From a virus (Duplodnaviria > Caudoviricetes), in the IMG/VR virus record IMGVR_UViG_3300020431_000008, positions 1 through 64,000 of that record: a DNA stretch of 64,000 nt; one strand, written 5' to 3'. Below the pieces are notes generated by a model that was not told where the DNA came from, ran no database searches, and saw only the letters and a list, made by a program, of their open reading frames with translations. The translations under genes were made by a program, and so were the position numbers. Of the stretch, positions 1 to 64,000 are shown piece after piece (position 1 is the first letter of the stretch; every line of letters begins with the position of its first letter).

Positions 1-497
1 TCAATACCAATGACTACATCACCAGGTCTGATATTACTACCATCAACAATATCATTCTTCTCTACAATACCAGTACAAAAACCAGCAAGGTCATAATCAG
101 TTGCTCTAAAATGCTCTGCTGTTTCTCCACCCAGAAGTTCCATATCAGACATCATACAACCAGTGGCAACTCCACGCACAATGTCACTGACATTATCATC
201 AAGTTTTTTAGTAGAGATATAGTCTAGAAAATATAATGGTTTAGCACCAGAACATATAACGTCATTGACGCACATAGCAACGAGATCCTGACCAATAGTG
301 GTGTAATCACGGGCAATCCTGCAAATGTTAATTTTAGTTCCAACACCATCAGCACCAGATACCAACACAGGTTTCTCATATCCTGATGGGATCTCCATCA
401 TTCCATTGAACCCACCAATGTTAGGTGCCAGTGCTTTGATATACTCTACAAAAGATCTACCCTTGATAATATCAACTCCAGAAGTTTTGTAATCCAT
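1..497 (-). CDS. purM: Phosphoribosylformylglycinamidine cyclo-ligase (AIR synthetase), runs off the left edge; auxiliary metabolic gene
   Basis: Not in ORF track (open at edge). Manual translation from ATG at 497: MDYKTSGVDIIKGRSFVEYIKALAPNIGGFNG...VSGADGVGTKINI...TIGQDLVAMCVNDVICSGAKPLYFLDY. Y..SGVDI, DGVGTK and D.VAMCVND are PurM signatures. Confidence 0.95.
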   Translation of the reverse strand, partial: MDYKTSGVDIIKGRSFVEYIKALAPNIGGFNGMMEIPSGYEKPVLVSGADGVGTKINICRIARDYTTIGQDLVAMCVNDVICSGAKPLYFLDYISTKKLDDNVSDIVRGVATGCMMSDMELLGGETAEHFRATDYDLAGFCTGIVEKNDIVDGSNIRPGDVVIGI

Positions 498-694
498 CAG
501 TCTCTTCCTAATCGAATGTATAATGTAATGAGTGATTGTGAGATCAGATCACAAGAATATGTAAATCCTTGTTTGTTTTCTTCGTCCCAGTATTCTCTTT
601 GACTTTTGAGAAGTGCAGAGAACTCTTTGATCTTAGACCTCATTTCGTCTTTTGATAATTTATCCAATGATTTCACCTCTGGCAATTTTTTCAC
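497..694 (-). CDS. Hypothetical protein (65 aa) between gp43 fragment and purM
   Basis: ORF track; its TGA overlaps the purM ATG (TGATG), suggesting translational coupling. Confidence 0.6.
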   Translation of the reverse strand: MKKLPEVKSLDKLSKDEMRSKIKEFSALLKSQREYWDEENKQGFTYSCDLISQSLITLYIRLGRD

Positions 695-932
695 GACGGT
701 CTAGTTTCCATACTATGTAATCCATTGTTGGGATACACATAGGGTTCCAACCAACAAAGGTAGTTGACTCTCCACTGGGTATCTTCCAACAGGGAGCATC
801 ATCATTGTCAAGGTCTAATGATTTACGATACTCATCCTCACCAAACATAACAACAGCACGTTCTGCTTCATTCAAACTAGTAAAACAAGCAAAACCATTC
901 TTTTTAATGACATCAGGGACATGGTGTTTCAT
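660..932 (-). CDS. Hypothetical protein (90 aa) directly after gp43 N-terminal half
   Basis: ORF track; ATGA overlap with the gp43A stop, preceded by purine-rich AGAGAGGA. Confidence 0.75.
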   Translation of the reverse strand: MKHHVPDVIKKNGFACFTSLNEAERAVVMFGEDEYRKSLDLDNDDAPCWKIPSGESTTFVGWNPMCIPTMDYIVWKLDRREKIARGEIIG

Positions 933-2389
933 AATCCTCTCTTCTTCATTTCAGATTCAATATCAACTAACTTCTGTTTACTTTGCAGCATCTTACCTTT
1001 AAATGCTTTTCTTTCAATGTACATCTTCTCCATAAGTTCAGGGAGGAACCCCTTCACATCCTTACGATACATTGCACCATTGGCACATACTGCATAATCT
1101 TTATACATTTCAAAGTTAAGTGACTCATCCAGAATCTTATTCACAGTTACTGATGGGTGCCTCTCATCCATCAATGTCTCTGGTGAAATATTGTATTGCA
1201 TCATCAGGTGAGGGTATAGTGAGTTAAGGTCAAAGGATGCTACCCAGTCATAGACACCAGGTTTTGGTTCCTTTACATAAGCACCAGCAAACTTATCACT
1301 CTTCTCACTTTTATCCTTCTGAGGAATAACAATATTTCTTCTCTTCAAGTAGTTGTAGATAATAGTATCCCACATCCTTACTTGATACATCACATCAACA
1401 TAGTTGACTTTAGCATCATATGCCATTGTGATTGCCAGTTCAATTAGTTTAAGTTTCTCCTCCAATTTGTCTACCAGTTCCACGTCAATGATGTTGTAGT
1501 CTACAAACTTCTTCCAGTTACCTTTATAGAAGTCTTTGAAAGTATCAAACTCACTGTGGTCTAGTTTCTTCTGACCTAGTTCAGTTTCTGCAATAAAGTC
1601 TAGTCTGTATGACTCACGATTTACATAGGTAAACTTCTTATACAGATCAAGGTAATCTAATGTGGTTAGACCAACAATGTCAAACACATTATACATCCTT
1701 CCTGTAATGGTAACCTCATCATGATTTACCATTCCCCAAGGAGACAATTCCTTTACCTTCTTTGGACCCATGATCCTACCAATCCTTCCACACAAGTATG
1801 GAATATCATATAGTCTCACATTCCATCCTGTAACAACATCAGGGGTATTGTTGGACCACCAATAAAGGAATGCATTCAACATCTCAACTTCATCACTGAA
1901 TTGATGATAGGTTACATTATTCTGTGAAGGAACATACTGGTGCCTTCCCCAAGTTGTGATCTTCTTCGTGCTGTAATCTTGAATAGAGATGGTTAACATC
2001 TCCTCAGAGCAGGATTCAGGATCAGGAAACCCAGCCTCTGCCTGAACCTCAATATCCATAGTCACCAAGTTTATCTTCTTGATGTCAAACTTTATCTCTT
2101 CCTCTGGGTACTTATCTGAGATGTATTGGTATACATACCTCTCATTTCCATAAATGGGGAACCCTTCTACATCACCATACCTTTTATAAAAATCTCTACA
2201 ATCCCTGACTGTTCCTGGTTGAATGGGTTCTACATTATCACCTTCAAGAGTTTTCCACTTACCCTCTTTCCTTGACTTAACATAGAGAGTTGGTTGGTAC
2301 TCTTCCCTAGCAGTGAAATTCTTTCCATTCTCAAAACCACGAACCAGGACATTATTACCAATCACCTGAACGTTGGTGTAAAACTTCAT
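929..2389 (-). CDS. gp43: Family B DNA polymerase, N-terminal half only (gp43A-like: N-terminal domain, 3'-5' exonuclease, palm motif A)
   Basis: ExoI MDIEVQ, ExoII GWNVRLYDIPYL, ExoIII YNIIDVELV, motif A SFDLNSLYPHLMMQYNISPET. Ends at KQKLVDIESEMKKRGL with no KxxxNSxYG or YGDTDS. Confidence 0.95.
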   Translation of the reverse strand: MKFYTNVQVIGNNVLVRGFENGKNFTAREEYQPTLYVKSRKEGKWKTLEGDNVEPIQPGTVRDCRDFYKRYGDVEGFPIYGNERYVYQYISDKYPEEEIKFDIKKINLVTMDIEVQAEAGFPDPESCSEEMLTISIQDYSTKKITTWGRHQYVPSQNNVTYHQFSDEVEMLNAFLYWWSNNTPDVVTGWNVRLYDIPYLCGRIGRIMGPKKVKELSPWGMVNHDEVTITGRMYNVFDIVGLTTLDYLDLYKKFTYVNRESYRLDFIAETELGQKKLDHSEFDTFKDFYKGNWKKFVDYNIIDVELVDKLEEKLKLIELAITMAYDAKVNYVDVMYQVRMWDTIIYNYLKRRNIVIPQKDKSEKSDKFAGAYVKEPKPGVYDWVASFDLNSLYPHLMMQYNISPETLMDERHPSVTVNKILDESLNFEMYKDYAVCANGAMYRKDVKGFLPELMEKMYIERKAFKGKMLQSKQKLVDIESEMKKRGL

Positions 2390-2643
2390 TTCACCAGTTT
2401 CTCATACTTGTCTTTTAGTTTACTATTAGGTTCTGTGATAGTCAAGATCTTATCTGAATGCATCATAAAGGTGTTCTGGGAAGTCAGATCAATCAACCAA
2501 GGAATCAATTCCAAAGTAGATTCATTGATAGTAAATGGTTCAATTAGTTTACAATCAGGTTCTCCCAGTTCTGTAGGAACTTCTTCAATTTGTGTAAGAA
2601 TGATCTGACTATTTGTCAGGATGAGTAACTTAATATCTTTCAT
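2386..2643 (-). CDS. Conserved hypothetical cyanophage protein upstream of gp43
   Basis: ORF track, 85 aa; ATGA overlap with gp43 start; position typical of T4-like cyanophages. Confidence 0.8.
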   Translation of the reverse strand: MKDIKLLILTNSQIILTQIEEVPTELGEPDCKLIEPFTINESTLELIPWLIDLTSQNTFMMHSDKILTITEPNSKLKDKYEKLVK

Positions 2644-2795
2644 TTTCCCACTCCATAATCAGGTGCTGTCATTTCAAGTTTGCTAATTGTATTATGTAGT
2701 TTAGCAATTGCTGCCTTTGCTTCAGGAGTTTCTTCCCAGCTCCACTCTTCTTCACGACCTTTACTGTCTTTCTTGGTGTTTTTCTTTTCAGACAT
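2640..2795 (-). CDS. Small hypothetical protein (51 aa)
   Basis: Manual translation MSEKKNTKKDSKGREEEWSWEETPEAKAAIAKLHNTISKLEMTAPDYGVGK*; ATGA overlap with next gene; 20 nt downstream of a TATAAT box. Confidence 0.7.
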   Translation of the reverse strand: MSEKKNTKKDSKGREEEWSWEETPEAKAAIAKLHNTISKLEMTAPDYGVGK

Positions 2796-2815
2796 ACAAA
2801 CTCTATTCTATCAAT

Positions 2816-2844
2816 ATTATAACATAAAAAAGAGGGGTTGTCAC
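2816..2844 (-). promoter_or_regulatory. Sigma70-type promoter for the gp43 operon
   Basis: Minus strand GTGACA-17 nt-TATAAT with extended -10 TG (TGtTATAAT). Confidence 0.7.
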
Positions 2845-2867
2845 TGGATTGTGCCAGTTACCCCTCT
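2826..2867 (-). terminator. Long interrupted hairpin plus U-tract; intrinsic terminator or 3' end of a small RNA
   Basis: Minus strand AGAGGGGT-AACTGG-CACAAT-CCAGTG-ACA-ACCCCTCT-TTTTT. Confidence 0.7.
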
Positions 2868-2887
2868 GCGACGACGATATTCAGTTT

Positions 2888-2895
2888 TATTTATT
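2888..2895 (-). promoter_or_regulatory. T4-type late promoter (AATAAATA)
   Basis: Matches the TATAAATA-like gp55 consensus; overlaps the stop of the micropeptide ORF. Confidence 0.55.
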
Positions 2896-2968
2896 CAGTT
2901 TTTGGAGTCAGTTTATATGCACCGAATGATGCTGCTGAGATTGCTGCAATGATTGCTAGAATTTCCAT
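2891..2968 (-). CDS. Hydrophobic micropeptide (25 aa)
   Basis: Manual translation MEILAIIAAISAASFGAYKLTPKTE*; single hydrophobic helix; below ORF-track cutoff. Confidence 0.55.
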   Translation of the reverse strand: MEILAIIAAISAASFGAYKLTPKTE

Positions 2969-2980
2969 GGTTGAGAAGTA

Positions 2981-3064
2981 TTAGGACAGAACAGGATACA
3001 ACACACCCCAACTAAAAAGATATGTTACTGTACCAAAAAGTATGGTAGTCATGGTGAAGTTCAT
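2981..3064 (-). CDS. Hydrophobic micropeptide (27 aa)
   Basis: Manual translation MNFTMTTILFGTVTYLFSWGVLYPVLS*; GGAG Shine-Dalgarno 6 nt upstream, TATAAT boxes further upstream. Confidence 0.55.
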   Translation of the reverse strand: MNFTMTTILFGTVTYLFSWGVLYPVLS

Positions 3065-3103
3065 AGTGGTCTCCATCAGATTACATAATTATATAGATTA
3101 TAC

Positions 3104-3159
3104 TGTATCACCATGATACACTTCTGTATCAACCGCAGCGAAAATCTGTCAGAGTATCA
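3104..3159. repeat. Cluster of TGTATCA/TGATACA half-sites forming overlapping palindromes
   Basis: TGTATCA-CCA-TGATACA (3104-3120), TGATACA-CTTC-TGTATCA (3114-3131), extra GTATCA at 3154-3159; adjacent to minus-strand TATAAT at 3097-3102 and 3088-3093. Confidence 0.75.
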
Positions 3160-3588
3160 AAACCAGACCTTCTTTTGATGATGTTCAGGAACAATCCTGT
3201 TCATAGAGACTGTTAAGAGCCCATTCTCAAATTTAACTGATCCAACTTCCGTATCCTCTGCCAGTGTCCAAGCTCTGGTGAAAGATCTTGCAGCCACTCC
3301 TCTATGGATGTATGTTGGATTCTCTGTGGATTCTTCTCGTTTTCCTTCAACGAAAAGTTTTCCTTCTTCTGTGTAGACATTGACTTCTTCTGGTGTAAAT
3401 CCTGCCAATGCTAACTCTAGTTGTGATTCTGTATCACTGACTTGGATGAGGTTGTATGGAGGATAATTTGATGTTTCTTGACCTCTTAGGATTCTATCAA
3501 TATAGTCATCCATTCCAATTGTGTTACGCGTGATCCTGTCCATGAATTTGTCCAGGTCGGCGGCATTGTACTTCATGAGATTGGCCAT
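3157..3588 (-). CDS. hsp20: Small heat-shock protein (Hsp20/IbpA family)
   Basis: NYPPYNLI, LELALAGF, YIHRGVAARSFTRAWTL, VKFENGLLTV motifs. Start moved to MANLMKYN because AAGGAG precedes it. Confidence 0.95.
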   Translation of the reverse strand: MANLMKYNAADLDKFMDRITRNTIGMDDYIDRILRGQETSNYPPYNLIQVSDTESQLELALAGFTPEEVNVYTEEGKLFVEGKREESTENPTYIHRGVAARSFTRAWTLAEDTEVGSVKFENGLLTVSMNRIVPEHHQKKVWF

Positions 3589-3654
3589 GTACTTCTCCTT
3601 AAATAAGCGAGATTTGATTGTGTGAACCCCGAAGGCATTCACTTATTATTTATA
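3589..3654 (-). promoter_or_regulatory. Late promoter TATAAATA (3647-3654) and structured 5' leader of hsp20
   Basis: Minus strand TATAAATA, then GTGAATGCC-TTCG-GGGTTCAC (C-UUCG-G tetraloop hairpin); AATAAGTGA can pair with TCGCTTATT beside the SD. Confidence 0.65.
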
Positions 3655-3660
3655 CTAGAA

Positions 3661-3696
3661 AAAGAAAAAAGAGATAGTGATGAAATCACTACCTCT
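3661..3696 (-). terminator. Intrinsic terminator downstream of regA
   Basis: Minus strand AGAGGTAGTGAT-TTC-ATCACTATCTCT-TTTTT. Confidence 0.85.
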
Positions 3697-3746
3697 TATA
3701 AGGGTTTCCGACTTTTGTAGAGACCGCACGAAAGGAGTCTCAGTCT
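3697..3746 (-). ncRNA. Candidate structured small RNA between a late promoter (3747-3754) and the terminator
   Basis: Minus strand GACT-GAGAC-TCCTTTCGTGCG-GTCTC-TACAAA-AGTC-GGAAA: nested helices GACT/AGTC and GAGAC/GTCTC, with loop TTTCG complementary to downstream CGGAA. Family not identified. Confidence 0.4.
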
Positions 3747-3749
3747 TAT

Positions 3750-4193
3750 TTATTCAGGTTGACTGACCTTTACAGTATTCTTCTTACCAATATTATACTT
3801 CTGTTCTAAAGTCCAATCACTCTTATCCCTATAAGGAAGAACTTTGATTTGATTCAAAGGTGCAATGTCAATTATTTCATCTTCCAGAACAACATTGATC
3901 AATCCCCAATCAACAAGCAAACGAGTGATACGATTCCTACGCTGAACATCATTAATGGTAATGTTAGCATACTTACCATCAAGAGCAAATAGTTCCTTAA
4001 AATGAACTATGTAATATTTGCCTTGCTTATGCAAGATATGGCAAGATTGATAAAGTTTCTTTTCTTTTCTAGATGCTACACCAATCCTAGTCAGTGTTTC
4101 TCTAACTTTTAAAAAATCATCAGGTTCATTTAATTTGATCTCAATCATTTTATTTTGAGACCAACTAACCTGTGGTTCAGGAGTTTGTGTCAT
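3750..4193 (-). CDS. regA: RegA translational repressor
   Basis: DDFLKVRETLTRIGVASRKEKKLYQSCHILHKQGKYYIVHFKELFALDG is the RegA signature. Confidence 0.97.
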   Translation of the reverse strand: MTQTPEPQVSWSQNKMIEIKLNEPDDFLKVRETLTRIGVASRKEKKLYQSCHILHKQGKYYIVHFKELFALDGKYANITINDVQRRNRITRLLVDWGLINVVLEDEIIDIAPLNQIKVLPYRDKSDWTLEQKYNIGKKNTVKVSQPE

Positions 4194-4570
4194 TTTGTGC
4201 CACCAGTATCAAGTCTTTGTTTAATGAATTCGATTTGTTCATGTGATAAAATTTTCAGTGCTTGAGATGCTTTTTCATTACTATATCCATAGTATTGTTT
4301 TACGCAATCTAAGTCAGTGACCTTATCTTTGCGAATCCAAGGAGAGAATCTCTTCCTTTTCCTCAGAATATTTATATAAAATTCATATTGCATATCCTTG
4401 TCTAAAAAGTGATACTTATTCATCTCACTTGCAAAAAGAATACAATCAAGATGACCAGACATACACCTATTAACAATAAAAGAAGGATACTCTTTTGCCA
4501 TATGTGGTTCATCTTTTATCAGATTAACTTTGTTGAAGTTAATTGAGTTCAACCAATCTTTCAGTTCCAT
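4190..4570 (-). CDS. gp62: Clamp loader small subunit gp62
   Basis: LKDWLNSIN...YPSFIVNRCMS...EMNKYHFLDKDMQYEFY..LRKRKRFSPW; position upstream of regA. Confidence 0.92.
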   Translation of the reverse strand: MELKDWLNSINFNKVNLIKDEPHMAKEYPSFIVNRCMSGHLDCILFASEMNKYHFLDKDMQYEFYINILRKRKRFSPWIRKDKVTDLDCVKQYYGYSNEKASQALKILSHEQIEFIKQRLDTGGTK

Positions 4571-4571
4571 A

Positions 4572-4712
4572 TTAAAATACAGCAGTTACGCCAACAATAG
4601 TAGCATCAGGATTACGAGCCAGAGCAACCTTCTTAGCATCCTGATAATCTCTAGCAATCACTTCTTCTTTGAAAACTGTTCCTGCTTTAAACAATGTCAC
4701 TTGACACTTCAT
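4572..4712 (-). CDS. Small hypothetical protein (46 aa)
   Basis: Manual translation MKCQVTLFKAGTVFKEEVIARDYQDAKKVALARNPDATIVGVTAVF*; fills the gap between dam and gp62. Confidence 0.7.
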   Translation of the reverse strand: MKCQVTLFKAGTVFKEEVIARDYQDAKKVALARNPDATIVGVTAVF

Positions 4713-5538
4713 AATTAAAAAGTAGTAGTTCTTTTCTGCTCTTCTGTTCTCTCATATACTCCCCAACAGAACGCATAGTATATGTATGATCAAACTCTGC
4801 TGTATTCCAATCAATGAATCTATCCTTAACAAGTTGATCTGAATTGTAACTAATAAGTTGATTCAGATTAGTTTCATTACAAGTCTTAGCAAAAAGATCA
4901 TGATCAAATCCTCTGTGCATACTGCCCTTCTTTCCATAGATATTATCCTTGATATCATAGGGTGGGTCAAGATATACAAATGCTTTCCTTTCAGACTGCT
5001 CATCTAAAAGTTGTTCATAACTAAGATTAGTAATCTTCCAGTTCTTGATAAGTTCTGAATACCCAGGAAGTTTTTCAATTCCTCTGATAGAAAAGTTACC
5101 TTCTGATGCTGCTTTAGAGAATGAAGAACTCTCAGTAAGACCTGAGAAAGAGCACTTGTTTACCACATAGAATGAAATTGCTCTCCAGAAGTTATCATCA
5201 CCATCACTTGCTAGATATTCTTTTGCTGAAAAGAATAAACCCTTTGCTGAATCAGGGGTACAGTTCTTATACTTCAATTCAAGAAGTTTTTCCCTCATAG
5301 CAACTCCATCATTCTGAAGTTGCTTCCAGAAGTTAACTAGAGGAGCATACAAATCATTTACCCAAATACTAACAGTAGGATACTTCTTAGTCACATATAA
5401 AGAGACACTCCCACCACCAATGAATGGTTCCCTAAACTCACCATATTCACGAAGATCAGGAATATAAGGACCAATCTTTTTGCATGCACGTGACTTACCT
5501 CCTGGATATCTTAAAGGCGTCTTATGAGATTTCATCAT
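4687..5538 (-). CDS. dam: D12-class N6-adenine DNA methyltransferase (Dam-like)
   Basis: LRYPGGKSR, EPFIGGGSV (SAM binding), VNDL, catalytic YLDPPY. Confidence 0.93.
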   Translation of the reverse strand: MMKSHKTPLRYPGGKSRACKKIGPYIPDLREYGEFREPFIGGGSVSLYVTKKYPTVSIWVNDLYAPLVNFWKQLQNDGVAMREKLLELKYKNCTPDSAKGLFFSAKEYLASDGDDNFWRAISFYVVNKCSFSGLTESSSFSKAASEGNFSIRGIEKLPGYSELIKNWKITNLSYEQLLDEQSERKAFVYLDPPYDIKDNIYGKKGSMHRGFDHDLFAKTCNETNLNQLISYNSDQLVKDRFIDWNTAEFDHTYTMRSVGEYMREQKSRKELLLFNYEVSSDIV

Positions 5539-5819
5539 AGGATGAGTTTCTTGCTAGTAGTTTGAATTGGAGAGAAGATCTTCTCATAGTTCTCTACAAT
5601 CTCATCTCTAGCATCAATTACATAAACAATATACTCTCTTGGAACACTAATGACTTCATCTTCTTTTGAAAGATAAGACCAAGGAACAAACCCCACCTGT
5701 CCTTGTGGACTAGGAACAGCAACAAGAGGATTCTGTACTTGAATGCTAGTGTCATCCTCCTCAATCAAAGTGAAGATGACCTCTTCACCAGTATTCATAC
5801 GCAATACTTTTACATTCAT
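5535..5819 (-). CDS. Conserved hypothetical protein (possible Sm-like fold)
   Basis: ORF track, 94 aa, MNVKVLRMNTGEEVI; ATGA overlap with dam. Confidence 0.75.
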   Translation of the reverse strand: MNVKVLRMNTGEEVIFTLIEEDDTSIQVQNPLVAVPSPQGQVGFVPWSYLSKEDEVISVPREYIVYVIDARDEIVENYEKIFSPIQTTSKKLIL

Positions 5820-5993
5820 TTAATTACCTCTAGTTTCATAAAATTTAATAACTCTGTTCACTTGTTTCCTGTCAGTCCCACAAGGGGCATTCTTTAGACA
5901 AATCAAAATCAATTCATCATCAGTAATAGTTGGTTTAATTGTAAACCCCCACTTGTCAACCTTAGAATCAACTGGTGCCTCTGGAACATCCAT
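5820..5993 (-). CDS. Hypothetical protein
   Basis: ORF track; start trimmed to MDVPEAP just after the gp44 stop. Confidence 0.6.
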   Translation of the reverse strand: MDVPEAPVDSKVDKWGFTIKPTITDDELILICLKNAPCGTDRKQVNRVIKFYETRGN

Positions 5994-5994
5994 A

Positions 5995-6942
5995 TTACTT
6001 AAACTCACATTCAACCATAATCTCAGTCAGACAAGCAAGCATATTTATTTCTTGGTCTGCGACGAACGAACTTTGATACTGATACTTAGCAATAATAAGA
6101 ACAGCAGCAGCAATCCCAGGACCTGCCAAGTGTACATAAAGAGCATCATAAATGCTGCGCAAGAGTACAGTAGGATCATTGTCCAAATTATCAACGACCC
6201 ACTTTCTGACCTGAGAATAGTCTTTACCTTTGAGAGTTTTGAAAAGATCATCTGTCTTTACGTTACTGAAAGTTGCAAGGATACCACTATCTATTTTACC
6301 ACTAACTGAGTATCTCTGCAACTCATTAAGAACACGTCTCCAATCAGGAAAGTGTTTTTGAATAAGTTCTACTAAAACTTTTGGATCATATTCCACAACC
6401 TCTGTCTCAAGTATAGACCTGAGACGGTTGAAAAACTTCGCTGCAAGTTCTTGTCTTTCTTTGCCTCTGATGGAGAAGTCAACGACGGAGCATCTAGAGT
6501 GGAGAGGTTGAATGATTTTGTTTTTGTAGTTGCAGGTGAAGATGAATCTGCAGTTGCCAATAAACTCCTCTGTAAACGCCCTAAGGCAGAGTTGTACATC
6601 TGGGGTGGTGTTGTCAGCCTCATCAATGATGATGACTTTGTGTTTTGCCTCAGAAGATAACGATACAGTTGAAGCGAAGTTCTTGGCGTTGTTCCTGACG
6701 GTATCAAGAAATCTTCCCTCATCGGATCCATTGATGACATAATAATCTGCTCCTAGTTCCTGACATAATGCTTTTGCTACTGTAGTCTTACCACATCCTG
6801 GAGGTCCAGAAAGGAGAAGATTTGGAACCTCACCCTTTGCTAAGAAATCTTTGAATGTTTTTTTTGTACTCTCTGGAAGAATACATTCATCAATTGTCTT
6901 TGGGCGATACTTCTCTACCCAAATGAACTCATTACGACTCAT
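5995..6942 (-). CDS. gp44: Clamp loader large subunit gp44 (RFC-like AAA+)
   Basis: WVEKYRPKTIDECILP, Walker A GPPGCGKTT, Walker B IIIDEAD, SRC motif. Confidence 0.97.
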   Translation of the reverse strand: MSRNEFIWVEKYRPKTIDECILPESTKKTFKDFLAKGEVPNLLLSGPPGCGKTTVAKALCQELGADYYVINGSDEGRFLDTVRNNAKNFASTVSLSSEAKHKVIIIDEADNTTPDVQLCLRAFTEEFIGNCRFIFTCNYKNKIIQPLHSRCSVVDFSIRGKERQELAAKFFNRLRSILETEVVEYDPKVLVELIQKHFPDWRRVLNELQRYSVSGKIDSGILATFSNVKTDDLFKTLKGKDYSQVRKWVVDNLDNDPTVLLRSIYDALYVHLAGPGIAAAVLIIAKYQYQSSFVADQEINMLACLTEIMVECEFK

Positions 6943-7637
6943 ACAAATTGTCTCAGTTTTGTCAGAATAATCTTGTAGGCTTCTACTATATCACCTTCTC
7001 CATTTCTAAACAAGTCCTTATCAAATCTCTCTCCTTGTCCCTTACTCCATAGTCTCATATTATCTGGTGATAGTTCATCAGCAACATAGAGGTCACCATG
7101 AGCATCATATCCAAACTCTAGTTTGAAATCAACCAAATCAATTCCACACATCAAAAATAGTGGTTGTAGTACATCATTGATGTTTAGAGTCTTTTCAATA
7201 ATTGGATCTGTATTGATTCCCATCAACCTCACACGATCTGGTGTGAGCAGAGGATCATTTTTACTATCATCCTTTAAGAAAAATTCAACAATAGGAGGTT
7301 GAATGATTATGCCCTCAGTAAGATTGGTAGTCCTCACAATAGAACCTGCTGCAATGTTTCTACAGATAACTTCCACAGGAACAATTTCAAGTTTCCTACA
7401 TCTCATAGTATTGAGTGAAGGACAATCAAGATAGTGTGTTCTGATTGAGTTACTTTCCAGGTACTCAAACAACATTGCTGACATAAGACAACAGACAGTA
7501 CCCTTTCCTTTTGGGTAATCAATCATCTTCCCATTTCCAGCAGTCACACAATCTTCATACTGAATCAACACCTCTTGATGATCATCAGTTGAATAAACTG
7601 TTTTTACTTTTCCTTTTAAAATTTCAGTCATACCCAT
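6939..7637 (-). CDS. purC: SAICAR synthetase; auxiliary metabolic gene
   Basis: KGKVKTVY, IVPVEVICRNIAAGSI, LVDFKLEFG, ADELSPDNMRLW, FDKDLFR. Confidence 0.95.
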   Translation of the reverse strand: MGMTEILKGKVKTVYSTDDHQEVLIQYEDCVTAGNGKMIDYPKGKGTVCCLMSAMLFEYLESNSIRTHYLDCPSLNTMRCRKLEIVPVEVICRNIAAGSIVRTTNLTEGIIIQPPIVEFFLKDDSKNDPLLTPDRVRLMGINTDPIIEKTLNINDVLQPLFLMCGIDLVDFKLEFGYDAHGDLYVADELSPDNMRLWSKGQGERFDKDLFRNGEGDIVEAYKIILTKLRQFV

Positions 7638-8155
7638 TCAGGTTTACGATGTGGAAGGCGAAGATAGTTGTCTTTCACCCATGGTTTAGAACCAATGTAC
7701 ATTTTATATGCATCAAAGGTTGAGATACTATCATCTAATTTGAACTCATCTGGCATTGCTCTCACAAAGGGTGTAGTCTCTTTACCAGACCTACCAGTAG
7801 GATCTCCTGTTGGTAGGATTTCTTTTGCTGCACAGAGGGTCAGGAAGCAAGTATGGACTTTGCCATATCTAGCAGCATACTCACTACATAGACCAAATCC
7901 ATGTGCGAGTAACCACTGCCAGTTCATCACAAACTCATTTGCCCATTTAGTGCAAGGATGATTACGAAAGGCACCTTTTTCAGTTGTATATGGTGTACCA
8001 TCTGCTTTGGGAAGAGTGCCAAACCCATGACCCCATTTGTCAGAGCATACAATAGCAAGCATCTGACAGGTCTCTAATGGCATCTTAACAATGTGCTTGT
8101 CAGGAAGAGATCTTGCACAATCCCAGGGGTCAGATGATGTTACAAAAATATTCAT
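7628..8155 (-). CDS. denV: Pyrimidine-dimer DNA glycosylase / endonuclease V-like
   Basis: MNIFVT...LPDKHIVKMPLETCQML...FRNHPCTKW...EYAARYGKVH; family assignment by motif recall. Confidence 0.8.
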   Translation of the reverse strand: MNIFVTSSDPWDCARSLPDKHIVKMPLETCQMLAIVCSDKWGHGFGTLPKADGTPYTTEKGAFRNHPCTKWANEFVMNWQWLLAHGFGLCSEYAARYGKVHTCFLTLCAAKEILPTGDPTGRSGKETTPFVRAMPDEFKLDDSISTFDAYKMYIGSKPWVKDNYLRLPHRKPEWV

Positions 8156-8400
8156 AATAATTTAGATAATGATATCATCAATAGGAATGTTAACATAATA
8201 ACTACATCCCAAGATTTTGTCCTAATAAAGTAAGGAACTGAAATGAGATCTGCAACAAAATGAAGAACTACACCAACAGGCACACTAACATGAAGGACAA
8301 TAAAATAGGCAGTGATCACAAGAGCACTACCTACGACTCTCATAGGAACATCAAATGGAGTCTTTAGTCCAGAAACTGACATAAGTATGATAAACCCCAA
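8152..8400 (-). CDS. Small membrane protein (about 3 hydrophobic segments)
   Basis: ORF track; hydrophobic runs VVGSALVITAYFIVLHV, VVLHFVADLISVPYF, VVIMLTFLLMISL. Confidence 0.7.
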   Translation of the reverse strand: MGFIILMSVSGLKTPFDVPMRVVGSALVITAYFIVLHVSVPVGVVLHFVADLISVPYFIRTKSWDVVIMLTFLLMISLSKLL

Positions 8401-8822
8401 TTTAATGTGCTGGATGGGATAGCATCAACATTTTCCTCTAGGACCTGCTTTGCTTTCACCAACCTTACTATACCACAGGACTTTGCTGTTGCCTTAGAAA
8501 TTTCCATGAATTCCTCAAAGTCTTCAGCATTACCCTTCTTAACTCCACTCACATAAAGTCTCCTTGCCTCCTTCATCAACTCTTGAGTCTCAGGTTCAAA
8601 GGTGATTGTTTCTTCTTTGAGAGGGATTTCCATATTCTTCATGCAAGACATGCTGAACTTCATTGCTTCTCTTGTCTCATCAAGAGGAAGAGCATGTTCA
8701 GCATTGTCTCTAAATGCATGTTGAATCACACCATTAGTACACTCCATAACCCTGAGAATAGCAATCTTGTCTTTCTCAGTGTCAGGGAGGTTATTGTAGA
8801 TAGAGTACCAGTCTCTCATCAA
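8364..8822 (-). CDS. Hypothetical protein (152 aa)
   Basis: ORF track; ATGA overlap with gp45 stop. Confidence 0.75.
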   Translation of the reverse strand: MMRDWYSIYNNLPDTEKDKIAILRVMECTNGVIQHAFRDNAEHALPLDETREAMKFSMSCMKNMEIPLKEETITFEPETQELMKEARRLYVSGVKKGNAEDFEEFMEISKATAKSCGIVRLVKAKQVLEENVDAIPSSTLNWGLSYLCQFLD

Positions 8823-9505
8823 CCAAAAGTAGAATCAGGTTCAAGAGCAATATAATAAGTAACATCAATGTTCTGATTATTGAAGCGAGACAGGAGTTTA
8901 GAAGATACTACAACATCATATGTTCCTGGAACAATCTTCAAGTTCTCTTCTTTGAAGTTAAATACAAAACTATCAGATGTTTCTCCAACAATGATTGAGA
9001 AGTCATTAGAAGTATCATTCTTCTTATCACGTGCAACAAGTTTGACTACACCATTCTCACCAATAGCAGAGATATCAGGGAGTTGATATACAGATGCTGC
9101 CTTTTTGAGTTTCTCCAATTGCTGACTAGTCAGAACAAAGCATACATCCTCAGTAGGAAGTTTGATTTCTTTTTCAGGAGGAGCAACAATTACAGTAGGA
9201 TCAGCAAAGAAATACTTAGAACGCATCTTGCCTTCTTTGATGACCACATACTGATCATTAGTAAAGTCTAGGTCTGCACTCTGATGCAAAGAAAGACCAT
9301 TAAGAAATTGGTTCAGATCATAAATTCCAAAGTCTTTAGGAAAGTCTTCAGATACATTTGCTTCAACCAAGATGTTTTTCATTACTGAGATAGAACGCAG
9401 TTTGTTACCCTGCTTGAACAAAATAGATTGATTAATAGAAGAGAAGTTCTTCAGAAGGTTTACAGTAGTTTCAGACAGTTTCATAGTTGTAGATTTCAGT
9501 TTCAT
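8819..9505 (-). CDS. gp45: Sliding clamp gp45
   Basis: MKLSETTVNLLKNFSSINQSILFKQG...FGIYDLNQFL...YYIALEPDS; start trimmed from 9568. Confidence 0.97.
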   Translation of the reverse strand: MKLKSTTMKLSETTVNLLKNFSSINQSILFKQGNKLRSISVMKNILVEANVSEDFPKDFGIYDLNQFLNGLSLHQSADLDFTNDQYVVIKEGKMRSKYFFADPTVIVAPPEKEIKLPTEDVCFVLTSQQLEKLKKAASVYQLPDISAIGENGVVKLVARDKKNDTSNDFSIIVGETSDSFVFNFKEENLKIVPGTYDVVVSSKLLSRFNNQNIDVTYYIALEPDSTFG

Positions 9506-9506
9506 G

Positions 9507-9974
9507 TCACTGAGGATAGGTTTCACGTTGGGCATTCTTGTCATTAAAGTGTAGCAGAAGAACAGCATAGTGCAGAATCTTCAGGATGTCACGTCTAGAT
9601 GTTCCTTTTCTATCATAACGAGATGCATACTTGAGAATGTTGCTGCGACAAAATGGCTCACCATCACCACATGCCTCAATCAGATCCAGTGTCTGGATAT
9701 TGTCATTGCCAGTAGAATAATGCTGACGATATGTATTAGAAATATATTCAGTCAACTCCTTGAGGATTGTTTCCTCACTGTACTTATATTTTTTGCTTTT
9801 TGGTTCCATATTAAGTTCAATAAAGTCTGGCGAATGTAAAGTAATGTAGTCAGAGTCATATGAATTGAGATTAATTTGGTCAACTCCTGAGGTAGAATTA
9901 ATGACATCATTTGTTCCCCAAAAATCTCTGTAATCATCTTGACTTGCTTGGTCAACAGGCATGTGCTCAGTCAT
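9507..9974 (-). CDS. Conserved phage protein, DUF3310-like
   Basis: HY...QTLDLIEACG.GEPFCRSNILKYASRYDRKG..RRDILKILHYA pattern. Confidence 0.7.
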   Translation of the reverse strand: MTEHMPVDQASQDDYRDFWGTNDVINSTSGVDQINLNSYDSDYITLHSPDFIELNMEPKSKKYKYSEETILKELTEYISNTYRQHYSTGNDNIQTLDLIEACGDGEPFCRSNILKYASRYDRKGTSRRDILKILHYAVLLLHFNDKNAQRETYPQ

Positions 9975-9988
9975 AATAATCCTTCAAT

Positions 9989-10017
9989 ATTATATCAAAG
10001 AGTTCCTGTAATGTCAA
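9989..10017 (-). promoter_or_regulatory. Perfect-consensus sigma70 promoter in the 3' end of the AAA ATPase gene
   Basis: TTGACA (10012-10017), 17 nt spacer, TATAAT (9989-9994); drives the 9974 ORF and gp45. Confidence 0.85.
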
Positions 10018-11098
10018 AGTTTTTTAGTGCTTCTTCATCAAGTTTAATCTCAAAGTCAGCATCTACTTTGTCATATAGTTCCAGGAAGGATGCCTTAGTT
10101 TCATCATCAAAACGATTAATGCAGACCTGAATTGCCTTTGACTTATCCTCAAAAATACTATAAGCACGAATGATGTGGACAAGACGTCTTGTGCTGATAA
10201 CATCTTCAATACCACCATCATAAAAAGTCTTGCGAATGATATCTGCCCAGTCACAAAGATACTTACAGAATAAACTATCTTTAATACCCAAATCAAGAGA
10301 AATTCCTTCAAGAATTTTTTGTTCTGTTTTAGATGTGGGATAGTCTTGCTCAAAGGTTACACAGAAACGTTCTAAAAATGCTTCATTCAATACATTGGTT
10401 CCAATAAATCTACCATCCTCAGAACCTTTGCCCTTAGTATTTGCAGTTGCAATGATATTGAATCCAGGTGTGGGTTGAATATACTTACCAATCTTCTTTA
10501 GGAAGATGCCTTTACCTTCTAGGATAGACTGCAGACAAAGAATTTTGTTAGATGCTAAGTCAACTTCATCTAGAAGCAACACTGCTCCACGTTCCAGAGC
10601 CTCAATGACTGGACCATTATGCCAAATAGTTTCACCATTAATAAGACGAAAACCACCAATAAGATCATCTTCATCAGTCTCAATAGTAATGTTGACACGA
10701 ATTAATTCTTTCTTAAGTTGTGAGCAAGCTTGCTCAACACATAGAGTTTTGCCATTTCCTGAAAGTCCTGTAATAAATGTAGGGTAAAAGATATTTGACT
10801 TAAGAATCTTTTTAACATCAGCAAAGTTGCCAAAGGGAACAAAAGCATTATCTTTAATTGGAATAAGATCTTGCACTATTGAAGGAGTAGCTGCAGGTGC
10901 TTGATAAGTTTGTTCTAATTGCTGTTGCTCATTCAATTCCCACTTACCACGACCAGTTTTATATTGATCAAGTTTTTTAGTAGCAGTTGAATATGTTGTC
11001 CCATTCATTGCACACCAAGCACGAACATCACCAGATGTTACAATATCTCCATAGAGTGCTTGAAGTGATGTAACAATGTATTCAGCAGAAAGAGCCAT
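9995..11098 (-). CDS. cobS: MoxR/CobS-like AAA+ ATPase
   Basis: Walker A GLSGNGKT, Walker B LLLDEVD, IATANTKGKG, NEAFLERF; start trimmed to MALSAEY. Confidence 0.88.
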   Translation of the reverse strand: MALSAEYIVTSLQALYGDIVTSGDVRAWCAMNGTTYSTATKKLDQYKTGRGKWELNEQQQLEQTYQAPAATPSIVQDLIPIKDNAFVPFGNFADVKKILKSNIFYPTFITGLSGNGKTLCVEQACSQLKKELIRVNITIETDEDDLIGGFRLINGETIWHNGPVIEALERGAVLLLDEVDLASNKILCLQSILEGKGIFLKKIGKYIQPTPGFNIIATANTKGKGSEDGRFIGTNVLNEAFLERFCVTFEQDYPTSKTEQKILEGISLDLGIKDSLFCKYLCDWADIIRKTFYDGGIEDVISTRRLVHIIRAYSIFEDKSKAIQVCINRFDDETKASFLELYDKVDADFEIKLDEEALKNFDITGTL

Positions 11099-11120
11099 GT
11101 TTTTTGTGTTCAACAGATTA

Positions 11121-11175
11121 ATTATAAAGCATATAAGGATCACTAGAATCCCCATGGGGACAGTTCCCCAACTGG
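11121..11175 (-). promoter_or_regulatory. -10 box with two upstream palindromes
   Basis: Minus strand CCAGTT-GGGG-AACTG, then TCCCCATGGGGA (11149-11160), then TATAAT (11121-11126). Confidence 0.55.
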
Positions 11176-13257
11176 TCAGCAGACCAGATCCATAAACTGA
11201 CTCAGAACTTTTTTATTTAGTGCTTTTGCTTTGAGATTCTTAGCAAATGCTGATTTAATTTTTGCCTTAGTAGCGCCTGTTTCAACATCAAAGTCAGTAT
11301 CATAATTTAGTGAGTTAGTAGTCATAATAAAGTATGAACTATATCCAGAATCTTTAATAGCATAGAACTTCTCTTTCTTAATATTATAAATTTGTTTTTC
11401 ACCAAGATCCTCATACTTTGAGATGAATCCTCTTATGGAACGACTATCCACCAACCTAAATCCGATGAAGTTTGTATCAGGAAATGTCCTCTTCAAATCT
11501 TCAAGAAGAATCTCAGTAAACTGGTAGTATTCATATTGAAGTTGATACGTGTGACCATTCTTTCTACTACGTAAGTAACTATTAATGGCAGTAGGATAAG
11601 CAGAATATAAACCTTTATCTATTTCTGAATTAATAGTTGGTCTTCTACGAACCACAGGAAGAACATTTGCTTCACCATCAGTCAGAATCACACATTGAAC
11701 TTTCTGAAGATCATGCTTTGCTTTGAACTGAGGAATCATCTCATACAAACAAGCAATGGACTGATTCAAAGGTGTTCCTGACAGACCATAACCAGCAGGA
11801 ACAGTATAGTTAACCCACTTTCTAAAAGAATAAACAATACGCCATATAGACTTCATCTGTTCATCTAAATTCTGATTTCTCAACCCAGAAGTTAGGAGGT
11901 TGACTAACCTAAACTCATTAACCACAAAGCGATTCAAGTCTTCTTCCTCAAGAGGAGTACGAACTATGTTGTGATAACTGTTAGTAAAACTATAAAGATC
12001 AAAAGGAATATTGACTTTATTGCAGAACCAAATCAAATTGAAAACTTGCTTAACAGTGTTGAGCATCTCAGTAGCCATAGAACCTGACCAATCAAGTAGA
12101 AAGATTAGTCCATGATTCTGTCCGTCAGGGAGACTGATTGTTTTCCTGAAGAGATCTTCATTATACTTATAAGTATGAAGTTTTGTACAATCAAGGATAC
12201 CAGTCTTTGAAATAGAAGCACGAGCATATGCATCAGCAGATTTCTTACACTCAAACTCTTTTACAAGGTAATTAACTTCACGTTGTGCAGTTTTCTTGAA
12301 CTCCATATACTCCTTATCTGCTACTTCAAAATCCCCTATGATGATCTTCTCTCCATGTTTTAGAGGAATAATCTGTTCTGCCCAAGAAGCATTCAATTCT
12401 TCATGAACTGTTTTGTTATCAATAATAATAGTGTCTAAATCAATTCTAGGTAGATCAAAATATCCATTCAGTTCACCTAAGTCATTACCATTAAACTCCT
12501 GAGTACGTTCATTAAAGATATCATCAGTAGATACTTCAGGTTCAGGATTGACACTACTCTCTACAGTCTCAGTTTCAGTTTGTTGCTCCAACTCTTCGCT
12601 CTCTTCACTATCAGTATCAAGTGAAGATACTTGAGATTTTACCTTTTCCTGTTCTGTTTCTGTTTTATCAGATGATGGAGTATTATTTTGAGAAGAATTC
12701 TCTACCTCAGGTCTATATTCCTTACAGTATTGATAGAGTATCTCAGCAGCATTAATTGTTTCTTCAAAGGTCTCAACATCATTGATAATATTCTTGATTA
12801 CTTCTTCTTCCTCACTGAACTCAATATCAATAAAATTACCAATCTTAAAGTGTAAGTTTACACGATCAGCAAGGTTCATTGATCCAACATCATCATCCTC
12901 AATACAGAAAAAATCATTCTCAGCAAGTTCTCCATAACCCTTATAGAAACTCTTAGCAAGTCCAGGATATCTACGCTTCATCAACTTCTCAATGCGCGCA
13001 TCCTCTACTACATTTACAAATTGGTGAGGAATACGATTTTCCCATTCCCATTCATTTGGTGTGTAAAGAGCATGCCCAACTTCATGACCCACAAGCATAT
13101 CATAAACACTATTAGAGGCACGCTTCCACATAGGCAATGTAAGTACACGTGTCTCAACATTGAACTGTGCTGTGGGAACACTCCTGTTTTCTACAATGAT
13201 GTCTTCAGTAGCCAGCAATTTTGCAAGCTGGGACTTGATTTCATAATTGATAGGCAT
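11176..13257 (-). CDS. CobT-like protein: N-terminal HExxH metallopeptidase-like domain plus C-terminal VWA domain
   Basis: HEVGHALYT, NVVEDARIE, MIDAS LLDWSGSM, LSGTPL, ILTDGEA; start trimmed to MPINYE. Confidence 0.85.
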   Translation of the reverse strand: MPINYEIKSQLAKLLATEDIIVENRSVPTAQFNVETRVLTLPMWKRASNSVYDMLVGHEVGHALYTPNEWEWENRIPHQFVNVVEDARIEKLMKRRYPGLAKSFYKGYGELAENDFFCIEDDDVGSMNLADRVNLHFKIGNFIDIEFSEEEEVIKNIINDVETFEETINAAEILYQYCKEYRPEVENSSQNNTPSSDKTETEQEKVKSQVSSLDTDSEESEELEQQTETETVESSVNPEPEVSTDDIFNERTQEFNGNDLGELNGYFDLPRIDLDTIIIDNKTVHEELNASWAEQIIPLKHGEKIIIGDFEVADKEYMEFKKTAQREVNYLVKEFECKKSADAYARASISKTGILDCTKLHTYKYNEDLFRKTISLPDGQNHGLIFLLDWSGSMATEMLNTVKQVFNLIWFCNKVNIPFDLYSFTNSYHNIVRTPLEEEDLNRFVVNEFRLVNLLTSGLRNQNLDEQMKSIWRIVYSFRKWVNYTVPAGYGLSGTPLNQSIACLYEMIPQFKAKHDLQKVQCVILTDGEANVLPVVRRRPTINSEIDKGLYSAYPTAINSYLRSRKNGHTYQLQYEYYQFTEILLEDLKRTFPDTNFIGFRLVDSRSIRGFISKYEDLGEKQIYNIKKEKFYAIKDSGYSSYFIMTTNSLNYDTDFDVETGATKAKIKSAFAKNLKAKALNKKVLSQFMDLVC

Positions 13258-13276
13258 GTGTCCTCTGCTAATAAAA

Positions 13277-13426
13277 TTAGTATAAAACAAAAGGGTCACC
13301 TTTTGGATGACCCTTGTGGCGCTTCTTAAAGTGGCGAAGAGCTTCTTTCCTAGCTCTCATTGCTTGAGGTTTAAGTTTCCTCTTCTTTTCTTTCTTGGAG
13401 TGGTGTTTCCAATTTGGAGTATTCAC
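13277..13426 (-). CDS. Small basic hypothetical protein (49 aa, GTG start)
   Basis: Manual translation MNTPNWKHHSKKEKRRKLKPQAMRARKEALRHFKKRHKGHPKGDPFVLY*. Confidence 0.6.
   Translation of the reverse strand: MNTPNWKHHSKKEKKRKLKPQAMRARKEALRHFKKRHKGHPKGDPFVLY
13284..13315 (-). terminator. Probable intrinsic terminator after the gp47-gp46 operon
   Basis: Minus strand AAGGGTCA-TCCAAAAGG-TGACCCTT-TTGTTTT. Confidence 0.6.
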
Positions 13427-13523
13427 GTAGATACCTGTCAGATGAAGGATCAGTAATTAGAGTCATACCAGACTCTTTAAAGTTCTTAGATAAGTCTACT
13501 GGAGTCTTATAGGGTGTTTTCAT
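13371..13523 (-). CDS. Small hypothetical protein (50 aa)
   Basis: Manual translation MKTPYKTPVDLSKNFKESGMTLITDPSSDRYLREYSKLETPLQERKEEET*, directly after gp46. Confidence 0.55.
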   Translation of the reverse strand: MKTPYKTPVDLSKNFKESGMTLITDPSSDRYLREYSKLETPLQERKEEET

Positions 13524-13540
13524 GACACTTTACTAGTTTA

Positions 13541-15253
13541 CTATGATACTATAGTGGAGAATCCTTTGATCTTTTCATACTTTATGACACTTTGGAATTT
13601 GTCCTCTAGACCTCCTTTGTGTGATATTACAAAAATGTTTGCATCCTTGATGACATACCTAATAATTTTTAGAAACTCATCAGTTCCTAATCCATCAAGG
13701 GAAGAATCAAATACCTCATCCATGATGAGGAGATTTGTATTGACTGAATTCTTAATTCTTGCTATCTCTCTCCAAGTAAACAATAGAGATAAGTCTATTC
13801 TCATTTTCTCACCCTCAGAAAAAGAGGAATAAGAAAAGTCTTCATGTATAGGTGTTTCTATAGTTTCATTGAACTCTTCATCCAATTTAAAGTTTATATA
13901 GAAATCCATCATCTGGAGATATTTATTAACTTGCTGATTAATTAAAGGAAGATACTTCTTAATGATTTGAGATTTTACTCCACCATCTTTAAGAAGATTG
14001 TAAGTGAAGTCGTAGTAGGAAATACTTTCTTTTTTCTCAGCAAGCAACTCATATGTGTCATGAAGACCATTTCCAAACTCTTCTAGTTTCTCATGTTCAG
14101 TATTTCTATTTGCAATTTGATTGGCAATAGTTTGAATTTCAGATTCAAGTCCTCTGACTTGTCTTTGAAACCCAGAAATCTGAGCATTGTTTGTAGAAAT
14201 GTCATTAAGTACTTTACTGATGTCTCCTGTTATTAACTTAAAATGTGACTCTCTTTGCTCTTCATCTTTAATTGCCTCTTGAAGTTGCTTAAATCCTTCT
14301 TGCAATTCCTGTGCTTTATTTTGAGAGTCATCAATTCTATTTAATCGAAATTGCTCCTCAATATCCTGCTCACATGTAGGGCAAACCCTATTTTCACTAA
14401 AGAATTTATGTTCCTTAACAATAGAAGTAATCTTCTGAGATAGTTTACCTTTAATACTACCATACTCACGAAGTTTTTCAGTAGAATCAGAGAAATCTGT
14501 AAGGTCATTCTGAAGTTGGACTAATTCAAGATTTAAATTTTCATTACTATTCATCTTCATACACTCTTGGTCCAGAAGTTTTTGAATATAATTTTCTTTC
14601 TCTTTGATATCAGTCTTACTCTTATTCTCAATTTTTTCAATAAAGTCTTTTTGCATATCAACTTTATCTTTAAGTGACTCTTTCTTAAGTTCAAGAGTTT
14701 TTACTTCTTCTTTGATAAGACGTATTTTACTCTTCACAATATCATTCATAGAGGAAAAGATCTTAATATCTAAAAGATCTTCTACAACTTCCCTTCTACT
14801 ATTAGTAGGTAATTGCATAAAGGGAATGAAAGAACTACTACCCAAAATAACAATTTGAGTAAATGACTTATAGTTCATCTTCAAAACATTCTGTTCCAAC
14901 CACTTTTGTTGATCTACAGCAGAGGAACTCTGATCAAGAGGTTCACCATTCCTATAAATCTTAAAGATATTAGGTTTAATTCCTCTCTCCACCTTCCAGT
15001 CAACACCATTGACACTAAACTCAATCTCTACCAGACAGTTCTTCTCATTAGCAGTATTGATAAGTTGAGCTTTATTAATACGCCTAAACGCCTTTCCATA
15101 TAGCACAAAACATAGAGCATCCAGAATAGTTGATTTGCCAGCACCATTAGTGCCAATAATCAATGTAGTTGAATCCTTATTGAGTTCTACCTCTGTAAAA
15201 TGATTTCCTGTTGACAGTAAATTTTTCCATTTAATCTTCTCAAATATAATCAT
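13541..15253 (-). CDS. gp46: Recombination endonuclease ATPase subunit gp46 (Rad50-like)
   Basis: GTNGAGKST, CPTC zinc hook, FSEGEKMRIDL signature, LLIMDEVFDSSLD. Confidence 0.97.
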   Translation of the reverse strand: MIIFEKIKWKNLLSTGNHFTEVELNKDSTTLIIGTNGAGKSTILDALCFVLYGKAFRRINKAQLINTANEKNCLVEIEFSVNGVDWKVERGIKPNIFKIYRNGEPLDQSSSAVDQQKWLEQNVLKMNYKSFTQIVILGSSSFIPFMQLPTNSRREVVEDLLDIKIFSSMNDIVKSKIRLIKEEVKTLELKKESLKDKVDMQKDFIEKIENKSKTDIKEKENYIQKLLDQECMKMNSNENLNLELVQLQNDLTDFSDSTEKLREYGSIKGKLSQKITSIVKEHKFFSENRVCPTCEQDIEEQFRLNRIDDSQNKAQELQEGFKQLQEAIKDEEQRESHFKLITGDISKVLNDISTNNAQISGFQRQVRGLESEIQTIANQIANRNTEHEKLEEFGNGLHDTYELLAEKKESISYYDFTYNLLKDGGVKSQIIKKYLPLINQQVNKYLQMMDFYINFKLDEEFNETIETPIHEDFSYSSFSEGEKMRIDLSLLFTWREIARIKNSVNTNLLIMDEVFDSSLDGLGTDEFLKIIRYVIKDANIFVISHKGGLEDKFQSVIKYEKIKGFSTIVS

Positions 15254-15512
15254 ATTCGCTTTCTGGTGGAATCACAATGTCATTTTTACTTATTATAGCA
15301 TACCTGTGATCATGTATCTCACAAGTTTTTACCATCAATTCATCATCAATTTCTACTACATGCATTTCAGGGTAACCCATATCTTCCAGTTGAATGGCAT
15401 ATCTGATAGCATCATCATTCTCAATAAAGATGTAGAGAACTTGCTGTCCATCATCATCTACAACAGAATATGCACCATCTTTTTCCTTACCCTCAACTGT
15501 AATAATAAACAT
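15240..15512 (-). CDS. Conserved hypothetical protein between gp47 and gp46
   Basis: ORF track, 90 aa, overlaps both neighbours. Confidence 0.8.
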   Translation of the reverse strand: MFIITVEGKEKDGAYSVVDDDGQQVLYIFIENDDAIRYAIQLEDMGYPEMHVVEIDDELMVKTCEIHDHRYAIISKNDIVIPPESEYDYI

Positions 15513-16558
15513 TATACCAACTCACATGCCTCCTGATAAATTTCTCTTATTACAGTTTGAATCACAGATTTGTCCAAATTAATCTCTGCTTCTTCAATAT
15601 ATCTATTCAAGATAGAAAGTGTATCTTCTGTTTGGAGATCTTCATTATCTGCATCATACCATCCACTAAAATCAAAGTTCTCAACAATCTTCAATTCAGC
15701 AACACCTGCAGAATATAGTTTATCAATAAATTTTTCAAACTGTGTAGGATTAGTCTTATTTTTTACAATCACCTTCACTATTTTATTCTCATAAGGTCTT
15801 GTATCAAATATTTGATGATCGTCATCATCATAGTAAATGTTTTTGAATAGTTGATATGGATTATCTACTGGAGTTTGTTCCAGAGTCTCTGTATCAAAGA
15901 AGTGGAATCCTCTCCTATCACCAACATCGTTCCAGAACATCTCATATGGGTTTCCGAGATAGAAGACTGTTCCATTATCTGATCTTGTATGGTAGTGACC
16001 AGAGAACACTTTAGTGAACTTCTCAAATAGTTTGCTCTCCAAACCATGATCCATGACGATTTGTTTATTAACTCTAAATCCTGAGAGCTCAAGGTGCCCC
16101 ATCGCACACTTGCTATTTGTATTTTGAATAAGTTTAAGAGTCTCTTTCTGATTTTCTTCATTAATCCAAGGTATGAATAGTGTTTTTAGTTTACCTAGTT
16201 TGACTTCTGTTGCTGAAGAGTACACCTTTATATTGTCATACTCTTTCAGCAAAAGATCAATAGCATTGATATCGTTTGTATTCTTATAATATGCATCATG
16301 ATTGCCAACCATCAAGTGCATAGTAATACCTCTGTCTTTAAGAGGATCGAATACAACTCTTTTTGCCCACTTCAAAGCTTTAAATTCAATACCTTTTCTA
16401 CTATCAAAAGCATCACCCATGTGAACAACAGTAGTAATGCCTTCTTTATCTAGAGATGGAAAGAATACATCATTGTAAAACTGTTCAAAGTAATCATGAA
16501 ATAGTTTGGAACCTTTTCTGGCTCCATAGTGAGTATCTGTGATAATAGCAATCTTCAT
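15512..16558 (-). CDS. gp47: Recombination endonuclease nuclease subunit gp47 (Mre11-like)
   Basis: ITDTHYG, GDAFD, GNHD, SGHYH phosphoesterase motifs. Confidence 0.97.
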   Translation of the reverse strand: MKIAIITDTHYGARKGSKLFHDYFEQFYNDVFFPSLDKEGITTVVHMGDAFDSRKGIEFKALKWAKRVVFDPLKDRGITMHLMVGNHDAYYKNTNDINAIDLLLKEYDNIKVYSSATEVKLGKLKTLFIPWINEENQKETLKLIQNTNSKCAMGHLELSGFRVNKQIVMDHGLESKLFEKFTKVFSGHYHTRSDNGTVFYLGNPYEMFWNDVGDRRGFHFFDTETLEQTPVDNPYQLFKNIYYDDDDHQIFDTRPYENKIVKVIVKNKTNPTQFEKFIDKLYSAGVAELKIVENFDFSGWYDADNEDLQTEDTLSILNRYIEEAEINLDKSVIQTVIREIYQEACELV

Positions 16559-17064
16559 TATTGATATCTAAGTTTGCTATGGACAGCATCTTTGATACTG
16601 TTATACTCTGAATAGTTTCCACTGTCAAGGTCATTAGCATCAAAGACTTCATCAAAATCTGTCCTTTCAAGGATTTTGTTCTTGATTTCTAGTTGCTTCT
16701 TCTCTTGTGAAATTCTTCTCAAGAATGCATAGTAGATAATCTGAGTAAAATAAGCAAATGGATTCTTAGATTTCTCTGGATTAAAGTTATGAATATATCT
16801 CACACAATTCTCAATACCATCACAGATCATATCATCCTTGAACATGTAGTTCACAAAGTTAGGTTTATATGAAAGATGATTGGCGATCTTCAGAAAACAC
16901 TCACCAACATACCTAGGGATCCGTGGTTTAGGTTTATCATTCAACTTTGCTTTCTCTACATCTAAGGCATATGCTTCTAGAGCAGCAAGAAACTCTTTGT
17001 TATTGACATAGTGTTCTGACTTCTTAGGTCTAGGCATGACTGTATACGCTTTAGAGAAACCCAT
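16558..17064 (-). CDS. gp55: Late-transcription sigma factor gp55
   Basis: HYVNNKEFL...KIANHLSYKPNFVNYMFKDDMICDGIENC...KSKNPFAYFTQIIYYAFLRRI. Confidence 0.97.
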   Translation of the reverse strand: MGFSKAYTVMPRPKKSEHYVNNKEFLAALEAYALDVEKAKLNDKPKPRIPRYVGECFLKIANHLSYKPNFVNYMFKDDMICDGIENCVRYIHNFNPEKSKNPFAYFTQIIYYAFLRRISQEKKQLEIKNKILERTDFDEVFDANDLDSGNYSEYNSIKDAVHSKLRYQ

Positions 17065-17073
17065 AATGATACT

Positions 17074-17144
17074 TTATCTGTTCATATTATAACAGATAAT
17101 TGAATAGTTGACAACCTAGTGAATCTGATATAGACTAGGTTTGT
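17074..17144. promoter_or_regulatory. Sigma70 promoter of gp55, with an overlapping divergent promoter and two inverted repeats
   Basis: Minus: TTGTCA(17109-17114)-17-TATAAT(17086-17091). Plus: TTGACA(17108-17113)-17-TAGACT(17131-17136). IRs TTATCTGTT/AACAGATAA and ACAACCTAGT/ACTAGGTTTGT. Confidence 0.75.
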
Positions 17145-17163
17145 CCTGGATGAAAGATAAGTT

Positions 17164-17550
17164 CTAGCTTGATTCGTAAAGCTTCTCTAAAACTTCCTTT
17201 GCATCATTAACAGAAGATAGATAACCCATCTTTCTATCTAATTTAGAATGATTATTCTTATTTGATTTACGAACATATTCTTGATAATAAAGAATCATCT
17301 CAATATCTTCTGATTCAGACATAGTAAGAACATCTTCAAGATTTATAACAAACATATCTTCCTTAGTTGTTTTTAACCAGGGTTCAAACTTGTAACCAGT
17401 TACTTTACCTCTCATCATAATCTCTTCAATCACAATTGGATTAGAGACTAAAAGCATTGTTCTATCATCTTCTTCTGAAGCTGCTACCTTTGCAAATACT
17501 TCATCACCACATTTAAACTTGATAGTGCAATAGAAATCATCTTCGATCAT
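17164..17550 (-). CDS. Conserved hypothetical cyanophage protein
   Basis: ORF track, 128 aa; usual uvsW-gp55 position. Confidence 0.8.
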   Translation of the reverse strand: MIEDDFYCTIKFKCGDEVFAKVAASEEDDRTMLLVSNPIVIEEIMMRGKVTGYKFEPWLKTTKEDMFVINLEDVLTMSESEDIEMILYYQEYVRKSNKNNHSKLDRKMGYLSSVNDAKEVLEKLYESS

Positions 17551-17565
17551 GCACTTCCTCCTTTT

Positions 17566-19029
17566 CTATTCTTTTATGTTAATTGATATAATGTCATAGT
17601 TGAATTGCTCCTGGACATATATTTTCACTCTTTCTATAAAGTGATTTAATGTGTAGTTTTTCCTTGATCCTAGAGTTAGATCATCAGCAATATCATATAG
17701 TTTTGCTTTCACTTTGTTTTTGCCTTTTCTTAGGACTCTACCAATAGACTGTAGATTACGAATTCTAGACTTTGATGGAGAGGCAAATATTACATTGTGA
17801 AGATTCTTGATATTGATTCCTGTACTGAATGTTCCATATGATGCAACAATAATTGCATCATTTTCTTGTTCTGTAATTTCTCTTACTTTTTCTCTATCTT
17901 CAGCACATACACCACCATGAATAAAGAAGACCTTTCTACCTTCCTTAACTTTTTTATTTAGCATTTCAAAAAGAATAGCACCATGTGATTCAACTCTACT
18001 GAATAGAATTAGACTATTGCCACTCAAATCATCAGCAAGATTTACTATGAATTTGCTTCTATTTTCATTGCCAATTATGAATTGAATTTCATCTTCATAA
18101 GTATCAAACTTCTTTGGTTTATACTTTAAAACTAAACACTGAATATCTAGTGTAGCAAGATGTCCTTCATCAATAAGTTTCTTAGTATGAGTGACTTTAT
18201 ACGAAGGACCAAAGAGACCCTCTAACACCCACTTATGGGTCTGTGTGCCATCTAAAGTTCCTGTGAACCCATATCTATACTTGGCATGGTGTAACTTATC
18301 CATGATTCCAATGAGAGACTTACTTTTAAAAAGATGAGCTTCATCTCCAATTATGACATCGTAATCTTCAAAAAATGATCTATCCAATTGATATACAGAT
18401 TGCCAAGTTGTAATAGTAACTTCACTAGTATTAATTCTCTCTCTACCAGCATAGATCCTATGACAGTGATTCTCAGCATCCCACCCATAGTCCTGGAAGT
18501 CCTTGAACATCTGCTCTACAAGAGATGTAGTGGGTACTACTAAGAGTATCTTTTTACTAGAATTTACAAAATATCTCACAATAGTGTAAATCATAAATGA
18601 CTTACCAGATGCTGTAGGAGATATAAGAAGTTTCCTATTATATCTTAGAGCATCATTTACAGCTTCAATTTGATAATCTCTTGGTTTGAGGTGAGTAATA
18701 GAACTCATAAAGTCCTTTACTCCCTCTTCTGAGATCATATCATTGACTTCAAATGGGAGACCATAAAACTTATTTGGTTCAAATTTATATGAATAACCTG
18801 CGTTCTCGCAAAATGCTACAACCTTATCTAGAAGACCAACATAGATCCTCTTAGTCTTCATATTGAATAAGTGAACATATCCATCCCAGTATTTGCTTCT
18901 ATACTGAGGCATGAATTTCTTATTAGGAACCTCAAATGTGAATCTATCTCTCAGTTCATGCTCTACATGAGGTTCAGTTGTAATCTTCAGGTAAACTTCA
19001 TTTACCTTCTCTATCACCAGATCAGACAT
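17566..19029 (-). CDS. uvsW: UvsW SF2 helicase
   Basis: PRDYQ, SPTASGKS, DEAH, GFTGT, QSIGRVLR. Confidence 0.97.
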   Translation of the reverse strand: MSDLVIEKVNEVYLKITTEPHVEHELRDRFTFEVPNKKFMPQYRSKYWDGYVHLFNMKTKRIYVGLLDKVVAFCENAGYSYKFEPNKFYGLPFEVNDMISEEGVKDFMSSITHLKPRDYQIEAVNDALRYNRKLLISPTASGKSFMIYTIVRYFVNSSKKILLVVPTTSLVEQMFKDFQDYGWDAENHCHRIYAGRERINTSEVTITTWQSVYQLDRSFFEDYDVIIGDEAHLFKSKSLIGIMDKLHHAKYRYGFTGTLDGTQTHKWVLEGLFGPSYKVTHTKKLIDEGHLATLDIQCLVLKYKPKKFDTYEDEIQFIIGNENRSKFIVNLADDLSGNSLILFSRVESHGAILFEMLNKKVKEGRKVFFIHGGVCAEDREKVREITEQENDAIIVASYGTFSTGINIKNLHNVIFASPSKSRIRNLQSIGRVLRKGKNKVKAKLYDIADDLTLGSRKNYTLNHFIERVKIYVQEQFNYDIISINIKE

Positions 19030-19055
19030 AATATAATCCTACCTGGTATTATTTA

Positions 19056-19238
19056 TTAGTAGTTCTCAAACTGATGTTCTAAAATAATTCTATAAAAATT
19101 ATCTCTCATAGCAATAAGTTCTACCTGCTCATGTGGTTCCCCACCAGGCCATTTTTGAACAGCAATAGTTAGACCCTTATGTATTATACGAATTCCTTCA
19201 ATAGGAGTTTCTATATTATAGTAACTGTCTTCATCCAT
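19056..19238 (-). CDS. Hypothetical protein (60 aa)
   Basis: ORF track; TAATG overlap with uvsY. Confidence 0.65.
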   Translation of the reverse strand: MDEDSYYNIETPIEGIRIIHKGLTIAVQKWPGGEPHEQVELIAMRDNFYRIILEHQFENY

Positions 19239-19672
19239 TATCCTAGTCCAGAACTGAATTTCATATATTCTATGGCGTTCTTTATTTGGTAAGTTCTATT
19301 GGTAATTTGCTTAAGTATCTCCTCAATAAACTTCAACATGACTTCGTAGTATTCTATTTTTAATGAAAGTCCTGAGAGTTTTGTATCTGCATCCAAATAC
19401 TTTTGCATAGTGTCTTTATCTCTAATTTTTTTAGGAAAGGGACTCTCAATGTATACATCTGGATCTGCTTTTCCAGAATAATATTCATATCTTTCATGCC
19501 TAATATTTTTTCTTTGTTGCTCTGCTTTCTTTCTTAGAAGCATTAAGTTATTATATATGTCATAATATTTTGAATGTAGTACAGGTATATTAAGAGACTC
19601 AGTATGAAGATTATCTGGATCAATTTTTGAGTCACCTGCCCACATGTTTTGGAGTGTATCCAAGTCAATCAT
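19238..19672 (-). CDS. uvsY: UvsY recombination mediator
   Basis: W..DSKID...LHTESLNIPVLHSKY...YYSGKA...NRTYQIKNAIE; start trimmed to MIDLD. Confidence 0.93.
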   Translation of the reverse strand: MIDLDTLQNMWAGDSKIDPDNLHTESLNIPVLHSKYYDIYNNLMLLRKKAEQQRKNIRHERYEYYSGKADPDVYIESPFPKKIRDKDTMQKYLDADTKLSGLSLKIEYYEVMLKFIEEILKQITNRTYQIKNAIEYMKFSSGLG

Positions 19673-20301
19673 TAACAGCAACCAATATCACGAATATGGT
19701 ATATAGTATACTTGAATCTAACCTCTGCTGTAAAGTATTGAACATCAGGAACTGTAGCGTCAAATTCAATTGTGCTTAATGAATAGGGAAATAAGTCTTC
19801 AAATACAACTTTAAAATTAGGATTATTCATTGAATCCAAGACAGTAAGAGTTCCATCTGAATATATGTTCATTCCAGTTTGATATTCTGGATTAGAAACA
19901 CCAACAGTTTCTTCTTGGAGTTTATAGATTTGCTTTAGATCTTCAGGAAAACCTATCCCCCTAATCCAATTCTGCATCTCCATATAATTTGACAGATCTT
20001 CATCAACTAAAAATCTAAATGTCAAATCCTCAAAGTCGATGACATCACCTGGTTGAGGAATTTCCTTCAGGTAAGTAGGTTGAGATGTTGTTCTCAACTC
20101 TAATGAAGGTATATTGACTGCATTGCCAAAGTAAGAAACATTAGGTGCTCTAGTCACCTGAAATTTAAACCCTTGTGGTTGTAAGAAATTTCTATTTTCT
20201 ATCTGACTACGAGATAGATTAGCATTAGTCCTAGTAGGAACTCTTTTTCTAATCTGTGCTGCAGTTGCTGTGGGTTTTAGATTGGGATTACCAGATGCCA
20301 T
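19672..20301 (-). CDS. gp3: Tail tube terminator / completion protein gp3
   Basis: NRNFLQPQGFKF, FRFLVDEDLSNYMEM..WI, FEDLFPYSLS...FKYT; T4 position between gp23 and uvsY. Confidence 0.88.
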   Translation of the reverse strand: MASGNPNLKPTATAAQIRKRVPTRTNANLSRSQIENRNFLQPQGFKFQVTRAPNVSYFGNAVNIPSLELRTTSQPTYLKEIPQPGDVIDFEDLTFRFLVDEDLSNYMEMQNWIRGIGFPEDLKQIYKLQEETVGVSNPEYQTGMNIYSDGTLTVLDSMNNPNFKVVFEDLFPYSLSTIEFDATVPDVQYFTAEVRFKYTIYHIRDIGCC

Positions 20302-20330
20302 ATCCTTTCTAATTATTTATGTGAAGACGT

Positions 20331-20358
20331 AAAAAAGGAGACCCTTTTGGAGTCTCCT
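20331..20358 (-). terminator. Intrinsic terminator after gp23
   Basis: Minus strand AGGAGAC-TCCAAAAGG-GTCTCCT-TTTT; late promoter CATAAATA at 20314-20321 follows. Confidence 0.85.
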
Positions 20359-20383
20359 GTAAGATGTGCTTAAAGCACCTGAC

Positions 20384-21802
20384 TCACATCAGGTTCTTCA
20401 CAGCAACTCTTCTGTAGTAACGGTTCTGGTTGACACCAAGTCTTCCCATTCCCTGATTGGTTCCTTCTGCGAAGGGGTTAGCAACAAGACCATATCTGGT
20501 CTTAAAGCCAATTTTGGGTTGGAAGCTGTTCTCACCAACGGCTCTCACCATTTGGAGAGGAACATAAGGACAATAGAACAGACCTGCATCATAAGGGGAA
20601 GAACCCTTATAACCAACAACATAGTACTGGTTGCCACCAGATGTGTTGGTGGGGGTCAGGTTTGCAGAATATGGGTCAATGTAGACTCTGAACTTACCAT
20701 TGATTGTTCCAGCAAAGGTGTTGCCAGTGTCATCAACATTCAGGTTTGCATTCAATGCAGGGGTGTAATCAAGGATACCAGCCATGGTCAGTGCAGAAGC
20801 AACGTCTGCAGAGCACATGACAATGTTGCCTTTCCCTCTACGTGTTCTTTGAGCGATTGCATTAGCATCTCTCTCAATCTGGAAAAGAAGTCCTTTGAAC
20901 TTCTCAACAGACCATCTACCATTGGAGTCAATGTCAAGGTCAAATGTACCAGCAGTGGCAGTGTTTGTAACAGCACCCTGTTCAGCAACCTTGTAGATTG
21001 TTCTGATGACTTCTCTGTTGATCTCAGCAAGGATCTCAGTGGAGAGAATGTTAGCAAGTTCTGCTTCAGCATTAAGACCATGAATTGCCTTAAGGTCTTG
21101 TGCCAGTTCCAAGGAGTACTCTGCTTTCAGAGCTCTTGACTTAGCAGTAACAGTGACTTTCTCAATAGAGAATGCCATCTGGTTGAAGGCATTGCCTGCA
21201 GCACCATCAAGTGCTTCAGCATCACCAGTCTGCATCCCCTGACCAACATTATATGCTGTGGAGGAAGCAGAACCAACTGGGTTCAGGACAGAAGGATTAG
21301 GTCCTCTCTGTGCAGTTGTACCCATACCAGCATTGGTATCGGATTGTCCACCAGTGAGGTCAAATCCAGCATCCTGACCAGAGAATGCAGAATTAACTTC
21401 ATTGTAGAATGTCTCATCACCACTCTGATTGGTGTAGCGAGAGCGCATTGCAAAGATCAGTCCAGTAGGACCAGACATTGGCTGAACACCAGCAAGGTCA
21501 TAAGCGACCAAGTTGGGCATTGAGCGTCTGATCAAAGAGATCAGGACTGGATCAAAACCAGCAACAGGACCTGTTGAGGTTGCATCACCACTGAAACCAG
21601 CAGGGTTAGACCCAGCAGAGTTAGTGGGAGATTCCATCAGGTTTCCACCTGAATTGAATGCTGATTCCTCTCTGAGGAATTTTTCTTGGTTCTCTAGCAG
21701 GACTGCGGTCACTGCTCTTCTGTGATTGTCCTTGATTGAATCAAGACCTTCATAGTCCAGAAGAGGTGCCCACTTTTCCTGCAATTGTTCAGATTGGAAC
21801 AT
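20384..21802 (-). CDS. gp23: Major capsid protein gp23
   Basis: KWAPLLD, AGFDPVLISLIRR, GVQPMSGPTGLIFAMR, RALKAEYSLELAQDLKAIHGL, FYCPYVPL, GFKTRYG. Confidence 0.99.
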   Translation of the reverse strand: MFQSEQLQEKWAPLLDYEGLDSIKDNHRRAVTAVLLENQEKFLREESAFNSGGNLMESPTNSAGSNPAGFSGDATSTGPVAGFDPVLISLIRRSMPNLVAYDLAGVQPMSGPTGLIFAMRSRYTNQSGDETFYNEVNSAFSGQDAGFDLTGGQSDTNAGMGTTAQRGPNPSVLNPVGSASSTAYNVGQGMQTGDAEALDGAAGNAFNQMAFSIEKVTVTAKSRALKAEYSLELAQDLKAIHGLNAEAELANILSTEILAEINREVIRTIYKVAEQGAVTNTATAGTFDLDIDSNGRWSVEKFKGLLFQIERDANAIAQRTRRGKGNIVMCSADVASALTMAGILDYTPALNANLNVDDTGNTFAGTINGKFRVYIDPYSANLTPTNTSGGNQYYVVGYKGSSPYDAGLFYCPYVPLQMVRAVGENSFQPKIGFKTRYGLVANPFAEGTNQGMGRLGVNQNRYYRRVAVKNLM

Positions 21803-21849
21803 TTGCTTTACCTATTGTTAAAAGTTATTTGGTTTGAATTGTATAAAAT

Positions 21850-22929
21850 TCAATTTTGCTTGAAAGCACCCAGTGCTCTCATGTATGACTCCATCCCCTG
21901 TGAAACAGGAGCGGTTGTGCTGTCTACACCCTCAGAAAGGGTTTGAGTAGCAGGGGTAGATGCTTTAGCAGCTGGAGTTCTGGAGAAGTAAGACTCCTTC
22001 AGTGTTTCCAACTTTTCACGATACTCTTGCTCACATTCAAACTCAACACTTTCAGCAAGTGAGGCGAGCTTTTCTTTTTGAGTCTGTGCAAGACCCTCAG
22101 AAACTTGATCAAGAACAGAATCAGCAGTAGACTCAGCGAGTCTCTTGTTTAATCCAATATTCTTGTCAATTTGCTCATTGAGCTTGGTCTCCATTTCATC
22201 AAGTTTTTCTACCATGCTTTCTAGTACATCATATTTTTCTTCAGGGATTGTTACATAATGTTCTTCAAAAAGACCTCTCATTCCTGTAAGGAATGATTCA
22301 GTCAGTTCAGTCTTAAGACCTGCTTCAACAGCAAGTTCATTCTCAGTCATCCACTCTTCGCAGACATACTCAAGATATGCATCAACTCTATCAGTCAATG
22401 TTTCCTTAAGACCTTCTTTTTCTTCTTTTAGTGCTTGCTCATATTGAGCTTCCAGGGTTTCCTGGATTTCTTTAATCTTAGAATTCAGAGCAGCTTCAAA
22501 GATGACCTTTGCTTTTTCCCTGAACTCTTCGGAGAGTTCTTCACCACCCAACAATGCATTGACATCTTCTTCAATGTCAATACCATCATCAAGCACTTCC
22601 TCTTCAACAGTTTCCTCTTCAGAAACTTGGTCCTCTTCAAGAACTTCTTCCTCAGTGGAATCAATTTCTTCTTTGGCCATTTTCTTCATTGGGTCTGCTG
22701 CTTTGGCACCCTTATTTACTATGTCTTTGACAGTAGCAATTTTGGGTTCTCTTAGTTTTGCTGAATCATTATCTGGTTTGTAGTTCTCAGGAGTAGGACC
22801 TCCCAAATCTTCTACCGAACCTAGCTGAGTACCTGGATCAGCCATTTTAGGCATTGATTCAGCAGGCTTAGCGTTCGCGTTCACAGCAGTCTTAGATTGC
22901 TCCATTTCTTGTAAATCTCCACGAGACAT
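21850..22929 (-). CDS. gp22: Prohead core scaffold gp22
   Basis: Acidic coiled coil, EEFREKAKVIFEAA, VDAYLEYV..EW..EN; upstream of gp23. Confidence 0.93.
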   Translation of the reverse strand: MSRGDLQEMEQSKTAVNANAKPAESMPKMADPGTQLGSVEDLGGPTPENYKPDNDSAKLREPKIATVKDIVNKGAKAADPMKKMAKEEIDSTEEEVLEEDQVSEEETVEEEVLDDGIDIEEDVNALLGGEELSEEFREKAKVIFEAALNSKIKEIQETLEAQYEQALKEEKEGLKETLTDRVDAYLEYVCEEWMTENELAVEAGLKTELTESFLTGMRGLFEEHYVTIPEEKYDVLESMVEKLDEMETKLNEQIDKNIGLNKRLAESTADSVLDQVSEGLAQTQKEKLASLAESVEFECEQEYREKLETLKESYFSRTPAAKASTPATQTLSEGVDSTTAPVSQGMESYMRALGAFKQN

Positions 22930-22967
22930 TTGAACTTACTCCGATTAACCTATGTATAATCTATATT

Positions 22968-22975
22968 TATTTATA
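22968..22975 (-). promoter_or_regulatory. Late promoter TATAAATA for gp22-gp23
   Basis: Exact T4 late consensus. Similar boxes precede other structural genes at about 19050, 24236, 24458, 26168, 29080, 31032, 32388, 35402, 40060, 42367 and 55383. Confidence 0.85.
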
Positions 22976-22996
22976 ATTATGATAACTCTGTTACAA

Positions 22997-23647
22997 TCAG
23001 AGATTGTTTAAGAAGTTATTGAACAGATCAAGCTTCTGCTCATCAAGTTGCTTTTTACTTACCAAAGTATTAATAGTTTTATATGTTTTGGCAGCTTGTT
23101 GTTCTCTAAGGATTCCTCCATCCCAGATCCAGTTCTTGCCTTCCATGATTCCTTCAACAAAAGCATCAGGTGCAGAAGGGTCTGCAACAATATCAGCAGC
23201 AGTAGAAAGCATAAAATCGTCACTAACGATATTTACTCCTTCTCTTGTCTGTTTAAGAGAACCAATTCCTCTAGAAGAAACTCCTAATTTGACTCCTTCA
23301 CTAATGAGGGATTCAGCAATCTTGCCCATTGGAGTACCAAGGATCTTTGCTTTACCAATAAAATTGTTGCCATTTTCCTTGAGTGAAACAATTTTATGAC
23401 TAACACGATCAAGATTAACTGTTGGTCCATCTGGATGTCCAAGTTCTCCAAGAGCTCTCCCAGAATTTACATGGTTTTCAGTGTACCTTTGGACTTCCTT
23501 TCTCAGGGTTTCCATGGGATACATACGACCATTTCTATTCTTGAGATCTCCCTGTAGGAATATTCCCTCAATAAACAGATTTTTTTTACCGTTTCTTTCT
23601 TCAACGATAAAATCAACTTTTTCTATTTCTTCTCTAATTAATTGCAT
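22997..23647 (-). CDS. gp21: Prohead protease gp21
   Basis: IEGIFLQ...NRNGRMYP, GELGHP, GVSSRGIGS, DIVADPSAPDA. Confidence 0.97.
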   Translation of the reverse strand: MQLIREEIEKVDFIVEERNGKKNLFIEGIFLQGDLKNRNGRMYPMETLRKEVQRYTENHVNSGRALGELGHPDGPTVNLDRVSHKIVSLKENGNNFIGKAKILGTPMGKIAESLISEGVKLGVSSRGIGSLKQTREGVNIVSDDFMLSTAADIVADPSAPDAFVEGIMEGKNWIWDGGILREQQAAKTYKTINTLVSKKQLDEQKLDLFNNFLNNL

Positions 23648-23658
23648 TGATTGTTACC

Positions 23659-24207
23659 TCAGGATACTTGTACTTGTTGGATAAAGACCTTCCCAGTTCC
23701 AGTCTCTGTTTTGACTGCAACTTTAAGTGACCTTCTTAAGGTTGCTCCTGCATCATTAAATCCAGCAGTTACAGAACTGGAGTCATGATCAACAGTAATT
23801 CTTGTATTATAGTATCCACTAATACCAGGAGTACTATCTACACTACTAACAATTTTATGAGAAAAATCATAAGTAGATGCATTCACCACTGTAAGACTTA
23901 CAGCATCACCCACTCCAAAAGGACTTCCTGTTCCTTCAGGGAAATCAATAATTGTTGAAGTACCAGTAGTAACACCAACAACTCTTTGAGAACCAACTGG
24001 TCCTATTGAAATAACTTCTGATTCAGTTGATGAAACATAGAAATTACTATTTGTTGCTGTTGGATTGGTGCCAATTGCAACATAGACACCAGATGTTTCT
24101 GCTAAAACTCTAATAGAGTCAGTTTTCTGAGGAATAGCAGCAGTTTGAGCAGATGCTGTGCTGGTAGCAGCAGTTATATTAACACCTACTGGCTTTAACG
24201 CAGACAT
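23659..24207 (-). CDS. Conserved hypothetical (probable virion) protein
   Basis: ORF track, 182 aa, beta-rich; CTAAATA late box upstream. Confidence 0.75.
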   Translation of the reverse strand: MSALKPVGVNITAATSTASAQTAAIPQKTDSIRVLAETSGVYVAIGTNPTATNSNFYVSSTESEVISIGPVGSQRVVGVTTGTSTIIDFPEGTGSPFGVGDAVSLTVVNASTYDFSHKIVSSVDSTPGISGYYNTRITVDHDSSSVTAGFNDAGATLRRSLKVAVKTETGTGKVFIQQVQVS

Positions 24208-24245
24208 TATTTTTAATTACAAGGTTTCTATACAATATTTAGTAT

Positions 24246-24434
24246 TTACTCTGATTCAACCTCAGAAGACTCATCACTTTCTACTCCTTGAATATCATCA
24301 AAGATAGAAGAGGCAACATTAGGTCTGATTGCTTCAATTCTTTCTGCTGATTTTGCAAACAACATATCTTTGATTTGATCACTAATTTGTGAAGGTGATT
24401 CATCTTTCACCATTGAATTCATTAATTCTTCCAT
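24246..24434 (-). CDS. Small acidic protein in the gp67 (prohead core) position
   Basis: ORF track, 62 aa; follows gp20; identity inferred from position only. Confidence 0.65.
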   Translation of the reverse strand: MEELMNSMVKDESPSQISDQIKDMLFAKSAERIEAIRPNVASSIFDDIQGVESDESSEVESE

Positions 24435-24460
24435 TGTCTATAAAATGACTTCTTTGTTAT

Positions 24461-26140
24461 TTAGAAGTCCCCACCTTTGGGGGGTTTAATTTCAGGAGTA
24501 GTTGGAATTTCTCCAGACATCCCATTGATAGAACTTCCTGCACCATTTGGGGCAATGCCTCCCATTTCAGGTGAAGCAGGTTGGCCAGTCATTGGGTCAA
24601 CAGGCATTGCATTTGGGTCAGGAATTATTCCCTCTTCAATCTCACCTGCAATCAACTTATCCTGTTCAAGAATCTCAGCATCACTTTGTTGGAGGATATT
24701 TCTTCTGACATAATCATTAGAGTAGTACTTACCAACATAAGGTTCAACCAATGAAGCAAGATTAATTCTTTCAGTGGTCAGTTCTGTGTTCTTAAGTTCT
24801 GCAAAGTGATTATCATATAAGAAATCATACTGAATATGATCTTCCATGATCTCCCAATCATCTGTAGTGATAATATTTTTAAGTAGAAGTTGAGTCTTCA
24901 GCATATCATTGAACAGATCAGAGAATCTTTTTCTCATTCTTCCAACAAACTTGGAGAACTTGATCTCATCTCTTAGAATCTCAGAAGAACGACCCATTGA
25001 AAAACCTCCCTCTTGTTGAAGTCTGGTCTCAGGGACATTTAATGATCTATAAAGTTTCTTCTGAAAATAATTAATATCAGTAATTTCACCAAGATTTTGT
25101 CCACCAGGAAGTGTAGTAATTTCTGTTCCTCTACCACCTTCTCTTCTAGGTAACCAGAAATCTTCTAGCATACTCATATGCTTTTTATCATCTCTGACCT
25201 CACCAGTTGATGAGTCATAAACCAACTTGTTACGATATCTCATCATAACATCACGCAGATACTGTTCTGCTTTTACCTTTGGAAGATTGCCAACATCAAT
25301 ATAGAAAATTCTTCTTTCTGGTGCTCTTGAGAGTCTGTAAATAACTAGACTATCTTCAATCATCATTAACTGATTGAGAGGTTTAATTGCTTTATGTAAC
25401 CAGGAAAGAGTTGATCCTTTGTTTCTATCTACCAAACCTGAAGTACAATAGGCAACAGAATCACGAGTCATTCTGATTCCCTTTCCATCACTAGTATTAC
25501 CAGTTCCATATCCATTGGTATTTCCTGTCTGAAATCCTCCTGGATTGTATATAAAATACTCTTCAATTTCAGGAAAATTATATGTTGAAGGGTTGTTACT
25601 ATTGACAGCTAATCCAGTTTCTTTTGGTTTTTGTGCTTGACGAATATAACGCATCTTAGACGCATCAATATATCTTAGTTCTTGGATACCATCTTGTGGT
25701 CTCTTTTGGTCAATGACCTTGTTATAGTATAGTCTCCCATCAATATACCAATTCCTAAAAATTTCATGGGATTTACTATCAAAGTCTAGAAGTTCAAGAA
25801 TATATTTGAATTCTTCTCTTATCTTTCTTTTGATGCCATCACTTGCTCTAAGATTTGATAACTCAAGACTAACTGGGCTATCATTTGTATCTGAAACAAT
25901 TGCTTCATTTACGATATCTTCAATGGCACTATCACATTCAGGGTAAAGTGCCATTGATCTATATCTTCTGATCAATTCATTTTCATTTTTGTAGACACCT
26001 TCAATATCTACATAAGAACCATAAAACCCAGAGCTAACATAGTGATCCGATCCATCCTGGTTAGAAGGAGGGACCGGTGATACTAGACCTGGGGGATTCT
26101 TTTCATTATCCTCAATTGAGAAACCAAATAATCTCGCCAT
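24461..26140 (-). CDS. gp20: Portal protein gp20
   Basis: RNWYIDGR, YRLSRAPERRIFYIDVGNLPK, EDFWLPRREGGRGTEITTLPGG. Confidence 0.99.
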   Translation of the reverse strand: MARLFGFSIEDNEKNPPGLVSPVPPSNQDGSDHYVSSGFYGSYVDIEGVYKNENELIRRYRSMALYPECDSAIEDIVNEAIVSDTNDSPVSLELSNLRASDGIKRKIREEFKYILELLDFDSKSHEIFRNWYIDGRLYYNKVIDQKRPQDGIQELRYIDASKMRYIRQAQKPKETGLAVNSNNPSTYNFPEIEEYFIYNPGGFQTGNTNGYGTGNTSDGKGIRMTRDSVAYCTSGLVDRNKGSTLSWLHKAIKPLNQLMMIEDSLVIYRLSRAPERRIFYIDVGNLPKVKAEQYLRDVMMRYRNKLVYDSSTGEVRDDKKHMSMLEDFWLPRREGGRGTEITTLPGGQNLGEITDINYFQKKLYRSLNVPETRLQQEGGFSMGRSSEILRDEIKFSKFVGRMRKRFSDLFNDMLKTQLLLKNIITTDDWEIMEDHIQYDFLYDNHFAELKNTELTTERINLASLVEPYVGKYYSNDYVRRNILQQSDAEILEQDKLIAGEIEEGIIPDPNAMPVDPMTGQPASPEMGGIAPNGAGSSINGMSGEIPTTPEIKPPKGGDF

Positions 26141-26173
26141 TATTATTTAAACTAGTTCTGTTCTAGTTATTTA

Positions 26174-26809
26174 TCATTGAATCAGAGTCTGCCCTGCTGC
26201 TCCTCTGTTTGCCTGTGTAGAATTGCCAACTGTGAAGTACTGAACCTGGAAGGTTACAGTAAAATCTTCAATCTGGTCACTGTTATCATAACTAAGTTCA
26301 ATAGCACTGACTTCAGTGGGGAAGATGTCATAGAACTTATAAGTTCTAAGTTCTGATGAAGTTCCGCCAACATTTTTGGCAGAATTAGCAGTTCTTCCTC
26401 TACCAAGTTGTGTTACATATGCATCAGTCATATATGATGAAGGGTTAGTAACACCAGTAGAATCACTTAGTCTATTCATAGTATTCATCCAAATCTCAAA
26501 AGCAGTTCTGAGTTGGAAATCCTCATCATTGATGACTGTAACAGTCCAGGGTTCAAAGGTCCTGTCACCTGCAACTTTCAGAGTTCTACCTCTGAAAGGA
26601 ACAGGCACTTCTGCCATCGTTGATGCAGGAAGTTGAGCTGCCTTTGCTAAGAAACTGAAAGTTGATGCTTCTCTGCCTGAACCAGTTCTCCAAACTCTAT
26701 CACCTACTGCAGATGGGAAAGATGGAAGTGTGACTTCGAATAGATTGGAACGGGCACCACCGCCCGCCAATCTGTTCTTAAACTGAGAGAGTGTTCTTGT
26801 GTCTGCCAT
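26174..26809 (-). CDS. gp19: Tail tube protein gp19
   Basis: GGGARSNLFEV, PFRGRTLKVAGDRTFEPWTVTVINDEDF, IEDFTVTFQVQY. Confidence 0.98.
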   Translation of the reverse strand: MADTRTLSQFKNRLAGGGARSNLFEVTLPSFPSAVGDRVWRTGSGREASTFSFLAKAAQLPASTMAEVPVPFRGRTLKVAGDRTFEPWTVTVINDEDFQLRTAFEIWMNTMNRLSDSTGVTNPSSYMTDAYVTQLGRGRTANSAKNVGGTSSELRTYKFYDIFPTEVSAIELSYDNSDQIEDFTVTFQVQYFTVGNSTQANRGAAGQTLIQ

Positions 26810-26842
26810 TGTTGTGTCCTCTTATAAGTTAATTAGTAGATA

Positions 26843-29044
26843 TCAAAGTGAACCAACAACTTCATCAAAACTGACTCCAGTTCTGGTAGCAACAAATGTC
26901 AGAGTGACATAGTTGATTGCTCTGGTTGGCTTGATAAAGATGTCTGCTCTAAACTCATTGTTATCAATAATGTCAGGAGTGTTGTTTGTGGTGTCACAAA
27001 TAACAACAAACTCAAAAATACCTCTCTGTGCCTGAACATCCCTTAAGTAAGGTTCAACAATGTTAATGAAGTTTGATCTAGTCTCATCATCATTTAATTC
27101 AAAGAGTTGATCATTTGCTGCACTTTCAAGTGCTTGCTCAACAGTGAGGAACAGTCTTCTAACATTGATTCTGTCAAAGGCAGAATTGTATCCAAGACCA
27201 GTCTTGTCACCAAACAGTACAATACCTTGACCTGCTTGATTAATTACAGAGTTAATTCTGTTACCATACAGAACATCTCTTTGTGCTTTGTTGGGGTTAA
27301 ATGCTAACTTAACAGCATTGTTAATGGTTCCTCTTTGTTGTCCAGCAGGGGAGAACCAAGGGAATGCTTCAATGCTTGTTCTTACCATTAATCCAGCAAT
27401 ATCTCCATTAAGTGGGATATATCTAAAGGTATTATTGAATCTGTCATACATGTACTTGTATCCAGAATCAAATACTGCATATGAGGAAGATGTCAATGGT
27501 GAGTAGAATTTCACCAGTGCATTCTGTTGCTCATTAGTGATTGTTTGACCAACAATATTTGTCCTATCAGGTGAAATAGTAGCAATACAATCTTTTCTTT
27601 GTTCAGCAATAGAAATCAGAAGATTTGCTTTTGCTTGTGTTTCTACAAGACTTCCGCAACCAGGACCCATGATAATATAATCAACTGAAATCTCATCCCT
27701 GTTAGAGAAGAGATTATATGATTCAGTCAGATCACCTAGATCTGCATTCATACCCCCATTTGCACTATAATCTTGACCACCTAAGAATGCATAGGTAGCA
27801 TTGCCAATTACAGCATACTGTGTTCCTTGAGCATTTTGTCCCCAAAGACCACCACCAGGGGTGATTTTTGTAAATCCAGAACTAAATCCAGAAGCAGTTG
27901 GGACTGTATTGTTGTAGGAATCATTGTCAACTGATAGATTTCTTCCTGCAAACACATACTGCGAATTCAGTGCAATAAAATCTTTATACCAGGACTTGGA
28001 TGGTGCATCACCATCAGTCTCTCCATCAAGTGCCTTAGACAAGAAAGTATGTCTCTCCAGGATATTACCTTGAATGCCAGTTACCTTGCCTTCATCATCA
28101 ATCACTGCTACATGAAGAGCATCATTTCTACCCTTTCTCTGTGCAACATAATTTGTTGTAAGAGGTTTTGGAGCAATAGACTTCCAATATAATGTAGAGT
28201 TAGTCAGACCAAGTGTCTGCTCATCATACCAGTCAACTGCAGTGACTGCAGTGAAACTTTCAGCTACTGCTTCCTTACCTGTTTGTATTCCAGCATTGTT
28301 ATAGATCTCAATGGAATCTAATGCCTCAACAGATCTAGCAGGATCATTCTGTTGATAATCCATAACTGTTTCAGTTCCAGCACTTGAAACTCTTGAAACA
28401 ATTCTTACATCAATAGAACTGTTGCCACTTACAGTATCAGTGGTAACACCTGTGATAATGCCTTTGATATATCCATTGAATAAAGATGTTGTACCTGCTC
28501 CAGGAATAACTGCACTTGAAAGAACTGCAGTTATCCCATATCCAGTGAGAATATTTGATTCAGCAAGACTTGTTGTATTGATTCCAATAATTTGATCTGC
28601 AGCATTATCAATGAAGCAAACTTTTAATCCATCTGCCCAAGAACCTGGGTTTCTAGCTGCAAAGTTGAAATCCGATGCTGTAGAGTAATTTAGAGTGTAG
28701 TCATCATAACTCTTAATTTTCAGAGTAGTGGTAGATGCTATACCAACTCCTGAATTAGAATTCTTGAGATTGTCTCCATCTGTTCTTACAACCTTAAGGA
28801 CTCCTCCATAGGTCAAGTACTCAGAAGCTGTGAGCCAATACTCATAGTGTCTATCATTATTTTGAGGTTCTCCAAATGCTTGAAGAAGTTCTCCTTGAGT
28901 ATTGATATCAGTAGGTTCATCAATTGGACCCTGTGTAAAGGGTGCAGCAATTGCGCCAATGTTATCCAGTACGTTATCAGCTCTTCCGACTGTTAAATCA
29001 ACCTCCCTGACTATTACGCCTGGAGATAATTGAGGAGTCGCCAT
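26843..29044 (-). CDS. gp18: Tail sheath protein gp18
   Basis: LSPGVIVREVD, WFSPAG..RG, GDKT....SAFDRINVRRLF, IFIKPTRAINY. Confidence 0.98.
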   Translation of the reverse strand: MATPQLSPGVIVREVDLTVGRADNVLDNIGAIAAPFTQGPIDEPTDINTQGELLQAFGEPQNNDRHYEYWLTASEYLTYGGVLKVVRTDGDNLKNSNSGVGIASTTTLKIKSYDDYTLNYSTASDFNFAARNPGSWADGLKVCFIDNAADQIIGINTTSLAESNILTGYGITAVLSSAVIPGAGTTSLFNGYIKGIITGVTTDTVSGNSSIDVRIVSRVSSAGTETVMDYQQNDPARSVEALDSIEIYNNAGIQTGKEAVAESFTAVTAVDWYDEQTLGLTNSTLYWKSIAPKPLTTNYVAQRKGRNDALHVAVIDDEGKVTGIQGNILERHTFLSKALDGETDGDAPSKSWYKDFIALNSQYVFAGRNLSVDNDSYNNTVPTASGFSSGFTKITPGGGLWGQNAQGTQYAVIGNATYAFLGGQDYSANGGMNADLGDLTESYNLFSNRDEISVDYIIMGPGCGSLVETQAKANLLISIAEQRKDCIATISPDRTNIVGQTITNEQQNALVKFYSPLTSSSYAVFDSGYKYMYDRFNNTFRYIPLNGDIAGLMVRTSIEAFPWFSPAGQQRGTINNAVKLAFNPNKAQRDVLYGNRINSVINQAGQGIVLFGDKTGLGYNSAFDRINVRRLFLTVEQALESAANDQLFELNDDETRSNFINIVEPYLRDVQAQRGIFEFVVICDTTNNTPDIIDNNEFRADIFIKPTRAINYVTLTFVATRTGVSFDEVVGSL

Positions 29045-29126
29045 GTTTTTCTCCTAAAGTGTCTCAGTTTAACTAAAAATATTTATGAAAAAAGGCATTT
29101 TGAGTGGGGAAAATTGTGGTGAACAT

Positions 29127-29360
29127 CTACCAATCAGGATACTGCCAGTCCACAAATGGATTAAGATTCTTTCTGCTTTCTAATATTCTCCTTATAGTGC
29201 AGTCTTTGCATTCATATGAATAAGAAGATGCTACTGGTCCTCTATCCTTTCTAGTTCTATAGAAACCAGAAATCAAGTCTTTACTCTCTCCACAGGATCT
29301 ACATGTTCTTATGTCAAGTAAGAGATGACCAAGTTTTATCTGCTCATCAAAGTTCATCAC
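29127..29360 (-). CDS. Small CxxC...CxxC zinc-finger protein
   Basis: CRSC...FYRTRK...YECKDC; ATGA overlap with gp17. Confidence 0.7.
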   Translation of the reverse strand: MMNFDEQIKLGHLLLDIRTCRSCGESKDLISGFYRTRKDRGPVASSYSYECKDCTIRRILESRKNLNPFVDWQYPDW

Positions 29361-31015
29361 CTATAGTCCCACATGTATGACAGTTCTCCGTATTCTGATG
29401 GGGATGCTGTAGACCACCTGTCTCCTTCATCATCCACAAAACTAGTATCATCAAATCCATCGCTAACAAAACCGAAGGGTGCCATATCTTGTTCAATCTG
29501 ATTTTTTTGTTCTTCATATAATCTCTTTCTGACATCTTGATCTGTAAGTTCTTTGAAGTAATCTTGTGCTACCAACCAAGCATAAATCACCAGACACATA
29601 GCAAGGTCATCATTGCAACCTTCTTCTGCTTCAAATGATCCATGTTTAGAAATAAATGTAGTCAGTTCAGATATGATTTCATAGTCACAGAAGTGTAACT
29701 TGTCTTCCTCAATCATTGTCTTGAGGTTGAGTGAACCAATCTTTTTAACTGTCTTAGACATCTTAACTCCCAACTGGGTCTTGGTTCCAGAAAAACCTTG
29801 ACCTACAACCTGACCTGCTCTACCTCTCATAGAACACATCAATATATTCTGATACTCTAAGTCATATTGCAGAATAGATGCTACTTGATCTCCAACATCA
29901 TTGACTTCACAGAGAATAAATGCTTCATTATATTTCTTTGCTATATCATATATCACACTAGGAAATAGCATAGGTTTGATAGTATTGTCTCTATACTTCC
30001 CTACAACTTTATGAGGAAATTCTGTTATATCAACAACAATAAAAGCAGAGTAATCGTTACCAACCCCACGTGCAACATCAACAGTAATTGCGTAATCATG
30101 TTTATCTCTTGGTGGTTCATAGATATCTAAACCAGCATTTGTTTTAATAGGTTTTTCATATACCAAAGCTTTCAATTTGCTTGCCGCAATTAATGTATCA
30201 ACAGATCCTAAAAATTCACATTCAAACTCAATCTTAAACTGTTGATCAGATGTGTTAGCAATAGTTTGTTCTTTCCACTTGGAATCCCTTCCAGGAACTT
30301 CAGACCAGTGAACATCTGTGGGAACATATTGATTTCTACCTCTTTCAGCATCATGCCACATTCTATAGAAGTGGTTCATGCCATGAGGCGTAGAAACAAT
30401 AATTACCTTTGTTGATTTACCAGAAGTAATAGTAGGATATACAGATGCAAAGAAGGCATCTGCAATATGGTTTGGAACAAAGGCAAACTCATCTAGGAAG
30501 AGAATGTTAAATGACATACCTCTGACAGCACTTGCAGATGTAGAAGCTGCCAATATCTTACTGCCATTCTCTAACTCTAAAGAACCTTTATTCCATGATA
30601 GAATGCCCTGTTGCATCCATTTAGGTAAGTTTTCATATGCAATTTGCAATCTACTTAAAAGTTCTCTAGCAGTAGATGCCTTATTTGCTAGGATGCCAAT
30701 ATTAACACTATCATTAAATACAGCATAATGAAGAAGAAATGATACTACAGTAGTAGACTTTCCAGTCTGACGTGGCATCTTGCAGATATTAAATCTATTC
30801 TCATGGAAGTTCCTTACTAACTTCTCTTGGAAGTCATACAATTTAAAAGGTTGAAGACCATGGTCCAGAGTCACAATCTGGACATAGTTTTTAGCAAAGT
30901 AAACTGGATCTTGCTTGCACTTAATATACTCCTGAATTTGCTCTTGAGTAAATTCAATGGAAGTATTTGCTTTTTTTAAATTAGGATTTCCTAGATATAT
31001 ATTCTCATTATTCAT
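29357..31015 (-). CDS. gp17: Terminase large subunit gp17
   Basis: MPRQTGKST, ILFLDEFAF, IVSTPHG, TVDVARG, NDDLAM; 552 aa with no insertion. Confidence 0.98.
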   Translation of the reverse strand: MNNENIYLGNPNLKKANTSIEFTQEQIQEYIKCKQDPVYFAKNYVQIVTLDHGLQPFKLYDFQEKLVRNFHENRFNICKMPRQTGKSTTVVSFLLHYAVFNDSVNIGILANKASTARELLSRLQIAYENLPKWMQQGILSWNKGSLELENGSKILAASTSASAVRGMSFNILFLDEFAFVPNHIADAFFASVYPTITSGKSTKVIIVSTPHGMNHFYRMWHDAERGRNQYVPTDVHWSEVPGRDSKWKEQTIANTSDQQFKIEFECEFLGSVDTLIAASKLKALVYEKPIKTNAGLDIYEPPRDKHDYAITVDVARGVGNDYSAFIVVDITEFPHKVVGKYRDNTIKPMLFPSVIYDIAKKYNEAFILCEVNDVGDQVASILQYDLEYQNILMCSMRGRAGQVVGQGFSGTKTQLGVKMSKTVKKIGSLNLKTMIEEDKLHFCDYEIISELTTFISKHGSFEAEEGCNDDLAMCLVIYAWLVAQDYFKELTDQDVRKRLYEEQKNQIEQDMAPFGFVSDGFDDTSFVDDEGDRWSTASPSEYGELSYMWDYR

Positions 31016-31039
31016 AAATTAATCTTTCAAATATTTAGA

Positions 31040-32368
31040 TCAACAGTTCCAAGCTCTGAGTGATTTGGACAGTCTATCATCACCAGTGTTATTGGAAGGT
31101 TTCTGCCTCTTTCTCATCCCTTTCATCCTTGCACAGAATGATGTTCTTCTCTTGTTGCCAACCTTCTTTGAAGGTGCCTTCAAATCAGAACCAGGATTTT
31201 CTTTTTCATAAGACTTACGACCCTTCTCATTTAAACCACCTGAAGAGTTTTTACCAGACTTTTTTGTCCAAGCAGCTCCTTCACTCATATCACCACCTTC
31301 ACCTTCATCATGATCTTCATCTTTCATCAAGTCACCATTTGGCATTACATGATAACCTTTAGGAATTGACTTACATTTTTTGGAATCATTGCAGTAGTAC
31401 TCACCTTTAGAGCAACTCTTACTAGATTTTTCATGTTCTTCAACATGAAGAAGTGTTTCTCCAGGTTGAAAGGGAGTGATTTCATATCTCATCACTCTAG
31501 AACCAGGATAGATTCCATCAAGCGCTTTTTCAACTTCTTCTCTAGCAGGTCTTTTAATTTCTGGAAAGAAGATCTTCATCATCATATACTTGCCTCTCCA
31601 GGTAAATCCAACTAGATAGACATTGCCATTCTGTGAAGGCATTCTTACTGCTTCAGTCACCTCTTCAGTATAGTAACCTGTGTTGTTGCAATGTCTACAA
31701 CCTTCACCCATACACTTAGGACATTCTTTCTTCATTTTTTCTCCATGTGTCACACATGGATCTTTGCCACACCCACAATTCTTCTTCTCCTCTATTACTT
31801 CTACTTCTTCTTTGACAGATTTCCATCCACCACCTTTTGACTTATACCACTTAGATGCATATCCGTTAGCATAAGCAGAGGGGTATACATCAAATTTTGC
31901 TCTTGCCTTTGCTTTTGCCTGTGCCCATAATTTTGGATTAGTGGGTTTATTTTCCTCTTCAAAATATTCTAGATCTTCAGTTGCAAAGTGTCTATCCAGA
32001 ACTCTTGCAACAATAGGACTTGATTCTTTCATGGGGTTAAATGATTCGTGATTGTCTCCAGATGGATGCTTGTCATAGTCATCAGTATCTTTGAAAGTTC
32101 TGACCATTGTTGGTTTAGCACCACCAGATTTCTTTTGTTGACCTTTGTCTTCAGATCTCTTTCTTCTCACAGCAGAGTTGATCTTTGCTTCGCCTTTTTT
32201 GCCCTGTGCCTTAAGACTTGCAAGTCTTTTAGAAGAGAAACACTTAGGTGTTTTGCCTTTGTCTTCTTTTTCATTAGCACATGGAGATCCATCTGATTGA
32301 ACCCAACCAGGTTTTCCTCCTTTTGATTTGGATTTACCAAACCAATCTCTAAGGTCTTCGTTAATCAT
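31040..32368 (-). CDS. Modular basic protein (442 aa), possible internal head protein or polyprotein
   Basis: Distinct Lys-rich modules (KPTNPKLWAQAK...YPSAYAN; AAWTKKSGKN..GGLNEKGR..SFCARM; Cys clusters); TATAAATA upstream at 32388. Confidence 0.75.
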   Translation of the reverse strand: MINEDLRDWFGKSKSKGGKPGWVQSDGSPCANEKEDKGKTPKCFSSKRLASLKAQGKKGEAKINSAVRRKRSEDKGQQKKSGGAKPTMVRTFKDTDDYDKHPSGDNHESFNPMKESSPIVARVLDRHFATEDLEYFEEENKPTNPKLWAQAKAKARAKFDVYPSAYANGYASKWYKSKGGGWKSVKEEVEVIEEKKNCGCGKDPCVTHGEKMKKECPKCMGEGCRHCNNTGYYTEEVTEAVRMPSQNGNVYLVGFTWRGKYMMMKIFFPEIKRPAREEVEKALDGIYPGSRVMRYEITPFQPGETLLHVEEHEKSSKSCSKGEYYCNDSKKCKSIPKGYHVMPNGDLMKDEDHDEGEGGDMSEGAAWTKKSGKNSSGGLNEKGRKSYEKENPGSDLKAPSKKVGNKRRTSFCARMKGMRKRQKPSNNTGDDRLSKSLRAWNC

Positions 32369-32402
32369 ACCAAATGAGAGTTTCTTTTATTTATAATTAA
32401 TA

Positions 32403-32861
32403 CTAATTTTCAATAGTATCAGTGAGATCATCTGGCCAAGTTACCATTTCTGGTTCAGATACTGAAGATGTGATATCTCTCAGTTTTTGCATATAAGTAT
32501 CAAGTTTACTGATACTATCTGTTGTGGTTGTTATTCCAAGTCTTACTTCACTTTGATATCTAAAAATTCTCCATTCAGCTTCTTTAATTTTTTCATTTCT
32601 AGTTTCTCTAATTTCTCCCCAAAGAGCAAGAGTTTTAGATGCAATTTCTTCTTCAGTTAAAGCAATAACTTCCCATGCTGATCCATTCCAAATAACTTTT
32701 TCAGTATCACTAAATGATGGATTTTCTCCAGCAAGCACATATCCAGCATCAGTAATTTCTTCTTCAGTAAATGTAGAAGAATCTGTGCGAGTAAGACCAG
32801 AGGAAAGACGAATTCTTTCTGGTAAAGGTCCTGGGAATTGATTGTTATGTGAATAAAGCAT
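32403..32861 (-). CDS. Tail fibre assembly chaperone-like protein
   Basis: C-terminal W..IRETRNEKI...W....YMQKLRDIT.......VTWP pattern; follows fibre-like genes. Confidence 0.75.
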   Translation of the reverse strand: MLYSHNNQFPGPLPERIRLSSGLTRTDSSTFTEEEITDAGYVLAGENPSFSDTEKVIWNGSAWEVIALTEEEIASKTLALWGEIRETRNEKIKEAEWRIFRYQSEVRLGITTTTDSISKLDTYMQKLRDITSSVSEPEMVTWPDDLTDTIEN

Positions 32862-32869
32862 TTTAGATT

Positions 32870-34039
32870 TTAATAAACAGCAACATATAAACTATCAGTG
32901 GGGTCCATTACAGAGCTAGCGTATCCAGTTAAAGCATGAATTACTCTAATATATTCACCACCAGAAAATGTATATGTAGGACTTCTCATAACAGCACCAC
33001 TATATCTAGTAGATGAACTGGTTTCACGATATGCATAATATTTGGAGTTGTCTTGAGCAATCTGTGCATCTCCCACTGATACAATAGTACTAGATCCCCC
33101 ATCTGCAGTTAATTTATATGTATCACCAATACCATTATCTGCACCAGTGTATGGAGAACCTGTTGATGTTGCTGTAGAAAATCTACCAGTACCAAGAGTG
33201 GTGGACATAGTTGAATAAGTATAACCAGATGCTGTCTGAGGAGTCACAGGAAATCCTAGTGAAGAAGTTCCAGATATTTGTGATGTATAGGTCTGCCATC
33301 CAGAACCACTACCTCCATTAGGAGTATTAAATATCCAGGATGATACAAGAGTGGTGCCACTTAAAACTTGAACTCCTGCAATTGGAATATCATTATAGTA
33401 AACTGTTGATGCAGTAACTTTCACTCCAATATATACTCTCCCTGTTCCAGAAAAGTTTGTTTGAACCTCTCCAACATCATATGGACCATTATAATCAGCG
33501 TTGGTGTTACTCATATATGCACCAGAATCAATAAATCTATTACTAATTTCATAGAATGATGATGTAATATCTTGTCCTATTGCAGTAGCAGCATCTGCTA
33601 TCGTTAAATTTCCTGTCTCAGATAGGATATCACCACTAATTGAACCTCTTCTAATTTCAATTTTAACAATATTTGATTCTGATAGATCATCTCCAACTGG
33701 TCTAATAGAAAAACTTCCAGAATTATTAGTAATTGCAAAACTTCCAGATACTGATCCACTATTAAAATCAGAACCAACTACCGTTGTTCCAGAAACAGTT
33801 GCAATACTATAATACAATGTTGTACCATCGGGCATGCCGGATGTAGTCACAGTAATTGTATTATTTGTTTCCTCATTTAAAGAAGTTCCATTACTATTTG
33901 AAACAGATTCTACTTGAAATTGAGGCCATTTATCAGAAATTTTTGAATTGTATTGATCATAGGTATCAAATAAACCACCAGCAGCGGTTGTTGATGTTGA
34001 TTGTTTTGAACCAATAATTCCTGAATTACCTCTCATCAT
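32870..34039 (-). CDS. Ser/Thr/Gly-rich virion or fibre-associated protein with an Ig/Calx-beta-like segment
   Basis: MRGNSGIIG start; GTTLYYSI...DFNSGSVSGSFAITNNSGSFSI..VGDDLSE. Confidence 0.7.
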   Translation of the reverse strand: MMRGNSGIIGSKQSTSTTAAGGLFDTYDQYNSKISDKWPQFQVESVSNSNGTSLNEETNNTITVTTSGMPDGTTLYYSIATVSGTTVVGSDFNSGSVSGSFAITNNSGSFSIRPVGDDLSESNIVKIEIRRGSISGDILSETGNLTIADAATAIGQDITSSFYEISNRFIDSGAYMSNTNADYNGPYDVGEVQTNFSGTGRVYIGVKVTASTVYYNDIPIAGVQVLSGTTLVSSWIFNTPNGGSGSGWQTYTSQISGTSSLGFPVTPQTASGYTYSTMSTTLGTGRFSTATSTGSPYTGADNGIGDTYKLTADGGSSTIVSVGDAQIAQDNSKYYAYRETSSSTRYSGAVMRSPTYTFSGGEYIRVIHALTGYASSVMDPTDSLYVAVY

Positions 34040-35004
34040 ACATCTCCAGTATTAGTTGATGGGAATGCTCTTCCAGCACCCCAAATAATTCTTACTGCTC
34101 CAGGTCCACCCTTACCACCTTTGTTATCAGTGCCACCGCCGCCACCACCACCAAAGTCACCACCAGTTCTTGGTTCGGTTCCATCAACAGGATTATAGAA
34201 AATACTTGATGTTGTTATATCACCACCACCGGCATATCCATCACCACCATCAGATCCTCCACCACCAGCACTATTATTTGTCACAGTTCCACTAGAACCC
34301 TCTCCAAGGAGACCTGTTCCACCACCTCCATATCCCTTGTCAACACCATTGTTTCCTCCACCTGCACCGCCGCCACCAGATCCATCGGTGGGATAATTTC
34401 CAATTCTATCATATCCACCATTGCCACCATTACCAGAATATCCTCCAGCTCCACCACCCCCTTGTGGACCATATCCACTAGAGACTGGTGCAATTACTCC
34501 ACCACCATTACCACCACCATCACCAGTATAAGTTCCACCACTACTGGTTGAGTTGTATTGTCCACTACCTCCTCCTCCTCCTTTTACAGTAGAATTGTTG
34601 ATGAAATAACTAGCGCCACCAGAACTATTACTGTTGGGGTAATATCCAGCATCACCGCCATACCCAATAGCAACAATATATGATTGTCCAGGTGTTACAG
34701 GAATATTATTTTTCCATCCAAGACCACCACCTCCGCCAGCACCTATAGAATGAGTTCCGCCATTATAGTACAATCCGCCACCTCCACCACCAATACAAAC
34801 AACACAAACAGAAGTTACACCAGCAGGAGCAGTCCAATAATAGACAGATGTTGTATTACCAGATGATCCTGAATGTGTATAAGTTGCCTGTCCTCCCAAC
34901 ACATTTGGGTTTAAAAATATTGAATTTGCATCATAAATGGCACTGTCACTAGAAGATAACTCACCTTTCCCTACTATACTTCCGTTTCTGGTATAAAATG
35001 GCAT
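34036..35004 (-). CDS. Glycine-rich virion or fibre protein
   Basis: WTAPAGVTSVCVVCIGGGGGG...GGGGGLGWKNNIPVTPG...GGPGAVRIIW Gly-rich domain. Confidence 0.8.
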   Translation of the reverse strand: MPFYTRNGSIVGKGELSSSDSAIYDANSIFLNPNVLGGQATYTHSGSSGNTTSVYYWTAPAGVTSVCVVCIGGGGGGLYYNGGTHSIGAGGGGGLGWKNNIPVTPGQSYIVAIGYGGDAGYYPNSNSSGGASYFINNSTVKGGGGGSGQYNSTSSGGTYTGDGGGNGGGVIAPVSSGYGPQGGGGAGGYSGNGGNGGYDRIGNYPTDGSGGGGAGGGNNGVDKGYGGGGTGLLGEGSSGTVTNNSAGGGGSDGGDGYAGGGDITTSSIFYNPVDGTEPRTGGDFGGGGGGGTDNKGGKGGPGAVRIIWGAGRAFPSTNTGDV

Positions 35005-35006
35005 AA

Positions 35007-35381
35007 TTACTCACTAATCTCTTCGTATGAACAAGTTGCGCTTAAGTCGCCAGCAACACTTGCCTGAACATATAATGACATATCTTCCTCTAAGTAAATT
35101 GAAGTATCTTTTGAAATAACAACCAAAGTTGCATCTCCAGGTACACTAATTGTATTTGCTAATGTGGAAAAGGTACTATTGCCAGCAGCATTTCTGAGTG
35201 TTACAGTTATATCAGCAGCGTTTGATCCATCAATATTGGCAATTATCAATGAATTTATTTTAAATATTTTTCCTGATGATGCAGCATTATTTACAAGAGA
35301 AGCGGCACTTGACGCAATATCAGCATCATATGCAGTCTTTCCATATATACTTGCAACAGATACTATATTTGGATTCGCCAT
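35007..35381 (-). CDS. Small beta-rich fibre-associated protein
   Basis: MANPNIVSVASIYGKT...KINSLIIANIDG...SYEEIS; GGAG SD and late box upstream. Confidence 0.75.
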   Translation of the reverse strand: MANPNIVSVASIYGKTAYDADIASSAASLVNNAASSGKIFKINSLIIANIDGSNAADITVTLRNAAGNSTFSTLANTISVPGDATLVVISKDTSIYLEEDMSLYVQASVAGDLSATCSYEEISE

Positions 35382-35414
35382 TATTTAAATTCTCCTTTGT
35401 ATATTTATTTAGAA

Positions 35415-38066
35415 TTAGCCAAAAACCATTGCTAACGCAATTGACTTTCCTGCAGTGATACCGCCACCTCCTCCACCACCAGAAGAAGCAAGCGTTATGG
35501 TATCTGTACTTGCATCAGTAGTAATGGTCATATTACTACCAGCAACAAGTGTTAAGGTGTCAGTAGCACTATCAGCAACTACATCACTTTGTCCAGAGAC
35601 TGAAATAGTTTTAAATGAATCTGAAGCACTTCCACCTCCACCAGAAATGGTAACCTCAGAAATACCAGTAATTCTACCATTAGCATCTACAGTAATGGCA
35701 GCAACATTAGATGCATCCCCATAAGTAGCAGCAGAAGCCCCAGTCAATCCTGTAAGATTAGCACCACTAGAAGCAGGCAAAGTCGCAGGGAATCTAGCAT
35801 CAGGAATAGTTCCAGAACCTAAGTTTGATGCATTCAATGAAGTAAGACTTGCACCACTTCCATCACTTAGAAGAAGTGTTCCTGCAGTTGCTGGAAGTTT
35901 TATAATTGGATTTCCACTAAAATCACCATGATCCGGTGCTTGAAGTCTGGCATAATGTACATTGTTTGACTCACAATATAAATCAAGTCTACCAGAAGTT
36001 CCATCATCACTTTTGATAGAAACAATATTTGTTGCAGTAATAATACCAGTGGTGTTGATAGAAACTGTCGTACCAATTCCAACTGATGCTTTCTTTCCCT
36101 CTCTGTCACTAAAAGAAATTTCTCCTGAAGTAGACTGATGTATTCTAACAGTTGTTGCAGTACCAATAATAATTTCATCAATACCTTCAATTTTTTTTGC
36201 AATTGGATCTAGAGTGATTGATCCTTGACCAATAGTAAGAACACCAGTAACCCTAGCATCACCATCAACTAGTAGTGTAGTTGATCCAACCCCAAGATGA
36301 ATTGTACCAATACCAGTACTGATTGTAGAGACACCTACTACATTAATACCTCCTGCCAGAACATCAATACCAGTTCTTGCAGTTATAAGACCAACAGAGT
36401 CAATGTTAGTTACATCATCATAAGTAATTGTTCCACCAACACTCAGATTACCAGTAAACTGACCATCACCAGCAACATGAAGAGCAAAGTCAGTTCTTGC
36501 AGTAGCACCAATACCAACATTTTTCGTTGTGTGAATACCGGCAGATCCCACTGTCCAAGTTCCTCCCGCACCAGTCCCACCACCACTCGGAGCAAATTTA
36601 AATTTCTTATGCTTATCCTCTCCAGTTTGACTTAAGTCAATCTGAAGAACCATTCCATCATAGGCATTGATGTTTGTAGTAATGCCTGCGATATCGTCAA
36701 GATATTGAAGTCTCGTTTCTCCACCACCGCCTATGGTAGAGAGTTGAGTTGTGATTCTATTGATGAATAATCTATAATGATTTGATAGATCGTCAAGAGT
36801 TGCAAAATTCTGATCAAGTGGTGTTATTGGATCAGTTTGTCCACCTGCCTTTTCTTTTACTGATGGTGGTTCATTGAGAAGATAATTTTCTTCTAATGTT
36901 TTTTGATCTTTTTTGATTAAAGATGATATCTTATTTAATTCTTTCAGTCCCAATTTCAATGAGAATATATCATCCTTGATATTTGAGATATCATCATCAT
37001 AGTATTTAACTTTGGGTAAAAGTGAAACCTCCTCCTTCAAATTATTGAAAAACTGAAAAAGTGTTTCGTCTGTTTTTACACTTTGCTCATTAAATTCTTT
37101 GATTTCACTCTTAAGAGATTGCTTTAATTTATTTTGCTCACCAAGAATAGATTTTTTTAATTTCTTATCATCATCTTTAAACTCTCTATGATATTCCCAA
37201 ATTTTTAACGATGATTTGCTGAGTTCAGAATATATATTACACTTTGTTTCTTCTAATTTAGAATTTGTAGTCTTAATGCTTTCATTTAGACTTTCACTTA
37301 AGTTTTTAACATTAATATTTTGTTCAAATTCTTTAACACTGATTGTTTCAGAGAGTTCGGATACCTCTGATTCAATTTTATTTTTAATTGATGATAAATG
37401 ACCTTGAACTTTTTCAAAATCTTCATCAATAGTGTTAAAAGTATTTCCAATCCATCTAAAGTCAGGAACATCACGATCTTTAACTTCTTTTAATTGCTCA
37501 TTAAGTGACTGTATGTCATCATCATATTGTTTGATTTCTGGAAGATTTTCAATTCCTTCAAAAATTTGTTGAATTTGTTGACAAATTGATTCAATATCTG
37601 AATCATAATACTTAATTTCTGGAACTTGGGGTATTTTTGATTCAATTTCAGATAATTTTACCTTTAATTCCTCATTTCTTTCATCTAACTCATAAATTTT
37701 ATCACTTTTAACATCGAACAGTGACAAATTTTCTTGAATTTCGACAATCTTTTCACTTATTTCGCATAATTCTGTATCATAATATTTAATTTCAGGTATT
37801 TCAGGTATATTTTTTCTTACATCATTAACCAGACGCACTAATTCTGACCATTCAGGTGCTTTTATAAGATCAACTACTTCTAAAGATGACCCATCATCTA
37901 CATTTTCTGTGGTTTGAGTATCTTCTTCAATAATATTTTGATTTGATTCTGAAATATATTCTTCTACTGAAGGAAATACTTCCTTCTTTCCCATCAAATC
38001 CTTATAAGATGGTAAATCATTACTTCCAAGGTAATCATTTATTGATGGCAGATCTTTTTTAGACAT
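35415..38066 (-). CDS. 883-aa protein: coiled-coil N-half with P(E/K)(I/V)K(Y/Q)YD repeats plus tail-fibre-like C-half
   Basis: IPEIKYYD, VPEIKYYD, LPEIKQYD, LPKVKYYD; C-half has GIGT/TGIITAT fibre repeats and ends GKSIALAMVFG. Confidence 0.8.
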   Translation of the reverse strand: MSKKDLPSINDYLGSNDLPSYKDLMGKKEVFPSVEEYISESNQNIIEEDTQTTENVDDGSSLEVVDLIKAPEWSELVRLVNDVRKNIPEIPEIKYYDTELCEISEKIVEIQENLSLFDVKSDKIYELDERNEELKVKLSEIESKIPQVPEIKYYDSDIESICQQIQQIFEGIENLPEIKQYDDDIQSLNEQLKEVKDRDVPDFRWIGNTFNTIDEDFEKVQGHLSSIKNKIESEVSELSETISVKEFEQNINVKNLSESLNESIKTTNSKLEETKCNIYSELSKSSLKIWEYHREFKDDDKKLKKSILGEQNKLKQSLKSEIKEFNEQSVKTDETLFQFFNNLKEEVSLLPKVKYYDDDISNIKDDIFSLKLGLKELNKISSLIKKDQKTLEENYLLNEPPSVKEKAGGQTDPITPLDQNFATLDDLSNHYRLFINRITTQLSTIGGGGETRLQYLDDIAGITTNINAYDGMVLQIDLSQTGEDKHKKFKFAPSGGGTGAGGTWTVGSAGIHTTKNVGIGATARTDFALHVAGDGQFTGNLSVGGTITYDDVTNIDSVGLITARTGIDVLAGGINVVGVSTISTGIGTIHLGVGSTTLLVDGDARVTGVLTIGQGSITLDPIAKKIEGIDEIIIGTATTVRIHQSTSGEISFSDREGKKASVGIGTTVSINTTGIITATNIVSIKSDDGTSGRLDLYCESNNVHYARLQAPDHGDFSGNPIIKLPATAGTLLLSDGSGASLTSLNASNLGSGTIPDARFPATLPASSGANLTGLTGASAATYGDASNVAAITVDANGRITGISEVTISGGGGSASDSFKTISVSGQSDVVADSATDTLTLVAGSNMTITTDASTDTITLASSGGGGGGGITAGKSIALAMVFG

Positions 38067-38108
38067 TTTATAAGTAAATAATACTTTAGGATTTCTCTCC
38101 CTGAGTAT

Positions 38109-38116
38109 TATTTATA
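38109..38116 (-). promoter_or_regulatory. Late promoter TATAAATA for the fibre cassette
   Basis: Exact consensus, followed by a small hairpin AATACT..AGGGA-GAGAAA-TCCT..AGTATT. Confidence 0.75.
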
Positions 38117-38133
38117 CTGTAATCATATAATAG

Positions 38134-38565
38134 TCAATCTTCTTTTTGTTGTTTTGCCCATTCATCGGGTATTAAATTATGCTTATTTTTAAACTGATTA
38201 TGCAATTGAGTGGGAGTTATCTTATATTCAGAGCAAATACCTCTCATCAACCTATCAATTGACTTATAGGAGGCATTTTTGAGGTTTAATAATTCTTTTT
38301 CAAGAACTATTATTGCTTTTGAGATCTTATCTTCATCTTTTTTGACCTCTGAAAACAAAAATGTCTCAAAAACTTTTGCACTTTTTAATAATTGTTCTTT
38401 TTCTTTTGATTTTTTATTACTCTTTTTTTCAATCTTCTTTTTTTCTTCACTTAAACTTGCGAAAAGATCTCCTAGAGACACTTCTCCAATTAATTCTTTC
38501 TTCTTTTTTTCTTTTTGCTTCTTCTCTTCACTAACAAGACTGAAGAAATCTCCTAAATTACTCAT
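38134..38565 (-). CDS. Hypothetical protein (143 aa) with an internal repeat
   Basis: LGDFFSLVSEEKK / LGDLFASLSEEKK. Confidence 0.7.
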   Translation of the reverse strand: MSNLGDFFSLVSEEKKQKEKKKKELIGEVSLGDLFASLSEEKKKIEKKSNKKSKEKEQLLKSAKVFETFLFSEVKKDEDKISKAIIVLEKELLNLKNASYKSIDRLMRGICSEYKITPTQLHNQFKNKHNLIPDEWAKQQKED

Positions 38566-38590
38566 TTTATAAGCAAAAAATTTCTTTTTA

Positions 38591-39013
38591 TTATTTATCT
38601 TGTTGAGCTTGCTTCAACATTTTCTGAAGGTCAGCAGTGGAACCAACAAATAAAGCATTGTTAACTGTAGTGGGTCCTTTTTGGTCCTTTTCTTCACTAA
38701 CATCCTTCAGTTTCTTTTGAAGATCCATCAGTTTGTCTGTTGCATCTGAAACACTTTTGATTAATTGACCAGCAACTTCATATGCCCTGGGCATTTCACT
38801 CTCTTGAGCAAGTTCAAGAATACCATTTATAGCTTCTTGACCCTTTTCAATGATTGAATACAAATTACCCCTGGTATATTCATAGTCTTTACGAATATCT
38901 TCTGAGGTGCTTTTAATTTTTTGGATTTTTTCATCAAAATCCTCCTTCTTTACTTCTAGTGTTGTTGGCGTAACATCAAATGTTTCATTCAATTTATCAA
39001 ACTTGTCAGACAT
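38591..39013 (-). CDS. gp16: Terminase small subunit gp16
   Basis: KDYEYTRGNLY..IEKGQEA...A...E.PRAYEV..QLIK...NNALFVGSTADLQK. Confidence 0.93.
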   Translation of the reverse strand: MSDKFDKLNETFDVTPTTLEVKKEDFDEKIQKIKSTSEDIRKDYEYTRGNLYSIIEKGQEAINGILELAQESEMPRAYEVAGQLIKSVSDATDKLMDLQKKLKDVSEEKDQKGPTTVNNALFVGSTADLQKMLKQAQQDK

Positions 39014-39026
39014 GATTCAATCTCCA

Positions 39027-40037
39027 TCAAAAGGTGTTGCCATCAAATCCAAAATCGTCTCCTGATTCAATGTATGTTGCATCTATTTTAGTGATACTGT
39101 AAATTGCAGCACCTGATGCATGAATTTGTGGTTTTGTGTTATCTTGAGCTCTCCTGACAGTGATCCTATTTCCACTGATATCTTTAATGTACATATTCTC
39201 TTGTCCAATGTAGACATAAGATCCAACAGGGACTAATGTCCCATCATCAACTGTAATTACAGTTTCGTCTTTTTCAACATTAACCGCAAGTTGAGTTAGT
39301 AATGACTCATCATAGTCTTTAGTTGCTCTTGGTTCAACCTTGTAACTAACATCTCTTGAATATGTTGTTCCTGATGCAGTTGCTTTTGTTCCAGAAATAT
39401 AACCAACCTGGACTTTCTTAATGACATCACCAGTGACATCAGATATAGGACCATACAACATGGTTTTTGCAGTGAATCTTATTGTATATACAAGTGATCT
39501 TCTTGTATCAAAGTTTCCTTCATAGTCATCTTCCATAGAAATGGATTCAAGTTGAACAGGAACATTTTGTACTTCTTTTAGTTCACCTAAAAACTTGATA
39601 GGAAGGGTGTATGCAGGTTGAAAATATGGTAAAATTTGCTCTACAATTTGAAGCATATCATCATTGAGTTTGGTCATAATAGACAACTCAATAGTCATAT
39701 TGTAAGGTACAGGCATAAAAACCTTTTTGACCTTCTCACCATTATCAGTTACAACATAAAATGCTTGTGTTTGAGTAGCCTTTCTAGAAGGATCATACTG
39801 TAGATCAGTAAACTCAAAAGACATTCTAGGAAGAGTGATCTGAACTGGTTTGTTCAGGTCTCTTTCCTGCTCTAATCTAGCAAGAAACTTCTGTGTGGGT
39901 CCATAAGCAAGAGGGACTTTGACTACACTGAATACATCTTGGCTAGAATCTTTCTGCTTGATCTCAATGCCATTGAAGAGAGATCCAAATCCAATAATTA
40001 CGGATCTGAAAATCTCATTATAGAAATATTCAAACAT
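39027..40037 (-). CDS. gp15: Tail sheath stabiliser / completion protein gp15
   Basis: FYNEIFR...FGSLFN, KVPLAYGPTQKFLAR, LPRMSFE, PVPYN, QILPYFQP. Confidence 0.95.
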   Translation of the reverse strand: MFEYFYNEIFRSVIIGFGSLFNGIEIKQKDSSQDVFSVVKVPLAYGPTQKFLARLEQERDLNKPVQITLPRMSFEFTDLQYDPSRKATQTQAFYVVTDNGEKVKKVFMPVPYNMTIELSIMTKLNDDMLQIVEQILPYFQPAYTLPIKFLGELKEVQNVPVQLESISMEDDYEGNFDTRRSLVYTIRFTAKTMLYGPISDVTGDVIKKVQVGYISGTKATASGTTYSRDVSYKVEPRATKDYDESLLTQLAVNVEKDETVITVDDGTLVPVGSYVYIGQENMYIKDISGNRITVRRAQDNTKPQIHASGAAIYSITKIDATYIESGDDFGFDGNTF

Positions 40038-40066
40038 TGTTACAACTTGACTATACTTCTATTTAG

Positions 40067-41470
40067 TTAAGGCATTCCAAATGGATTTCTGGTATTGAAA
40101 TCAATGATTTGATCTGCTGCAAATTCAATATTATCATTGTCTGCATATGGTGAGACAAGATCATCTGTATTAAGAGAATTGATTACATGTGTAGCACCTG
40201 ATTCTTGACCAATAATTGTTTCTCCTATCCCATAAGTTCCAGAAACAATGGAAATCTCTAATGTATTAGCAGAAGCATCATATTGCTTAACTCTGGCTTC
40301 TGTAAGAGATGTCTGACCAATAACAACTTCATTGAATATAAAAGATCCACCAAATTCTGATCCAATACCTGAAGCAGAGGGGAATGTGACATTAGGTACA
40401 ATTGTATACCCACAACCAGCATTAGTTATACAGACATATGTGACTATTCCTGCTTTATTAACTACACCAGTTCCAGTAGCAGTTATAAATCCAGAATTAG
40501 TTGCTCCTGTATACCCAATTGAAATATCTACATTACCTGTATAACCAGATCCAACATTGGTAACATTAATAAATTGTACTGAACCACCTGTGCATATACC
40601 TGTTGTAGCAGCAGCACCAGTTCCTCCACCACCTTCGAAGGTGACCATAGGTTCAACTGTATACCCACAACCACTATTAGTCATACAAACTGTGAATACC
40701 TTACCAGTACCAATACCTTTACATCCAATGTATTGATCTGTAATTGTTACAATACCCTCTGCTGTTACACCACCAGATGGGGCAGAACTAAATGCAACAT
40801 GAGGAGTACTAGTGTATCCCCTTCCCATATTTGTGATATTGATGTTCTGGACAGAACCACTTGTGCATATTCCAGCAGCTGCAGTGGCAGTTGCTCCAAC
40901 TCCTATGAGACCAAGAGTTTGAATATATCCAAGTTGTTCAATTTCCTTATCAATCTCATCAATGCCAGTGTCTAGAACCTCATCCTCATATCTGAAGAGT
41001 TCACATCTTAACTGATAAACATAGTTCTTCTGTAGTTGATAGAAAGGTAATTCATGCTCTACATATTTAATCTCCATCAATCTATCCCCAAGAGGAAAAT
41101 AGACCAAATCGCCTTCTTTAGGTCTCTCTGCTAATTCAATATTAGGTAAATCTCTAATTAATGGAGTGATGTATGATTCATATCTTTCTCTTGATATAAT
41201 AAGAGTCAGATCGTCATTATTCTGAATACCAAACTTGGATAACAAAGTTCCTTGACCGCCATATCCTTCATAGTTATCCACATATGCTTCAATTGGATAA
41301 GCACTAGTAAATTCAGATTGAATGACCTCTTTAATTACAGTGTTCTTTTTTAAATATTTTCTAGGAATATAATATACTTCAACGCCATACATCTTCAATT
41401 GTTCATTGACCAGACTCTGAATCAGACCCTGTTCACCTTTACTGCCGTTTAGAAAAAATGGATTGAGCAT
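40067..41470 (-). CDS. gp14: Neck protein gp14 with inserted NxGxGY repeats
   Basis: EQGLIQSLVNEQLKMYGVEVYYIPR, RPKEGDLVYFP, FYQL....VY.LRCELF, NPFG. Confidence 0.95.
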   Translation of the reverse strand: MLNPFFLNGSKGEQGLIQSLVNEQLKMYGVEVYYIPRKYLKKNTVIKEVIQSEFTSAYPIEAYVDNYEGYGGQGTLLSKFGIQNNDDLTLIISRERYESYITPLIRDLPNIELAERPKEGDLVYFPLGDRLMEIKYVEHELPFYQLQKNYVYQLRCELFRYEDEVLDTGIDEIDKEIEQLGYIQTLGLIGVGATATAAAGICTSGSVQNINITNMGRGYTSTPHVAFSSAPSGGVTAEGIVTITDQYIGCKGIGTGKVFTVCMTNSGCGYTVEPMVTFEGGGGTGAAATTGICTGGSVQFINVTNVGSGYTGNVDISIGYTGATNSGFITATGTGVVNKAGIVTYVCITNAGCGYTIVPNVTFPSASGIGSEFGGSFIFNEVVIGQTSLTEARVKQYDASANTLEISIVSGTYGIGETIIGQESGATHVINSLNTDDLVSPYADNDNIEFAADQIIDFNTRNPFGMP

Positions 41471-41474
41471 AACA

Positions 41475-42347
41475 TCAACCTATAAGATCTAATGGTGGAA
41501 GTTCATAAGTACTCATCATCTTTTGTTTAATTTCATCAAGTTCTCTTTGTCCATCGTCAAATATTGCTCTACCATTAAACTCAAGACCACCAGGCAATTT
41601 AACACCTTGGAACTTGATAAGATTCTGCCCCCATTGTCTCTTAATAAGAGCAGTCAAATACGGTTTCAAGAAAGAATCATTCCAAACTCTTGCATATTCA
41701 TTGGGATCCATTGATCTCCAACAATCAAGAACAATAAATTCACCTTCTTTAAGAGTACTCCAGTCAATATCAAGATACATTCTATCTGACCTTTGATTAA
41801 ATCTAATCTGCTTGTGAGTATTGAGGACAAAATTCATTGTCTCCAAATAACTCATAGTCATATCATATGATAGAAGATCAAAACCACCTGATCCTCCCCA
41901 CGTTCCAAAATAATCACTAAGCATCAATTGATATTTTACATTCCACATCCCACTTCCACTGTAGGAACCATCAAATTGGAACACCTTATTGATTCCAATA
42001 ATATCTGGTGTTACTTGTATATAATTATTGTTCTCATAATATGTAAATGTTTTAGCAGTTCCTGCAATAGTTGATGAAGCACTAGTAGAAGTGATTCCTG
42101 TTGTTCCTGCACTACTTGTAGGAGCACCAGGAGGACGTGCTCTACCTCTATCTACATCTTCCTGAGAAATTCTGTATTTTAGATATACCTGTTCAACACC
42201 ATCAAAGTGTCTTTCTTGAAAAAACTGAATAGCGTCATCTACTAAGTCTTCAACTTGCTCTTCAGCAACATTGATTTCTAAGACAGGTGCTCCCAACTGT
42301 CTTAAGCAATAATCTATTAGTTCTTGTCGTGTAGTAGGTTGAGCCAT
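41475..42347 (-). CDS. gp13: Neck protein gp13
   Basis: RQELIDYCLRQLGAPVLEINV, LKPYLTALIKRQWGQNLIKF.G..LPGG..FNG. Confidence 0.95.
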   Translation of the reverse strand: MAQPTTRQELIDYCLRQLGAPVLEINVAEEQVEDLVDDAIQFFQERHFDGVEQVYLKYRISQEDVDRGRARPPGAPTSSAGTTGITSTSASSTIAGTAKTFTYYENNNYIQVTPDIIGINKVFQFDGSYSGSGMWNVKYQLMLSDYFGTWGGSGGFDLLSYDMTMSYLETMNFVLNTHKQIRFNQRSDRMYLDIDWSTLKEGEFIVLDCWRSMDPNEYARVWNDSFLKPYLTALIKRQWGQNLIKFQGVKLPGGLEFNGRAIFDDGQRELDEIKQKMMSTYELPPLDLIG

Positions 42348-42369
42348 TATACACTATATTTTTTACTAT

Positions 42370-42756
42370 TTATGGGGCAGATGAAATGCCACCTTGAACC
42401 AGTACGTATCCTTCTGCTAATCTGTAAAGACTTGATCCTGAACTGACAAGAATGTCATAAACATATCTTCCTGGTGTAATAGGATCAGTTTGTGTAGAAC
42501 CAAGGGAAATTTCAAATCTGCCAGAAGTTGCACTGGTAAATCCTACATTGAATGTAGCTACAGAAACTGATGAAGATCCAACAGAAACTGATTTGGTCAT
42601 CTGTGATGATCCACTATAACCAGTAAAATCAAAATCAGTGGAATCATTATTCTTTACATGGAATGTTGATCTAAAATCAGCACCACTAAAGACAGATAGG
42701 TTGACTCCATATGCTACACCAGCAGCAGGGTCAAATGTAATAGTATTATTTGCCAT
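42370..42756 (-). CDS. Small beta-rich virion protein (BppU-like)
   Basis: DFTGYSGSSQM...G.FEISLGSTQT..ITPGRYVYDILV pattern. Confidence 0.7.
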   Translation of the reverse strand: MANNTITFDPAAGVAYGVNLSVFSGADFRSTFHVKNNDSTDFDFTGYSGSSQMTKSVSVGSSSVSVATFNVGFTSATSGRFEISLGSTQTDPITPGRYVYDILVSSGSSLYRLAEGYVLVQGGISSAP

Positions 42757-42976
42757 TTTGCTTTATGATGGTTTGGAGCATTGATTTTATGTCGTTTATA
42801 TTGTCAGAAAGGTCATCAACTTTTTCTTCAAGATCATCAACTCTCTGCCTTTCAGAAGAGAGTTTATTCCTAGTATTCATATAGGATTGAAATTGAGACT
42901 GGTCAGTATTGATAACTGCTCTAGAATTTGAGTCTCTAAAGTAGTTATCTTTTCCTTCTACTGGTAATAAATTCAT
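42746..42976 (-). CDS. Hypothetical coiled-coil protein (76 aa)
   Basis: ORF track; TAATG overlap with the upstream giant gene. Confidence 0.7.
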   Translation of the reverse strand: MNLLPVEGKDNYFRDSNSRAVINTDQSQFQSYMNTRNKLSSERQRVDDLEEKVDDLSDNINDIKSMLQTIIKQNGK

Positions 42977-45900
42977 TATGCTAAGGCAATAACTCTAAGG
43001 TTTCTAAACTGAGGAACAACAGATTGATTAGTTGATGTACCAATCAATTTAATTCTAAAATTCTTAAATGGTTGAAGTTTATCAATAGTAAATGTATACT
43101 CCTTAAACAGATTAATAGAAGGTTCTTGAGTATAAGAATCAGATTTTCTGACCTCAATATCAGAAGTTCCATTACTAACAGTTGGATTAATTACATTACC
43201 AAAATCATCAATGTTGCCATATCCAGGGAATGCAGTAAATATTGTATCCTGAGCAGTTGTCTCTTGGTTTAGAGCATACAACATTCTGATGTCATTATAG
43301 TTAGAAACATAACCATCTATGTATACTCTCAAAGAAGATGCAGGATTCTCAAGTGTGATCAATTTAGTCACATACATTAGACTATTGGGATCATTTGGAA
43401 CCCTATTTATTCTTGAATCAGTTGCATAATTAGTGATAGGAGAATTGACTCTGTTAGAAATAAAGATAACAGATGACTGATCAAGATCAATAGTAGGAGA
43501 AATTCTCTTGTCGAAAGAATTCATATTTAAAGACATTGAGAATGACTTATTTCCAGGTAGTGTGGAGAGATATGTTTGTTCATTTGTCTTAGAAACAACC
43601 ATTCTCTGAGTTTCAAAGTAATTCTTCTCTTTCAGAGCAATTTCCTGATAACCTTGATCAATATATGATACTTCAGAACCAGAAACACTAGTTTCACTAA
43701 CAGATCTCACAGCACCAAATACAGTTGTTCCTGTAGGTGATGTATTATTGATATTTGGAACAATCAAGCTATATGGAAGGTTATATGACCCTCTTGCATT
43801 GATACCACCACCAAGTTTTATTTCAGTAAGATATCTTGCTCCAAATGTATTAGAAGAATCACTCTTATTAGTTCCATCTTTTGACATATCAATTTTGATA
43901 TGATAGTGGTCAATCCCAATAGCATCCTGAACTGTAGCATCAGAAAGAATATGAGTTTTATTAATTCTTCTTAGTGATATACCTGAGAACTCATACTTAG
44001 TAACCAAATCATTCACCCTATGAATAGAAGAAAGTGTGTTATCAACTCCTCTACTAGTAATGCCAGTTAAAGTATTTGTATCACTTACACCAGTATATTC
44101 AATAATCTCTGAACCAATTTTTATATAACCAGGATTGGTGATAGCAACTCCAACACCTTCAAAGATACTAAAGTTGGCAGTATTTCCAACTGAGATTGTA
44201 CCAGTTTCAGTCTTTTGATAATCTAATATGAGTGGTGTTGCAGGAATATCAGTTTCAATATTTTTGAGAGTAACTCTATTGATTTCAGAATACATTCCAT
44301 GATTTCTTTGGAAGATCTTGAGATGTAGACCGTCACTGTTGACTCTGTAAGGTCCTATTGGGAATACACTACCACCAATACCAGCATTAATATCAGTAGC
44401 AATGCCTGATGTGTCTGTGTATTGAAGTCTGTTGTTGGGACCAAATGTGCCCTGAACTTTATCAACGATCAGTTCATTAAACCCTTGCAGTGCAGGGACA
44501 GAAAGTTGCATACTAGCACCAAGATCTTCAGTTCCAACGATGAGAGGAGTCAGAACATCTCCAACTTGATATCCTTTACCACCTGAAACAACAGTAGCAG
44601 CAATGGCAACACCATTAGATATTGTGATATCTGCAGTTGCATTAGTTCCTCTTCCAGTTACAGAAGTTAGAGCAATACCACTATAAGAGAATTGACCATT
44701 TCCTGGAGTATATCCTGTACCAACATTAGTTAGTGTCAGATTTCCAGTGATTGAACCAGCAAATCCAACTAGTTCTCCAGTTCCATCAGAATCAACCTGA
44801 ATAATAGTATTACCAATTTTCATATCATTATCTGCAACTGTGGTTCCAATACCAATACTGAGATTTCTAGGAACTGCTGTTACACCATTTCTGCTAATTC
44901 TTTCAAGTGCAGTTGGGAGTTGTGGGTTAAAGAACTCAACATTACCAACTCCAACAAAATCAGAACGATATATGGAGAATTTAAGATCCTCATACTGACT
45001 AGGAGTCCATACAGAAGCATTCTGTGACTTAAACAATGAACCAAGAATAGGTTGAGAAGTTACAAGAATTTGACCTGCTTCTGTTCCCAGAGTTGTAATG
45101 TCTGTTTCACCAAGTCTTGAGATGTAAACATTGTACTCAGTTGAGTTAGAAAGAAGCACAATAGCATATTCTTTTCTTCCCTCAAGAAATACAGGTGCTT
45201 CAAACGTAAATGTTGTTGGTGTTGAAGCATCATCTGATAAAAATATTTTATCAGGAGTAATGTCTACTTCAGAATAAGGAAGGACTGTAGAGGTAGGTGT
45301 TCCAATTAAAGTTTCTCTAATCTGGAGTGTTACAGGTAGACTTTCTGCCTTAGTTCTGAAGAATATATCAACTTTAGTGATGAATATACCAGTAGTATCA
45401 CTAACACGGAATGTCTGGGCAAGAGGATCTCTTCCTCTCCATGGGGGTGCTGCTGGAGGTGCTGCTGGAGCTGGAGGGGCTGGTGGTGGTGGAGGTGGAG
45501 GTGTTGGTCTAAAGGTACTGCCAGTAACTAATTCAAATTGGAAGTCATCAGTTAATTGTCTAGTATCTCTAAAGTCATCATTAGTAGTGACAGTAGCATT
45601 TCTCAGTGATAGAGTGACCTCTTGTGTGTTATCAATATCACCCTGTGAGTAGAAAATCTCTTCAGCAGAAGTAGTTGTTGTACCTCTAATGGTACTATTG
45701 ACTGGACTACTAGAAAATCTAAATACATTTCTTCCTGTTTCAAACAAAGGATTAGAAATATTAGAACTGTCTGGAACAAAGAAAGAAGCAATTAATGTTC
45801 CTACATTATCAGTCAATAATCTTACACTAGTTACAGTTGCTTCAGCACCATTTTCTCCTCTCAGAATCATACCTTGCTGAATATAACCACTAAACTGTGG

Positions 45901-48900
45901 GAAATCTTCAGATTGCAGACTAAATGTATCTACATTGAGCAGACTTGAAGACTGGGTATATCCATTTGGTATTACATTTGACCTTGAATATGGATTAGAT
46001 GTATAAAAATCAGTTGGAATATTAAATGGACCATACTTATGATTTGTATTAGCAACTCTGAATGAAATTTCAGCACCAGAAGAAGAGGTACGTATTGATT
46101 GTTCAGAGGAAGGCATTACACCTGTTACTGTTTCTCCAACAACAAATGTTCCAGTGTTCATTTGAATTTGAATCAGTTTAGGAACAGTAAATCTTGTTAC
46201 ATCAACACCATCAAAGAAAGAATATAATGTTGTAAATGGTTTAAGCTTGGTTCCAGTAACTTGAATGTTACGAGATCTCATAAAGTGTAGAATGTCTCTA
46301 TTGACAATCCTATCTCCTAATGATTCAGTATTAATTACTTCATTAATTGTCTGTTGAATACCAGTTCTATTCTGAGCTAGTGAAATTGCACCATCAACAG
46401 TTGTTGATTGAACTTCACTTAAAGCGCCATTTGCCCAACCAGGAGCAGCAATTGCTCCATTTCCAAGTCTTTGTCTTGCAGCAGTAAGAGACTCTGTTCT
46501 TTGTCCACTCGAAGAGGCATCTAATGTGACTCCAGTAGTTTCCCAAGAATCCCAAAGAACAGGAGTGACTCCAATTCTAGAACCATCAGCAGCATCAGTG
46601 ATTTCAGCACCAAGTGCTTCAGAAACACCTCTGAAAGATCCTTCCATAGACACATTACGCATCTCTTGCCTATTTGTGTCTATCCAAACATCAACAGTAG
46701 GTTCAAGAGCAACAGAACCTTGATAATATGTAATAAGGAAAGGAGTAACATTCTCAACTCTTGTAGAGAATGGTTGAGTCAACCAAGGAACATTAGTATA
46801 ATCAAGAGTGATCATTGAACCTGATCTTCTAATTCCAGATCCATTCAAACCCTCAAATCTAGAGTCAGCAGCAGTATCAACAGCATTCAACTGGAGATTA
46901 AATGCTGTTGAATAGTGAGAAGGTCTTAGGACTTTTCTCTTAGTATCAATACTATTTCTGATACCAATGGTTGTATCTTGCGGTTGAGTTGTTGTAAAGT
47001 TATCAACAAAGATTCCAGACTTGAACCTGTTGAATCCATTGATATCAGAAACAAAGGTATTAAGTGTTGACTGCTCAAGAAGATTGAGTGAAGTGTAATA
47101 CTCAAGATTTTTTATTCTCTGTTCTAGTTTAGAAATATCATTCATCTGATATCTCTTATGCTCAATAGTCCTAACTCTTGCATCCTCTACATTATAGAGA
47201 TAGGCAGGCATATAGATATTAGCAATGTTGAGTGATCCACTCTCTTCTTCTGGGAGAGAAGGAATATCATCAGGAGAACCATATTTTACATTAACATTTC
47301 CTTCTTTGTTTAAATAGATTCTATCTGCTCTAGCAAGGTAGTATTTGTAATCAAGTGTTACTGACTCATCAGATGCTATGATTCTACTAGAACTATGATT
47401 GCCATCATCAAACTTTCTTCCTGCATATTCTAGAGGAGAAGCTATACCATCTGCTACTGTATAATTACTTACTCTTGGTCTAGCATCAATAATATCAGTT
47501 ATTCTAACACCATTAATTGCTCCAATTTCAGTAGCGTAATCGAAATCATTATATGAGTTTACAGTAGTAATATCACCAGTATCTATAGAATCATAATAAC
47601 CGTTTGTAAAGTAAACAATCAATTTTTTAGTAGGATTAGATAAAGTACCTCTTCTTATGATCCTACCATAATCATAAAAACTTTCTTTTTGTCCATTATA
47701 GAAGAGATAATCTCCTGTTACATTAACAGATCCAATATTGATTTGATTTGCCGTTGCTCTAACTGCAGAATCAGAGAATGATATAGGTTCATTATTTTCA
47801 AAAACATTCTCATTCTGATAGACGAATCCAATTGTATTATCAGTCTTTCTAGTAAGATAAATTGCTTTTGCACCACTAATTGATCCTGTAAGAGTTTCTC
47901 CAATAATTAGATCATCAGTAGAAGCAGATGGTCCATTCATTGATGCAAGAGTCATAAATGGCGACTCTGGATCATTTAAATCAGTTGATTCATATACACC
48001 GTAAACTGCTACAACATCAGGAACATTTAATGAAATGATTGGGTCTTGAACTCTTGTTCCAAATGGGAAATTGCCATATGTCAAACCATCATTTAATGTG
48101 GTTCCACCAATACCTGATCCAGGAAGAGTTGACTTATCAATAATAATTCTATTTGATATATTCTTTAATTTAGTCTTTGAACTAACACCTTTTTTGCGAA
48201 TAGTAGCAATCAATGTTGCACTAGGATCAGGTCCACTCAAACCATCTATGGTAAGAATTGTAGATCCAGCAGCAAAGTTGAACTTATCTGAAGTAAGAAC
48301 TTCTGTTTTGCCATCAGATGTGATTAGAGAGTATCTTTCATCATCAAAGGGCAAAAATACATCAGTATTAGCATCTGGTACATTAATAGCAGCAGAAGAT
48401 CCTACAGCATCAATAACAGCAGTGAAACTCTGCCTAAAGATAATATCAGAATCACTGAGATCTACAGACTCAATATTCTGTCTAGGAAGAATACTGTAAA
48501 GTGCTTCACTATTAGATTGGTTGCCAGAACCATTTGAATTTTGAAGTTTGCTGCTTACAATTTTAAGATCACTAGATGTGAAATCTGCACTAGGAAGAGA
48601 ACCATCATATACTCCATTAACACTTTCAACACTAGTAACAGTCAATGATGATGATTTTACTTCAGTAATTCTTGCCAAAGAGAAATCATTAAATCCTGGT
48701 CTTGAATACCTTACAAGGTTATTGACAGTAGCAATACCAGTAAATGATCTACCACCTAGAGCAGGACTAGTGATAGTAGATACTCCCAAACTTCCTGCTG
48801 TAATTTGAGCAACCTCAAACGAGAATGTGGGACTTTGAATGATATCTGCTGTAAATGTATTGGATGTACCTACAACACTGTATACAGATTTTACGTCACT

Positions 48901-50529
48901 AATCTTATAATTTTTAGCATCTATTAAGAATCTAGAATTATCTAGGAGACCATTAAACTTAAGTCTCTCTCCTTGAAAGAAATCACCTCTAACACTATAT
49001 GCTGTAAGAGCAGTTCCTGAACTTACATCATACTTAAGAAACCCAGTAGCACCACTGGATTCTCCTTCAATATGAAGAGGTGTGGTCAAAATTGCTTCTA
49101 TATTGATATTGAGATCTTGATAAGTATCAATATCAAACAGAGAAAGATCCCATTGATTGATATTAGAATTTGTATTATTGTATGATCCAGACTCCAATGC
49201 AAAGTCATATAGTCTAGCTTGACCAATTTCCTTACCAGGAGCAGTTATGCTATCTATTCCAACTCTCTGACTTCTTAAACTAAGCGAATTAGTAGTATTA
49301 AAACCAATAATTGGTGAACCATAAACTCTATTTGCCCCCAAAGTGGGACCAAATCCAAAATTTATACCTTGGTTTTTGACAAGTCTGGATGTTCTTGGTT
49401 TTGGAACATCAATTAGAGAAGATGTACGTTTTTCTACTAGATATCCTCTGACATATGCTTTACCAGGAGCAAGTTTGTAGACCATCAGATCATCTGTTGG
49501 AACTTGACCCTGGGCAGTGATTTGTCCAGGTAAATATACTCCTCTATTTCCTTCTTGATTATCTAAACTCTCTCTAACAGTGGTTACAAACTCTTTTACA
49601 TAATAATGACCTGATTCATCAAAGGTTCTCTTTGCTAATTCATCTCCTAAGGTATTATATTGTGTAGTAGTGAGGATTGCGCTCAAAGATCCATCAGTAA
49701 CTTCAGCAAGTTGAACAAATCCCTGGTCTGCATAGTTGTCAGGGAGCTTTTTGCTCAAAGTTGCTGTAATTTTGAGTCTATCAGCACCAGGTGCTGTATA
49801 ATTATTATACCCTTGAGCATTGTCATTTAGAGTTGGGTCAACATCTGAAGAAACTACCTCTTCGTTAACTGTAAGTCCAATTCTATAATTAGAGTTTGTG
49901 CTATATTGATCCAGAATTAGAATCTGGCTGTCTACATTGACAAAATATCCTCTAAGGAAATAAACTCCTTGATTTAGAGTAAATGCAGACCCAATTGCAG
50001 CAGCATTAGTGGAAATTGTGTTGGCAAATCCCTCTCCAGCAGCAATAAATGTGGTTGCATATGAAATAGTAGTATTAGTTACCAGGACTTCGTCATCTTG
50101 GAAGGTATCTGTCGAGTTATCGTCACCTGAATCTTCATAATTCAAGTAAAGAGTATACAATCCTCTTACAGATTGCTGATTTGTGATATATGTTACTACA
50201 GTTGCAGTTACTCCTGATGTTCTGCCTGTGATTCTCTTACCAATTAATTGGTCTAGATATAGAGAAACAGGTATACCTAAGTATTCTGCTTGAATTTGAA
50301 TACAATAAAATCTATCATTATACGTCAGTTGCCCTGGAATAATTACAGAACCTTCTTTGAAAAGGTTATCTCCCATATCTTCAATTTGATTCTGAAGAAT
50401 GGATTGAAGATTATTTAATTCTCTAGCCTGTATAGGATATGCAGGCTTAAAAAGAACCTTATTATAGTTACTCTCTTGATCAAAGTCGTCAAAATAAGGA
50501 GCAACGTTGAGGTTTGTTTCCTGTGGCAT
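42976..50529 (-). CDS. Giant virion structural protein, VrlC/DUF4815-like (2517 aa)
   Basis: MPQETNLNVAPYFDDF...KVLFKP..PIQARELNNLQSILQNQ; APGADRLKI; FKSGIFVDNF; DPLAQTF; GSLFKSQNASVW; immediately after gp8. Confidence 0.88.
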   Translation of the reverse strand: MPQETNLNVAPYFDDFDQESNYNKVLFKPAYPIQARELNNLQSILQNQIEDMGDNLFKEGSVIIPGQLTYNDRFYCIQIQAEYLGIPVSLYLDQLIGKRITGRTSGVTATVVTYITNQQSVRGLYTLYLNYEDSGDDNSTDTFQDDEVLVTNTTISYATTFIAAGEGFANTISTNAAAIGSAFTLNQGVYFLRGYFVNVDSQILILDQYSTNSNYRIGLTVNEEVVSSDVDPTLNDNAQGYNNYTAPGADRLKITATLSKKLPDNYADQGFVQLAEVTDGSLSAILTTTQYNTLGDELAKRTFDESGHYYVKEFVTTVRESLDNQEGNRGVYLPGQITAQGQVPTDDLMVYKLAPGKAYVRGYLVEKRTSSLIDVPKPRTSRLVKNQGINFGFGPTLGANRVYGSPIIGFNTTNSLSLRSQRVGIDSITAPGKEIGQARLYDFALESGSYNNTNSNINQWDLSLFDIDTYQDLNINIEAILTTPLHIEGESSGATGFLKYDVSSGTALTAYSVRGDFFQGERLKFNGLLDNSRFLIDAKNYKISDVKSVYSVVGTSNTFTADIIQSPTFSFEVAQITAGSLGVSTITSPALGGRSFTGIATVNNLVRYSRPGFNDFSLARITEVKSSSLTVTSVESVNGVYDGSLPSADFTSSDLKIVSSKLQNSNGSGNQSNSEALYSILPRQNIESVDLSDSDIIFRQSFTAVIDAVGSSAAINVPDANTDVFLPFDDERYSLITSDGKTEVLTSDKFNFAAGSTILTIDGLSGPDPSATLIATIRKKGVSSKTKLKNISNRIIIDKSTLPGSGIGGTTLNDGLTYGNFPFGTRVQDPIISLNVPDVVAVYGVYESTDLNDPESPFMTLASMNGPSASTDDLIIGETLTGSISGAKAIYLTRKTDNTIGFVYQNENVFENNEPISFSDSAVRATANQINIGSVNVTGDYLFYNGQKESFYDYGRIIRRGTLSNPTKKLIVYFTNGYYDSIDTGDITTVNSYNDFDYATEIGAINGVRITDIIDARPRVSNYTVADGIASPLEYAGRKFDDGNHSSSRIIASDESVTLDYKYYLARADRIYLNKEGNVNVKYGSPDDIPSLPEEESGSLNIANIYMPAYLYNVEDARVRTIEHKRYQMNDISKLEQRIKNLEYYTSLNLLEQSTLNTFVSDINGFNRFKSGIFVDNFTTTQPQDTTIGIRNSIDTKRKVLRPSHYSTAFNLQLNAVDTAADSRFEGLNGSGIRRSGSMITLDYTNVPWLTQPFSTRVENVTPFLITYYQGSVALEPTVDVWIDTNRQEMRNVSMEGSFRGVSEALGAEITDAADGSRIGVTPVLWDSWETTGVTLDASSSGQRTESLTAARQRLGNGAIAAPGWANGALSEVQSTTVDGAISLAQNRTGIQQTINEVINTESLGDRIVNRDILHFMRSRNIQVTGTKLKPFTTLYSFFDGVDVTRFTVPKLIQIQMNTGTFVVGETVTGVMPSSEQSIRTSSSGAEISFRVANTNHKYGPFNIPTDFYTSNPYSRSNVIPNGYTQSSSLLNVDTFSLQSEDFPQFSGYIQQGMILRGENGAEATVTSVRLLTDNVGTLIASFFVPDSSNISNPLFETGRNVFRFSSSPVNSTIRGTTTTSAEEIFYSQGDIDNTQEVTLSLRNATVTTNDDFRDTRQLTDDFQFELVTGSTFRPTPPPPPPPAPPAPAAPPAAPPWRGRDPLAQTFRVSDTTGIFITKVDIFFRTKAESLPVTLQIRETLIGTPTSTVLPYSEVDITPDKIFLSDDASTPTTFTFEAPVFLEGRKEYAIVLLSNSTEYNVYISRLGETDITTLGTEAGQILVTSQPILGSLFKSQNASVWTPSQYEDLKFSIYRSDFVGVGNVEFFNPQLPTALERISRNGVTAVPRNLSIGIGTTVADNDMKIGNTIIQVDSDGTGELVGFAGSITGNLTLTNVGTGYTPGNGQFSYSGIALTSVTGRGTNATADITISNGVAIAATVVSGGKGYQVGDVLTPLIVGTEDLGASMQLSVPALQGFNELIVDKVQGTFGPNNRLQYTDTSGIATDINAGIGGSVFPIGPYRVNSDGLHLKIFQRNHGMYSEINRVTLKNIETDIPATPLILDYQKTETGTISVGNTANFSIFEGVGVAITNPGYIKIGSEIIEYTGVSDTNTLTGITSRGVDNTLSSIHRVNDLVTKYEFSGISLRRINKTHILSDATVQDAIGIDHYHIKIDMSKDGTNKSDSSNTFGARYLTEIKLGGGINARGSYNLPYSLIVPNINNTSPTGTTVFGAVRSVSETSVSGSEVSYIDQGYQEIALKEKNYFETQRMVVSKTNEQTYLSTLPGNKSFSMSLNMNSFDKRISPTIDLDQSSVIFISNRVNSPITNYATDSRINRVPNDPNSLMYVTKLITLENPASSLRVYIDGYVSNYNDIRMLYALNQETTAQDTIFTAFPGYGNIDDFGNVINPTVSNGTSDIEVRKSDSYTQEPSINLFKEYTFTIDKLQPFKNFRIKLIGTSTNQSVVPQFRNLRVIALA

Positions 50530-50535
50530 AATTCT

Positions 50536-52089
50536 TTAGAACTGCAAGATAATCTTTACGTCTTCTTTCTGGGATGACGACCTTGTGACTGATGGTCTGT
50601 TGTCTACATATACAATATTTCCAGAATATTTTTTAGATTCTGGTTGAGCAACACCTTTAGTAAAGTCCTGACCCAGGTTATATGTTCTATTATTTATTAC
50701 AGTTGTCAAACCTGTAAATCCAGTATCTATGCCCAAAATTGAACTTCCTCCACTAATGTCTAAACTTCCGTTTATACTTGGTGTTGCAGTAAATTCTAAT
50801 ACTTCAAATCCATATGTTGGAGAAGAGTCTGCTTGCCCATTAAAAGAAAAACCTGAGTTTGTTCTATCTTGCCAATATTTTAGAACACCAGTAGTTTGAT
50901 CATAAGAAACAACTCTACCAACAGCAGTAGATGCAAGACCTACTGTTTGGGTTATGAGTGCATCACTAGTGAAAGCTGCTGAACTATAACCAGTCCCAGT
51001 CAATCTTAGGGCATATACAGCACTTGCTTTATCAGTGTTGAGAATACTTGAAGAATTGTATGCTAAAGGATTTTCAACTAAACCTACTCTTGCAAACTGA
51101 TTTCCTGTAATAAAATCAGGATTTTCAGTATCATTTTCAAATCTAGCATAAGTTAGAACATTATAAGCACCAAGTTCATTATAAACATCAGCACCATGAC
51201 CTCCACTAGGTGGGATAATTACATTAAAGACAGGTATTGTGGAACCAGTAGGAACACCACCAGCAGCCAGGTCAATTGTGCCAAATGTGTAACCAGATCC
51301 ACCCTTTGAAACAGTTACTGATTCAATTTTAGCATCAGCATTAATTACAACAGTTGCTTCTGCTTCTGCTCCATCACCTGTAATAGGAACTTGTGTGTAA
51401 GTTCTAGAAGTGCCAAGTCCTGCGCCACGATTTCTAATAGTCACAATCTTTAGCTGACCACTTGTTGAGGCATTCTGTCTCACAGCAGTATTATCAATGC
51501 CACTATCCCAATCATTGGGTACAGGAATATAGTTTGTAGAGTCAAACTTAATTGCCTGACTTGGTTTGATAGTATAAAGATATTTCCAAATATATGAATC
51601 ACCACTTGAACCAGCAGCTCTTGGTTCTAGGTCAGTAAATGTTGGCTCATCAAGAGATGGACCACCTTGAAAGTTATTTTCTGGAGTTGCATTATTATAG
51701 AGACAAACATATACTCTATAGTCACTGTTCATTACATAGTAATTTGCAGAATAGATATCAAAAGAACCAGATGGTTGCGAAGAATTGCTTCTTGAAATAT
51801 CATTCCTCCACATATCATATGTAATACCAGACTGCCAGTTGATCTTTCTTACAACCTGACTAATATCACTTGCATTGATTTTTTTCAATGCAATCATAGT
51901 ATCCCAATAATCATTAGATTGATCTAGATTATCTTTAGGAGATGGTGGATTTATGTCCCAATCTGATTGATAATCAGAGGCATTAGGAAGACCAAGAAAT
52001 GCATAATAAGAATTTGTGCTGGACTGAACACCAGCGATAAAATTCTTGGCATTCAAGATTCTCAGTTGATCAGTAATTATCGCTGCCAT
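50536..52089 (-). CDS. gp8: Baseplate wedge protein gp8
   Basis: MAAIITDQLRILNAKNF, YYVMNSDYRVY.CL.N, D.YIWKYLYTI, EDVKIILQF. Confidence 0.95.
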   Translation of the reverse strand: MAAIITDQLRILNAKNFIAGVQSSTNSYYAFLGLPNASDYQSDWDINPPSPKDNLDQSNDYWDTMIALKKINASDISQVVRKINWQSGITYDMWRNDISRSNSSQPSGSFDIYSANYYVMNSDYRVYVCLYNNATPENNFQGGPSLDEPTFTDLEPRAAGSSGDSYIWKYLYTIKPSQAIKFDSTNYIPVPNDWDSGIDNTAVRQNASTSGQLKIVTIRNRGAGLGTSRTYTQVPITGDGAEAEATVVINADAKIESVTVSKGGSGYTFGTIDLAAGGVPTGSTIPVFNVIIPPSGGHGADVYNELGAYNVLTYARFENDTENPDFITGNQFARVGLVENPLAYNSSSILNTDKASAVYALRLTGTGYSSAAFTSDALITQTVGLASTAVGRVVSYDQTTGVLKYWQDRTNSGFSFNGQADSSPTYGFEVLEFTATPSINGSLDISGGSSILGIDTGFTGLTTVINNRTYNLGQDFTKGVAQPESKKYSGNIVYVDNRPSVTRSSSQKEDVKIILQF

Positions 52090-52108
52090 TTTGTTAGGAC
52101 TTTTTTCT

Positions 52109-52116
52109 TATTTATA
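52109..52116 (-). promoter_or_regulatory. Late promoter TATAAATA upstream of gp8
   Basis: Exact consensus in a 40-nt gap. Confidence 0.8.
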
Positions 52117-52130
52117 AGACAATTTAAATA

Positions 52131-53795
52131 TTATTTTGTGACTGATCTATTTGTTCTAGGATACTTCACCCCAGACACATCAGCATTTCTATTACCAAAT
52201 GTAGTTTGTTGGAGAGAACCACTTGATCGTCTTTTCCTTTTGATAAAAAGGTATCTATTGTGACTAGATGAACCAAAAGTCTCATAATCATCATTTTCAG
52301 ATCCACTAGAACTCCCAACTTCAGGTAATGAATTTTCTTTTAAATATTGAAGAGCTTCAGAATTAGTGATATTAGGTTTATTTTGAGCAATACATGCTAT
52401 GACACCAGCAACTTGTGGACCTGACATACTGGTTCCACTAATTGAAGCAAGATAATATGAAGAATTTCTTGAGTCAGCAACTAGAGGAGTATAACCCTCA
52501 CTTGTAGCACTGGCACTATCATAAACAGCAGAAATGATATCACTACCAGGACCCCAGATATCTACTCTTGATCCCCAATTACTAAAGTTAGATTTATATT
52601 CAGCAACTTTTGAACCAATTGATCCGACACAAATAACATTATCAGCTGATCCTGGTGATGAACCTCGTGAATGATATACTGTACTACTGTAATTAAGATA
52701 AGTATTGTCATAATCAGGATCACCTGAAACAGCACAATTCCAATAACTATTTCCAGCAGATGCGATAACAATTACACCGTCATCAATAGCATCTTGAATA
52801 TCAGCATCTACTGCTGTAATCCTAACTGGAACCCTATACAAGTAACTACTAGCTGGAACAGGAATACCATTACTTTCTAATATTGCTCTTTTCTCAGAAG
52901 TAGTTCCATCAACAGCAGTAGTTGTTCCTCTATAATCTACTGATGAAATATTTGAAAGATAAGCACTATAATTTCCACCACTATAACCCCAACTATGATT
53001 GGTGATTGTTGGATTTCTTCTGCCAGTTTCTGGGTTAATTGGTTTATTTTTATGAAAATGTCTCAAATAATCCCACAACTTTTCAGCCCAATTACTTGTT
53101 CCTGATAAAGTGGAAGAGAAAGCCATATTATAAATGTTGGCATCTCTTGCCCATCCTTGTGTATTGCCAGCAACAGTTCCTGCTACATGGGAACCATGAT
53201 TAGTATTTGGCGAAGATCCACTAGTACTGTAAGTGTAAGTACCGTTAGCTCCATATCCCAATACTGAATTGTATTGATACCAGTTAAACTGAACAACTCT
53301 AGATCCACCAGTTCCATCAGAGTTAACAGCAAATTCTATATGATCTGGATTGATGTGTCCATCAACAATTACAACATCTACATTTTTTCCTGATACAGAT
53401 GTTGCTATAGATTTATTTGTTATCTCAGTTGTTGAATCACTACCCCAGTTAGAAACACTATCACCTTCAATTACTCTATAAAGTCCCCAATTTTTGTCAT
53501 CACCAGCAAATGTTGATGTTGTTTTATTAAAATCTCCAGTCTGCTCCCATAGGTACTCTGGTGTAATACCTCTATCCTGTGCTGGACGCTCACAAGCAAT
53601 CACTCTAGAATCTTTTCTAATCTCTACTGCTTCCTCTTCAGTGAGCATGTAGTGAGTGTTGCGACTTATCTCTCTCCTATCAATAAGATCAACTGCCCTA
53701 TCAGGAATATAAAAGGATCCTCCAGAAGTTTCTAAATCATCATATAAATCTTGTAAATCAGTTCTATTTTTGCAGGTTACTATGTATTCGTTCAT
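52131..53795 (-). CDS. Subtilisin-like S8 serine protease with N-terminal pro-domain
   Basis: Asp VDVVIVDG, His HGSHVAGTVAG, oxyanion ASAGNS, Ser GTSMSGPQVAG. Confidence 0.92.
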   Translation of the reverse strand: MNEYIVTCKNRTDLQDLYDDLETSGGSFYIPDRAVDLIDRREISRNTHYMLTEEEAVEIRKDSRVIACERPAQDRGITPEYLWEQTGDFNKTTSTFAGDDKNWGLYRVIEGDSVSNWGSDSTTEITNKSIATSVSGKNVDVVIVDGHINPDHIEFAVNSDGTGGSRVVQFNWYQYNSVLGYGANGTYTYSTSGSSPNTNHGSHVAGTVAGNTQGWARDANIYNMAFSSTLSGTSNWAEKLWDYLRHFHKNKPINPETGRRNPTITNHSWGYSGGNYSAYLSNISSVDYRGTTTAVDGTTSEKRAILESNGIPVPASSYLYRVPVRITAVDADIQDAIDDGVIVIASAGNSYWNCAVSGDPDYDNTYLNYSSTVYHSRGSSPGSADNVICVGSIGSKVAEYKSNFSNWGSRVDIWGPGSDIISAVYDSASATSEGYTPLVADSRNSSYYLASISGTSMSGPQVAGVIACIAQNKPNITNSEALQYLKENSLPEVGSSSGSENDDYETFGSSSHNRYLFIKRKRRSSGSLQQTTFGNRNADVSGVKYPRTNRSVTK

Positions 53796-55363
53796 TAGTC
53801 TTCCAGTTTAACTACGGTTAAATCAACAGTAATCGTTGATGATACTGATTCATTATTTGTTATTGCAGAGTAGATTGTAGTCTCAGAAGGAACATTATTA
53901 TTCCATCCAATAACTCCAGGAGTCATTAAGAAACTGGTTGATCCAGTAGATACTGAACGAACTTCTGCAATCAATCCTGATCCTGGAGATGGATCCACTA
54001 AGTGAGATCTTGAAGAATCAGAAGTTCTAGATGCTGCATCAACATACAATCTTACCCAAGCAGCACTACTAATTCCAACTTTTAAAAGTCCATAAGATTT
54101 AAATCCACTTAGATCTAAATTAGTTGTAGCTCCAACTGATACAGATCCTGTAGTTGCTGATACTACAGATCTTGAACCAACAGCAGGTTCAGTTCTTGGT
54201 ACAATGTAAATTTTGCCACCCATGTTAGGATGAGCAGTACATTGATAATAGAGTTCATTTGGAGCATCAAACTGCACATCCCAAGTTAAAGTTCCATTAG
54301 ATACATCATTAACAGGAATTCCATCATTATACGGAGTTCCAGCTGATCCATTTGCAGTGCTCTGAATCCTAAATGGATGAGCATTCATATTATTGGTGAA
54401 TTTATATTGCTGTCCTCTTGTCAAATATATTGGAGGATCACTTTCTGCTCCAGTTAAACCAGGACCAGTAAATGTATAATTATTAACTCCATCAGCACCT
54501 AGAGTCCATTCAGAAGTATAAGTTGCAATGCCAGCAACTTCTGCAAATGCTGAACCACCACCGCCTCCGCCAGATGCAGTTACAGTTACAACACCAGCTG
54601 ATACAGGAGTTACATCTAAGTTTGTTGAGAAGTCAATTGTGCCAGCAGTTCCAACTACAGATCCATCATGTTTAATGATAATACCAGAACCTGATGCAGT
54701 GATACCAGTAATTCCTGAACCATCACCAATAAAAGTAGTAGCAGTGATAACACCAACAGTAATATTAGGAGAACCAGTCAATCCCTGAGCATTAGTAGCA
54801 ACTGTTGCTGTTGCAGAGTTTCCACTGCAAGACCCAGAGGATCCACTAGCATTACCTGTCACATTGCCAGTTACATTGCCAGTTACATTGCCAACAACTC
54901 CACCATTTGCATTAAGAACTCCAGTTGATGTAGTAACACCAGAGATTGATAAATTATTGCTATTAAGAGTTGTAGATATTAGTTCATTTACTGTAATATT
55001 TGGAGTTCCAGTCAGTCCCTGTGCATTAGTTGCAGTGTCTGAGTTACCAGTTACATTACCAATTACATTACCAATAAAGGATGTTGCAGTGACAACTCCA
55101 GTTACAATTACAGTGTCTGACTTGATATTCGCAGTTTGTGCAATACCAGTATTATTGACAGTTACATCTCCAGAAGAATTGCTGATTGAGATGCCACTTC
55201 CAGCAATAATAGAATTAACAACACCTGATGATAAATTATTTCCATCCCCAAGAAGAGTGTAAATTTCATCAAAATTACTAATGATCTTTTCCGCACCAGA
55301 TAACAGAGTATCACCTGCACCATCATTAGGTGTAGTACCTGTGCTTATACCTTGCTTTGCCAT
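53795..55363 (-). CDS. gp9/gp10-like baseplate or fibre protein containing a cupredoxin-like domain
   Basis: N-terminal KQGISTG..PNDG.GDTL..G..KI..NFDEIY; VTGN repeats; HPF...LYYQCTAHPNMGG. Confidence 0.8.
   Translation of the reverse strand: MAKQGISTGTTPNDGAGDTLLSGAEKIISNFDEIYTLLGDGNNLSSGVVNSIIAGSGISISNSSGDVTVNNTGIAQTANIKSDTVIVTGVVTATSFIGNVIGNVTGNSDTATNAQGLTGTPNITVNELISTTLNSNNLSISGVTTSTGVLNANGGVVGNVTGNVTGNVTGNASGSSGSCSGNSATATVATNAQGLTGSPNITVGVITATTFIGDGSGITGITASGSGIIIKHDGSVVGTAGTIDFSTNLDVTPVSAGVVTVTASGGGGGGSAFAEVAGIATYTSEWTLGADGVNNYTFTGPGLTGAESDPPIYLTRGQQYKFTNNMNAHPFRIQSTANGSAGTPYNDGIPVNDVSNGTLTWDVQFDAPNELYYQCTAHPNMGGKIYIVPRTEPAVGSRSVVSATTGSVSVGATTNLDLSGFKSYGLLKVGISSAAWVRLYVDAASRTSDSSRSHLVDPSPGSGLIAEVRSVSTGSTSFLMTPGVIGWNNNVPSETTIYSAITNNESVSSTITVDLTVVKLED
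54851..54892. repeat. Tandem 12-bp coding repeat (VTGN)n
   Basis: ACATTGCCAGTT repeated about three times, encoding VVGNVTGNVTGNVTGNA. Confidence 0.8.
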
Positions 55364-55388
55364 GTGCAGAAGATTTTAAAAGTATTTA

Positions 55389-58300
55389 TTAAGTATAATT
55401 GTTATATTTTAGAGAAGCTGATCTAGTTACCAGAGAACCTGTTGACAGTCCTGATATTCCCCTATTGTTATATGAGTTAAACAGATTGTTGCCAGATCTA
55501 TTAGAAACATTGATTTTACCCCAACTAAACTCACCAAAACTGAAGTTAGAACTAATACCACCTTGATAAACAGAAATTATTCTGCTATCAAATGTATAGT
55601 CAATACTATCAAATGTAATATTAGTTGTACCAAAAGTTACAGTACTGATTCCCCCAACATTGGTTATAATTCTTCTAATAGCAGTCATTCCTACTCCAAG
55701 AACATCAACTTGTAGTATTTGTGCTGATTCAACTTGGTAGGTACAGTCAATAAATTGTGTTGTGATACCAAGAATAGATTGATCATTATATTGACTGATG
55801 ACATCATTACCTACAAAAGGAACAACACTCAGATTAGAATTAAAAATAGTAAAGAAATCACCAGTGCCAATACCACTGACTGTAATGCCAGATCCAACAT
55901 AATTAGGATCTCTCATAAATGAATCTTTATCAATAAAGAAGTCCAAGATAAATTTCTGAGAATTCCCAACAGTAGTAATACCAAAACCAACAACTGAACC
56001 ATAGTCACCCGAATAGGAAGATACAGTCATTTCTTCTTTAGATAAGACAGGAGGTTCTATAAGAACAACAGGAAGATTTGTTGATGTATATCCTGTTCCT
56101 GCTTCAGATATATTGAATGAAGTTACATGTCCATTTGTTACAATTGCACTTGCTAAAGCATTTGTTCCAATTCCAGAGGAAATGGAGACATTTGCAGTAG
56201 AAGATGTATAACCAGCACCTGCATTAGAAATATTCAAAGCAGTGATTGAACCACCTGCAGATACTATTGCTGTTGCACTTGCTCCTACTTTTGCATCTTG
56301 TGATACAATTTGAATTGCATTCTGAAATGCCTTGTTAGCAGCTTCATTATTGGAGTTAAAGAAAGGTCTTACATTATCAACATAAGCAATTGTTGTGCTT
56401 ACACCAAATGATTGAATCAAATATGATGCAGGATAAATTTGTGGTTCATATTCAATTCTATCCTTGCCGATATATTTTCCATTGATAAATTTATCAACAG
56501 ATTGCTTACACCAAGTAACAGGTCTAAGTATAGATTGGTCACTAGTGACTCCAGGACCAGGATAGTTATTTGTTTCAGTAGAATCAAGGGTATTGATACC
56601 TGTAACTGTTCTTGAATTTTGATTTAATGTAATTGGTTGACCTAAATCTGGATTATTATCAATATCTAATAGATCACCAATCTTAATAGTCTCCAAAACA
56701 TCTGTAAAGATAACATCTACACTACCAGAACCTTTGTAGAAAATAATTTTAGAAGTATCACTACTATTTTCAACATCAGTTAATCCTGATTTAGGTGCTT
56801 CAGCAAATGTGATCACACTACCACCTTCAAACTGATATGCAACACCAGGTTGCTGGAGGATATCATTGATGAATACTAATAGGGTCTTATCCACTTCAAT
56901 GTTTGAACCAGCTTGGGATCTGATTGAAATTGGTTGACCATTAATAGTAAGTTTAAATGACTTTTGAGTTCCATCAAACTGACTATCTAGTGCATCAAAT
57001 ACTTCAAACTCTCCAACACTCCAACCATTAAACTGATCACTGTAAATATCCTCAATTGTAATTTGGAACTCTTCAAATGGCAAACTAGAATTGACTGGAA
57101 TACCATTGAGTCCACCAACAGGAACAGTTAAAATCTGTCCAGGTCCAAAAGCATAACCTGAGTTTCTAAGTTCAAAATTAATAATACTTGATCCTTGACC
57201 TACAACAATATCAACTGTTGCACTCTGTCCAATTCCTGCAGGACTAGAAGCAGAATACTCAAGTGGAATATCTATGTAACTCAAAGGTGAATCAAATACT
57301 ACAACAGGTGTATTGGATGATGTATAACCAGAACCAGGATTAGTGATATTGATACTTACAATATGACCACCTTGAATAGTTGCTGTTCCAATATTCTCAA
57401 TTGAAGGAATGACTCCATTGAATGTCTGAACACCAACATTAACAATTTGAGAACCTGACCTGTATCCAGAACCACTATTGCCAATGCTGACAGAAGAGAT
57501 AGTACCAACACCAGATATAGTTGCTGTTCCTGCAGCAGATACTAATGGTTGGTATCCATTTCCTTCTGTTGATCCAACAGAAATAATCAGTCCTCCTGCT
57601 GGGAACTTAGACTTGTTGGGATCATAACCTTCTGGTGTTCCAGAACCATTATATCTGATTGAAGTAATTCCACTATCTTCAATAATCTGATAATCACCTT
57701 GAGTTGCTTGAATACCTTGTGGAGACTGGTATATGTTATTTGTAAGAATAACAGTATCATAAGAAATTCCAGAAAGATCAGAACCAGAAGATTGAAGTGT
57801 AAAAATACTACTTACTCCAGTGAAACTGCTAGAGAAGTCATCAAAGACATTATTAAGATGATATGTTTCTAGAGTTGTGCCTGAACCAGCACGCTTCATA
57901 AAGGTTCTACCCTGGAATGAAGAACTGGATGTGATACCAGTCCAATCTCTCTCATCTGGAGGATTAGTTGTTGAACTTAGTGGAATATTGCCGTAAGGAG
58001 GAGAAGAGAAAATAATTGAATTTCCTACAATATTATAATTACCAGAATACTTGGTGATTGTTGCTCCAGCAAGATGGTTTGTTAGTTTAGTCCCTAATTC
58101 TGGTCTAGTTACTAAAAGGTTACTGGCAACACCAAAAGTTCCAACTGATTGAACAATCATAAATTCATCATCAATCTTAATAATATCACCAGAGGCAAAA
58201 GAAGAAACTCCCACAGTATCCAAAACTAAATCAAACAAAATATTTTGATTAAGTATAGTTGTAATTTTAGTTGAAGCAACTGGTGCCTGAATCATATTAT

Positions 58301-61300
58301 CAACAGCAAGTAGTGCTTTTGCGTTTGCATTCTTAGCAGTGATTGTATGTGATGCCCCTATGCCAACAGAATTAAGAATAAGAGTAGATGGAGGAACAGA
58401 AAGAGCATCTTCTGCAGTAGCAGCAAATCTCAATTTACTTTCATCAAGCTTAACCAAGAAGACCTCTTCTGGAAGTAAGTCAGTTGAACCAATGCCAGGA
58501 ATGACAGCAGTGACAATGCCAATACCAGATGTATGACCCACCCCTGGTGCTCCATATGTAACACTCTCACCACTTACAAAGAAGTGATTGGGGATTTGAA
58601 TAAAGTCATTTTGCAGGTCAACAACAGTTGAACTTGATCCATCAAATATTCTTCTGAAAATTGGGTTTCCTTTATGATTAAGTTCAAATGATTTCTTAAG
58701 ACTTAGTTTTGTGCCTGAATAAGTGTCATTATTTGTATTAATAATAACATTGTTAAGATCAATATCTGTTGGATTTGCATTTTCAGTAGTAATCTGCAAT
58801 TGATTGAAATATGCCCTAACCTCAACTGCTTTGTTAGCAACTGGAGTATAAACAATATCAAGACCATCAGTAATTTTACTTATTCCAACAGTTCCAATGC
58901 CTGATCCTGTTGATGTATTTGCATATTCAACACAAAATTCATTAGATGATGAATTGATGGCAGCAAATTCAAACATCTCATACTCACTATCAGTGGTATT
59001 CTCTACAACAACAATGCAGTATGTTGCCTCATAAGGTGTTATATAAGATGAAATTACATTAGTTGTTGGTGAAGCTGAAGCAGAGATTGATGAATAAGAA
59101 GAACCTACTCTAGTAACGTCTAAGTCAAAAGAACCAGTAGAAGTTCCATTGTCAGAGATTGCCATAACAGCAGAGTTACAATGAAGTGTCTTTGTAGTAT
59201 TACTGTGGAATTCAACAATAATATTTCCACCACTAATTCTTGCACCAAATGTGCCTATTCCTGAACTATAAGTATTTTCCGACTCATTGATGCTTCCGTA
59301 CTCTAGAAGCGAGACATCTGTGCCATCATGTATGATGTTAAGTTCAGTTGAGTAGAAAGTATCTGTAGGAACCTCTTCAACCATTGAGAGGACCTTAAGT
59401 GCTCTATATGTGGTTCCTACAGAAACAAGTGTGCCTGTGGAACTTGGGGGTATAATAGATCTTTGGCTGAATACACTAGATACATCACCATAACTTCTAG
59501 TCCCAGTAGTAGTCTTATCATCTAAGATACTAAAAGCAACAGATGACACATCATATGAGTTTACTTCAAACTTGACTGGGAAGAATGTAAGATCCCATCC
59601 ACCAGCAGTAGCAATATAATCAAAATACCCTAGGTATGGGTAAGTCTCAAGAGTTGCATATTGATTAATATATCCAATATTGTCATTCTGAATTATAGAG
59701 ACAATAGAGAATTGCCTTTCATCAGTAAATACTTGATCTCTTGCAAGAGTTACAATTTTATTGTAGGTATAGTTTGATTCAAATGATGCAATTGATTCAT
59801 AGGGTTCTGCTCTCTCATTGCTATTAAATTTAGTAGAAACATCATCAATACTCAAAACTCTATTACCAACAGACTGAAAGTAATCTGATAGAATTCTATT
59901 ATCAAAGATAATCTCATTTGAGAATTCTTTACCATTTACAACAAAACTTGTTTCAGTTACATTATCATAATCATAGAAACAGTTTAGATCACCCTTTCCA
60001 ATAATATCTACAACTGTCTCAATATTAGAATCAATTGCATTGACAGGAACTGATGCCTGTCCAACAGGTGCTGCAGCACTCTCAATTTCAAAATCAGCAA
60101 ATCTCTTAAATCCTGCAGTGTGATTCAATGCTCCAACTGCATTATTCCAACTATTAAAATCAACATTAGACTTTAGTGAATATGAGAAATTTTGGTAGTA
60201 CTCATTATTGGGAATTCTTTGCAGATTGTCATTAAGGAATCCAGTATTTCTATTCCAACCATTGACGATAGTTGTGCCAGCACCTGTTTCAATTTCTGCT
60301 TTGAAATCATATTTGGTTCTAACAATACCTTGAGTATTTGAAGTGAGACCTCTAATATTCTCACCAAGATTAAATTCAAATGGTGTAGATACTTTGAGGA
60401 TTTCTGTATTTTTATTCCAACTCTCTACAGTTCCATTACGCTCCCCATTAGTTACTTGCTCATCTAGGAAATAATCATTTTTCTTAAGAACTACATCAAA
60501 GATTGGGAACTGTGAAACTGGTACAATTCTTCCCCTTATAGGTGTAGTAACATTTCCAGGTTCTTGAGTGCCACTAATGACCTCAGACATATCATAATCA
60601 ATAAATGAACCAGTACCACCAAGATTTGTCTGAATCCCAATTACAGGGAAATATGCATAATTATATTGTGAAGAGTTATAACCAGTTCCTGTAGTTCCAA
60701 CACCTACATTAATTCCTTCAACAAAAATGTCTTCTCCAACAACAAAAGGGAAGTCCTCTTCATCGCTGAATATTGTATTGAAGAATACCCTCACATTCTT
60801 GTTGGAATTGGTATAAACTATTGAATTGATTCCTATGCCATTAGTATTATTGGTTGGTACAATTCTAGGCAATGTCTCATATAAACCAGTTGAATTTTTG
60901 ATAATCGAAACTTGATTATCACCAAGAGTATATGTAATTTTAATATCTTCGTTGATCTTATTAGTATATCCATCAATTACTACCAAATCAGGTGCTAAGA
61001 GATAGTTGATACCATTTGATGTAATTCCAATTCTTTCAATTGAATTGAGTGATTCAATTTCAAGAATTTCAGGAAGATTTGCCACTACTCTCAAAGTATT
61101 ATCATGAGGATAATCAAAACCAATATTATTGGATGAATATTTGTAATTTAAAATCTGACCAATATTCTTACTCTCAGGATAAAGAATAGCATCAGTTCCA
61201 AAACCGCTTCTTACTGTAGTAATTCCAGGAAGACTTCTATATCCTGACCCAGAATTGCTAATCTCTACATCAGAAATAGCACCATATGCGGTAAGAGAAT

Positions 61301-64000
61301 CAGTATCATATAAAGGTAATGCATTAGTTCTATCATATGAAAGAATATCAGGAACTTTATTGATATTATAAGTGAATGATATTGTTCCTATTCCAGAAAC
61401 TTTTTGTAAACCATCATAATCAGTAGGAACCAGATTGATTTGATTATATGAGGATACCTCACTGTCAATGATCATCTCTCTATTGACTAGAGGAGAGAAT
61501 GTAGTGTTTGTATTGCTGAATGAGTACCAAAGAACTGAAGGGACATAATCAGAAACAAACAAAGTTAAGTTTGCTGTTGCATCTACTCCAGGTTGACCAC
61601 TTTTTGTAACTTCAAACTTGTTATCCTTTCCTGAGGTAAGATAAAGTGACCTATAAAAAGAATCAGAATATATGTTTAAATCAAATGCAGAATATCTATT
61701 GCTGTTAGACACAAAAGACAGTGATGAATCTGAAAGGTCAAACTTAAGAGTACTATTTTTGCTTACATTGATGAGGGGGTTAATTTTAGAAAGAGTGCCA
61801 GCAGAAGATGTCTTGATGTTTACAAATCTAGGTTCAACCTGATTGATCTCTGATCTTTCTTCTACAAGTTTAATCCTTACAGGTGTGTGAACAACAACAT
61901 AGTAGATACCTTCATTTACTAAACCACCAGAAGGAGTTGATGATGTATAAATGACTTTATCACCAGTCTTGAATGGGTTGTTGTTGAAAAGTATGGAATC
62001 ATCAAAAGTTGAAATATCTCCAGATACAAATGATTTTGGATTAAATACTATCCTTCTATTGAATTCATCATACTTTACAGTTACAACTACTTCATTACTT
62101 GGTTTAAGATCAATATTAACTTCATCTCCAACAAATAGACCATGTGTTGATGCTGTAGATACTGTGACTACATTCTTTTGTATTTGACCAGTAACAACAT
62201 CATTACGTCTTGTTCTAAGGTTATGGTAAACTCCTGTTCCAACATTGGTGAAGTAGAGAAGTCCATTAGTGTCATTTACACCAATATATCTACCAGTTAT
62301 AGTAGAAAATCCAACTCTATTAGTTGAAAGTCCCACAAATCTATTTGAGATACGAACAGCATAGAATGTTCCTAAACCTGAAAGTGGTACAGTACTTGAT
62401 GCTCCTACAGCACCGTTCCAAGTATTGATAGAGTCACCACCATTGGTAGAATACTCCACAATCTCATTCATCAAAAGACCATGGTTTGGATAGTATATTG
62501 ATTGTGGTGGGATTGACACAACCGAAGCACCTGCTCCTGGATTAGAGAATGTGACTGTTGTTTCATTTCCTGTTCCCAATGCTGTTCCAAGTCCCAATGC
62601 TTCAGCAGGATTGAAATACAATACACTATTAAGTCTCAGTGTCTGTGTAGTTCTCGCAATACCAGAATTAATAGTAAATTTTCTTGGATCTTTGAAGATC
62701 TTAGTTAACACATTATGAGAAGTTCCAATAGTGCCAGACTGCTCTCTCAGAACTTGAATTCTTTGATTTCTTCTGTCAAGAGTGAGAACTCTGACCTTCT
62801 CACCACCAACTTCCATAATATCATCAGGTCTAACATATGGATATTGAATAGCGCCACCCACATCAAAATAGGTTGTCATTCCTGTTACAGAAGTATCTCC
62901 CACACCAGTAAGAAGGACAAATGAACCAGTGCTTATACCAATTTGATAGTTGCCATCTAATCCATCATAATATCTAGATAGACCAGAAATATTGACAAGA
63001 TCACCATCAGATAATTTATGAGGATCTGAACTATATCCAACAAACTGTCCTCTTGATTCATATGGAATGAACTCAATATCATAGACTTCTGTTGACGCTG
63101 CACTTACAGAACTTACTTTTTTGCCAAGTACTCTTTCTACCCTACCTGCAGCATTGTTTCCTCCAGTGAAAGAGTTGTCAAAAACAAGTTGATCATTTAC
63201 TCTATAATCTTTACCTCCAGTAAAGATTCCAACACCTTGAATACCACCAGCAGATGCTGATATAATATCAATTTTCTGCTTCTTGTATGTATTTGAGTTG
63301 AAAATATAATCATAACCACTCAATGAATTATTCATATGATATGGAGTGGTATTTCTAAACCAACCATCTTTTTCAATATTAAAATCTACATGATTAGAAG
63401 AAGAGGAGAAGTTGAATTTATTTGGATCAGAATTAAATGTATTGCCAATTACATATGGAAATACTGGTCTTCTATAGTTTTTGAAAGATCCAGAAGTATC
63501 TGAAGTTTCTCTGATGGTAGTGAAGTAAGCGTATGTTCCTTCTGGATAATCAGGTGTAACGCAGTATCTTCCATTATTCTTATCTAAATCACCAGTTGCT
63601 TTGAATACAAAGTCTTCAACAAAGAACCCATCTGTATATTGTGAAATAGGTGGTCTGTTTGTGCTATTCAGAGCAATCTCATAACCAGATATCATTCTCT
63701 TAATAGATCCGCCAGAAGCAGAACTAAATCCATATGGTCCATAGATTGGGTGACCATCATATGCCCAACCAAGAATTGGAGAGTGTTTTACAGAAGTAAC
63801 TTCAATATCGTTCTCTTTCTTCAGATCACTCTCTGTGTAAATTGTATTGCCATTGGCATCAATTGCATATGTGCTTTCTCTCAGATATCTGGATGGATAT
63901 AGATGTGAATATTCTAGTGTTTTGCCACTAATTGAAGTATCAACTATGCCATCATCTCCTAAAATATTAGGAAGATTTCTAGCAAATAGATTAATAGTCC
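55389..64000 (-). CDS. gp7: Giant baseplate wedge protein gp7-like (over 2870 aa, N-terminus beyond right edge)
   Basis: Frame stays open from 63695 to the edge (manual: ...HSPILGWAYDGHPIYGPYG...); LDKNNGRYCVTPDYPEGTYAYF (YHYH-type); YYQNFSYSLKS...LNHTAGFKRF; upstream of gp8. Confidence 0.88.
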   Translation of the reverse strand, partial: TINLFARNLPNILGDDGIVDTSISGKTLEYSHLYPSRYLRESTYAIDANGNTIYTESDLKKENDIEVTSVKHSPILGWAYDGHPIYGPYGFSSASGGSIKRMISGYEIALNSTNRPPISQYTDGFFVEDFVFKATGDLDKNNGRYCVTPDYPEGTYAYFTTIRETSDTSGSFKNYRRPVFPYVIGNTFNSDPNKFNFSSSSNHVDFNIEKDGWFRNTTPYHMNNSLSGYDYIFNSNTYKKQKIDIISASAGGIQGVGIFTGGKDYRVNDQLVFDNSFTGGNNAAGRVERVLGKKVSSVSAASTEVYDIEFIPYESRGQFVGYSSDPHKLSDGDLVNISGLSRYYDGLDGNYQIGISTGSFVLLTGVGDTSVTGMTTYFDVGGAIQYPYVRPDDIMEVGGEKVRVLTLDRRNQRIQVLREQSGTIGTSHNVLTKIFKDPRKFTINSGIARTTQTLRLNSVLYFNPAEALGLGTALGTGNETTVTFSNPGAGASVVSIPPQSIYYPNHGLLMNEIVEYSTNGGDSINTWNGAVGASSTVPLSGLGTFYAVRISNRFVGLSTNRVGFSTITGRYIGVNDTNGLLYFTNVGTGVYHNLRTRRNDVVTGQIQKNVVTVSTASTHGLFVGDEVNIDLKPSNEVVVTVKYDEFNRRIVFNPKSFVSGDISTFDDSILFNNNPFKTGDKVIYTSSTPSGGLVNEGIYYVVVHTPVRIKLVEERSEINQVEPRFVNIKTSSAGTLSKINPLINVSKNSTLKFDLSDSSLSFVSNSNRYSAFDLNIYSDSFYRSLYLTSGKDNKFEVTKSGQPGVDATANLTLFVSDYVPSVLWYSFSNTNTTFSPLVNREMIIDSEVSSYNQINLVPTDYDGLQKVSGIGTISFTYNINKVPDILSYDRTNALPLYDTDSLTAYGAISDVEISNSGSGYRSLPGITTVRSGFGTDAILYPESKNIGQILNYKYSSNNIGFDYPHDNTLRVVANLPEILEIESLNSIERIGITSNGINYLLAPDLVVIDGYTNKINEDIKITYTLGDNQVSIIKNSTGLYETLPRIVPTNNTNGIGINSIVYTNSNKNVRVFFNTIFSDEEDFPFVVGEDIFVEGINVGVGTTGTGYNSSQYNYAYFPVIGIQTNLGGTGSFIDYDMSEVISGTQEPGNVTTPIRGRIVPVSQFPIFDVVLKKNDYFLDEQVTNGERNGTVESWNKNTEILKVSTPFEFNLGENIRGLTSNTQGIVRTKYDFKAEIETGAGTTIVNGWNRNTGFLNDNLQRIPNNEYYQNFSYSLKSNVDFNSWNNAVGALNHTAGFKRFADFEIESAAAPVGQASVPVNAIDSNIETVVDIIGKGDLNCFYDYDNVTETSFVVNGKEFSNEIIFDNRILSDYFQSVGNRVLSIDDVSTKFNSNERAEPYESIASFESNYTYNKIVTLARDQVFTDERQFSIVSIIQNDNIGYINQYATLETYPYLGYFDYIATAGGWDLTFFPVKFEVNSYDVSSVAFSILDDKTTTGTRSYGDVSSVFSQRSIIPPSSTGTLVSVGTTYRALKVLSMVEEVPTDTFYSTELNIIHDGTDVSLLEYGSINESENTYSSGIGTFGARISGGNIIVEFHSNTTKTLHCNSAVMAISDNGTSTGSFDLDVTRVGSSYSSISASASPTTNVISSYITPYEATYCIVVVENTTDSEYEMFEFAAINSSSNEFCVEYANTSTGSGIGTVGISKITDGLDIVYTPVANKAVEVRAYFNQLQITTENANPTDIDLNNVIINTNNDTYSGTKLSLKKSFELNHKGNPIFRRIFDGSSSTVVDLQNDFIQIPNHFFVSGESVTYGAPGVGHTSGIGIVTAVIPGIGSTDLLPEEVFLVKLDESKLRFAATAEDALSVPPSTLILNSVGIGASHTITAKNANAKALLAVDNMIQAPVASTKITTILNQNILFDLVLDTVGVSSFASGDIIKIDDEFMIVQSVGTFGVASNLLVTRPELGTKLTNHLAGATITKYSGNYNIVGNSIIFSSPPYGNIPLSSTTNPPDERDWTGITSSSSFQGRTFMKRAGSGTTLETYHLNNVFDDFSSSFTGVSSIFTLQSSGSDLSGISYDTVILTNNIYQSPQGIQATQGDYQIIEDSGITSIRYNGSGTPEGYDPNKSKFPAGGLIISVGSTEGNGYQPLVSAAGTATISGVGTISSVSIGNSGSGYRSGSQIVNVGVQTFNGVIPSIENIGTATIQGGHIVSINITNPGSGYTSSNTPVVVFDSPLSYIDIPLEYSASSPAGIGQSATVDIVVGQGSSIINFELRNSGYAFGPGQILTVPVGGLNGIPVNSSLPFEEFQITIEDIYSDQFNGWSVGEFEVFDALDSQFDGTQKSFKLTINGQPISIRSQAGSNIEVDKTLLVFINDILQQPGVAYQFEGGSVITFAEAPKSGLTDVENSSDTSKIIFYKGSGSVDVIFTDVLETIKIGDLLDIDNNPDLGQPITLNQNSRTVTGINTLDSTETNNYPGPGVTSDQSILRPVTWCKQSVDKFINGKYIGKDRIEYEPQIYPASYLIQSFGVSTTIAYVDNVRPFFNSNNEAANKAFQNAIQIVSQDAKVGASATAIVSAGGSITALNISNAGAGYTSSTANVSISSGIGTNALASAIVTNGHVTSFNISEAGTGYTSTNLPVVLIEPPVLSKEEMTVSSYSGDYGSVVGFGITTVGNSQKFILDFFIDKDSFMRDPNYVGSGITVSGIGTGDFFTIFNSNLSVVPFVGNDVISQYNDQSILGITTQFIDCTYQVESAQILQVDVLGVGMTAIRRIITNVGGISTVTFGTTNITFDSIDYTFDSRIISVYQGGISSNFSFGEFSWGKINVSNRSGNNLFNSYNNRGISGLSTGSLVTRSASLKYNNYT

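Follow-up and report, generated by a model that had tools for sequence, protein, structure and literature searches.

A gp43 DNA polymerase probably encoded as two genes, with a purM cassette in the gap, in an uncultured cyanophage

Does a cyanophage gp43 gene that ends in the fingers encode a damaged DNA polymerase, or the first chain of an enzyme made from two genes? This question is raised by the left end of the window, a stretch of 64,000 nucleotides from the virus record IMGVR_UViG_3300020431_000008. The open reading frame concerned, gp43A (929..2389, on the minus strand like all features named below), encodes 486 aa of a family B polymerase comprising the N-terminal domain, the 3'-5' exonuclease, the first part of the palm with motif A and the first fingers helix. 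Pfam identified DNA_pol_B_exo1 (PF03104) with an E-value of 1.3e-21, and the DNA_pol_B profile was covered only at positions 18-144 of 453 (E 3.9e-19). By regular expression, Exo I (2048-2056; D112/E114 in MDIEV), Exo II (1805-1822; N190..D195) and Exo III (1484-1498; Y298..D302) were located in a span of 1484..2056, and the palm motif A of the DxxSLYP type, DLNSLYP, at 1211..1231 (residues 387-393). Both approaches confirm the earlier note, which had described an ORF of this length with all three Exo motifs and motif A. The reported lack of motifs B and C from the ORF down to position 1 also held and could be extended to the entire contig: patterns for KxxxNSxYG and DTDS were found neither in the gp43A ORF nor in the six frames of 1-940 nor on the 77,602-base contig, on which Pfam PF00136 and tblastn with full-length gp43 did not detect a second gp43 half either.

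The reading frame ends cleanly and overlaps the next gene, as had been claimed: the stop codon is the TGA within an ATGA shared with orf90, and AGAGAGGA stands just before it. A chimeric join or an indel at ~929-932 could in principle place a false stop in a continuous gp43, and the closest cultured phages, RN05-S, S-B43 and P-TIM68, indeed possess continuous genes of 831-845 codons. However, misassembly can be excluded because the identical gp43A/orf90 junction is present in four independent assemblies from different samples. No coding remnant of a gp43 C-terminus follows downstream in any frame, and the same stop position is shared by dozens of diverged lineages and by 45 GenBank records of Synechococcus phage ACG-2014f. 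We therefore assign virtually no probability to an artefact. The identical gp43A protein is present on six contigs.

The relatives support a naturally split, two-gene gp43. In many of them, gp43A has 486-491 aa and a gp43B of ~388 aa comes after it as its own gene, starting with MGYLIGG and harbouring KIALNSxYG and SDTDS, which places motifs B and C in a polypeptide other than that with motif A. The searches yielded numerous metagenomic gp43A homologues of 486-491 aa at 75-88% identity and 82 distinct split loci, plus ACG-2014f. In all 82 distinct split loci with both halves, gp43B lies on the same strand and within 2.9 kb, and the gp43A stop overlaps the gp43B start at 63 of the 82 junctions. 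A large share of ocean cyanomyoviruses have gp43 as two genes. ACG-2014f (Atlauavirus), a cultured cyanomyovirus, exhibits the identical split with the same tails, deposited as two "DNA polymerase" CDS of 491 aa and 389 aa; in contrast to the window, its gap consists of two small ORFs without purM, and its gp43A is only 64-65% identical to that of the window.

The split is genuine, yet it belongs to a known kind of arrangement. The gp43A/gp43B pairs of the Aeromonas salmonicida phages 25 and 44RR2.8t were described by Petrov, Karam and co-workers (according to PMC2988022 and PMC2677866), and the 43A and 43B halves of phage 25, the only split gp43 for which biochemistry exists, co-purify and polymerise (PMC2988022). 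Like the phage studied here, these are T4-like myoviruses with an intein-less family B polymerase in two cistrons broken at the fingers tip. They differ in host group, share only distant sequence similarity with the window, and their gap is empty, non-coding or occupied by a homing endonuclease gene, whereas that of the window holds purM, and probably purS, in an overlapping chain. Furthermore, the 43A of phage 25 has 498 aa as opposed to 486 aa, its 43B carries an intron while none was seen in the window, and, apart from a short RGIK resemblance, the Aeromonas phages do not have the cyanophage tails (…RG(L/I) and MGYLIGG…). A full-text literature search for split gp43 genes of cyanomyoviruses, ACG-2014f included, returned no paper, and the only splits mentioned in a 2024 survey of Kyanoviridae polymerases are those of Autographiviridae.

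According to the alignments, the break lies in the loop joining the two fingers helices, at the fingers tip. Residues 472-473 of gp43A correspond to residue 492 of T4 gp43 and 494 of RB69 gp43 in the first fingers helix, and the gp43B of relatives aligns to RB69 residues 555-897, its residue 49 matching RB69 555. In a joint alignment, the break coincides with the 43A/43B break of Aeromonas phage 25, in agreement with the earlier note's statement that fingers-split pairs occur in Aeromonas T4-like phages. AlphaFold2 modelled gp43A alone with a single long helix (448-483) that extends to the C-terminus. The end of this helix is formed by a conserved C-terminal tail (932..976; residues 472-486, QKLVDIESEMKKRGL), in which L474, V475, E478, E480, K482 and R484 are invariant among 39 split sequences. 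The pN/pS ratio of the tail is 0.19-0.21 with saturated synonymous sites, and that of the gp43B head MGYLIGGA is 0.13 at a pS of 0.67, again with invariant columns. Both new ends, KQxLVDIExExKxRG and MGYLIGG, are hence under purifying selection. The earlier note had also called the terminal helix amphipathic. Its position at the first fingers helix was corroborated, but the label "amphipathic" is unsupported, since 21% of shuffles reached the hydrophobic moment observed over the final 21 residues (0.95 versus a shuffle mean of 0.67), which is not significant.

We consider it very probable that the window encodes one part of a family B polymerase made from two genes cut at the fingers tip, whose chains assemble, and that an orf90-orf65-purM cassette was captured in the gap. 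In this arrangement, the N-terminal domain and the proofreading exonuclease would come from gp43A, together with palm motif A and the first of the two fingers helices; gp43B would contribute motif B on the second fingers helix, motif C in the palm, and the thumb. By analogy to Aeromonas phage 25, the two chains are expected to join non-covalently into one active enzyme, possibly re-associating via the terminal helix. When the halves were modelled singly, palm segments of both were disordered with pLDDT <50 (residues 360-391 of gp43A and 168-219 of gp43B), a weak hint that neither half is complete on its own.

On a different reading, the phage has no gp43 polymerase domain of its own, and the ORF represents either a remnant or an exonuclease that works alone. 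Motifs B and C are indeed encoded nowhere in the 77.6 kb, which, however, represent a CheckV completeness of only 40%; judged by the relatives, uvsX, gp41 and gp43B belong in the missing 60% of the genome. Consistent with this, uvsX, which follows gp43B in all relatives, is not on the contig of the window. Motif A and the fingers helix have been kept under purifying selection in lineages as low as 53% identity, and every relative with enough sequence has a gp43B. This makes a remnant or exonuclease highly improbable.

The working enzyme could also be a single chain if a split intein, a trans-spliced intron or ribosomal bypass united the halves post-transcriptionally or post-translationally. 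Dassa et al. 2009 (PMC2677866) described fractured genes from marine cyanophage DNA that have split inteins and, in the gap, a nuclease gene standing by itself; we observed one such split-intein gene in uvsX of L030. The likeness to gp43 lies in the break within an essential replication gene of marine cyanophages and in a gap that may hold a homing-type nuclease gene, as do the gp43A/gp43B gaps of L015 and L065 with an HNH ORF; the gap of the window is without a nuclease gene. Since there are no intein halves at the gp43 break, protein splicing is not expected. An N-intein comprises ~100 aa and a C-intein ~35-40 aa with a terminal HN followed by Cys/Ser/Thr. In contrast, gp43A ends ~14 residues past its divergence from the continuous relatives and gp43B adds ~27-40, which is far too short for inteins, and Cys/Ser-His-Asn intein blocks are absent from both ends; gp43B begins with MGYLIGG, from which an acidic linker leads into the fingers helix. 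We therefore rejected a split intein. A gene interrupted by an intron was likewise rejected, given that Rfam yielded no group I or group II intron match at E-values up to 1 in window 1-3200 and that the interval is filled with conserved protein genes. Moreover, the phage 25 polypeptides co-purify as separate chains (PMC2988022), and NrdA of Aeromonas phage Aeh1, although a different enzyme whose nuclease gene is still in place, provides a further case of an essential enzyme split without an intein, here by mobE insertion, whose two chains reassemble into an active form (PMC2988022). A single chain joined by any of these routes is thus extremely improbable.

What follows gp43A instead of its second half had been described as a gene island. 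Genes do intervene, but they form a small and common cassette and do not amount to a large insertion by which the halves would become unlinked. The ATG of orf90 (660..932), a conserved cyanophage gene (phrog_1132, E 1.8e-56), provides the overlap with the gp43A stop. It is followed, with an overlap of 35 nt, by orf65 (497..694), a small conserved cyanophage gene (phrog_5029, E 3.6e-37) between orf90 and purM, the gene for AIR synthetase (Pfam AIRS, E 2.1e-21). The start of purM (3..497) overlaps the orf65 stop in TGATG, and its first 165 codons are present before the contig end cuts the gene, which encodes 304-328 aa in full-length relatives. Among ~120 purM loci, orf90 adjoins purM in most, normally preceding it, and orf65 occurs in about half of the purM cassettes. 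Upstream, a 51-aa ORF (2640-2795) overlaps the gene of a DUF6561 protein (2386-2643), which in turn overlaps gp43A, and a sigma-70-like promoter match (2816..2844; GTGACA, 17 nt, TATAAT; 11/12) precedes the chain according to a consensus scan. From this match down to position 1, no terminator-like site with a solid stem was found. As each gene start overlaps the preceding stop, the cassette is read within the polymerase operon, and orf90-orf65-purM is translationally chained to gp43A.

The expected continuation can be judged from an uncultured 134-kb contig (L370; JGI 3300066022), the nearest complete relative. Its gp43A is 97.5% identical to that of the window, its upstream genes share 91-93% DNA identity and the same synteny, including the 51-aa ORF and DUF6561 pair (2386..2795), and its gap likewise holds an orf90-like gene and purM. 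It differs in that orf65 is missing, that purS precedes gp43B and that the locus is complete. The order is gp43A, orf89, purM, purS, gp43B, uvsX and gp41 with every junction overlapping, and motifs B and C are encoded in a gp43B cistron distinct from gp43A. The contig of the window simply stops in purM; on the basis of L370, the gap would probably continue with purS, and gp43B should start ~0.45-0.7 kb beyond position 1, followed by uvsX and gp41. The earlier note's minimum of 929 nt between gp43A and gp43B fits L370, in which gp43B begins 1,434 nt after the gp43A stop; for the genome of the window, the position is predicted by analogy.

Alternatively, gp43B might be present but unlinked, with the purM cassette leading elsewhere and gp43B-uvsX-gp41 at another locus. 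The contig does end inside purM, and the closest DNA relatives of the cassette (90-93%), L176-L178, which also have the purM alleles closest to the N-terminal part in the window (96% aa), carry it in another genomic context, followed by glutaredoxin, DUF6433, thyX and phoH and not by gp43B. However, purM is mosaic, as the similarity rankings of its two ends are uncorrelated (Spearman 0.12, p 0.23), so that the nearest purM allele says little on gp43B linkage and purM is unusable for linking contigs. In L370, nearest by gp43A and flanking synteny, gp43B comes after purM-purS, and the 82 split loci without exception keep the halves close together. We thus regard an unlinked gp43B as unlikely. 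The mosaic structure also bears on another candidate, a contig (L276/L332) that opens in the 3' end of purM and reads directly into gp43B. This gp43B and its counterpart in the L009 clade share 86-87% identity, much like the 87-89% found for the gp43A of the window, which speaks for the two-gene reading. Its assignment to the strain of the window via purM was rejected, because purM is mosaic and the L276 gp43B is found on a single contig only, which leaves strain identity unsupported.

The window contains the first gp43 half only because its contig stops inside the purine-synthesis cassette between the halves. Base 1 of the window is base 1 of its contig, so that the record holds no sequence to the left. 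The first 29 bases are shared exactly by 46 IMG/VR contigs, which accounts for the assembly break, and the purM stretch at the contig end is nearly identical in many co-occurring cyanophages. All assemblies retrieved by exact look-ups of gp43A, orf90 and orf65 likewise end within or close to purM; none of the same strain reads through it, and no gp43B was recovered for this genome. Among full-length purM sequences, none was more than 96% identical to the part in the window. Metagenome scans with a strain-specific purM 30-mer and with the L276 purM/gp43B junction gave no match, though such scans may miss near-identical records.

The gap between the gp43 halves is an insertion hot spot. Its contents differ by lineage, being empty or holding small ORFs, an HNH nuclease gene, thioredoxin or purM/purS; purM was also found there in L022, L264, L270, L288, L317, L169, L315 and L256. 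We tentatively suggest, while considering it somewhat doubtful, that the fingertip gap of cyanomyovirus gp43 acts as a mobile landing pad, in which the split and both conserved tails move from phage to phage through recombination or homing driven by a nuclease, with occasional loss by re-fusion, and which captured purM or purM-purS as cargo at least three times independently. This would place purine synthesis under the polymerase operon, in a fixed translational step with the polymerase. Just as plausible is that the split is ancestral to cyanomyoviruses and that different fusions gave rise to continuous genes on several occasions. The position of an auxiliary metabolic gene, purM, within an operon essential for replication is relevant to the acquisition and regulation of such genes, and the relatives provide a diverse natural collection of two-chain family B polymerases in which to ask how the fingers hairpin tolerates a break. 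For the window alone, the outcome is mostly housekeeping, with the missing half predicted just off the contig. For annotators and marker surveys based on g43 it is a warning: as many ocean cyanomyoviruses have a two-gene gp43, a "DNA polymerase" of 486 aa should be taken neither for a fragment nor for an error. The gp43B start is unannotated in roughly half of the 45 ACG-2014f records.

The 486-aa product of the ORF at 929-2389 (minus strand), gp43A, was assigned by Pfam a family B exonuclease domain, but only positions 18-144 of 453 of the polymerase domain, which is its first third. Exo I, II and III were all found, as was motif A (DLNSLYP, residues 387-393), but neither motif B nor motif C occurs in the ORF, in any frame of the 930 bases downstream of it, or anywhere else on the contig. 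The alignment of gp43A to gp43 of T4 and RB69 reaches residues 492 and 494, respectively, within the first fingers helix, and an AlphaFold2 model ends in a single long helix (residues 448-483). The description of this ORF in the earlier note was thus accurate, except that the tail, which had been called amphipathic, is not measurably so.

On the minus strand, window positions 1-2844 form one tight gene chain just downstream of a sigma-70-like promoter match (2844-2816). It comprises a 51-aa ORF (2640-2795), a DUF6561 protein (2386-2643), gp43A, orf90 (660-932; phrog_1132), orf65 (497-694; phrog_5029) and the 5' part of purM (3-497; its first 165 codons), cut off by the end of the sequence. Start and stop overlap at every junction (ATGA for gp43A/orf90, 35 nt for orf90/orf65, TGATG for orf65/purM). 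Further upstream lie genes for a Dam-type methyltransferase (4687-5538, minus) and the gp44 clamp loader (5995-6942, minus); the order gp44, dam, gp62, regA, hsp20 is the usual one in cyanomyoviruses, with purC (SAICAR synthase) still further upstream in two contigs of the same strain (L011 and L012).

The source IMG/VR contig (77,602 bases, rated 40% complete) contributes its bases 1-64000, and window position 1 is the contig end, with no sequence to its left in the record. Misassembly of the gp43A/orf90 junction had been considered in the earlier note; the junction is the same in four assemblies (L011-L014) obtained independently from different samples and is therefore not an artefact, and two of the four run on through orf65 into purM. 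The identical 486-aa protein is present on six contigs, and every assembly carrying the exact gp43A stops within purM or close to it. Window bases 1-29 have exact matches in 46 IMG/VR contigs, and the purM protein is 86-96% identical over hundreds of cyanophage contigs. The breaks arise because short-read assemblers cannot cross purM where several strains occur together; this gene is a recombination mosaic at which assemblies repeatedly break.

In a protein search, homologues of 486-491 aa (75-88% identity) were numerous beside the usual proteins of 831-845 aa. On the contigs of the short homologues, gp43A and gp43B (about 388 aa) are separate genes in that order, with uvsX and gp41 behind them; the second half starts with MGYLIGG, carries motif B (KIALNSxYG) and motif C (SDTDS) and aligns with RB69 gp43 residues 555-897. 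Collecting split loci via the protein, via purM and via the coding pattern of MGYLIGG yielded 82 distinct split junctions, with overlapping gp43A stop and gp43B start in 63 and a gap of 95-2,865 nt between the halves in 19. In a joint alignment, the first fingers helix of continuous cyanophage polymerases leads directly into the second, the first chain of split forms ends in ...KQKLVDIExEMKxRG(L/I), and the second chain proceeds from MGYLIGG through an acidic linker of about 20 residues to the second fingers helix. Therefore, the cut falls on the hairpin tip of the fingers. The equivalent point is where gp43A (498 aa) and 43B of Aeromonas phage 25 are separated, and a passage of PMC2988022 summarising published work states that these halves co-purify and polymerise. 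An intein at the gp43A/gp43B break was rejected, since intein halves would not fit and intein blocks are lacking, and Rfam returned no intron in window 1-3200.

In cyanophages, the split seen in the window corresponds to the one already known for gp43 of Aeromonas phages. Synechococcus phage ACG-2014f (45 records) is the only cultured phage that has the fingertip split, with two CDS both annotated 'DNA polymerase' and two small ORFs between them; this split is thus already deposited, without comment, and our literature search found no paper on split gp43 of cyanophages. What the window adds is one more strain, the extra cassette gene orf65 and a second half located off the contig.

The expected place of this second half is indicated by a 134-kb JGI contig (L370), to which the gp43B of L276 led when used as a query. 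The gp43A proteins of L370 and the window share 97.5% identity, the 6 kb upstream are 91-93% identical at the DNA level, and the upstream gene order is the same (denV, purC, gp44, dam, gp62, regA, hsp20, 51-aa ORF, DUF6561). There, gp43A is followed by orf89, purM (304 aa), purS (84 aa), gp43B (387 aa), uvsX and gp41, all junctions overlapping. A second contig, L276/L332, begins in the last 68 purM codons; gp43B, joined to purM through a TGATG overlap, comes next, ahead of uvsX and gp41. The identity of this gp43B to its L009-clade counterparts (86-87%) parallels that of the window gp43A to the same clade (87-89%). The window contig lacks uvsX. Assuming about 140-145 missing purM codons and a possible purS, the predicted gp43B start lies about 0.45-0.7 kb outside the window, past position 1, at a distance of about 1.4-1.7 kb from the gp43A stop. 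Some doubt remains because the purM alleles nearest to that of the window (L176-L178) stand in another context and have no gp43B after them, although a mosaic purM is a poor guide to linkage.

As orf90 and orf65 are conserved cyanophage genes that stand ahead of purM at the majority of some 120 loci examined, the "island" described after gp43A is an ordinary purM cassette. In phages with the continuous gene it is often found 1-1.5 kb ahead of gp43 (e.g. L076, L089, L097, L128, L133, L164, L167), and in several split lineages within the gp43A/gp43B gap. Gaps hold purM alone (L022, L264, L270, L288, L317, L202), orf90-purM-purS (L169, L315, L256) or, in other split loci, a 65-aa ORF, a small ORF (phrog_3538) or thioredoxin. 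An HNH endonuclease gene (phrog_374, E 1.4e-56) occupies the gap in two distant lineages (L015:4226-4687 and L065:1860-2315), the former within the window's own clade, and L316:2216-4868 holds a DruA-like gene plus a 498-aa gene. The gaps of L316 and L265 (2852-3916), both deep-branching split lineages, encode a 354-aa protein with a weak match to DruA of Druantia (Pfam E 3.2e-9; phrog_19197); the 498-aa protein occurs in L316 only and belongs to no known family. Along purM itself, 24-mers match different contigs as a patchwork.

A quick FastTree phylogeny of the first 472 residues (116 sequences, rooted with phage 25) intermingles split with continuous forms, and its well-supported branches require no fewer than six changes. 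Both of the deepest cyanophage branches are split, the junctions in continuous genes are of at least four types, and purM in the gap occurs in three separate clades. All seven members of the window's clade are split (full support); outside the window, gp43A in this clade directly adjoins gp43B, except in L015, where an HNH gene separates them. An old split followed by several re-fusions may account for this pattern; alternatively, the split may have spread horizontally together with its tails, through homing-type recombination, with repeated capture of cargo afterwards.

In a set of 39 split sequences with identities as low as 53%, L474, V475, E478, E480, K482 and R484 of the gp43A tail and G2, L4, I5 and G7 of the gp43B head are invariant. 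With synonymous sites close to saturation throughout, pN/pS was 0.19-0.21 in the gp43A tail versus 0.24 in its body, 0.13 in MGYLIGGA versus 0.20 in the gp43B body, and 0.50 in the acidic linker. At the protein level the new ends are therefore conserved, which would be expected if they help the chains to dock. When modelled alone, each half has a disordered palm segment (gp43A 360-391, gp43B 168-219), which hints at a mutual dependence of the halves, and the first 27 residues of gp43B are unstructured.

A second, different gp43 split was seen at L030:301-3489 and in L047, L050, L052 and L061. Here, the first ORF stops just past motif A (...SISPETL plus a 17-residue tail), a 174-aa GIY-YIG nuclease-like ORF follows (Pfam LEM-3_GIY-YIG, E 3e-4, below cut-off), and the 460-aa C-part keeps an unbroken fingers hairpin. 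The uvsX of L030 (3659-5735) is a 'fractured gene', and uvsX is interrupted in L066 as well. In L030, the N-part ends in an intein-N-like segment (CLVAGT...), a 224-aa HNH ORF lies between the parts, and an intein-C-like segment (...GLVSHN, then S) opens the C-part, which is the arrangement that Dassa et al. 2009 described.
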